From Tubiluchus corallicola (taxonomy: Eukaryota > Animalia > Priapulida), in the NCBI GenBank assembly GCA_030141605.1, contig JAQGDQ010000954.1, positions 1 through 64,000 on the forward strand: DNA of 64,000 nucleotides. Direction: 5' to 3'. The notes under the pieces were generated by a model. That model was not told the origin of the DNA. It made no database searches and saw only the letters and a program-made list of their open reading frames with translations. Shown piece after piece: positions 1 through 64,000 of this stretch; position 1 is the first letter of the stretch; every line of letters begins with the position of its first letter. A program made the position numbers and the translations under genes.

Positions 1-253
1 TTATACCAGCCCTCTGTTATACGATAAGTGTCAACACAGACGATACTTAAACTTTGATAAGAAACGTTTATGACAGAAGCAAACCTATCGATATCTGACA
101 ATCGTTGAACATTCTTACAGTAGTATGAACGGAACAAATTGACACTGACTTACAACCAAAGTTTCCTGAAGTGGTTGATGCAATAGATATGTATATATAG
201 CGTTGCTTACAATGTAAGTAAATTAAAAATATTTGGTGTAATTATTTACATCC

Positions 254-338
254 ACGACAACGACAACGACAGCAACAACAACAGAACAACAACAACAACA
301 ACAACGTCAGCAACAACAACAGAACAACAACAACAAAA

Positions 339-372
<34 letters not shown>
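254..372. repeat. (CAA)n microsatellite
   Basis: Imperfect CAA/CGA run. Confidence 0.95.
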
Positions 373-670
373 TCCTGATCTGAGAAAAAGCTGCATAGTT
401 TAATTTGTCAACATTAAAATATCTGTCCGTTTGAACTACGCTATTTTGTTTTATATAGCATTTGAGAAAATACTGAAAATTCTACTTATAAAAGCAAGAA
501 CCGAGGTGTACTGAATCATCAATATAAGATGCCAGTAAATTGCGGAGGTAATGTGATAATTTCTTAACTTTTGTGTTTCATATGGAGATACGTTCATGCA
601 AGAATAGGACCGCTTTACCTATAGGACTGACTAGGTAGATTAGGCTGTAGAGTTGACACTTTGTACTTAA

Positions 671-1090
671 AGGGCAAGAAAAGGGGTACCTGAAGTAGGT
701 TTCAGGAAAATCGCCTTAAAATGATATTATTTTACAACATTTTTGTGCATATATCGTGCTCGCGTTAAAAGGAATTTTTGTTTGTTTTCATTTTAAATCT
801 CCCGCAATACTGTTCTAACGGCGCCATTACATGACGTCATATATGCACAACGTAAATCAGGGGAAGAAAAGGAAATGTTAAACTGTGTCCCAGGAAAATC
901 TACATGCAAAATTACATTACTTAGCATTTCGCTTACCTGCTTGAAAGACTTATGAAACTAGAAATAATAGTGTAAACTGTTTGTGCCAATTGCTAAAATA
1001 CCGCTGACTTACCCTCCAGGGTGCACCACTCACTAACCAAAAACGTATTTTTAATCTTATTGACAAGATACAGTAATTTAAAATTTTATT
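671..1090 (+). mobile_element. Dispersed TTAA-AGG (Kolobok-like) non-autonomous DNA element, left part
   Basis: ttaa|AGGGCAAGAAAAGGGGTACCTGAAGTAGG; ~300 bp shared with 21447-21750; diverged inverted copy at ~1850-2110. Confidence 0.55.
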
Positions 1091-1566
1091 CGGTTAGTGA
1101 CATATGTGCTACCAATGCTCTGATTATTTTTAAAACTTTACTCAATGTTATCTAAACTAGTTTCAAATAACTTATCATCAAAATGGCTGCACCTAACCGT
1201 CATCGCCGGAGTTTAAATTTCCAAGTTTTATACAACATTACTGCCGACACAAGCCCTGTATGAAGAAATGGATTAAGTAAGTAAGTGGTATAAATTTTCA
1301 AGACAAATTTTTTAAGCTTCATGTAGGTGAAAGGTTTTTTCGTGCTTTAACAACATTGTTACATTTTTCGTAAAACAGCTGGTGTTTTGTTACAGGAATT
1401 AAATATTCTTTTTGCTACTTCATTTTGTTGTACAGTCACTTGCAATCTTAATTGCAGTAATTATTAATTCACACATTAAGACTTTTCGATTCGTTTCCGT
1501 GAAAATGATCCTCTCTTAAAGACATTTTAATTTCAGCCATCACATTTATAGGATCTCCATGGAAAC

Positions 1567-15579
<14,013 letters not shown>

Positions 15580-15800
15580 TTATGCAAATTGAAAGGCTTA
15601 ATTTAAAACCTGTTTTACCCTGATATTTGAACACTGCTACATTATTGCTACTATCATAAATAAAAACATAAAATTGTTCAGTATTCGCATATTCTTCAAA
15701 AATGATTTGATCAACCTGCTTCGTCAAATTTTTGTCAAAATTCTAGATAAAAAGAGGCCTACAAATGATCAAGACGTTCAAATCAGACGCTCTGGACGTT

Positions 15801-15953
15801 ACTTAGGTAACCAGACTCGACTTAAGTAACTAAACTCGACTTTAGGTAACCAGACTCGACTTAAGTAACTAGACTCGACTTTAGGTAACCAGACTCGACT
15901 TAAGTAACTAGACTCGACTTTAGGTAACCAGACTCGACTTAGGTAACCAGACT
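15801..15953. repeat. 39-bp (19+20) dimeric tandem repeat
   Basis: TTAGGTAACCAGACTCGAC / TTAAGTAACTAGACTCGACT alternating. Confidence 0.9.
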
Positions 15954-17641
15954 GAATCTAAAACTAACGCATTAGAAAATAATATTGTAGTGATAGCTTG
16001 TGTCAAACATTTAAACAAATATTCTGATACATTTGTGAAACTAAAAATCAGAAAATATACTTTGCAACAAGAACTTATGATTGTATTTAAAGTTACAAAG
16101 AAGATCCTGACTGTTCTATGGCGGTCCTGTTCATCCCGGAAATCCAGTGTAGCATAATTAATCCCGGAAATCGAGTGTAGCAGGGTAATTGGTAGCCATT
16201 TGACTTGTAATGGAATAATTAAGTTTTTCTGTATTCTTTTCACTTCACTGTTTTGCACATCCATCTTAATTATAAAGACCCGCTAAGGCCTTCTAAAAAC
16301 TTTCGTGATTGTATTTCTACTTGGAAAAATTGAAGCCCTTTTAAACATTTTAATGACTTAAAAACGTATAAAAACTATTTTCTGGGATTATAGAAACGTT
16401 TAAGAGTCATAAGTCATTTATTTCACATTACACATTTACAATAGTTTCATGTACAATATCTAGTGAAAGGACCTACAATGAACATAATACACATAAGAAA
16501 TACTGCATAGGAAAAGCCTCAAACACTGTGCACCTATATACACAAATGTAAATGTGTTGCGGGCAATCAATTTATTGTGTGCACAATCATATCATTTTTC
16601 AACGAGAGCTAATTATGCAAACTTTGTGGTAAGATCTTTTGTCAAGACGACGAACATCCTTTTTTCTTTTTTTACACTTTGATTCTAACGTAATGTTTAC
16701 CGACTGTTCTCCACTTGTGATGCGCAGTAAGAAAAGCGCATGCGCTGGTCTGTTTCTGCCGTCAGAGGCGCAATCGAAGTACCGTGTTGCTTGTAGTTTT
16801 TCCCGCGCGATTAAAAAGAAGCTAATCACTCGTTTTGTAATTAGTTACGCAACAAAATATGTTCGATTTGTTTCCCAGAGACAAGTTTAGTACATTCACT
16901 TTGGTGATATTCCCCCCTTTAACTGATATAATTTTCCATTCAAAATGTCGTCCCGAGTCGAGGCAAGGTCAAATTTTATTAGTAAAACTTTTTATATACT
17001 ACGTCTATACCATATTGATACGCAGTTTGCATACCATGCCTCGGGACCCTAGCTGTGGCGGGTCTAAAGCTGCACTACGTCATACTTTGTTGTTGTTTTA
17101 ATTTTCATTTATTCTTACAAAAACTTTAAGGTACAAACAGAAACAATCCTCGCTACAGAAATTCTTATACGGGTTCACGCAATTCTGACAGCAATAGCGA
17201 CGGCCATGTTTGATATTATAAGAAAGTTGAAGAGAAACTTTTGCAACAGGACGCCCCATCAAGTCACTAGCTGACATCAATGTACACTTTATTGCTTGAA
17301 GGCTTTAAGCTACATTCATTGACAAGCAGTACGTGACTCTGGCACAGGCAAAGCATTAAATCTGGTTAGTTGCTAGAAACTACAAAGAATTAACGCCTCA
17401 CACGCTCACAAAAAATGGTTTTTTAACTCCAATTTTTGATCTGTGCTCTATAGTTCAAATGTTAATGAAATCTACGCATGCGCAGTCCCTTCAGCGCGAG
17501 AACGTTGGGTAAAAACTTGCAAACCCACCCCTCGCATTCGCAAAAATGGGCAAAACTTGAAAAGAAGGGTCTAGCTGAACACGAGAGAGGTATGTGTCTT
17601 ACACACAGGTCTGATCAGCGTGGTGAACGGGAGAAGACAAC

Positions 17642-18242
17642 ATGGCAGAGTTCAAGAAAAAGAGACAAAAGAGGTTGATATTGTTGGTGATCGTGCTGAG
17701 TTTAGTGCCAGTTATCATCGTCATTGCGCAGAACATTGTCTGGATGAAAGAAGCTGGCAAGACGGTTGTGAACATCAACAAACTTCACGAATCTTTCAAC
17801 TTTACGCTCAAGGTTGCTGACATCATGGACAAGATACAGACAGAAAGACATTTGACGCTAATCTATCTGGCCGCTACGAGTTCGCAAGGACGTAATCTGG
17901 TGCAGAAAACGTTAGAAAAAGCGTACGAAGCAACCGACCAAGCTTTTGAAATCATTAAATTTGATGAGTGGATTCGAGGTTCCGACGCGTTTCGAAGTCA
18001 AAATGACCTCAATGCGTACATTCGACAACACCGCACGGACCTCCAACCAAATTCTCCCAGAAAAGGGGAACTGAAATTCTACAATGACATCAATGAGAAA
18101 CTGTCGCATTGGGTTTCCGGTCAGCTCAAACAGGTGTCGCATACATCGAGCTGGGATACCATCACCTCGTTTATACTGTTAACCGAAGGAAAGGAAAGGA
18201 CCTCAAGGGCTGACACGCTTGGGACGATTCATTTTATGACCG
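17642..18242 (+). CDS. NIT-domain protein exon 1
   Basis: Long open frame from ATG to ACC G|gtattt, phase 1. Confidence 0.85.
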
Positions 18243-19561
18243 GTATTTCATTCTATTATGATTCCTATTATGACGCTATGCTGTATGCTCCAGAAAAATA
18301 GCATAAAATTAACTAATATTACGTTGATGTATAATATAAGTTTTGACCACATTGACATTAAATTTGACTGTGGAGATCTCACTGAGGTTTATAAAAACTG
18401 GTCGGAAACGAAAAGATTTCATTTTGTCCTTATTTAAAGTTAATCAAATAATTGTTTTTATCTAAACTTGCAAAGCCATAAACTCAACTAAACTGCGTAT
18501 TTTCTTGATTACAAAATGGTTTAATCAGCAACTCACAGACGTAAGCATTGTGCATTTCTTCCTATAAACGAAACTAGACTATATATGTCGCATATTGTAT
18601 CGAGTACGCGATTGTGGTATTATGTGATCAATTTAATTGTCAGTCTACTACACTGAAGTACTGATTTAGTCTATGCTGCCATCTACACTCTCTGACAAAC
18701 TTTGTACAATTAGAGTGTAGATGGCAGCATAGACTAAATCAGCACTTTAGTGTAGTAGACTGACAATTAAATGGATCACATAATACCACAATCGCGTACT
18801 CCGTACAATAAGCGACAATATATTTCCACAAATTCACTTGCATTTTTCGATAGACAAGTTGCAGTCTGGGGCTCTCAACCTCGAAGCTTGACGGGCCCTA
18901 GACTGTAGCCTATGCTAGCCTATAGGATAATCCACCCCTGGTTGCAAAGCTTGAGGGGCCCTAGACTGCAGCCTATACTAGCCTATAGGATAATTTGGCC
19001 CTGGTTGTTCGTCTGTGCACCCCTTTCAACCAGATGTTAGTAGAATTAATTATTGATTTTTGCGTTTTAGGATCGCTTAATGATGAAAACCACAAGAACT
19101 TCGTAAAAGCGAGTACTTTAGGCAAATTCTTTCTTCAAAACATCTTTCCCGCCTCTCCAGACACGGAAGGCGCCTATCGAGACTACACGTTATCCAAAGA
19201 CTACAGACAGAAGACCAAGTTGGACGCAGAAGTTCTAAACCAGAATCCGGTGGAAAACATGGCAGACAAGGTAAAAGAATGGAATCGCCTCCAAAAACCA
19301 TACGCCAAGTTGCTGCGGGAAATGTCTAACAACCTGCAGGACAAATTCGAACAGGATCTACGAGCAGAGAAACATGAGCAGTCAAGAGTCATTGGAGCAG
19401 GCGTGGCCGTACTCATCATCTCCCTCCTATGTTGGTTTATTGTGGTTATCTTGGTGAGAGCGTACGAATATGTGGCAATCAAGGCAGAGATGAAGTTGAT
19501 GATGAGATCAGCAACTGCCAAAATGCTCACCATGGCAGGCATGGCGGCCAGTATAAAATGA
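17642..19561 (+). CDS. NIT (nitrate/nitrite-sensing) domain protein with two TM helices and no cyclase domain, 363 aa
   Basis: join(17642-18242,19071-19561) = 1092 nt; caacATGG Kozak; basic N-tail + TM1 (LILLVIVLSLVPVIIVIA); NIT-like IMDKIQTERHLTLIYL, YEATDQA, FYNDIN, GKERTSRADTLG; TM2 (VIGAGVAVLIISLLCWFIVVILV); ~35-aa tail then stop. Confidence 0.8.
18586..18817. mobile_element. Palindromic MITE-like inverted repeat (~105-bp arms, ~21-nt loop)
   Basis: Arm 18586-18690 is near-perfect reverse complement of 18712-18817; TA-rich flanks. Confidence 0.8.
19071..19561 (+). CDS. NIT-domain protein exon 2
   Basis: gttttag|GA TCG, phase 1; open to TGA at 19559-19561. Confidence 0.85.
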
Positions 19562-19668
19562 GAAAGTTTTTGCAAAACGCCAAAAGATGGCGCGCTGTCT
19601 GTTATTAGAAACAATTGTGTGTGATGTCGTCTAATCACAAAAGTCTGCTAACCTTGAAAACAGTTTAA

Positions 19669-20130
19669 AGGGAAACTCAACGATTTATTAGAGACTCAAT
19701 CTCATTTTAATTTCCTGTGCAAAATATACATTTTCTTGCCTATAAAAGTTAACATATACTTGAATAATGAGCTTAGAACGTTAATTAACGGCAACCGAGC
19801 ACAGCTATTGCTTACGTCAGAAACTAACCACAGTTTGTGCAATGGCAGGTATCTCCCTTGCGCGTCAAGCACGATTGCGTAAGTGTTACAGTACTGCTTA
19901 AACGCGTGATGTCACGAAAATGGGCTATGCGTCATATGACGTCAGAAACTAACACGGCAGTTCATAATCATGGTTATCACGGTACCGCCTTCTATTTGTC
20001 GGCCACGCGCATGTCACAAAAAGGCATCGTTGCCAATCTTAGTAGATTTACTTACCCGCGCGTAACTTTGAAAGTTTAATAAAATTGAAGTGCATTCTTT
20101 ATTCTGAACTCGTGTTTACACAATCATCCT
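19669..20130. mobile_element. TTAA-flanked AGG...CCT (Kolobok-like) MITE
   Basis: ttaa|AGG ... CCT|ttaa; TIR otherwise weak. Confidence 0.45.
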
Positions 20131-20179
20131 TTAAGTGGCGCTCGTCACATTCATTGAAATCTCAAAATTTGCATTTAAA

Positions 20180-20216
<37 letters not shown>

Positions 20217-20460
20217 TTCCTTTCTCGTTTTAAACTTTTTGTCAATCGAATAAAAAAACTTTAAAATACTGAATGGAATATTCCTTCATTGAATATTTTC
20301 TGCCAAGTATTTAAAAATATTAGTAGTATTACAATCATCAATAATTATTGAGTCCATTCATTATCGCTCAACTTTATGAATAATGAGTAAATAAGACTGC
20401 AACAGCCTTGTAAGAACAGCCAAATTACACCATTTCTCTATGTTGATTTTTAGCAGTTCT

Positions 20461-20778
20461 GCGTGTGTGTGCGTGTGCGTGTATGCGTGTGTTCACGTGT
20501 ATGTGTTTGCGTGTGCATTGCATGTGTGTGTGCATGTGTGTCTGCGCACATGTGTGAGGGTGTGTGCGTGTGTTCACAGGTGTGTGTATGTGTGTGTTTG
20601 CGTGTGCATTGCATGTGTGCGCGCATGTGTGTCTGTGCACATGTGTGAGGGTGTGTGCGCGTGTTCACGGGTGTGTGTATGTGTGTGTTTGCGTGTGCAT
20701 TGCTTGTGTGCGTGCATGTGTGTCTGTTCACATGTGCGAGGGTGCGTGCGTGCGTGTGAGGGTGTGCGCGTGCGTGTG
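20461..20778. repeat. TG-rich ~91-bp tandem repeat, ~3.5 copies
   Basis: GTGTGCATTG recurs at 20511, 20602, 20693. Confidence 0.9.
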
Positions 20779-21446
20779 GATGAAGTGTCCATACGTAGAC
20801 TGCACACGTCCCCGCCCACATTTTAACCTTTACTTCTTCATTCCATATTGAAAAAAACAAAAAACAAAATTGCGATTAACAAAAGTTTCGTGTTTTTGTG
20901 ATTTAATTTCCACTCGAAACACCGATTTCTAGCCAACCAATAATTTCAATTCAATTCAAAATCATCTTTTATTTCTGCATTGAAAATGCCTGACAACACA
21001 CTAAGCATGATCATTACGTAAACACAGACAAACACAACATACTAACACTCTATTAACTACATGTAACAAAGAAAAAATAATTAAAAGCCACCGAAACAAA
21101 ACAAGAAAAACAACAAACAAAAATTGATGGTTGCTATCAAAGCATTGCAACCCTGGTATAAGCATAAAATGTGGATGGAAGAAATAAAGAAATAAATCTA
21201 TACATATACATGTATATATACACACATATAGATATATACTATTGTTCTATATACCAATATACCACCAAATATATATCATATACATATGTATATATATTAG
21301 ATTTATTTCTTCCATCCACATTTTATATATATATATATATATGTGTGTGTATATGTATATTATTTATTTATTACCTTTATTTATTTTGAGTGGATTTACA
21401 ACACAGTGACATCTATTACTGATCACAGTAGTGCAGTAATATTTAA

Positions 21447-21750
21447 AGGACAAGAAAAGAGGTACCTGAAGTAGGTTTCAGAAAAATCGTCTTAAAAAAT
21501 TATATTACTTTATAGCATTTTTATGTGCATATCGTACTCGTCTTGAAAGGAATTTTTGTTTGTTTTAATTTTAAATTTCCCGCCACACACTGTTCCGACT
21601 GCACCATTACATGAGGTCACGTAAATCAGGGGAAGAAAAGGAAATGTTAAACTATGTCCCAAAAAACTTTAGATGCAAAGTTATATTATTTAGCAGTTCG
21701 TTTACCTGCTAGAAAGACTTACGTAACTAGAAATAATATTTTAAAATGTT
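21447..21750 (+). mobile_element. Second copy of the TTAA-AGG element at 671
   Basis: ttaa|AGGACAAGAAAAGAGGTACCTGAAGTAGG, colinear with 671-980. Confidence 0.65.
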
Positions 21751-23579
21751 CGTAGACGAGTACGATATATGCATAGAATTGCTATAAAGTATCTTCGGTA
21801 CATTTGTAGCCTGTTTTCCATTAGAATACAAATTTAGACACTGGTGTTTGACTTTGTGAGAAATTACATTGGGCCCTGTTGTTAAAGTTAACAGGTTAAA
21901 AGCAATTATCTACCAAAGCCCAAGTCAGCAGGTTGTATACTTTTAATTTCAGAGTTCCCTGGTTTTAGAAAGCATTACCGACGCATGCGCACGCGCTTCA
22001 CAAAAATATCACCCTTTCTGACTCTGACATTTAAGTTTATAAGCCAGTAAATAGGCCGTCGGTAATTAAATTAGCTCACTGTGCTTTTTCTTTTGGGACT
22101 GCCATAAATATTTCAACGTTTCTGTTCTTTGAAAGGCAACCGTATTTCATGCATAAAAATTTATTGCTTAAAGCGAAGCCTGGCGTAATCTCGTGATAAT
22201 AGATTTCCATGTTTTTCAACTTGTGAGGAACAAAAGGTACTGTTTTGTATTTTCAGTTTGTCCTTTTGTATCATTAATATAGTACTAGCAAAAGCCCCGC
22301 AAAAATTTTGCTTATAAATACACTTATAATCAACAATGCGCGAACGTTCTATCTAGTGTTTGTCTGTTTATCTAACGCAAGCAGCTTTTACTGAATTAAA
22401 GTTATAAGCAGAGTATAATGGATGACGTCAGAACAATGGAATGCGTCAGCAGTTTTCCAAACGAAAATTGCCAAAAATAGAACATCTAATTAACTCGTCG
22501 GTACTCCTCTTGCTGGACCTGCCCTAAAATATAGCCCACATCATCGTGTAGCCCTGTTCTTCCTCTTTCTAAAAAGCCGCATATCTCCTTTCGAGAGTCC
22601 CACCAGGCGCCGCTAGAACGTTTTTTCTGCAGGCTGTTTGGTCAAATTTTCGAAAAAATCGGGAGTTAGGTCCGGGGAAACGCCCGTTGCGGGACGCCGT
22701 GGCCCTCTCGCGAATTCTAAATACGCCTATGACACCCACAGATATATTATTTATTCTTCTTTTTGGCTTCATTTATAGTTTGATGATGGCTTCAGTAGCC
22801 GAAACTATGTTTCTTTCGTGTCTTAAATATTGCTGTGTTTGGATGCTAATAAGTTTTTACACTTGTCGTTTCAATGTATCAGTTTACTGGTTTTTTTGCA
22901 CAGTGTTTTGAGTGGATACAATCTTGTTTTAATATTGTTGTCCAAAACATTTGCAAAAACACTAGAAACTGATACGGATAGTTCGTGCAAACAAGCCAGC
23001 CAATAAAAAGAACCAGAAAATTTGAGGGTTTATGACCTTGTCGTTTTTGTTTTGCTGACGTCAACTGAATATTGGCCAATCAAAATGCAGCATTTCACAC
23101 ACCTCCTTACATCTGACGTTGGTTTCTGTGCTGATTTCTATTTCAGAACGGGGTGACGAGTTGCAGTTCAACACAAATAGAAAGGAGTGCTCGTAGATGG
23201 ACGCCAGAAACTACACCCAACTTGGTTCAGCTCTGCAAAAGTTTGCATTTTTGACAGAAAATAAGCAGCAGATCACGCAAGCAAAGCAGCCATGTTTGAC
23301 GCTTCGTTTACCAGGCCTTGCTAATAGGAAGTCTGTCAAACTTCACATTAGAAGCCAGTTTTCGTCTGGTAGCAGAGAAAAGCAACAGCTGTTCGAATAT
23401 GAAGACAGAGTGGACTTCACCTAAAAAGGTATGTGAAAGGTGTATCCATTAATTTTATTTAATGTGAATGCAAATTTTGCCCTTTATTTTTCTTTTAACG
23501 ATTTAATGAAAGTATTGAAACCTCTTAAATTAACAAAAATGAACTAAACGGCTGCAGCGATGATTTAAAAGGGTAAATA

Positions 23580-24820
23580 CAGGGTGTCTCTGAAGTAACT
23601 ACACACTTTGCATTTTTTATGTTTTAACAAACAAAACAAAATGTTTTAAAATTGGTAAAGATGAACTAAAACCTTAGACAATTCATGTAGTTAAAATAGT
23701 CAAGTTGCTTAGCCAAACTATCCAAGTTGCATAGCTAAAATAGTTAAGTTACATAGCCAAAATAGTCAAGTTGCATAGCCAAAATAGAAGTTACATAGCC
23801 AAGATAGTCAAGTTGCTTAGCCAAAATAGCCAAGTTGCGTAGTCAAAATAGTCAAATTACATAGCCAAAATAGGCAAGTTGCATAGCTAAAATAGCCAAG
23901 TTGCATAGCCAAAATAGTTAAGTTACATAGCCAAAATAGTCAAGTTACATAGCCAAAATAGTCAAGTTACATAGCCAAAATAGTTAAGTTACATAGCCAA
24001 AATAGTCAAATTACATAGCCAAAATAGTCAATTACATAGCCAAAATAGTCAAGTTGCATAGCCAAAATAGAAGTTACATAGCCAAGATAGTCAAGTTGCT
24101 TAGCCAAAATAGCCAAGTTGCGTAGCCAAAATAGTCAAGTTACATAGCCAAGATAGTCAAGTTGCTTAGCTAAAATAGCCAAATTGCATAGCCAAAATAG
24201 TCAAGTTGCGTAGCCAAAATAGTCAAGTTGCATAGCCAAACTAGTCAAGTTGCATAGCCAAGATAGTCAAGTTGCTAAGCTAAAATAGTCAATTTGCATA
24301 GTCAAAATAGCCAAGTTGCGTAGCCAAAATAGTCAAGTTGCATAGCCAAAATAGTCAAGTTGCATAGTCAAAATGGTCAAGTGAGAGAAAAATCTGGAAA
24401 GAACAGCTGCACTAATAGGATGTGCTATTTTCACTACCATTTTTGGGGACCTCAAGACCTTTAGAGACCAGTCCAACAGTAAATGTGGTACCTTGCATTG
24501 AGATAAGTCTCTCACAGCCAATGAGTGGTGAGAAATGGCTGCACAGTGTTGAAAAACTGCATTGTTAAATGTGAGAGAACAATGTGGTCCATGTGGTGCT
24601 CTGAATTTCCACTGAACGTCAGCTGGTGATTAAGCAACATTTTGCCAGGCTGATTTTGCATCTCATTTCTGACGTTACTGTCATCACCATAGCAACGGGT
24701 TCCAGTCAACAAATAAATAAAAATAATTGCCAAAAGCCCTCTTGAATCATGTAAAAGCTTGTCGAGATCGGAGAAAAAAGCTTAAAACGAAAAATGTATG
24801 ACAACTTTTGAGACACCCTG
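23580..24820 (+). mobile_element. Tc1/mariner-like non-autonomous element with internal satellite
   Basis: TA|CAGGGTGTCTC ... GAGACACCCTG|TA; possible decayed transposase C-terminus (YHFWG at ~24435). Confidence 0.8.
23685..24381. repeat. 22-bp tandem repeat, ~32 copies
   Basis: Unit CATAGCCAAAATAGTCAAGTT(G/A). Confidence 0.95.
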
Positions 24821-26880
24821 TATTAAAATTTTACCTCTCTCGCTATTTATTTTATTTGTGTTAATTTTCATGCAAATTTCATAACTATAAGGAATATTTT
24901 GCTAGTTTATTGCAAAGCCAAGCAAATTAACTCTTGGGGGCACTTTAAATGTAATAGCAAGGATGGCAAAACAATGACAATTATTGTGTGTGAACGTACC
25001 CTTAGACATTAGTTAGTTCTATGACCTGTCAAACATTTATAATTATAATTATTATACATTTACCATTTTTATAATTTATATTATCGTTTACAGGAAAGAC
25101 CACTGACGTCACTCAGTGGTGGAACCATAAAAAAGGGGAGGTTTAAAACGAAATGCTTGGTAAAGGTTAAACGGCTGCGCTAGGAAGATTTTTACTGGAG
25201 TTCATTTTGACGCCTTGAATTAGTTACAGTCAATCAAGTGGCGTCACCTTGTGAGGAAATCGATGAACTCTGTCACGTTGGTTTGTTACTGTCTTTGGCA
25301 GATATGACAGCATTTGATTTTCTAAAATATACAAGGAAAATGAATGATTAATTGTTGTACTTCAGCTCTCGCTCTCTCGCTCTGTCTCTCTCTCTCTCGC
25401 TGTGTCTCTCTTTCTCTCTCCTCTGTCTCACACACACTCCCACTCTCTCTCGCCTTTTCTCTCCCCCTCTGTCATAATAAATCAATGCGAATTTTTTTCA
25501 AATATCAGTTCGATCACAGTCCCAGGGACATTTCTGTGACGCATAAATTAGTGTACTTTGATGTTATTTACAGGAAAAGCATTTACAGCCTGAATACTAG
25601 AATTTCAAACAGTGAAAGCTTGTTATGTAGAACGATATTCGGTAGTGATACTTTATTTACTTCCAGTATATGAAAGATTTGGAGAAGGATATTGTATGCT
25701 TAATTTTTACATTGTTGATGTTCAATGAATCCAATGCGAAATGTTATTATTATTATTATTATTTGCACTGTTGTTTACTTTGTGTGCTTGTGTGTTTATT
25801 TACCTGTATTTTCGTTGTATATATTTTTAATGTTGTACTAATATGATGTGAATGAAAGTTTGAAATAAAGAAGTAAATTAAATAAATCAAGTCAAATCTC
25901 TCTCTCTCCCTCTCGCCCTCCCCCTCTCTGTACAGTACTGTGACGTTATCTATACTTGCAAAGTTGTAAATAAATGTAAAAATAACTATATAATTAATAA
26001 ATATTTATGTTTTTACTAAAAAACATCGACTTACTGTATCAATGAGTTAAGTTTTTTATTTTTAAAATCGTTTGTGTAATGATGTTCACCAACCCGTGAC
26101 TATACTTAAAATATCATTTTTATCATTTTCTTTTAAAATGTGTAAATTTAATGTTGTAAATTTAGTTTAAATACCAATTAATTATTTTATGTGTTAAACC
26201 GTATTTATATCGGTATATATTGTAATTTTTTTCGTAACTAATTCTAGTGGCCTAGCATAAGCTAGCTTCTTAGGTCTCTAGCGTAGAATTCATGAATTGT
26301 ATCATATTTTTGTATTAACAAAAACTGATTATCGGTGCACATGTAATGTAGTGTATATGTTTATTGCGAAATAAATCTATTAAATCTAAAATCTAATCTT
26401 AAATCTAAAACAGAAGCCCACGGTTTTAACATCAATGGTTCTGTAAAGTAAAACTGCTGTATCGAAGTGATGGAAATCGATTATCGTTTTATCGGGGGAA
26501 GATCGATTTTTTCCTTGACTTTCGAATCGATACAAAACAAAATCAATTTTTTAAATCTATTATCAGATCGATAAAATAAATGATTATCACCACAAAAATC
26601 GGTGAAATCGGAGCATCGATATCGATTTTGGCGATTTGTGTGCCCTACCAATAATAAACATTGAGAATAATAGTTTATATTATAGTGTTATTAACTTCAA
26701 TAGTTGATAGCATTAATTACATAAAATTATAGTACCAAAACTAATGTGTTAATAGCAAAATGTACCCCTTTTTCATGCGCAAAAATCCACAATACTTTCA
26801 TGAGCTCAAACCTTTCATTTACACACTCATAAGGTCACCATTTAAATATATAAACTAATTTAAAGACAACGTGTGTTTTA

Positions 26881-29158
26881 GAAATTAAAATCGTATCACA
26901 ATTTTTTTGTAAATTGCTTATCGAAATTAAAATCGTATCACAATTTTTTTGTAAATTGCTTATCGAAATCAAAATCGTATCACAATTTTGTAAATTGCTT
27001 ATCGAAATCAAAATCGTATCACAATTTTGTAAATTGCTTATCGAAATCAAAATCGTACCACAATTTTTTGTAAATTGCTTATCGAAATCAAAATCGTATC
27101 ACAATTTTGTAAATTGCTTATCGAAATCGAAATCGTACCACGATTTTTTGTAAATTGCTTATCGAAATCAAAATCGTACCACAATTTTTTGTAAATTGCT
27201 TATCGAAATCAAAATCCTATCGATTTTTTTGTAAATTGCTTATCGAAATCAAAATCGTATCACAATTTTGTAAATTGCTTATCGAAATCAAAATCGTACC
27301 ACAATTTTTTGTAAATTGCTTATCGAAATCAAAATCGTATCACAATTTTGTAAATTGCTTATCCAAATCGAAATCGTACCACGATTTTTCGTAAATTGCT
27401 TATCGAAATCAAAATCGTACCACAATTTTTTGTAAATTGCTTATCGAAATCAAAATCGTACCACAATTTTTTGTAAATTGCTTATCGAAATTAAAATCGT
27501 ATCACAATTTTGTAAATTGCTTATCGAAATCAAAATCGTATCACAATTTTGTAAATTGCTTATCGAAATCAAAATCGTATCACAATTTTGTAAATTGCTT
27601 ATCGAAATCAAAATCGTACCACAATTTTTTGTAAATTGCTTATCGAAATCAAAATCGTACCACAATTTTTTGTAAATTGCTTATCGAAATCAAAATCGTA
27701 TCACAATTTTGTAAATTGCTTATCGAAATCAAAATCGTACCACAATTTTTTGTAAATTGCTTATCGAAATCAAAATCGTACCACAATTTTTTGTAAATTG
27801 CTTATCGAAATCAAAATCGTACCACAATTTTTTGTAAATTGCTTATCGAAATCAAAATCGTATCACAATTTTGTAAATTGCTTATCGAAATCAAAATCGT
27901 ACCACAATTTTTTGTAAATTGCTTATCGAAATCAAAATCGTACTACAATTTTTTGTAAATTGCTTATCGAAATCAATATCGTATCACATTTTTTTGTAAA
28001 TTGCTTATCGAAATCAAAATCGTACCACAATTTTTTGTAAATTGCTTATCGAAATCAAAATCGTATCACAATTTTGTAAATTGCTTATGGAAATCAAAAT
28101 CCTATCGAATTTTTTGCAAATTGCTTATCGAAACCAAAATCGTATCACATTTTGTTGTAAATTGCTTATCGAAATCAAAATCGTATCACAATTTTGTAAA
28201 TTGCTTATCGAAATCAAAATCGTATCACAATTTTGTAAATTGCTTATCGAAATCAAAATCGCATCACAATTTTGTAAATTGCTTATCGAAATCAAAATCG
28301 TATCACAATTTTGTAAATTGCTTATCGAAATCAAAATCGTATCACAATTTTGTAAATTGCTTATCGAAATTAAAATCGCATCACAATTTTGTAAATTGCT
28401 TATCGAAATCAAAATCGTATCACAATTTTGTAAATTGCTTATCGAAATCAAAATCGTACCACAATTTTTTGTAAATTGCTTATCGAAATCAAAATCGTAT
28501 CACAATTTTGTAAATTGCTTATCGAAATCAAAATCGTATCACAATTTTGTAAATTGCTTATCGAAATCAAAATCGTACCACAATTTTGTAAATTGCTTAT
28601 CGAAATCAAAATCGTATCACAATTTTTTGTAAATTGCTTATCGAAATCAAAATCGTATCACAATTTTGTAAATTGCTTATCGAAATCAAAATCGTATCAC
28701 AATTTTGTAAATTGCTTATCGAAATCAAAATCGTATCACAATTTTGTAAATTGCTTATCGAAATTATTGCTTATCGAAATCAAAATCGTATCACAATTTT
28801 GTAAATTGCTTATCGAAATCAAAATCGTACCACAATTTTTTGTAAATTGCTTATCGAAATCAAAATCGCATCACAATTTTGTAAATTGCTTATCGAAATT
28901 AAAATCGCATCACAATTTTGTAAATTGCTTATCGAAAACGAAATCGTACCACGATTTTTTGTAAATTGCTTATCGAAATCAAAATCGTACCACAATTTTT
29001 TGTAAATTGCTTATCGAAATCAAAATCGCATCACAATTTTGTAAATTGCTTATCGAAATCAAAATCGTATCACAATTTTGTAAATTGCTTATCGAAATCA
29101 AAATCGTATCACAATTTTGTAAATTGCTTATCGAAATCAAAATCGCATCACAATTTTT
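26881..29158 (+). repeat. 39/41-bp satellite array, ~57 copies
   Basis: Unit TTGCTTATCGAAATCAAAATCGTA(T/C)CACAATTTT(TT)GTAAA. Confidence 0.97.
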
Positions 29159-29727
29159 CTCAAATATTTTCTTATAGATCAGCTGCTTATTCTCTCCAAC
29201 CTGGTCTTTTTGAACACTTTTACTGAGTATCCCAAACACTACACACTGACAAGTTTGGAGCAAAAAGTTCGTGTTTTTTTGTTTAAATTTGCGATGCAGC
29301 GAAACTATTATACTGCTGAAGACAAAATAACAGCGGGTATTTTTCCCCAAAATTTGTAGTGTAGTTGCATCTTTTTTTATTAAGTTTGTGATAATTAGTG
29401 AACTGCAGCAAGTGCTGTCAACAGCAGCTGAATCTTTCTTGAAAATTGTGGCATAGTAGTTACTTAGATGTACAAACAGTAAAATAGAAATATCGGCAGG
29501 GCAAATCTTTCATAGGTTGGTCGTAAAGATACTGCTTGATTCTGATTTTGCCTGATACTGTATTTAATATTAATAATTAGTACGTCTGCTGTAAAAGTCA
29601 AGACCAGAATTGCATTACCTAAACTTGCATTTTGTGTTTATCGATATTCAATGTTTTTTCTCATTAAGCTTCAACATATTTCAACGCTTATTACTATTAC
29701 TACACTGGTTTACTGGTATATTTCCAG

Positions 29728-30100
29728 AATTTACAAAAAATTGTGATACGATTTTGATTTCGATAAGCAATTTACAAAAAATTGTGATACGATTTTGATT
29801 TCGATAAGCAATTTACAAAAAATTGTGATACGATTTTGATTTCGACAAGCAATTTACAAAATTGTGGTACGATTTTGATTTCGATAAGCAATTTACAAAA
29901 TTGTGATACGATTTTAATTTCGATAAGCAATTTACAAAATTGTGATACGATTTTAATTTCGATAAGCAATTTACAAAAAACTGTGATACGATTTTAATTT
30001 CGATAAGCAATTTACAAAAAATTGTGATACGATTTTAATTTCGATAAGCAATTTACAAAATTGTGATACGATTTTAATTTCGATAAGCAATTTACAAAAT
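29728..30100 (-). repeat. Same 39/41-bp satellite, inverted, ~9 copies
   Basis: Reverse complement of the 26881-29158 unit. Confidence 0.97.
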
Positions 30101-30744
30101 GATGCCTGCAATTCTTTATTCAGTTTTGCAAATACGAAACTATGGAAATTTTATAAAAATCACAACATAAGATAGTGACTAATTTTGTAGTGTAAATCAC
30201 ATATAAAAAGTGATTTTGTTACTGAAAAGGAATTGTTGCTCACAGTGATAGAATAGGCATAAAATAATAAATTTCTGTTGAGTCTCGTTCCTGCTCCATA
30301 ATCAGTGGAACATCAAGAATTCGGGAATACGAGTAACTGGTGAGTAACTCTATACTATAGGCATTTAACAGAGACAGCCTTTTCAAAGCTGCATTGACAA
30401 TTGTGGCATATTTTCACACAACAGCTCCCACTGCAACAAATATAACTGACTGCTAATTTCAAGTATCGTCGATAAATTCAGACAACGAGTTGTCAATATT
30501 GTGTGTAAAACACGAAGAAATCGGTGGTATAAGATTACCATTTACATTCATGCCCAGAACGCTTTTGTAAAAATGAATAGTGCTTTTCCGGTCTGCAATC
30601 TTAAACACAAAATGTGAGGCTCGCCTTGGAACTTCCATTGAAATAAAGAAAATTTGCTGTTACACGCAAAACTTCTTCAATGACATATATAATAACAAAA
30701 GTCTAAATTAAAAAAAAAAAAAACTGGCAACACGAAATACGTGA

Positions 30745-31205
30745 TAATCATCATCATCCAATGAATCACACGTCCAGTGACATGATTCTGCTCACCTCCC
30801 TATGTTAGGACTCCCTATTCGCTGCAATGCCCCAAGTGGATTTATTTCTAAGGTTCAATGCTGAAGTGTTTAAATCTTTCTGTGCAAAATCTAAATATGT
30901 TAACATTTGTCCTCCTGCAGGTTTTTTAGCTGGTTCTATGGCTTGTTGAAGAGCTATCTTCACTGGAATATCATCAGGTAGTCTAAGCATATGCTCAATC
31001 CATCTTAAACGGCATCTTTTTATTTTTCTTGTCCAAGATTCTTCTTTTATTTTTTCATATAGATCTTTGTTTGAAATTTTCTTTGGCCATCTAATACCTA
31101 AAGTGTTTCTGTAATTTCGCCTTTGAAACGCATCGATTTCAGCTTTATGACTCGCTTTTAATGTCCAGAGCTCAGAGTTATACAGAAATACAGTTTCAAC
31201 TAAGG
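30745..31205 (-). mobile_element. 5'-truncated RTE-like LINE 3' remnant
   Basis: Minus strand translates ETVFLYNSELWTL...DAFQRR...LGIRWPKKISNKDLY...RLRWIEHMLRLPDD, typical non-LTR RT C-terminal region; short (GAT)n tail. Confidence 0.8.
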
Positions 31206-31562
31206 TAATGCAAATAAATTAACTTTAAGATTTAGATGTTCAAACCATTTCTTAATTTTTTTTTTCATTACAATGATGACGATGATGATAATAATAATGA
31301 TGATTTATGAATTGAATAATAATAATAATAATTCACCTTAGCAGCTACCCCCATCATTTTGGCTAATTTTGGAAACCATTGTGTAAAAAGCTCAAAACTG
31401 GGTCTCATCATACACCCAACCTCTAAAACACTTTTTGTGGCGCTTGCACATTAACTACAAAGACTTTAAATTAAACTTTAGATTAATGATTTGGTACGTT
31501 ATGTACACTACATACACATTACATAAGATAATAATAAGAAAAAAAGAAGAAGCAATAAAAAC

Positions 31563-31697
<135 letters not shown>

Positions 31698-31806
31698 TTT
31701 ATGATGCATGTGTATATAAAAATTAATTGTGAACGTCGGAAGCAAATGAGGCAAATAAAACATAACACTTTTGCGTCAAAGTTTCGGAATGTGAGTGGGT
31801 GTAAGT

Positions 31807-32219
31807 ATGGCAACTTACTGCTATTCGCGTGTTGTATATTCTTTCTTCCTAGATGCAAAACGTCAAAATTTGGTCCATTTTATTTCAAAACGTAGCTATG
31901 CCAGGTTTAGGTCACCGATTTTTCGACGCCGGCCCATTCGTGTGCTGAACCAAGAAGTTAAAAACACTGTTGAAGACCAAATTCATTTATTGGTCTCTAA
32001 CCCGGCTGAACTTCAAGTTAATAATGGTTCGTCGTATCGTGATGTTACTGAAATACAAAGCAATGAACGTTTGCCTAAATTAAGTGATAAGTTGAAAGCA
32101 AGAAAACAACCTTCCAGAGTCAAAGATGCAACAACAACTAGCGAGGACATTGAACCTCAAAAATTCAAGTGGAAGCCACCTAGTTACACAAAGCTTAAAG
32201 AGGACAGCAGGCAGTTCGG
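31807..32219 (+). CDS. MRM3: MRM3 exon 1 (mitochondrial presequence)
   Basis: MATYCYSR...FRRRPIRVL...DSRQFG|gtttgt, phase 2 joins exon 2. Confidence 0.8.
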
Positions 32220-35133
32220 GTTTGTATGATTTTAAGAAAAGTTGTACACGACTTTTTCACACTAAGTGCTGTTCTCTTGTGCAGTGTAAACTTGAATGTG
32301 AAGTTGTTTTTGGAAAGAGAAAATGGATGCCTGTCAGTGTGATGGACATGTATCTTAGACTACCTAGAATCACGGTGTTTTATAGGTTTTTATAGCAAGA
32401 ATATTTAGCACAGTTTAGTATTAAAATGCGTGATTATGTAAACTGCGATTTGTAAAGTCTTTTATAATTTCCCAATAATAGGATTCAATTCAATCAAAAT
32501 TTTATTTACCTCCAATACTATATTCATAAGACAATTACAACGAATTATGTAAAGTGTGTAGAAGTGGGGTGGCAAAAGACCAGGAGATCATCAAGTCAGC
32601 CACCCCTATATAACTTAAGAATGGTGTAAAGGACTGCAGAGTATATTGTTAGGCGCAAAATATGTAGTTAGGTCTTAGCGGAAAATATGTAGTTAGGTCT
32701 TAAATGTAGCAAATGAACAAAATGCAATGCAATTAAATCATGATTATAACAACGAAACAAGCAATTATTATTATTATAAGTCTTTATTTAAAATTTAAAA
32801 TTGAACGCATATACAAATATTTACATGAAATACATACAGGGACCCTCTATTTGCAGGGTATGGTTAAATAACTTTGTAAATAAAATAGCTGTTATATTTG
32901 TAAGACTTTTAAATACCAATAAATCAATATACCAATAAAAGATCAACTAAAATCAAATAGTACCAATTTACACAAAACGACCTGTATAATATAAAAGTGA
33001 CAGATATAATATAAAAGTTCAATATTTTATACTAAAGTTTGTAAAAACAAATCACAAACTAACTCAGAGAAAGCAACTAGCAGGTTTTTGTCTCGGGATG
33101 TCTCTTAAACTCAAAAAAGCAAGAAAGTAGTGCAGTTAAGATATAAATGTAACAAATGGACAAAAGCAGTCAATAATGCAGTTAAATCAATAATGTAGCA
33201 AATAGTCAGAAAAAGCAAGCTGTGCAGTTAACTTATGAATGTAGCTTTATAAATAAAAATCAAGCAAAAACTACAATTAAAAGTAAATGTAACAAATGAA
33301 CAAAAGCAAAAGAAGCAAATCACAAATACAGCGAATGAATGAAATTCAGTTAACTCATGAATGTAACAACGGAAAAAGCAAACAAGTAATGCTGTTAAGG
33401 CATAAATACAGCAAATAAATAAAAATCAAGCAAATGCTGTAGTTAAATTTATGAATGTACCTGATAAAACAAACAAACAAAAACTACATTTAAATTGAAA
33501 TGTTGCAAAGGAACAGACTAGACGCAAGTCATGAATCTAGGAATGAAAAATGCAGTTTAAATCAAGAATTTTTACAATGAAAAAAGCAAGCAAATGATGC
33601 TTGCTCTTGGTGCTCAAGAAACCGTAAAACACATTATATGCTTAAGCTTGAACATTTTTATGTGTGGCTGCCCTTGTTGCATTGATAGGCATAGGCAAAA
33701 TGTCAGGTTTTGGCTTTATGCTTAAAGAGAAATCTTGTCACTATCAAGTTTGCCAAATTTCATTGGATTTTGTATTTTTTACTTTTTCAGAGATGAAATG
33801 CTGCAGGCAAAGTCGAAAAAGAAACGCCAAACTTCCGGCAAAATCTTGCTAGAGGGACGAAGAATTATCAGTGATGCTTTGCGGGCTGGCGCTAAATTAC
33901 ACTCTCTTTATTTTACACAAGAACATTTGCTGAAGGATCTTCCATTGACAGAAAATCACTCTGAATCTTTATTCAAAATCACTTATAAGAAGATGTGCTT
34001 ATGGTCTGATGTAGAGACGCCATCTGGTATTATAGGTTGGTAAATTACATCCACGCGTTCCTCTATTAGGCTACTACAATTTTAGTTAATACAGTCAAGT
34101 TAGTTTAGAGCCAATAATAATAATGTTCTTATAAATGGTTGTTTATGAGGGACCATTTGTGTCTGTTCTGCATAGAAGAGTTACTCTGGTGCAGTAATTT
34201 ATTTCAAATTCGGGTGTTTTTTAGAAAAAATTTGTTTGTCTTTATCCGACCGTGTCGAAAAAGAAAAGTCGTGCTCAGGGATGCAAAAAATGTGCTGAAT
34301 TTGTCGCTTCACCCACAAAACAAATGGTCAAAACATTGAAAGGGTGTGGGCGCCAGAAGTTTTTTGCCCCCGGGCACCTCAAGCACTTGCTACGTCACTG
34401 ATTCAGATGTTATTGGTTTTACTGTGAGGGCAAGGAAAGCCAAGTGGTCATGATATGTGCTTCTCGATCGAAGTTGACCAATGCTGAATGTTTTTTAACT
34501 ATGTATGCTATGACTCATGGAATGAGTCATTTGACAACTGAGTTTAGTCTTGATAATGTTGCTAATATATACGAATTAATGAGTGTGGAAGATGATAAAA
34601 TGTTGTGTATATTTGCTTACTGTGCATTAAAAGCATACCGAGAGATATGAGATGCAATTTTGTTTGAATCACACGATAACTGCCTAATGGTTTGGCTCCA
34701 CTAGTTTTCTTGTTATTTGTATTTTTTCTTGTTGTATTTTTTATTTTTGGAACAAATGTTACTACTTGGAATGAGATGTATTTATGGGTTATTTGTTTTC
34801 CCCAGTCTTGTAACTTTTATGCACTTTTAATGTATGTACAGTTTGCAAATATTGATAAATAACTAATCGAATCGAATCTATATCTAATACCTACTCTGTG
34901 TGATTTCTGATACTGCATAATAGCTAATCTATTACTGGTTTTGAAATGTTTACTTTTTGCTTTTAAACTAGCATTTTTACTAGTGCTTTAAATCTGTATT
35001 TTAATTTTCAAGATTTACAATTAATTGTATATTATTGTAACGAGTGAACTGATGCAGTGTACTGCGCCTAAAAAATAAATTATTATTATTATCATTATTA
35101 TTATCGTTATCGTTATTATCATTATCATTATCG

Positions 35134-35164
<31 letters not shown>

Positions 35165-38100
35165 CATTATCATTATCATCATTATCATCATTATCATGAT
35201 CATCATTATCATCATTATCATGATTATCATTATCATCATTATCATGATTATCATTATCATCATTATCATGATTATTATTATTATTATTATCATTATCATC
35301 ATTATCATGATCATCATTATCATGATTATCATCATTATTATCATTATTATTATTATCATTATTATCATTATCATCATCATTATTATTATCATTATCATCA
35401 TTATTATTATTATCATCATTATCATTATTATTATTTCATTTGGTGCACTGATCCTGGCTGCTTACACCATTTGGGAAGGATGTATTTAGGTTGATTTTGA
35501 TTAATACTTCTGTCAGTTTTGTGTCTTAAAGAGAGTTAGCCTTGATAAAGAGCAAGTCGTAGACTCTTTTCATTCAGGGACTGTGTATTTAATTTTTCAT
35601 TTATCAGCCCAATGCTATCTTTCCTCAACAACGAGTCTGTCTTCTTTTCTAGGTATTTTTCACATGCCAGACTACAAGGACATGATTTTCTCTGACTACC
35701 AACAGATTCCATTGACTCTGATTTGTGATAACATACGTGATCCGGGTAACATGGGTACAATACTTCGTTCCGTGGCGGCGGTCGGATGCCACAATGTTGT
35801 CTTATTGAAAGGTATGCAAGATTTATCTTACTCAGCAGTATACAAGATTTGTGCTTTTGCCGTAATCAAGTTCTCCAAAGTAGGAGGATGCTTACATTGT
35901 TGTAGCAGTGATATTAGCTCTTAAACTATGCAGTCAGACTGCAGAGAAAATTTACTAAATAAGTAAGTTTTTTCTATGAAAGTTTCATTTTAAAGGCATA
36001 AACCACCCGTAGTTAAGGAGTTGGTAAGTCACAGCTTTAAATTCATTACTTAAAAACCATGTGTGAAAGTCATGTTTGAGGTTGTAGTTGAACACTTTGT
36101 AGAAAACGAATAAAACACTATACTACATATCTGCACAAAACTGAAAGCGTTTATTAGACTACATACACATATGTAGAATGACTGCTACACTGAACACCGA
36201 GAATAAGAGTGTCCTGCACTGATCACTGAGAGTTAGACAGTAAGTAACATGAGTATCATGACTTCTGCACTGCACTGAGAGTGAGACAGTGACTAGAAGT
36301 AGAATCCAGTCAGTATGTATAGGTATAGGTAATTATGCAAACTTGGCTTCACAAAAACCATTACTGTAAAATAGGGAGAGATCCAGTCAGTATGCATATT
36401 CAGTGGATCGTACAATTATACTAGGGGTGAGTTTAGCTAGTAAAATGTAAAGGGATTAGTTAATAGATGGCAGCACCTAAAATATACAGTTACAATTTCC
36501 GCACCATGTTTTTTTGTTCCCGGAACGTGACCGGGATCCATCAGTCACGAGACTGCGACAAGATGTTTTCCTTGTTTTGCTATAGTGCTAAAGATTCTGT
36601 AGAGAAACATCGTGTCGTAATTGATTTACACACAGTAATGTGAAATTCACAGTGTTGGAAAGGTTCAGCACTTGCTGTGGTGGTTTCGTTTGCCTCATTG
36701 CTTGTGGGTGTTCACCTCATTCAGGGGGGGGGTTGCTTTTGCTGGTCGGCTTTCTCACCTTGGATAACTAACCTTGATAGCAAGATAGTCCATGGCATAA
36801 ACTAGAGCTTCAGACACCCGGGACGGCACTTGAATTAAACAGATTTAATAAAAGCCTGATAGCATAAAAAAAGTGAAAAACAATGTATTTTATGTGCGCA
36901 TATTATCTTTTTATTTTGAATAAGTTTAGTAAATTAATGATGGAATGAAATCAAACTCCGTGGCATCAAATGTTATTTTAAAACTGCTCCATTTCGTAAC
37001 TTACAACAATACACACGTGACATGTTAGTACCGTAACAAGAATGAAGTCGATGCACAAGAAACTGTAAAATCGTTATGAAACTAAGTACTGTGATACTAT
37101 GTAAATGATATCAACGCAGTACAGTCTAGTCTCGTTATCTCGCCACTGTCCGTCTAGGGCAAATTTTTGGCGAGAGGCGAGTATGGCGAGGTAACGGGAA
37201 TATAACGAAGTTAGTCTAGATGTATATACATAATAGTTGATTAACATAGTGTTCTTCTATGTACATATAAAATATATTTCGCATTATGATACCTATCAAC
37301 ATTAAATCAGAAATGAAAAAATGTCATTAACCAACCACAGCACTCCTAATCTAATCCTGGTGAGACACACACTAGATTAATTATGTCTGTCGATCGAGTA
37401 CAGCAGCATTGTCTAGATACCGCGGTTATATTGATCGACACGCGGTATATGTATTGATCGATTCACCTCTGAGTTTGTCTGTTTGGTGACATAACGAATA
37501 TAGTTTACATAAGCACTCATCCTAGCATGACGTGGCGAGGGCGAGAAGCGAGGGTGGCGACTTAACGAGGTAAATATCAAAGCAGGAAATCCGTCCTGGT
37601 ACTTTCTATGGCGAGAGACGAGTTTGGCAGCATAACGAGGGGCGAGATAACGAGGCTAGACTGTATGTTAATTTATGAAATAAAAAAATCAACTGCTACA
37701 CTTTACTAGAATTCTACAAAATAATAAAACATGAAAAGAACTAATAAAAATTTGTTTACTAAGGGAGAGATGAATTCACCCTGCGCGTTTCATAAAGCAA
37801 AAACCTTGTTGCTTCGCAGTTCCTTCAAATTTAAGAAAACAGAGATTATATGAATGTGTTTTGCAGTGCATCAGTTAACATGAAACGTGTACAGTAACTT
37901 GAAAGCAGAGAATGAAATATCACATGGCTATTAAATGACTAATTGTTAATGATACGTTATCACGTTCGTTTGCTATCAACTGTCGGCAAGAAGTGCTACA
38001 AGCAGTGGTTTCGTGGAAAATATACAGGCGTTTGTTTTTCTACTGTGCCGACAGAATCAACTTTCTCAGTGCCGCCCTCTGAAAATAATCATCTGATAAT

Positions 38101-39748
38101 TATGAAAATAATAATCAAAACTGAGCTCTGAGATTGTAAATATGTTATTTTACTAGTACCAAAACTGAGCTCTGAGATTGTAAATATGTTATTTTACTAG
38201 TACCAAAACTGAGCTCTGAGGTTGTAAATATGTTATTTTACTAGTACCAAAACTGAGCTGTGAGATTGTAAATATGTTATTTTACTAGTACCAAAACTGA
38301 GCTCTGAGGTTGTAAATATGTTATTTTACTAGTACCAAAACTGAGCTGTGAGATTGTAAATATGTTATTTTACTAGTACCAAAACTGAGCTCTGAGATTG
38401 TAAATATGTTATTTTACTAGTACCAAAACTGAGCTCTGAGGTTGTAAATATGTTATTTTACTAGTACCAAAACTGAGCTCTGAGATTGTGAATATGTTAT
38501 TTTACTAGTACCATAACTGAGCTCTGAGGTTGTAAATATGCTGTTTTGCTAGTACCAAAACTGAGCTCTGAGATTGTAAATACATTTGATCGAAGTGCCA
38601 CCCTCTGAAAAGTGATCCTCACCCCCTAGCTATGTCATTGACACAGTCTCCTGTCCTGCCACAGCCATTTGCACTGAGAAGGCCTTGCCGTCTGATGGTT
38701 GATCATAACTTGCAGAGTGTCAAACTTTATAAAAAGTTAGACATGCTAAATAGCCTTGAACACTTTGATAACTCAGTTGTAACAAGTATTAATTGGGCAA
38801 AGTAATGTAAAATTTGCAAAATTGGTAATCATTCATGTGTCAGTACTGCATATAGGTTTAACCTCACTTATGGTGAATGTATATGGTCCATGTAGGGAAT
38901 GTACTGTCAAACGTCCTCATAACATCCCCCTCTTTTATAATGCCAACCTCGCTTACTGCCCAAATTTTTAACAAAACAGAATATCTATTTTTACGTAGAC
39001 ATGTATGTATTAAAGTGCGTTGTTGTGATGCCAAATTCACTATAACTGCAACTTTTTTGTAATTTCAAAGTAGGTAGTATAAAGAGGTTTGACTGTACAT
39101 GCCACATGTGTAAACATAGCATATACTATAAATGTGTTTCTATTTATAGGTTGTGTGGATATTTGGGACCCCAAGGTACTGCGTGCCGGAGCCGGAGCTC
39201 ATTTTCGTGTGCCGATTATAAACAGCGTCGAATGGCGACTTATGAATAATTACATCAATGCAAATTCTTTGGTTTACCTTGCTGACAACTTGGCTAGCAG
39301 TCCTAACAAACTTGAAGACCACATGTTAGCAAATGAGAACGTCAATTTACAAGATAATGGCAATGATGATGTTGTTGATGATGATGACAGTGGCATTGAC
39401 GACGAGCCCGGAGAGTATGAAATCGAGCAAAGCACGGGGCTGATTATAGACAGTTCGTATGACGATGATTTCAAACTTGAAAAGTATTCACATTTGGAAC
39501 TGCCGACATTACCGTATACAGATATCAGCGTAAACGGTCTTCGCGACATCGTCTTAGTTGTCGGTGGTGAAACGCACGGTCTCAGTAACGCAGCTCTAAA
39601 GCTGGCATACGATTATGATGGGTGTAGAGTTAATATTCCTATGACGAAAGGTAGTGACAGTTTAAACGCAGCCATAGCCACAAGTGTAATTGCATTTGAG
39701 ATCAGACGACAGTTCCATGAGCTTCGACAGCAGAATACTGTTGCATAG
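31807..39748 (+). CDS. MRM3: rRNA methyltransferase 3, mitochondrial (SPOUT/TrmH family; whole gene, 471 aa)
   Basis: join(31807-32219,33791-34035,35653-35811,39150-39748) = 1416 nt; Arg-rich N-terminal presequence, [77 protein letters not shown]. Confidence 0.95.
33791..34035 (+). CDS. MRM3: MRM3 exon 2
   Basis: [27 protein letters not shown]...WSDVETPSGIIG. Confidence 0.93.
35078..35435. repeat. (ATT/ATC)n microsatellite
   Basis: Directly visible. Confidence 0.97.
35653..35811 (+). CDS. MRM3: MRM3 exon 3
   Basis: IFHMPD...[27 protein letters not shown]. Confidence 0.95.
36062..36503. mobile_element. Solo LTR-like element, copy A (MRM3 intron 3)
   Basis: TG...CA ends, perfect 5-bp TSD CCATG; colinear with 39815-40176. 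Confidence 0.72.
37122..37663. mobile_element. pogo/Tigger-like MITE
   Basis: TA TSD; 23-bp TIR CAGTCTAG(T/C)CTCGTTATCTCGCC, 22/23 match. Confidence 0.88.
38116..38582. repeat. 44-bp tandem repeat, ~10.5 copies
   Basis: Unit CAAAACTGAGCTCTGAGATTGTAAATATGTTATTTTACTAGTAC. Confidence 0.96.
39150..39748 (+). CDS. MRM3: MRM3 exon 4
   Basis: [19 protein letters not shown]...GGETHGLS...[19 protein letters not shown]. Confidence 0.95.
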
Positions 39749-39814
39749 TGTGTACGTTAATTTTAGTGTGCTTTTAGCATAACTTGTGTTGGGCAATAAT
39801 TTGTAAGTGCAGAT

Positions 39815-40176
39815 TGTGAAAGTCATGTTTAAAGTTGTAGATCACTCACTTTGTAGAACAAGAATAAAAAACTATACTACATATTTGCACAGAAAAGTGT
39901 TTATTAAACTATATACACATAAGTAGAATGACTGCTGCACTAAACACTGAGAGTTAGACAGTGACTAGAAAGTAAAACCAGTCAATATATATAGGTATAG
40001 GTGACTATGCATACTTGTACAGGCTTCACAAAACCATTACTTTAAAATGGGGAGAGATCCAGTGAATATGCATTCACTGGACCGTACAATTATACTGGGG
40101 GTAAGTAGCTAGTAGAGTAACAGGATTAGTTCATAGATGGCAGCACCTAAAAAAATGTACAATTACAACTTCTACA
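39815..40176. mobile_element. Solo LTR-like element, copy B (MRM3 3' region)
   Basis: TG...CA ends, homologous to 36062-36503, flanks CAGAT/TGGAT. Confidence 0.68.
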
Positions 40177-41986
40177 TGGATGATAACATATAAAAAGTTC
40201 CACAGTTAAAACAAGGAAAAAGAATAGCATTGAAACCACAGCCTTACCATCATTTCACCCAAAAAAAAAGGAAAAAGGATGAAAAATCACGTAAGGACAC
40301 CCATCTTTTTTCCTTTTTTGTCCTGTGACAATAAACCAGCAATGATTGTTGGAAACACTGGGCTTTATGTTGCTCTAACTGTGGACTTTTTCATTATTAT
40401 CACTACTCTTGCCATTAAAGGCTAAATACAGTGTACTTAGCGAAGTTTCATTTTTACACAAAAATAGAAAGAAAATGCGTTAAGATTCATGAGCAAAACC
40501 CAACAAATTTTTTTGCAAAAAAGCAATTTCTAAGCCTCATTTCATTAGGTGAAATTTAATGAAATTATTGTCAACGATTAGCTGTTTTAATTAAAGAAAA
40601 CTTGTTTTTATATTGAATAAACGTAAAATTGCATTACGTTACATTATGTTACATTAACATTAAAAATTTAATTTGAGTTATTATTGCATGTAGGTGACAA
40701 TGTCCACATTCAGAATATGAAATGTCCACATATGTTTAAGAAATGAATGCATACAGCATAGATCATGGAATCAGCAATGTAAAATAACACTAGTCATTTT
40801 AACTTGAGAATCAATTACTACAACAGCTATAGCCTAGTCACGTAAACGTGTAAATAAAAACAGCATGTTGTTTGTCAATGATTGTTGGTGTTTGTTATGT
40901 GTATTGCCATTAACTGCTATTTCTCCATACAGATATAGCTATACCATTTTCATTACTGCCACATTACTCTGACAATATGCAATCTTGGATGCTAGCTGTA
41001 GTAAAAAAAGTGGCACAGAATTTTCCAGACTTTTTTGAGGTTGATCAAGATATTTACAAGCTCTGAGCCCATTATTGAAATAATAGTATGTATAATAATA
41101 GCTTGTGTAGCAGCAGCTTTCAACTCTGCAAAATGCATGATGCCCTAGGCCATCCTGCTCAATACTATTGTAAACATTTTCAGGCTAGTAGGTGTGTAGC
41201 TTTCTTTTACTTGTAACCTCTAGTTGGTGGTATATGTGTTTTGACTAACGAGACAAGTTTTGTAAAACATTTAAGGTTGTAAATCAAGTCTCCTGTAATT
41301 GAGCTGAGTTCAAGTTTTCATGCAAATGCTTGTCACTCTTTTTCAGCTTTGTTACTTCTTTGAATGTGCCCGTTTGGTCATGATAATAAATTTTCACCCC
41401 AAACAGGTTTTGTTGTCTTCTAATAATTCAACCTGTCAGACTATACACCAAACTGAAGGGTTGTTGTAGAGAAACGGAGTCAACAGATTACAATAATGCC
41501 ATTGTTACTAAAAATTGTCATTAATTATCCTGTTATTGTGAATCTCATTGTTCAGAAATTATACTAAGAACAAAACTTAGTATCTGATCCACTATTAAAA
41601 AATGCCTTCATTTTGAATAAGATAACTAGTATTCTGTTTTCATGTAATAATATTTTTATGCTACAATATGATAATGCTGCAGTATGTAACAGTCATTCGA
41701 TGCTGTGAATTGAGTTGAATAGTGACAACATTAAAATATTATTGTAATAGAATAAAGCTTTGTAAGCAAAAACAAACTTCCTGTGCCTAATTCTTTAGCA
41801 CTTATATAACTTGGGAGCTCTGAGGTGTGCTTGAAATAACACATTCTGTCGTTTCTGTTAATCTGGAGCTTGGAGTGTTAATGACAAACGGGTCAGAAGC
41901 TAAGCTTTTTAGTTCAATGACCCTGCTACTTTTTTGCTTCTGGTGTTACCATTTTGTACGTTCGTGAAAATAATTACTGATTAGAG

Positions 41987-42055
41987 CCAATGAACTGCTC
42001 TGAGGCATCCTTAATGGGATCACATCGATATTTCAAATGTCGTTAGACCTCCAAT
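41987..42055 (+). promoter_or_regulatory. Two CCAAT boxes upstream of TTC17
   Basis: AGCCAATG (CCAAT at 41987) and CCAATCAG at 42051. Confidence 0.4.
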
Positions 42056-42149
42056 CAGCAGGTTTTGAGGCTTGTAATAGCCTATGGCTATGCAAGATGC
42101 AATGTTTGCTAACAGATGGCAGCAGGATCTAGAAAATGCCCTAGGAAAC

Positions 42150-42266
42150 ATGGCGAAGTTAGAAACAGTGTTTACATTAATTTTGTTGAATTTATTATGG
42201 AAATTTACAGTTTTGAATGCGTATACCCATTGGATAGTAACGGAAGAGGGACTCGTAAAAGCCCAG
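42150..42266 (+). CDS. TTC17: TTC17 exon 1 (signal peptide)
   Basis: aaacATGGCG; MAKLETVFTLILLNLLWKFTVLNAYTHWIVTEEGLVKAQ|gtatcc; in-frame upstream ATG at 42084. Confidence 0.88.
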
Positions 42267-42553
42267 GTATCCGAATTCTACAATTGCTTTAAAATTTTGT
42301 ATAAGACTGAGGCTTAAGCTTTGTTTTTAAAACTGAAATTCCTAGGCCATAGGCCTAGTTATATTGGTGTCACATTCGTGAATGAAAGTTGTTTGGATTT
42401 CTTGTTAGTAAAGAATTGTGCCATATTTTGTGGTTAAAGTGGAACATTACTTAAGAATAGTATTTTTTACGTTGTTGAATGTGTTATTTTTTTAATTTAG
42501 TGGGTCAATTAAATTGTTCTCGGCTTATAATGAAGAATTCGCCAAGGATACTG

Positions 42554-42601
<48 letters not shown>

Positions 42602-44068
42602 GATGGGTGTACTTTTATGTGTTTTTTAGTTTGGTATCAGGCCTTACTGCTTTTTTTGAAGAGTGTGATTGACAATTAATTTGTCGTCAGCGCTAACGAC
42701 TAGGTTAAGTTTTTATGGGCTCATCAGTTGTTTGCGATTTTTGTATAGACAGTCCGGACACTGTATTTTTGGTTGCCATAGTTTTCGGCAAGAAACACAG
42801 TGCTCTTGAAATTTCATGATTATGTTACATAAAATTTGAAATTTTCTATTTTTCGACAGCTCGATTCCGATCTGAACTTACAACGACCTTATGACCTGAT
42901 GGGCTTCATACAACAGGAACAGAGGATCGACTCTATCAGCCAGATGCGAGAAGCATTGTTTAATCAAAAAGTCTTAATAGATTCAACAGAGGATAAAGAA
43001 ACTGATCTAGAATCAAAATTTTATAAAACTGATAAAGACTGCATAGCAGCAGGGAAACCTCTGACGCAGTTTGATCTGTATATAAGCACTATGTTGCCTT
43101 TGGAAAACAAGGGCTTCAGGTATGTAATGTATATAATATATATTATTCATTTTTACTGGTTAATGTCTGTAGCATTTGAAGTTTTATTCTTGTATGAGAA
43201 TGAGATGAATTCTTACTCCAAATACATGGAACTGCAAATATGGTACAATACAAATTATTTAATAAAATGCAACCATGTATGGCAGGGGTGTGCAAATTAT
43301 CTGACTAGCCGGGCCACATTAAACTTTCCCGCAATTCCTGCGGTCCACAGACAGTTTAATCAGGGAGCCAAGTACAGAAAAGGCCTAATAACGATTTTTT
43401 TGCATCCGACCTGCGTACATCATTACTACTATACTCAAGAAACTATTTTAGAAGTTACTAAAATTTATATTACAAACCATATATTTCTACTTTCAGGACA
43501 GATAGTGGTAATTTCATTACAATGCATATTAGTAATGTGTATCACACAGTCTGTGTAGTACAGTGACATTAACCTACAACCGTCTTGTAAGGGTTAATGG
43601 CATCCGATCTAGTAGAAAAACTACCTGCACTATCTTTGGGATCGTGGCACGGACTTTACCTGGATACACTCAATTAATCGCCCGGGTCGCACTTTCATTA
43701 GGTCGACAAATCTCTTCGCGGGCCGCACAAATTCTCTCGGCGGGCCGCAAGTGGCCCACGGGCCTCAATTTGCACACCCCTGATGTATGGTATCTTGGTG
43801 TAACAAGTTAGAATAGGCTCATTTATAGTTTTATTATAGGCTTACAGAAGTTTGCTGCATTTTATTGATTTGAGTCAACCCTTTCTTGTGTATTGAGTTC
43901 ATAAGCAATTTTGCTTCTTTAGTTTGTATTCCCAATTACCTGTGATAACCGAGTTTCCGGAGGAGCTCATTGAACCAGATTGTATCTCCGTGATTGACCT
44001 GCCCTTCAGCATGCACGCATGGGAACATCTTCCTGTAAGTGACTGAGATTTGTCATGATTGTTTGACT

Positions 44069-44121
<53 letters not shown>

Positions 44122-47100
44122 TCTCCCTCTCTCCCTCTCTCCCTCTCTCCCTCTCTCTCTGTCTATTTTTTGCGAAACAGCATGCTTGGTTAGTAAAAGT
44201 CAACCAGTAGTTCTACATCTTGTGTTTTTTAGAGTATGTCCGAGCGGAAAAATCTCACACACATACCGGAAATAGAGCTGAAAGCAACCATGTTAGAAGA
44301 AGTGGACATTTTACAGTGGGGCCATCAGGTTTATGAAGGCATGAAAAAGGTAAGTTTTCACCAACCGATGTTTATTTTATGCAGTATTAGCATATTTGAC
44401 AAGATCGCATTAAGAAGAAGAAGAAGAAAAAGATAATGACAAAGAACAAAGAATGATCTGATGGAGTGAAGTGATAGATGGTCATGGCATCTATGTTTAC
44501 AAAACTTCACCACACAAGGAGAGCTGATGGCTCGCGCTGTGCTCAGCTGTGACAAGATACTCAGTTGGCTTCACTAGGTCATACGAAGCCGACCAGAAGG
44601 TCCTGTTCGAGTGATGTACTGCTCTCCAGAACACTGTCATAATTGAAATTCTATCATTGCTTAAAAATACTTAGTTAAATTATTATGTGTCATACAGTGG
44701 ATATTTTTATATCTGTGGGCAGCTGCCATTTTGTCTTGTTCAATGCAACAGAGACACTGCTTCACTTTCCAACGTTTTTTAACAGAGAAATAAGTTTTGC
44801 AAACTAAATTTTGAAATAAGTTTTTTTGCCGTTGTTGTTTTTGTTGAGATATTTACGTTCTGCGATCAGACTGATCGAGTTCCGCAGCAATTCTATTTTT
44901 CAAGCCAAACCTTGCACACATTTTTTGTGTTATTTCCTTTAATTGCTGTTTACTAATGAGTCAAATGCGCAACTACATTTAACAATAGAGTTCTGTGAGC
45001 TTTGTTACTTGAATTTGTACTTTTTTGTGTTATACAGAGTAATACATCCTGGTTGCTATTTAACCTTGCTGCTGTATATTGGAGAGTAAAGGGGGAAGCA
45101 TTTCAAGCAGTGGAGTGCCTCAGACGAGCTCTACACTTCTCTCCCAGGTACTTGTGTCATTATTACGTTCCGACGCATTGTGATGATTTGCCTAACTGTC
45201 AAAGAAAGGCATCACAGTTGTGATTTGTCAATTAGTTTCCATCGTGGCATCGTACATATTCTTAACAACTAAGCTGAGAGCTGGTTCAGTAATACATCAG
45301 GAAGAAAACCAAGTTTTGGAGTAAGCTGTGCAGATCACTGAACTTCTCAATGACTTATAATGGTTGTTATGTTTTGAAGTAATCCCAAAAAGTTTTATTT
45401 TAAACTCAACATTACAGAAAAAGTCAAATACGTGGCGATTTCTTCGCTTCCAACGAGTAGACTAAAAAACGTGCTCAGCTCTAATTGGCTGACCTACTAA
45501 ATGCGTATAACGAAGCCGAGTTTTACAGGCAATTCTAAATAAGTACAACTTTAGATTAAAGGGCAAGCAGAGAGAAACCTTCCGAACATACTGGTTAATT
45601 ATTTTTGTCAAGATCGTGAACCTATTTATTTGACTCGAAAGTGCGCCTTACAAAAAATGGTTTTTATTCAAAGTAAAAATAATATACCATTTATCAAAAT
45701 AAAGATGCGTTGAGGCGAAACGCGGATTTTTCTAAAGTACGTATTATGGGTTCTGCGCTATTTCCTTAACGTGTGCCATCTCTGCCGTTGTGATATAATA
45801 TTTGCGAAAAATTATTGAACAACAATCTCAATTAATCCAAATAAGCTAGGCATTAAATTTAGCTGCTTTTTTTAATCACAGTTATATTGTATGTGAAAAC
45901 TGTGCACAGATTGTTTAAACAAAACTGTACAAGTGTGTATGAAGCTACAAGCATACCGGTACCAGGTTTACCACATCAGAGCTCCAGTTCTGGTGTTAAC
46001 TGCATCACCATTTCATCTCCATTCCATAACCATGGTTTTATTACTCCATATTGTAAATGCAACTACATCATTCCATTTCCATGTCCCATCATTCCATACC
46101 GTTCCATCCGTTATTCCATTCCACCAAGTTTTGACAGCTCACTTGAGGAACGAACCTCTTCACTTCGCCCGTGATACAGTAGCTACTGCTTCCCCCCGTG
46201 TTACTTCAGTGTAGCTTGTTTGACTCCATCCACCAACTTGCTGGGGGTCTCACCGATACAAGTCTAGATTAGGTTCCGTTTTCCATGGGCCATATTAGCA
46301 AGCCGTTTCTACTCCATTTATGTCATTTGAGGAAGTTTTACAATAGCATAAATGGCCCATGAAGCATCTCTAAAGCTTTTCTGAAGCAGATATTTTCCAA
46401 TAATGACCTTCCATTAGTTTCTTGCAAGCCTTTTCAGTTGCAATGCCGCATTGAAGATAGTTATAACTATTGAATAAGCGATATCGAAAACTATCCTTCA
46501 AAAAATTATTTAAGGATTCATTCAAGGAAAATGCCGTAAATGGTGCATCGCAAGGAAGTTTCTCTGTCCTAACTTATTTAACTGCCTTGATGAATTTCAC
46601 GTTTTTGTATTGTTATTGTTATTATTATTACCCGTTGTTGTTTAGTATCTAAACAATAAAATAGCTTTTTTATTAATGCAAATATTTTTAAAGAATTTAA
46701 CGTGAGGTTTTGTCAGTTAGGTAAATGTATCCTGTAAAAGACTTGAAACTTACAGTGTTTGTTTACAGGGAGCACAAAGACATGGCCTTAGTTAGCTTGG
46801 CAAACATTTTACATCGAGCTCAGCATTCCGAAGATGCTCTTTTGGTGCTTCAGATGTCTTTGGAGATTTCACCAAATTTGAATGTTAACCATTTTACACT
46901 GGGAAATACTTATGCTGTGAGTAGTGCAAGTCTTTTATACAAACCCTTAACTAGACCTGCTTGTTTTTCTGTCGCTACTCATAGGCTTACTCTGCTTATA
47001 AATTTGGTATTTTTTCATGGACTTCTTTTCTGTGGAATTCTCTACCAGAATATTGTTTCCTTGAACACCACAACCCAATTTAATCCATGAAAAACTTTAA

Positions 47101-50100
47101 CAGGTCTGTTTTATCATTAGAAAAGTGGTGATATGCAGTCTATTTCTCTACATATCTATGTACATATTTTTGTATCTTCATGTTGTTGCTGTAGCTCCTT
47201 ACCTAAAGAGGCAATTGGCCTAGCTTAGGGCAGTTTATATTAAAATAACATTAATTTTTACAAAGTTGAGGCCAACAAATGTATTTTTCAACTGGAATGA
47301 GCTAGTTGTTCGATATTTTGGTCTTGTTATGGCAGTTTCTATTGCATGCAGAAAGCAGCGTGGTATTTCGCTTGCTACTTTTGATGCCATGCATAATTTT
47401 GGTAGCAAGACCCGTCGTATCCCTAATTCAAGTTTGCAGTTCTTCTTGCCCTCCCAAGACGGTTACTGCAACCGTGACATACTATAATGCTAAATTTTGT
47501 GCGACTCTTAGAGTTAACGTATAGAATAACTCTTGTCTTCAATTAACTCCTAGTTCCTGCATCAGTTAGCACGTAAAACGAAATAAATCTGTAGTTTGCT
47601 ATTCTGTATTTTTGTTTTAGGTTTTGGGTGACTACAACAGTTCTGTTTCACATTTTGAAAGTTTTGCGTACACGCTGAGCACGGTGTCGGACTTTGCCGA
47701 GGCAGGAAAGCGCAAGCATGCTGTACTCTGTCACAGCAAGCTCGAGGAGGCTCTTGAAGAGCAACATAGGTTTGGGCATTTTTTTAAATAAACTTAGCTA
47801 CATCAGTTGTTTACATATTTTTTAGCTATACTCTGCTATTATTATATTGACATTAGTGGAATATAAGTGGCTTTGGTTATATTAAGGGTTATAAATTACA
47901 TACTGTTTGTGACTTTTTAGATCATATTTTTTTAAAGGAAAAGCCAAGTCTTCTGGAGAGTTCAGTGTTCGGGAAAAATTATATTAGAAGGATTTGCTAA
48001 AATGTGGCAAACGCTTCATATAATTAGTAAATTCGCTATAAAGTAGTGATCATTTCACCCTTGGGCGCTCCTATTTTGAATATCCGTTCTTCCACGAATG
48101 ACGTAGTTTGTCGGCTGAAGAAAACTGGCGCACAGACAGTTTCTATCAAAAGTCTAATAAGTTTTTACGAAAAATTAGACAGCAGATTTTGTGGTGTTTT
48201 TGCATGAACATTAGGTAAGCTTCAGAAGTTTGAATTAGTTTAAGTGGCGCGCATTTATGGAAAGCCGCGATACGCTTACGAAAAATGCAGTGTCTTAATT
48301 ACGTTTATTATACTATTGTTGTTGGCATCCTTCTGTCTCGGAAGACAATGGAGTGTGTGTCAAGAGAGTCAGTTATTGATCACATTGATGGAGCTGCAGC
48401 GTCGACTGTGGCTGAGCAGTCCGATCCTTGAACGTCTCCAGGGCGCACGCCTAGGCAAGGTGTATGGAGATCCTCAGTTGCCCAGACAACAGGAACCCCC
48501 TCTCTTCCTCGCTGGTGTAGTCCAAAGGAAAGCGGAGCGATACGTTTGGCACCAGGTCGGCTGCAGGAGCTGCCGGAGTCAGTGAGCATGCTGCACTAGT
48601 CCGCCTTCGGGGCTCCACTCCTGATTTGAAAGGTTTACTCCTCTATACATGGCCGTTGGGTCACTTAACCGCCTCCACCCTCTAGCCGTTGGCTGCTTGT
48701 GCAGCTCCTCAGCCTAGTGTCGAGATACAGTGTGGGCATCCCGCAAGCCTACAGCACCTGGTATTCCTAGGCGGTCACCCATCCAAGTACTAACCAGGCT
48801 CTACGTTGCTTTGGTCGTAGTCATTTGGTGTGTCTATGACACTAATTTGTTTTGTGAATTGGTAGTTTCCTCTAAGACTAGTATAACATATCAACATAGC
48901 TCATAAAATAACAAGACGTCTCACAAGCTTGAGATGTAATTAGAATAGATCAGCACCGTTTAATAATTACGAATGTTTTGTTTTTGGCAGGTCACTTCAG
49001 CGCACGCTTGCGCAGCTGCGCGATTATCAAATACAACACGAGAAACTTGTCAGAGCGCAAAACAAGCTGATCGCTGTAAAAGAGAAACCGGATCGTGCGT
49101 TCAAGAAACATCTGTTTTACGAGAAGGCCAGGCAAGCTGCTCTGCTGGAAGAACAAAGTAAGATTTAATAAAGGAAATGTTTTCGACGTAACGTGCTAGT
49201 TACACATAGCATGCTGTGGTACACTGAACGAGTTGTAAATATGTTACCGTGTCATTGTTAAAAAGTTCAGTATTCATAATCTGTTGGTTACATATAGCAT
49301 GCTGTGGTACACTGAACAGTTGTAAATATGTTACCGTGCCATTGTTATAAAGTTCAGTATTCGTAATCTGTTGGTTACATATAGCATGCTGTGGTACACT
49401 GAACAGTTGTAAATATGTTACCGTGCCATTGTTATAAAGTTCGGTATTCGTAATCTGTTGGTTACATATAGCATGCTGTGGTACACTGAACGAGTTGTAA
49501 ATATGTTACCGTGCCATTGTTATAAAGTTCGGTATTCATAATCTGTTGGTTACATATAGCATGCTGTGGTACACTGAACGAGTTGTAAATATGTTACCGT
49601 GCCATTGTTATAAAGTTCGGTATTCATAATCTGTTGGTTACATATAGCATGCTGTGGTACACTGAACGAGTTGTAAATATGTTACTGTGTCATTGTTAAA
49701 AAGTTCAGTATTCGTAATCTGCTAGTTACATATAGCATGCTGTGGTACACTGAACGAGTTGTAAATATGTTACCGTGCCATTGTTATAAAGTTTAGTATT
49801 CATAATCTGTTGGTTACATATAGCATGCTGTGGTACACTGAACAGTTGTAAATATGTTACCGTGCCATTGTTATAAAGTTCGGTATTCATAATCTGTTGG
49901 TTACATATAGCATGCTGTGGTACACTGAACGAGTTGTAAATATGTTACCGTGCCATTGTTATAAAGTTCAGTATTCATAATCTGTTGGTTACATATAGCA
50001 TGCTGTGGTACACTGAACAGTTGTAAATATGTTACCGTGCCATTGTTATAAAGTTCGGTATTCATAATCTGTTGGTTACATATAGCATGCTGTGGTACAC

Positions 50101-53100
50101 TGAACAGTTGTAAATATGTTACTGTGCCATTGTTATAAAGTTCAGTATTCATAATCTGTTGCTTACATATAGCATGCTGTGGTACACTGAACAGTTGTAA
50201 ATATGTTACCGTGCCATTGTTATAAAGTTCGGTATTCATAATCTGTTGGTTACATATAGCATGCTGTGGTACACTGAACAGTTGTAAATATGTTACTGTG
50301 CCATTGTTATAAAGTTCAGTATTCATAATCTGTTGGTTACATATAGCATGCTGTGGTACACTGAACGAGTTGTAAATATGTTACCGTGCCATTGTTATAA
50401 AGTTCAGTATTCATAATCTGTTGGTTATTTCTTAATAATCTGCACATAATTGTATGTTGCTCCTGTCATATTATAGTAACCCTAAATCCATAATAGACAT
50501 GGGTGGCACTGAACTATCAGCCATGGGCACCCTGATGCCTTAATACGCTGTTTAAGTCAGGGGTCTCAAAAGTGGTCGATATTGACCCCTGGGTGTCGCT
50601 AGGACTATCCAAGCGGTCCATAAATGCCATTTTTAATGTATTTTAGGGGGGAGGCAATATTCACAGGGTGAGGGGATACAGAACAACAGTTTCTCAGGTA
50701 ATATCATCCAGTTTCCAGGGTTCAGTATGCAGTTCCTCTCACTAATGTATATGGAAACTGCACATCTGCTTAATTATTATTAATATTTATTTTTTGTACA
50801 TGCCCGGGGGTCGGCAAAAAATCAAGGATTCCGCGAAGAGGTCAACAGTCTAAAAGTTTGGGGACGCGTGGTTTACGTGATTCATGACTTACCACGCGTT
50901 CATTTAATGCAGCCTACGTGGGCTTTTCTTCTTCTTCCCAGCTTTTCCCTATTCGGGGTCGCCGTTGTGAATGAGTCTTCTCCACGCATTCCTGTTGTTG
51001 ACCATCTCTTCATTTATGTCTTCCCTTCCCACATGATCTTCACCGACTCTTCTTTTCAGGTGTCCATACCATCGCAATCTTGCGAGGCTTCCACTACTTT
51101 TACTGTTCCTCTGATATTATTATTTCTAATTTTATCTCTTCTTCTTATTCCCACCTTCCATCTCAACATCCTCATCTCCACCACACCCATCTTCTTCTCT
51201 TCGGTCTTCTTTAGAGAAGCTGCTTCCAGCCCGTAGAATAGAGCGGGTCTGATCACTTCTTTGTGGACTTGACCTTCAAGTCTCACCGACTCATTCATAG
51301 AAAGTTTTGGCGCAGTTTTTACAGGCGGATGCCCTTCCTGACCCTTCCTGACATAAAGTAAATCTGCTTTTCTTCTGTAGCATGTGCTATCCCACTGAGT
51401 GAACTAAAATCTGAGGGCTTCGAAGAGTGATTAATAATGAGATGAATTCTACAATACATTTCAGGTGATGATGATATGCAAGCGTGCCTAGACGGTTTCA
51501 AGGAAAACGGAAACGGCAAACTGAATTGCCTCTTACCTAAAGAAGACCGCCCAGCAACTGCTGATGTCAGCCGCGAGCAAACTAAAACTGATGTCACCAT
51601 GGAAACGACGGAAGCAGTGAGAATCTTTTTTGTTCTTTAACCTTTGAGATAAAAGCATTTTACTTTGTTTAATCTAGTTGAATTTTTTTGTGTTTTTATG
51701 ATGCAGATCTACAAGTTATGTAATTTTCCCACATTTTAAGCTTTTTTAAGGTTGCATTCAAATTACACTTGTTGAACATTCTAAGTCTTGCAGTTCCAAC
51801 GTTTGATGATGATCGTGGAAAGGTCAAAGGTCAAGTGTGCCAAACAATGCAATTTGTACACTTGACAATGCTTCACAGCCCAGGCTGTTGTAATAGTAAC
51901 AGTTTTCACAGCTAGCTAGAATCTTACCTAGTTGATTTGTTCTTGTTTCCAAGCAAGATCCTGCTAGTAAATCACTCTACGTACAGACTAATGCATAATT
52001 AAGTGAAGTCCATGTCAGAACAACTGAAGTTACTGAACTGAGGCATCGCTTTACGTCACGTGCCGATTGTACTTAAGACACACTTAGCCTTTGACCTACA
52101 GCAACAACTGCGCAACGAAACTATGAAAAGACTTATTGATAATTTACACCGTGACCACTCGGCTATGCATTCGCTCTGGAATGCGTTTCGCTACTTTTCT
52201 CGTAGATGAGTTTCGCTTTAACTCATGAAAAATGAAAAACGGTTTAATCGGTTTAAACACTTTTATAGAGCATTATTTTACACATCATTTTTTGGTGACC
52301 AAAAGTAACCAAAAGTGACCAAAATTACCTAATTTGAAGATAGTGCTTAGCAAGTCCACATAAAATAACAAGGAAATGGCACCGTGTTTTTCTATGGCTA
52401 ATTCTCGGCCGGGGTTGCCGTTTTGAATGATGCTCATTCTATTGGAAGCTAAAAGTATGAAATTTTCCGCCAAATCCAGGGATGAGAATTTTCAGCGGAT
52501 ACGCGGAATTCCGAGTTTTTGGAAGACCAGTAGTGCCATTTTTGTAAATCGCGTAAATTCGTTGAGAAAATTTTTCGGGGTTGAACCTTGTTTTCGTCGA
52601 AATCGTAACCGAAATTTTCAGCAGCATTTTTCGAGGTATTTATCCAGCTTACCTTTTATCTCCTAGATGTTAAAAATCGCTGAAAAATTTTGGCTAAAAT
52701 AGTTCATATGAAGTGTAAATATCGTTTATTTGATAATCTGTACGATGTGTAGCATGCCTTTTACGGCAATGCGGCATATCTTCATTGCTGACATATGTGA
52801 AGCTTTGAGGCCTCCAGACACAAACAACCGAAATACCAAAGCGTAATTTGAATAAAACCAAGTTTAATTTTATAATTTATGAAATATGGGCATCAAAATA
52901 TATACAAAATAGAATTTGTTAATTTTTTGAAGCTTCACTATCATATGTATCATGTATCCTTGATAGTTGGGTATTTTAAATTATGCATGAAACAAGGTGA
53001 TTGATATTTTAAGTCCACTTAGAGGCTCTCTATGGTCACAAAATTGCAATTTGTTGCTGGCTCCAATGGGGCTTCGCCCCCTCGCACCCCCATGGGGGCT

Positions 53101-56100
53101 TTCCTCAACCCCATTGGAGGCCTAGGCGGCCCCCAAACCCCCGGCCTGTTTCAGAGTTTTTTGCAATTTGTCATTCTCATCCCTGCAAAACGATGGATTA
53201 ACAGCTGAGGGGTGTTACCGCTTATACCATAATTATCAGAACATACGTGCGTTTATGATACAGAAAAGAGACTATACAATGATCGATAGCTATACGATAA
53301 TTTAGTAATGTGAAACTAAAAAACAAAGCGTGAAAAAATGTGCATTGAAAAATTTAAAACATTTCTGCTAACCAATGGGAAATAGACAAACTTTGATTTC
53401 AACTGATTTTAAATATTCCACGATTCAGCTTTAAACATTCACAAAGCTTTAAAAAAAATTTCCCCCTGACATCTTTTGAGCTCACGAGGTACGACAGAAA
53501 TGAATTTTTTTGTGGCCGGCCGTATTTAAACTTGTTTCAAATAACTTACCGTTCAAATGCTTGCCCCTAACTGTCGTCGCGTGAGTTTTACATGTTTTAT
53601 ACAGTGTTATTGGTAATAGAAATCTGTGCATGATAAGACAGCATCTAAGTGATATAAAATTTCAAGACAGATTTGTTTAGTTTTATATGAGTAAAGGGTT
53701 GTCTTGTATTTAAACCACATTTGGGTGTGTGCATGTATATCCTTGCTTAATCATACATATAGCCTGTGGCAGTTTGGAAGTGAAAGCAGTTTTCCTCTGA
53801 TCACCTAACCATTTACTCGACATATCCAATACTGCTTTAGCTTTTCGTCAACATTTAGCCATTCCTGTTGCTCTTTTGTTTTAATAATACTTAAATTTTG
53901 TTTTGAGCTTCTCCAAATTTATCCCTTTAGCCACAAGAAGCTGTCGAAAGTGTGCCAGAAAACGTGTCCACTATGAGTTATCAGCAAGCCACGATGGATG
54001 TACTGTACAGGGAACTCAATGAACAAAGAATGTTCTTTGATGAGTCCGAGTGGCCGGACCGAGCGGAATGTTTGACCCACGTCCATCTCTATCCATACTG
54101 GGGGATGCTGCCGCCCGTGTTTTTACCGGCTGAAAATAAAGGTTATGAGTAAGTACCGAATATTGTTTAGGGAAGATGAAGCCATATATCCCATGAAGCC
54201 AAGTTATAGTGGGTTAAATGGTTGAAATGTGAATGTTTTTGTAGTTGTCGATCATTTTCAACTTTCCATCAACAGAAAAACTGCTTCTATGTTGTTTTTT
54301 AACACATTTCTTATTCCAAATTTTGATGTCGATTTTTTTTTTACATTTGATAAGCTTTTTGTACAAATTGAGCATTGAAGTTACTTTTTCCCGTAAAACG
54401 TTTAGTTCCTAAGGGAATTCAAGGAAGTATTACCGTGTGGTAATGGCCTCCCTGGATGTTACACTGCTTCTCTGGTGCTAAAGAAGGAAATGTGCAGGTT
54501 TGGTGCATGATATGCGGTTTTAGTTATTTACTGAAGGCGTGAGGGGCGACAGTGATTGCCATTTGAGTTATTTACTGAAGGCGTGAGGGGCAACAGTGAT
54601 TGCCATTTGATGAAACCCGGCCATTTTAGGGATCATTAAAACCAAGTTTTGTAGTAACTAAAGGATCCCGGTCTTTGTGTGGCTGTCTAATGAGTGAAAC
54701 GAGCTTAATGAAATGCGTAATCTTTTTTTGCAAATCTTATGTTATTATATAACCTTTTATATAAACCAGCAAGAAAATCTTACAGTATCAGAAAATCTTA
54801 AAGTATTTCGATAGTGTTTCTGCACACTCAGACTTTGTAAAGTGTTTAACTAACAATTCTTTGCTTTATAATTTACTGAATATTTAAAATGAATATTTAA
54901 ATATTATGCATATATAAATAATATGAATATTTATATTTAACATTAAAAATGGACAAATGCATAGTACATACACAGTAGGCCAGGGGTGCGCAAACTGCGG
55001 CCCGCAAAGAGATTTGTCAACCCAATGAAAGTGCGGCCCGGGCGAGATTAATTGAGTATATCCAGCTGAAGTCCATGCCACGATCCCAAGTAGTTTTTTC
55101 CTCTAGATCGGATGGCATTAACCCTTATAAGACCGTTGTCACTTAATGTCACTGTCGGACATGACGAAATATATCTTTTTAATATAAATTTTAATAACTT
55201 CTAAAATAGTTTCTTGAGTGTAGTAGTAATGATGTGCGCAGGTCGGATGCAAAAAAACGTTATTAGGTCCTACTGTACTTGGCTCCTTGACCAAACTGTA
55301 TGTGGCCCACAGGAATTGTGGGAATGTTTAATGTGGCCCGGCTAGTCAGATAATTTGCACACCCCTGCAATAGGCTGTTATAAATAAAACTGAAATCGTA
55401 ATACATGTATATAAAAATCAGCCGTAATTAAATCCATAAATCCATATTAAATTTCTAAATAATTGAAAAGGCTTATTTATAAAAATATGTTTTAAGGAAT
55501 GATTTGAAGTTTTGAACATTATTGGTTTTATGTGCATGAATTAGTGAATCATTCCGTAATTTTGTTACCGCTGTCGTGAAGTTTGGGCTTCACGATTCAC
55601 CCGCCGTAAAGAAGCCATTGTGAATTAATTTACGTATAGCTGTAGGAACTCGTTCGAGGAGTTAACCTAGTTAAAATAGGAAGTTAGTTGTTAAGTTGAG
55701 ATGGAACACAAAACATGTATATTGCGCTTTCGTAAAAAGAATAAATTTAGCGTTATGGCAGAAGGAAAAGTTCTCGTTTTTGTTTTACTGTCGTCGCAAA
55801 AGTCACCACGACAGCCGCTACACTAAAATTATGAGAACCATATGTGACTATGAGAGCCATATTTTATAAAATGCGCATTGTTGCACATCTTTGATACATT
55901 GTTAGCTACCGTCCAGCATTAAAATTTATCTACATTGTTTTCATTCAACCTTGAAGCTTTTGTCGTCAGATTTCATCATTTTTCTTGCAAACAGTTATCT
56001 ACTTTGTAAGATCACTGCATAATATCAGTTGCCTTTTTTAATTTTTGTTAACCCTTTGAGTCCCAAATTATTTTTTAATAAGAAAAAACTTTTTGGCTTG

Positions 56101-59100
56101 GTACTTTTGTTCAGTATGTCCATCTTGTTTACACATAATAATTATTTTTTTTCTACCTGTGCCCGCGTGCTAAATATAGCCTGTATTCCACGGGATACAT
56201 TGAGATTCAATGGAAGCATAAAATGTGCTTCATTTTGCAACTGTTGATAATTTTTTAAAGTATTTAAGACATTTAGTATGCACGCTATGCTGATCTGTAC
56301 AAAGTCGTCTCTAAAGTACTGTACCTTGCGCAGTTTTTATGCTATGTAGATTTTCTGGTTCGCCATTTTATCACCATTTTTAGTCTATTGTTATTGGCTT
56401 AGATCAAAATAACTATTAACAGATCAAATAACTGTCAGTTTTAAAATTTTATTAATTTTAAAGTCAGAAAATATTCTCGTATCCCACGGGATACAACGGG
56501 TATTAAAGGGTTAATAGAGATGAATTCGAAATTGAATTGTACATTTTCCAGAGTTAAGTCTCTGCTCTCTGAAGCTCAGGGCATAAAACAACACATGGAG
56601 CACTCGTTGCCATGGTTTCCGCCTCACTGTGATAAACTCGTTGACATCGAAGTGGACGATACATACTTCGACAACTTGTGGTCAATGCAACGTCGGGAGG
56701 AGTTCACGTCCATCAACGAACACATGCATTTTGACAAACTGAAATCGGTAAGCGACCAAAGTTCTCCGCTGGACATGGAGTCCGCTGGAGTCTTGCGATG
56801 ATAATCAGTCGGTTATTGGAAGTTGCAAACTTTATAAAGAGAGCGGTCAGACGATTTTGTAAATGCAGTGTAACATTTGTTATTTGAAAGTGCAGAACAA
56901 AAATATTGTTTAGCCCATGGGTGTGCAAATTGCGGCCCGCAGAGAGAAGTTGTGAGGCTCGCAAAGAGACTTGTCAACCTAATGAAAGTGCGGCCCGGGT
57001 GATTAATTGAGTGTATCCAGCTGAAGTCCGTGCCACGATCCCAAAGATAGTGCAGGTCGGATGCAAGAAAATCGTTATTAGGCCTTTCTGTACTTGGCTC
57101 CTTGATCAAACTGCCTGTGGCCCGCAGGAATTGCGGGAAAGTTTAATGTGGCCCGTCTAGTCAGATAATTTGCACACCCCTGGTTTAGCCCATTGTTTGG
57201 GATGAGTTTACTATTCCCCACACAACTTAAATACCCAAATTCTAACCCTAATGAGGAAAACAATAATTATCTAAACATTAAACGACTTGTTTGTAGCTCA
57301 TTATAATAACTTTTTATTCTAGCGGGAATATGATTTATTGTACGTTACTGCTGACAAAGGGTTTTTTCTACTTTTGCGTAGTTTCCAATAGTCTGATTTT
57401 GCTGATTAAAACTGTGTCTTCAACAGTTTGGTTCAATCTTGTGAAAATATTACAGACATTATATTTTATTACAAATCTTATATGTGTCCTTGCATAGCAA
57501 AAATGCCCATAAGTTGCCAGTCGGCAGTTAAGTTTTTCTAGTTATTCACATCTCCTGAATCTCCATTTCGCGAGGATCATTTTGATACCAAGTTCATCGC
57601 TCTGCGTTATTTCTAACCTGAGATAATCTACGTTGAAGTTGAGGTGCAGGCTTCGCACTGAAAAACACGACCTTGAGTATATTGATGTTAAAGTCAGCCA
57701 TTGTTTTTATTGTGATTCTACAAAACACTTAGCAACTGGACAAATTCTTGCTTGCTGTGGACTTTGGAAGAACACATTGAAGTTACGTTCAAATCCAGTA
57801 GATGGCTCTTCCAGACGAAGATCAGGGCTTGGCAACAAAAAAAATGCAAGCAAAATGACTGCTTCCATAAAAGCTTCTATTGCAGTTTTTCACAATCACA
57901 ATTCAGATTTTAGCCAGAGAAGGCTAAGGAGTTATAAAATTAATTTTTGTTTTTCGAACATTTTTTAATCATTTGATGCTAGAATATAATTGTCCAATAT
58001 ATTTAATGTTTGTTGTTATGAAAAAGAAAAAATTGACATTTGACCCAGTTTTTGATGCATTCTGCTTTGATGCATCGTAACGTAGTTTTTCTATGCCAAC
58101 TTATGGATGGTTTTGGTTTGCAAGCACACATATCTTTTTTGTTATTGTTTAGTATAACAAAATGTTTTAAATTAAATGCTTCTTTTTCACAAATCAAGGA
58201 TGTACATACACCACTTTTTATTTCTGTTTACATATACTGGATGTTTTCAGATTATATTGTCTTACGTCAATTCCGGCGACGTCAAAGTTGAAGATATTGG
58301 TCAGAGAATACTCACCGCCATAAAAACGGTAACTGTTCACGTGAACCTAACTGTGTAGATAAGTTTTCGTGAGAAAGAATTCTAGTGCTTCTTGAAAATG
58401 AGGTCCATTTGTTTTCTTGTAAATTGCAAAAAGCTCCTACAAAATGAAGGGAGTGTCACATGTGTTTTTGTTAATAAAATTTGGCACATGGCAAACTGAA
58501 ATTCAGCATTGAACGGTACTCAACACTATTGTTCACTTTGGTATGGCCAGAAGCCTGCTGGTGTCAAGAATAATTCTCTAGGACGAGCCGCATTCTCGTG
58601 TATTTATATCCTCTCTTGATGAGGTAAATAACCAGAATCGGTATGGCAAATGAGATGACCTAGTGCAATTACTGAACATGGGGAGTCTTGAACCATTCAG
58701 TTGCCAACCTCAACGTGCCTTAACTTTGATCGTTCACCGCCGCCCGCCTTTGTCTCACATGGACGTGGTCACCTCAGGCCTTTGTCTCACATGGACGTGG
58801 TCACCTCAGGCCTTTGTCTCACATGGACGTGGTCACCCCAGGCCTTTGTCTCACATGGACATGGTCAACAGTACCAACTGTTTAGTGAGCAGGTAATAAA
58901 AGGCAGCCATTCTGGTTGATAAACATTGAACGTTGTGCTCAGACCTGTATTTAATAAACTAAGGTGACGTGACCACTCAGCTGTATACCTGACCTCTAGA
59001 TGCTGTCAGCAGTACCAACTGTTTAGTGAACCGGTATACAAGGCAGACATTCTGATTGGTGCATATTGGTTGTGCTGTGCTCGAGTCTTTATCTCATAAA

Positions 59101-62100
59101 CTAAGGTGGTCTGATCACACAATTAATCATCTCACGTCCAAAAAGGATCCCTATCCAATAAAAAAAGCACATGTGTCAAACATTCATTCACCCCTTCTCT
59201 CTCCCCATGAAATTTCAGGTTTTTTGCACCAAACTTATATGATATTTGCAGAGAGTAAAGTAATCAAAATAATCAAAATTTTACTGCCTTTTAAACAGCT
59301 ATGTTTTTAGTGTGCCACGTTAATGTAATTATTTTTATTCTTCCAGTTACATGCACTGTAATTTGAACATTTTATATACCCGTAGGAAAATGGACCACTA
59401 TGGACCCTGTACAACCTAGCCGGGCTATACTGGCAGATCCTAGGTAATCCGTACCAGGCGATCGAATGCTACCGACGGAGCTTGCGATACTGTCCACCAG
59501 ATGTCAGTGATGTTCCTAAAACTAACCTTGCTCAAGTTTTATTTTTCCTGGGAAAGAAACACTGGGGTGATGCAGCTGCCCTTGTCGAACACGCCATAGC
59601 TATAAACAACATGGAGGTAAAGAGTTAACCCTTGCAGCATCTAGAGTTCTTATTGGCTGTGCCTAGTGGTGTCTTAATATGGACGGAAGAGTGGGAAGGA
59701 TAAGCAACTCGTTTATTAATGATTTCATTTATATCAATTTAGAGGTAGCAACTGCTGATTGTTTAGATTTTCTAGAAATCGGTGGAAAGTCGAGCCATAA
59801 ATACATAGCAGTATTCTTCTTCTTCCCAGCTTTTCCCTATTCGGGGTCGACGTTGTGAGTGAGTCTTCTCCACGCATTCCTGTTGTTTACCATCTCTTCA
59901 TTTATATCTTCCCTTCCCACATGATCTTCACCGACTCTTCTTTTCAGGTGTCCATACCATCGCAATCTTGCGAGGCTTCCACTACTTTTACTGTTCCTCT
60001 GATATTATTATTTCTAATTTTATCTCTTCTTGTTATTCCCACCATCCACCACAACATCCTCACCTCCACCACACCCATTTTCTTCTCTTCGGTCTTCTTT
60101 AGAGAAGCCGCTTCTAACCCCTAGATTAGAGCGGGTCTGACCACTTCTTTGCGGACTTTCCCTTTAAGTCTCACCGACTCATTCATAGAAGGTTTTGTCG
60201 CAGTTTTTACAGGCGGATGCCCTTTCTGACCTTAACCCTCCCTATTTATCAGGGCTTGGGACCGGCACTTAGTTGGGCTGGGTCCCCCCCCCCCCCCCAG
60301 TGGCTAGGTTCCACAAATACGTAGCAGTAATGTAACATATTAGGACACATAGTGTATCGCAGAGTAGTTACCTATTGAACAGTTAGAGAGACCTTAAATA
60401 CTCTCGTTGTGTTAGTAGTGGTTGGTTCAGTTTACTACAGGTATTACGTATTCGTTGGGTATTAACGGAGATAGGCTCAGTTAATTGTCAGTGTGTAGTA
60501 GTGGAACAGATAAATTAATTTAGTAGATATAATCGATTTCGGCTTTTATTGCTTATCGCCGACGATGTTTTTCTCCTGGTGATGCAAATCGATTACATTG
60601 GTGGTGCCATTTGCATTTATTTTACCGCAAAAACAACAAAAATTGCCTAACAAATATAGCTGCCACAGCGGCGAAATCAAGCAATATTGCACTATCTTTG
60701 CGTGCCAACTTATCGACCTGGTCACGCTAAATGAAGCAATATGGCACTATCTTTGCATGTTAACTTATCGACCTGGTCACGCTAAATGAAGCAATATAGC
60801 ACTATCTTTGCATGTTAACTTATCGACCTGGTCACGCTAAATGAAGCAATATGGCACTATCTTTGCATGTTAACTGATCGACCTGGTCACGCTAAATGAA
60901 GCAATATGGCACTATCTTTGCATGTTAACTTATCGACCTGGTCACGCTAAATGAAGCAATATGGCACTATCCTTGCATGTTAACTTATCGACCTGGTCAC
61001 GCTAAATGAAGCAATATGGCACTATCCTTGCATGTTAACTTATCGACCTGGTCACGCTAAATGAAGCAAATAGGCACTCATCCTTTGCATGTTAACTTAT
61101 CGACCTGGTCACGCTAAATGAAGCAATATGGCACTATCCTTGCATGTTAACTTATCGACCTGGTCACGCTAAATGAAGCAATATGGCACTATCCTTGCAT
61201 GTTAACTTATCGACCTGGTCACGCTAAATGAAGCAATATGGCACTATCTTTGCATGTTAACTTATCGACCTGGTCACGCTAAATGAAGCAATATGGCACT
61301 ATCTTTGCATGTTAACTTATCGACCTGGTCACGCTAAATGAAGCAATATGGCACTATCTTTGCATACTGTCTTATCACCTTTTTCATGCTGCTTACATGC
61401 AAAAATTTCTGATAAACACGAACAAATGGTAACATTGTTGCTTTATGTGCGCTTCCTTTCTTGACAAAAATTGTAAACAAAAATAACTCAGTTTTGTTGG
61501 ATTGTTTTGTAAGCTACAAACTAATAAAATAAACTCATTTAGAACTTGTTCCTTACTTTATACCTTTTTACATTTACCAGCACTAGAATTAAAAACAGCA
61601 TTGATTAAGATAGCAAACCTGTTGCACTCAAAGAGTTATTTACTAAAAAATTTTTGAATTTACTCATTTTTTATGCTTAAAATCCGGATATAATTGATTA
61701 CCAAATCGATTTCGTATCCGATTAATCGATTATGAAAATAAAACTGACGCCCCACCACTAGCGTGTAGATACGTAAAATATATTATACCTCTTCTGTATG
61801 TTCTTTTATTTATTATTATCATTGTTTACCTTTGGTTATCTATGATTTGCAGCTTTTCTGTCCCTCTGCTTGCCTAAGATTTCTTGTCTTGTCTTTACAT
61901 TATACTGATTCGGACTGAGGGCAACCATAATAAAACCTGAAATATTTGTGCTTTGGTATTTCCATCCAATTCTAAGATCAGTGCAATTTGTTAATTTTGT
62001 TGGGATTTTGTACTTATATGTTTATTTCTTATGGTGTTGGTCATTTGCCGAATTCCTTCATATTTTCTATTCATTCTGTTCCTCTCATACAGTTACATTT

Positions 62101-62366
62101 AAGAAGCAAGACGATGTATAATCTTGGTACAGTCTGTAAGCCACTAACTTTGTAGTTGGCGTGTAAATTCTGTTTGCAATACTTCCAAAACTCTTCAATT
62201 TTTTTTGCAGCCTGTGACAAACTACATCCTCGGCAACATTAAGCTGGTCCACGGGAACTCGAGCGGTGCCATTCATCACTACCAGGTGGCTCTGAGGCAG
62301 GACCCCGACTTTCAGGCACCACTGGAGATTCTCCGAGTCGTGCGGTGCTACTCAAAATTCAAAGGG
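42150..62366 (+). CDS. TTC17: Tetratricopeptide repeat protein 17 (5' part; continues beyond window)
   Basis: join(42150-42266,42860-43119,43923-44034,44233-44349,45038-45147,46769-46916,47621-47769,48991-49157,51465-51616,53931-54148,56552-56747,58251-58328,59386-59616,62211-62366..); signal peptide + THWIVTEEG, SWLLFNLAAVYWR, KDMALVSLANILHRAQHSEDA, KRKHAVLCHSKLEEALEEQHRSLQRTL match recalled TTC17. Confidence 0.93.
42860..43119 (+). CDS. TTC17: TTC17 exon 2
   Basis: LDSDLNLQRPYDL...DKDCIAAGKPLTQFDLYISTMLPLENKG. Confidence 0.92.
43283..43782 (+). mobile_element. hAT (Charlie-like) MITE, 500 bp
   Basis: TIR CAGGGGTGTGCAAATT, perfect 8-bp TSD ATGTATGG. Confidence 0.92.
43923..44034 (+). CDS. 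TTC17: TTC17 exon 3
   Basis: EPDCISVIDLPFSMHAWEHLP|gtaagt. Confidence 0.9.
44071..44160. repeat. (CT)n microsatellite
   Basis: Directly visible. Confidence 0.95.
44233..44349 (+). CDS. TTC17: TTC17 exon 4
   Basis: SMSERKNL...WGHQVYEGMKK|gtaagt. Confidence 0.9.
45038..45147 (+). CDS. TTC17: TTC17 exon 5
   Basis: SNTSWLLFNLAAVYWRVKGEAFQAVECLRRALHFSPR. Confidence 0.93.
46769..46916 (+). CDS. TTC17: TTC17 exon 6
   Basis: EHKDMALVSLANILHRAQHSEDA...HFTLGNTYA|gtgagt. Confidence 0.93.
47621..47769 (+). CDS. TTC17: TTC17 exon 7
   Basis: VLGDYNSSV...KRKHAVLCHSKLEEALEEQHR. Confidence 0.92.
48316..48821 (-). mobile_element. 5S rRNA-derived SINE (SINE3-like)
   Basis: Minus strand head ACTACGACCA-[deletion]-AAGCAACGTAGAGCCTGGTTAGTACTTGGATGGGTGACCGCCTAGGAATACCAGGTGCTGTAGGCTT, GC-rich body, (CAA)n tail. 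Confidence 0.82.
48745..48821 (-). pseudogene. Internally deleted 5S rRNA fragment (SINE head)
   Basis: Matches 5S 5' ~10 nt and 3' ~67 nt incl. C box; ~43 nt missing; no oligo-T terminator. Confidence 0.85.
48991..49157 (+). CDS. TTC17: TTC17 exon 8
   Basis: SLQRTLAQLRDYQIQHEKL...|gtaaga. Confidence 0.9.
49198..50427. repeat. 87/89-bp tandem repeat, ~14 copies
   Basis: Unit GTTACATATAGCATGCTGTGGTACACTGAAC(GA)GTTGTAAATATG...; 29-aa periodic ORF. Confidence 0.96.
50558..50870. mobile_element. hAT-like MITE
   Basis: CAGGGGTCTCAAA...TTTGGGGACGCGTG; 8-bp TSD GTTTAAGT/GTTTACGT. Confidence 0.65.
50925..51352 (-). mobile_element. Non-autonomous RTE-derived retroelement, 5'-truncated copy
   Basis: Highly similar to 59814-60230; RT C-terminal remnant VIRPALFYGLEA...EMRMLRWKVG..RRDKIRN; (AGA)n tail. 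Confidence 0.85.
51465..51616 (+). CDS. TTC17: TTC17 exon 9
   Basis: DDDMQACLDGFKENGNGKLNCLLPKE...TEA|gtgaga; phases fit both neighbours, low conservation. Confidence 0.7.
52477..53185. mobile_element. hAT (Ac-like) non-autonomous element
   Basis: 13-bp perfect TIR CAGGGATGAGAAT; GC-rich subterminal block at ~53065-53145; no clean TSD. Confidence 0.65.
53931..54148 (+). CDS. TTC17: TTC17 exon 10
   Basis: EWPDRAECL...PPVFLPAENKG|gtaagt. Confidence 0.88.
54981..55367 (-). mobile_element. hAT MITE, same family as 43283 (387 bp)
   Basis: Same TIR; TSD CAGTAGGC/CAATAGGC. Confidence 0.9.
56052..56510. mobile_element. piggyBac-like MITE
   Basis: TTAA|CCCTTTGAGTCCC ... GGGTATTAAAGGG|TTAA; internal repeated TAT(T/C)CCACGGGATAC. 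Confidence 0.75.
56552..56747 (+). CDS. TTC17: TTC17 exon 11
   Basis: VKSLLSE...LPWFPPHCDK...FDNLWSMQRRE|gtaagc. Confidence 0.85.
56916..57182 (-). mobile_element. hAT MITE, same family as 43283 (267 bp)
   Basis: Same TIR; perfect TSD GTTTAGCC. Confidence 0.92.
58251..58328 (+). CDS. TTC17: TTC17 exon 12
   Basis: IILSYVNSGDVKVEDIGQRILTAIKT|gtaact. Confidence 0.82.
58746..58867. repeat. 32-bp tandem repeat, ~4 copies
   Basis: GCCTTTGTCTCACATGGACGTGGTCACCTCAG. Confidence 0.9.
59386..59616 (+). CDS. TTC17: TTC17 exon 13
   Basis: WTLYNLAGLYWQILGNPYQAIECYRRSL...DVPKTNLAQV (second TPR module). Confidence 0.92.
59814..60310 (-). mobile_element. Full-length non-autonomous RTE-derived retroelement with 5' twister ribozyme
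   Basis: 19-bp TSD CCA(T/C)AAATAC(A/G)TAGCAGTA at 59795-59813 and 60311-60329; (AGA)n tail; RT C-terminal remnant; twister core at the 5' end. Confidence 0.88.
60236..60310 (-). ncRNA. Twister ribozyme (3' cleavage-product form)
   Basis: AAC CTA GCC [P3] AAGT GCCGGTCCCAAGCCCTGATAAA TAGG GAGGG vs recalled rice twister AACACUGCC AAU GCCGGUCCCAAGCCCGGAUAAAAGUGGAGGG; P2 covaries (CCTA/TAGG). Confidence 0.82.
60499..61760. mobile_element. hAT-like element carrying an internal satellite
   Basis: TAGTGG...CCACTA ends, 8-bp flanks GTGTGTAG/GCGTGTAG, subterminal AATCGAT motifs. Confidence 0.55.
60679..61365. repeat. 55-bp tandem repeat, ~12.5 copies
   Basis: AAGCAATATGGCACTATCTTTGCATGTTAACTTATCGACCTGGTCACGCTAAATG. 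Confidence 0.96.
62211..62366 (+). CDS. TTC17: TTC17 exon 14
   Basis: PVTNYILGNIKLVHGNSSGAIHHYQVALRQDPDF...VVRC|gtaaat. Confidence 0.88.
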
Positions 62367-63573
62367 GTAAATTTGATTTGTTATTACTGAGGATTCTATG
62401 TTAAGTACTAAAAGTCTGCTGTAGCATAATGCTTGACAACAGTGAAAATAGGTACATAATTAATTTATATAATGCACATTGTATTAATGATAGTATCTGT
62501 AGTAAATGTTTTCACTGTGACACACATGTTTCAGTAACCAAGTAACAGTTATCAAGTGACACAAGATAAGTTGAAAAGGCTCGTGAGTTCTCTGTATATA
62601 TTTTTAATTAGAGTAATCGAATAATTTTATTAATTAGTTAATGAACATTTGCTGAAGTGAAACTTCATCAAAGGGGATTTTACTCGTTTGGATCACAAAC
62701 CCCAAATCACCATTTGCTTCTGTCAACTTTTGACATTAGAATACTTGTACCGGTGGGTGCAAAAAATGAAGCCCTTTTGAAGAATCATAAAAAACTTGGA
62801 ATAAAAGTTTTTGCCGTGTATTATGAGTCACGTCAAGTTTTAAATAAGAAAGTTCAAACTTTCTAAAGAAACAAATAAATGCATCTTATCATTTAAAAAG
62901 TGATAACCTAGTGAATGCATATTTGCCAAACATCTCAATTATTTTTTTCATTTAAAGCATGTGTGGACCAATAACTTCATTAAGAATATATACAATCATG
63001 CGGCTACCACTGCACCTGAAAATTTCTGTACAGCAGTAATTAATATAAATTAACGTTATGTTCAAGACATTTTTTTCAAATTTCTTTGTTACATTTGTCT
63101 ATCTCTAAGTGATAATAGTAAAATAAACCCAATGTGCTAAGTGACGCATCCTTTCCTTTAGCTTCGGCTTCAGTCGTAAACTGATGCCTGAAGAATGCTC
63201 TTTTGTTGCTCGTGCAGTCCATCAGGACTGCATTAAAGCTTGTCTTGATTAGAAGGCATTCTCTGATGCAATAGTTTTGTTTTGGATTCGTCAGTCAGTG
63301 GTTCAAATCCAGATGCACTCTTGACTTTTTCAAATTTCTTCTCTTTTGGTCAGCTTTACTAACTAGCAGTTATTAAGTTTATAATAACCTCAGATTTATT
63401 ATAGCCTTCATGCTAAGTAAGCAGCCATTTGCATTATACTTGTGTTTATTATTTGAGTAGGAGAAAAACTGGTCAACTTCCTGGTTTTTTGAGTTCACGT
63501 CATTTAAACTAAGAGAAACTTTTTGCAGCATAATGTTCATTCGGGTTCGCATATATAACTATCCAGTAGTGGC

Positions 63574-63815
63574 TGCTATTGAAAAAATAACTGCTAGTAT
63601 CAAAAAATCTACTTGTTGATGTCATAAAAGTGTCTATTTTTGTTGAAAAAGATACTGCTAATTTTGAAAAGTATTTGTTATTATTGTTACTTTTGTTATT
63701 GTTGAAAAAGTAACTGCCGCTATTGAAAAAGTAACTGTCACTATTGAAAAAGTAACTGTCGCTATTGAAAAAGTAACTGTCGCTATTAAAAAAGTAACTG
63801 TTGCTATGGAAAGAG
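63574..63815. repeat. Degenerate 21-bp tandem repeat
   Basis: CTATTGAAAAAGTAACTGTCG; bracketed by 27-bp direct repeat ATTCGGGTTCGCATATATAACTATCCA at 63539 and 63891. Confidence 0.8.
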
Positions 63816-64000
63816 TCTTTTTAACCAGAAAAAACTTTTAGACAAATGTTTACTGTAATTTTACATAAAGTAACAGCGTAATTTATTATCATTCGGGTTC
63901 GCATATATAACTATCCATTGTCTTTGTAAAAACTTGTTAAACCCTGGGCAGTGTACTGCTTTTATTCTATTGGTCATATGACGTAATAATTCGTTCAAAA

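What the first reader, a model, noticed from the sequence alone, without database searches (positions are those of the whole stretch)
17642..19561. Stand-alone animal NIT-domain receptor: the sensor half of a NIT-guanylyl cyclase with no cyclase
Seen: an intact two-exon 363-aa ORF with TM1, a ~270-aa helical domain with NIT-like motifs (IQTERH, YEATD, FYNDIN, GKER), TM2 and a ~35-aa tail ending in a clean stop. No cyclase-like exon is visible between the stop and MRM3. Known: NIT is a bacterial nitrate/nitrite sensor module (NasR, chemoreceptors); in invertebrates it occurs fused to guanylyl cyclase (NIT-GCs, linked to nitric-oxide signalling in Platynereis). Inference: this is an output-less sensor. 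The tail (KAEMKLMMRSATAKMLTMAGMAASIK) loosely resembles the coiled-coil/'LL.QMLP..VA..LK' dimerisation helix and stops where the catalytic domain would begin. It could be a decoy, a dominant-negative or heterodimeric modulator of NIT-GCs, or couple to a different effector.
Basis: partly seen in the sequence, partly recalled or inferred. Interest (0 to 1): 0.8.

Follow-up and report, generated by a model that had tools for sequence, protein, structure and literature searches.

The report
Cyclase-less nitrate-sensor-type receptor in animals
This invertebrate gene encodes a two-membrane-span protein carrying the outer nitrate-sensor-type (NIT) domain of a cGMP-making receptor but no enzyme part; it is conserved and spliced in close relatives, and it likely works as a "silent" partner that would damp the full-length receptors, an arrangement my searches did not find described for this receptor family in animals.

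Summary
The gene is real: two exons (17642-18242, 19071-19561), 363 aa, TM-NIT-TM plus a 34-aa tail. NIT is confirmed by Pfam (E 1e-20 on the orthologue) and by fold (NasR, Z 26). No cyclase exon lies in the 64 kb. A related taxon's contig splices the intron and reads past the suspected donor at 19454. A second relative's protein ends at the same residue. dN/dS is about 0.07. Seven cyclase-less proteins, one a Priapulus RefSeq model, form one side of a branch (90/85), so this looks like an old subfamily, not a broken copy. Best guess (0.4): an NPR-C-like silent subunit that pairs with NIT-cyclases; a complex prediction gave only weak support. An output-less TM-NIT-TM protein is already described in the alga Pelagomonas; I found none described in animals. 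The scan noted NIT-cyclases before on other DNA, but no cyclase-less form. New variant of a known kind.

The parts
17642..18242 (+). Exon 1 coding part: ATG, basic N-terminus, TM1, first four-helix half of the NIT domain (codons 1-200 plus one base)
   Evidence: in-frame stop upstream at 17624-17626; X2 contig covers 17635-18240
17675..17731 (+). TM1 (residues 12-30), preceded by 6 basic residues in 1-11
   Evidence: hydropathy; charge count
17846..17848 (+). Arg69, first conserved NIT pocket arginine (kept)
   Evidence: R in 46 of 47 cyclase-bearing rows of alignment A3
18209..18214 (+). Ala190-Asp191 in place of the second conserved Glu-Arg of the NIT pocket (lost)
   Evidence: E in 31 and R in 36 of 47 cyclase-bearing rows; N in P0001, K in P0002, G in P0009, R in P0081, P0003, P0012
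18243..19070 (+). Phase-1 GT..AG intron, 828 nt, at a position that appears shared with NIT-GC genes
   Evidence: X2 contig skips 828 nt here; 23 of 31 short database fragments end within 30 residues after this column
19071..19561 (+). Exon 2 coding part: second half of NIT, TM2, tail and stop
   Evidence: X2 contigs cover 19069-19525 and 19532-19566
19400..19456 (+). TM2 (residues 311-329); holds the GT at 19454 that the laid contigs read through
19457..19561 (+). 34-aa basic, Met/Ala-rich helical tail and TGA stop
   Evidence: 27 of 34 residues identical in P0001, same last residue; 2 listed differences in 50 nt in X2; helix in model

Best explanation
The gene encodes a conserved two-membrane-span NIT-domain protein with no cyclase, likely derived from an animal NIT-guanylyl cyclase by loss of the catalytic exons, and it likely acts as a silent subunit that would pair with full-length NIT-cyclases and lower or tune their cGMP output, as NPR-C does for the natriuretic peptide receptors. 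Shown: gene structure, NIT domain, absence of a cyclase in the window, splicing and read-through in relatives' contigs, purifying selection, loss of the second pocket Glu-Arg. Inferred: topology (both ends inside, NIT outside); descent from a NIT-GC; dimer formation through the NIT and membrane helices; a mixed dimer would hold only one cyclase domain and so make no cGMP, because these cyclases need two (PMC10334801, passages); the altered pocket would make the effect independent of nitrate or tuned to another ligand; the conserved tail would serve trafficking or packing against the partner's helix.
For: All animal relatives with an output domain carry a cyclase after the same TM-NIT-TM unit. 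The intron position appears shared with them. Constraint is strong: 33 synonymous against 11 non-synonymous listed differences to X2, dN/dS 0.074, p 5e-15. Seven cyclase-less proteins are one side of a branch, 90/85, at 17-29% identity for the distant ones, so the state is old. The chain ends 40 residues after the TM2 reference column; the cyclase helix motif of NIT-GCs ends 43 residues after it in 27 of 34. The pocket is degenerate here and in 2 further members, one of which (P0009) lacks both arginines, which suits a role that needs no ligand. Precedent: NPR-C, with a 37-aa tail, forms inactive heterodimers with NPR-A/B without needing ligand or the intracellular domain (PMC10334801, passages). 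Predicted complex of P0001 with the Priapulus NIT-GC P0008 (42-415): weak support, score 0.44, best of 3 controls 0.00, runs agree in at least 69% of contacts, partner pLDDT at least 78; the mark was reached by 51 of 78 solved and 2 of 108 mismatched pairs, but at 0.60 or under by only 5 of those 78 and by all 4 mismatches that passed.
Against: The tail has no sequence match to the NIT-GC signalling helix (79 of 500 shuffles as good; P0001 29 of 500; four truncated NIT-GC pieces 0 of 500), so pairing through that helix is unsupported. The complex score is in the range where a pass is more often wrong than right, used a stand-in cyclase from another species and the orthologue rather than the window protein, and relatives of a true partner can pass by likeness. 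No NIT-GC of this genome was seen and co-expression is unknown (no genome held). Three of the seven cyclase-less proteins keep the second arginine, and 11 of 47 cyclase-bearing rows lack it, so its loss is neither universal in the group nor proof of no ligand.
Confidence: 0.42

Rival explanations
1. A stand-alone receptor for a small ligand (not necessarily nitrate) that signals through its conserved tail to another effector, such as a G protein, channel or adaptor.
For: The tail is as conserved as the NIT domain (79% against 82% and 63% for the two NIT halves), shows 2 listed differences in 50 nt where neutral DNA would show about 17 (p 2e-7) and weakly resembles the tail of P0002 (p about 0.04). 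Arg69 is kept. The last NIT helix, TM2 and tail form one predicted helix, 265-362, suited to passing a signal inward. A bacterial NIT domain (PA4520) bound neither nitrate nor nitrite, and its authors propose subfamilies with other ligands (PMC6381276, passages). The Pelagomonas TM-NIT-TM protein is proposed as an external sensor (PMC9481584, passages).
Against: No known effector motif was identified in the tail; tails of P0009, P0003, P0012 and P0081 do not match the window's beyond chance (p 0.10-0.95); the pocket has an Arg-to-Asp charge reversal.
Confidence: 0.27
2. The sensor half of a split receptor: it assembles in trans with a separately encoded cyclase and activates it rather than inhibiting it.
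For: The chain ends where the cyclase would begin. Earlier scan notes describe half-site NIT-GCs in other genomes that need partners (unchecked leads).
Against: No cyclase gene in the 64 kb; the tail has lost the helix sequence that joins sensor to cyclase; the pocket is degenerate.
Confidence: 0.1
3. A ligand sink, or a structural or adhesion surface protein that has left cGMP signalling altogether.
For: Long branches in the cyclase-less group and repeated pocket decay fit a change of function; clearance is NPR-C's classical role (PMC10334801, passages).
Against: Removing a small anion or gas by receptor binding is an inefficient sink (inference); the NIT fold and both membrane spans are fully kept.
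Confidence: 0.14
4. Not cyclase-less: the main transcript leaves exon 2 at an internal donor and joins distant cyclase exons, or the gene is a decaying duplicate.
For: A plausible donor lies at 19454 and is unchanged in the listed X1 and X2 differences. Contigs drop rare splice forms; no RNA of this genome was laid; truncated NIT-GC models are common in the databases.
Against: The X2 contig (depth 185) reads 72 nt past 19454; a second contig spans the stop and stops matching 5 nt after it. P0001 ends at the same residue. dN/dS 0.07-0.10 in both exons. No cyclase exon before or after the same-strand MRM3 gene in the window.
Confidence: 0.07

Closest known systems
Animal NIT-domain guanylyl cyclases (NIT-GC; Moroz et al. 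2020 PMC7400543; Platynereis NIT-GC1, bioRxiv 10.1101/2023.08.02.551600; first noted in PMC1592074)
   Same: NIT domain between two membrane spans; nearest homologues by sequence; apparently the same intron.
   Different: No signalling-helix sequence and no cyclase; short N-terminus; second pocket Glu-Arg replaced. Those surveys were built on cyclase domains (passages), and the Moroz tables hold Priapulus XP_014670017 but not the cyclase-less XP_014668357.
Pelagomonas calceolata TM-NIT-TM protein (PMC9481584)
   Same: Same architecture: NIT between two membrane spans and no output domain drawn or described (passages).
   Different: An alga; its homologues are reported as restricted to pelagophytes, dictyochophytes and one putative cryptophyte. 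The window protein's relatives are animal NIT-GCs, so the two likely arose separately (inference; the algal sequence was not compared).
NPR-C / NPR3, natriuretic peptide clearance receptor (PMC10334801)
   Same: Cyclase-less member of a receptor guanylyl cyclase family with a short tail (37 aa against 34 aa); model for the proposed mechanism.
   Different: Different ligand-binding fold, one membrane span, peptide ligand; an analogy, not a homologue.
NasR NIT domain (PDB 4AKK) and bacterial NIT chemoreceptors and kinases
   Same: Fold: Z 26.3, rmsd 3.2 A over 267 residues, next row Z 12.6; Foldseek E 3.6e-4, TM 0.58.
   Different: Bacterial proteins carry an output domain (ANTAR, MCP, kinase) and keep both Glu-Arg motifs (P0087, P0111).

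Membership tests
NIT domain (PF08376) | Profile match above the curated cut-off over most of the model | tested here: met
   Exon 1: 48.3 bits, cut-off 24.9; orthologue P0001: 75.6 bits, profile 3-238 of 239
NIT domain (PF08376) | Double four-helix-bundle fold like NasR | tested here: met
   Model of P0001, pLDDT 93.5; 4AKK top in both searches
NIT domain (PF08376) | Two conserved arginines at the bundle interface, thought to bind ligand (PMC7400543 Fig. 7B legend) | tested here: not met
   Arg69 kept; column 191 is Asp in the window, Asn in P0001. Equating this column with NasR E175/R176 (PMC7496416) is inferred from the motif; NasR was not aligned by sequence
NIT domain (PF08376) | Binds nitrate, nitrite or NO | not testable with these tools
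   needs a binding assay
Animal NIT-GC | NIT flanked by two membrane spans | tested here: met
   residues 12-30 and 311-329
Animal NIT-GC | C-terminal cyclase domain PF00211 | tested here: not met
   none in the protein or in the 64 kb
Animal NIT-GC | Signalling helix after TM2 | tested here: not met
   79 of 500 shuffles score as well; controls 0 of 500; only length and predicted helicity are kept
Animal NIT-GC | Descent from the animal NIT-GC group | tested here: inconclusive
   Nested among NIT-GCs next to Priapulus P0008 in a quick 73-row tree (SH-aLRT 89); long branches, midpoint root; intron evidence circumstantial
NPR-C-like silent receptor (works like) | Cyclase-less family member kept under selection | tested here: met
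NPR-C-like silent receptor (works like) | Heterodimer with a cyclase-bearing paralogue | tested here: inconclusive
   weak support, 0.44 against best control 0.00, stand-in partner
NPR-C-like silent receptor (works like) | Lowers cGMP output on co-expression | not testable with these tools
   needs a cell assay

The most novel reading that the evidence does not exclude
An old, diversified subfamily of cyclase-free NIT receptors in a marine invertebrate lineage that includes Priapulus, with re-tuned pockets, which either silence NIT-cyclases as obligate partners or have taken up new ligands and a new, non-cGMP output through a short conserved tail: a second independent invention of the NPR-C 'silent receptor' design, in the gas/anion-sensing branch of receptor cyclases.
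Probability: 0.4. Interest if true: 0.7.

Novelty: new variant of a known kind. Interest (0 to 1): 0.5.

Why it matters
Animal NIT-cyclases are a recently described route for NO or nitrite sensing, and what their NIT domain binds is open. A conserved natural form that has dropped the enzyme and half of the pocket gives a ready test: does the NIT-TM unit dimerise across paralogues, which residues are needed for the response, and do invertebrates regulate this pathway with silent subunits as vertebrates regulate natriuretic peptide receptors? Published surveys were seeded with the cyclase domain and would have missed such genes. The limits: function is untested, the lineage is not identified, and the bare architecture is already known from an alga.

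Tried and rejected
No whole genome is held, so paralogues and NIT-GCs of this genome could not be searched. The run search listed no holder on record as RNA; this says nothing on expression. A word-index search with a five-sequence alignment returned only 2 of its own members. A search with the last MRM3 exon to place the organism gave 2 hits at E 1e-30 or better, the named one a scorpion at 44%: not informative. PDB sequence search: 0 matches. ESM Atlas feature searches returned bacterial NIT clusters only. Cyclase search by tblastn: best E 0.06, on scattered pieces, rejected as noise. The tail-helix resemblance was tested and rejected (a first try failed on a script error). Of five GT sites from 19454 onward, 19495 is changed in X1 and the others are read through by X2 contigs. 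Short database entries P0049, P0060, P0014, P0079 were set aside from the cyclase-less group because their tails match the NIT-GC helix and they sit among cyclase-bearing rows; P0085, P0099, P0118 and P0058 were set aside on tree position or a kept helix motif without that test. Earlier-finding searches by sequence, by 'NIT' in this genome and for a cyclase-less form gave nothing.

Full report
Observation. The window holds an ATG at 17642 with an in-frame stop 18 nt upstream. Exon 1 (17642-18242) and exon 2 (19071-19561) join through an 828-nt phase-1 GT..AG intron into 363 codons and a stop, with hydrophobic spans at residues 12-30 and 311-329 and a 34-residue tail. Exon 1 matches Pfam NIT (E 2.3e-12); exon 2 alone matches nothing significant. 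Six basic residues precede TM1 and the tail is net +4, which fits both ends inside and NIT outside (inference). Neighbours are an amino-acid permease upstream and MRM3 downstream on the same strand (4 of the 10 exon pieces scanned hit MRM3-type families or SpoU and 2 hit the permease, counting by piece: 2 permease, 3 MRM3/SpoU, 5 none).

No cyclase nearby. A profile of 30 NIT-GC C-terminal halves run over all six frames of the 64 kb gave a best E of 2; four 35-residue control pieces from a held-out cyclase scored E 4e-15 to 8e-8. tblastn with 37 full NIT-GCs hit only exon 1 in the rows listed. No genome is held, so nothing beyond the window was searched.

Transcript evidence, from relatives. 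A search with exon 1 found 1 protein among 114 candidates: P0001, 363 aa, from a 1321-nt Logan contig. It aligns without gaps at 274 of 363 identities and ends at the same residue. Its contig is too short to hold the coding sequence plus an intron of this size, so it is likely a spliced transcript (inference; the DNA was not seen). Of 2 runs listed, X2 (RNA by guess) holds a 1116-nt contig, depth 185, that skips 828 nt at the intron, differs at 144 of 1063 aligned bases, and reads to 19525, where adapter sequence begins; X2 has no cover in the intron bins 18248-18975. A second X2 contig covers 19532-19566, across the stop, and then runs on unlike the window; its 3 differences are not listed, so the stop itself is not seen in X2. 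X2 differs from P0001 at residue 14, so these are two separate relatives. Contigs drop rare splice forms, and no RNA of the window's own species was laid.

Selection. Of the X2 differences, 33 rows at 17668-17953 (178 further rows were not shown; 33 in about 300 nt matches the contig's overall rate) split 25 synonymous to 8 non-synonymous, and 11 rows at 19411-19506 (11 of 16 shown) split 8 to 3: pooled dN/dS 0.074, Fisher p 5e-15 (classified by eye from the codon table). In the tail, 19457-19506, only 2 differences are listed in 50 nt, against about 17 expected of neutral DNA (p 2e-7), so it is not intron read-through. X1, near-identical DNA that may not be independent of the window's source, shows 9 synonymous and 2 non-synonymous differences among 11 of 12 seen.

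Fold and pocket. The model of P0001 (85-row alignment, pLDDT 93.5, pTM 0.83) is all-helical with one helix from 265 to 362. It matches NasR 4AKK at Z 26.3, rmsd 3.2 A, 267 residues, the next row at 12.6 (Foldseek E 3.6e-4). In alignment A3, 47 of 85 rows carry a cyclase motif; 46 of them keep Arg69, and 36 keep the second arginine at column 191. The window has Ala190-Asp191 for Glu-Arg. Two arginines at the bundle interface are thought to bind ligand (PMC7400543, passages); NasR E175 and R176 were predicted to be in the pocket (PMC7496416, passages), and mapping them onto this motif is my inference. One bacterial NIT domain bound neither nitrate nor nitrite (PMC6381276, passages). Nitrate sensing by this protein is therefore doubtful, not excluded.

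A subfamily. A full HMMER scan with P0001 gave 121 hits; 66 were scanned with Pfam. The two best after P0001 are cyclase-less proteins of the same size (P0002, 373 aa; P0003, 367 aa); P0009 (371 aa), P0081 (422 aa) and P0012 (Priapulus caudatus XP_014668357, a model lacking TM1) are others. The four unnamed ones come from single Logan contigs of 1.3-1.6 kb, long enough for whole reading frames, but their stops were not seen. In a quick tree of 73 rows, tails mostly excluded, they group with the Priapulus NIT-GC P0008 (SH-aLRT 89). In a careful tree of 27 of those rows, tails excluded, the seven cyclase-less rows are one side of a branch at 90/85 (bootstrap not settled; long branches; midpoint root; P0081 was added to the group after the first tree; other truncated entries were left out). 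The only named member is Priapulus, and two earlier notes on this genome also point to Priapulus (unchecked), so a priapulid or related lineage is likely but not shown (one search was uninformative).

Tail. Against a profile of 36 NIT-GC juxtamembrane helices the window tail scores no better than shuffles (79 of 500; P0001 29, P0003 7, P0002 245, P0009 424, P0012 415, P0081 473), whereas four truncated NIT-GC entries score 0 of 500. Five of the six database members end 38-47 residues after the TM2 reference column, where the NIT-GC motif ends at 43 in 27 of 34. The length of the helix is kept, its sequence is not.

Mechanism. Receptor guanylyl cyclases need two catalytic domains; NPR-C, which has a 37-residue tail and no cyclase, forms inactive heterodimers with NPR-A and NPR-B without ligand (PMC10334801, passages). 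The window protein has the same design in the NIT branch, and a decayed pocket suits a ligand-independent role. A predicted complex of P0001 with P0008 residues 42-415 gave weak support: 0.44, best of 3 controls 0.00, at least 69% contact agreement, partner pLDDT at least 78; 51 of 78 solved and 2 of 108 mismatched pairs reach the mark, but at 0.60 or under only 5 of the 78 and all 4 passing mismatches do; on eukaryotes 39 of 65 solved and 2 of 126 unrelated pairs; relatives of true partners can pass by likeness. I give the silent-partner model 0.42, a stand-alone receptor with another ligand or effector 0.27, a sink or structural role 0.14, a split receptor 0.10, and artefact or hidden cyclase 0.07.

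Novelty. The library lacks most subscription journals. An output-less TM-NIT-TM protein is described in the alga Pelagomonas (PMC9481584, passages), and the ESM Atlas holds a 64-member, mostly arthropod cluster with a 386-aa representative that shows NIT alone, which may be real or split models. So the architecture is not unprecedented, and cyclase loss may have happened more than once. Verdict: a real, conserved, likely expressed cyclase-less variant of the animal NIT-GC family; new variant of a known kind; interest 0.5.

Noticed in passing
window 18586-18817: Long inverted repeat inside the intron (arms of 106 nt, 94% complementary, 20-nt spacer), likely a MITE; X1 depth of several hundred shows a repeat family.
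   Followed up: partly
window 18884-19007: Two tandem copies of a 61-nt unit, 89% alike, in the intron.
   Followed up: no
window 19600-20100: A very high-copy repeat begins about 40-130 nt after the stop (X1 summed depth up to 33,000; pieces also in X2), so the 3' UTR likely runs into a mobile element.
   Followed up: no
P0049 / P0122 (Lepeophtheirus salmonis XP_071745001, XP_040569457) and an ESM Atlas cluster of 64 mostly arthropod proteins: RefSeq models of 392-395 aa with TM-NIT-TM that stop just before the cyclase, keeping the helix sequence; either a second, arthropod cyclase-less group or split gene models.
   Followed up: partly
P0009: A cyclase-less member that has lost both pocket arginines, the clearest pseudo-sensor of the group.
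   Followed up: partly
window about 4567-14390 (+), 31795-39745 (+), 42833 onward (+): Neighbours: an amino-acid permease and MRM3 (Pfam); the next gene looks like TTC17 by recall only, with no Pfam hit in the pieces scanned.
   Followed up: partly
alignment A3, column 191: 11 of 47 cyclase-bearing animal NIT proteins also lack the second pocket arginine, so ligand diversity in NIT-GCs themselves is likely.
   Followed up: no
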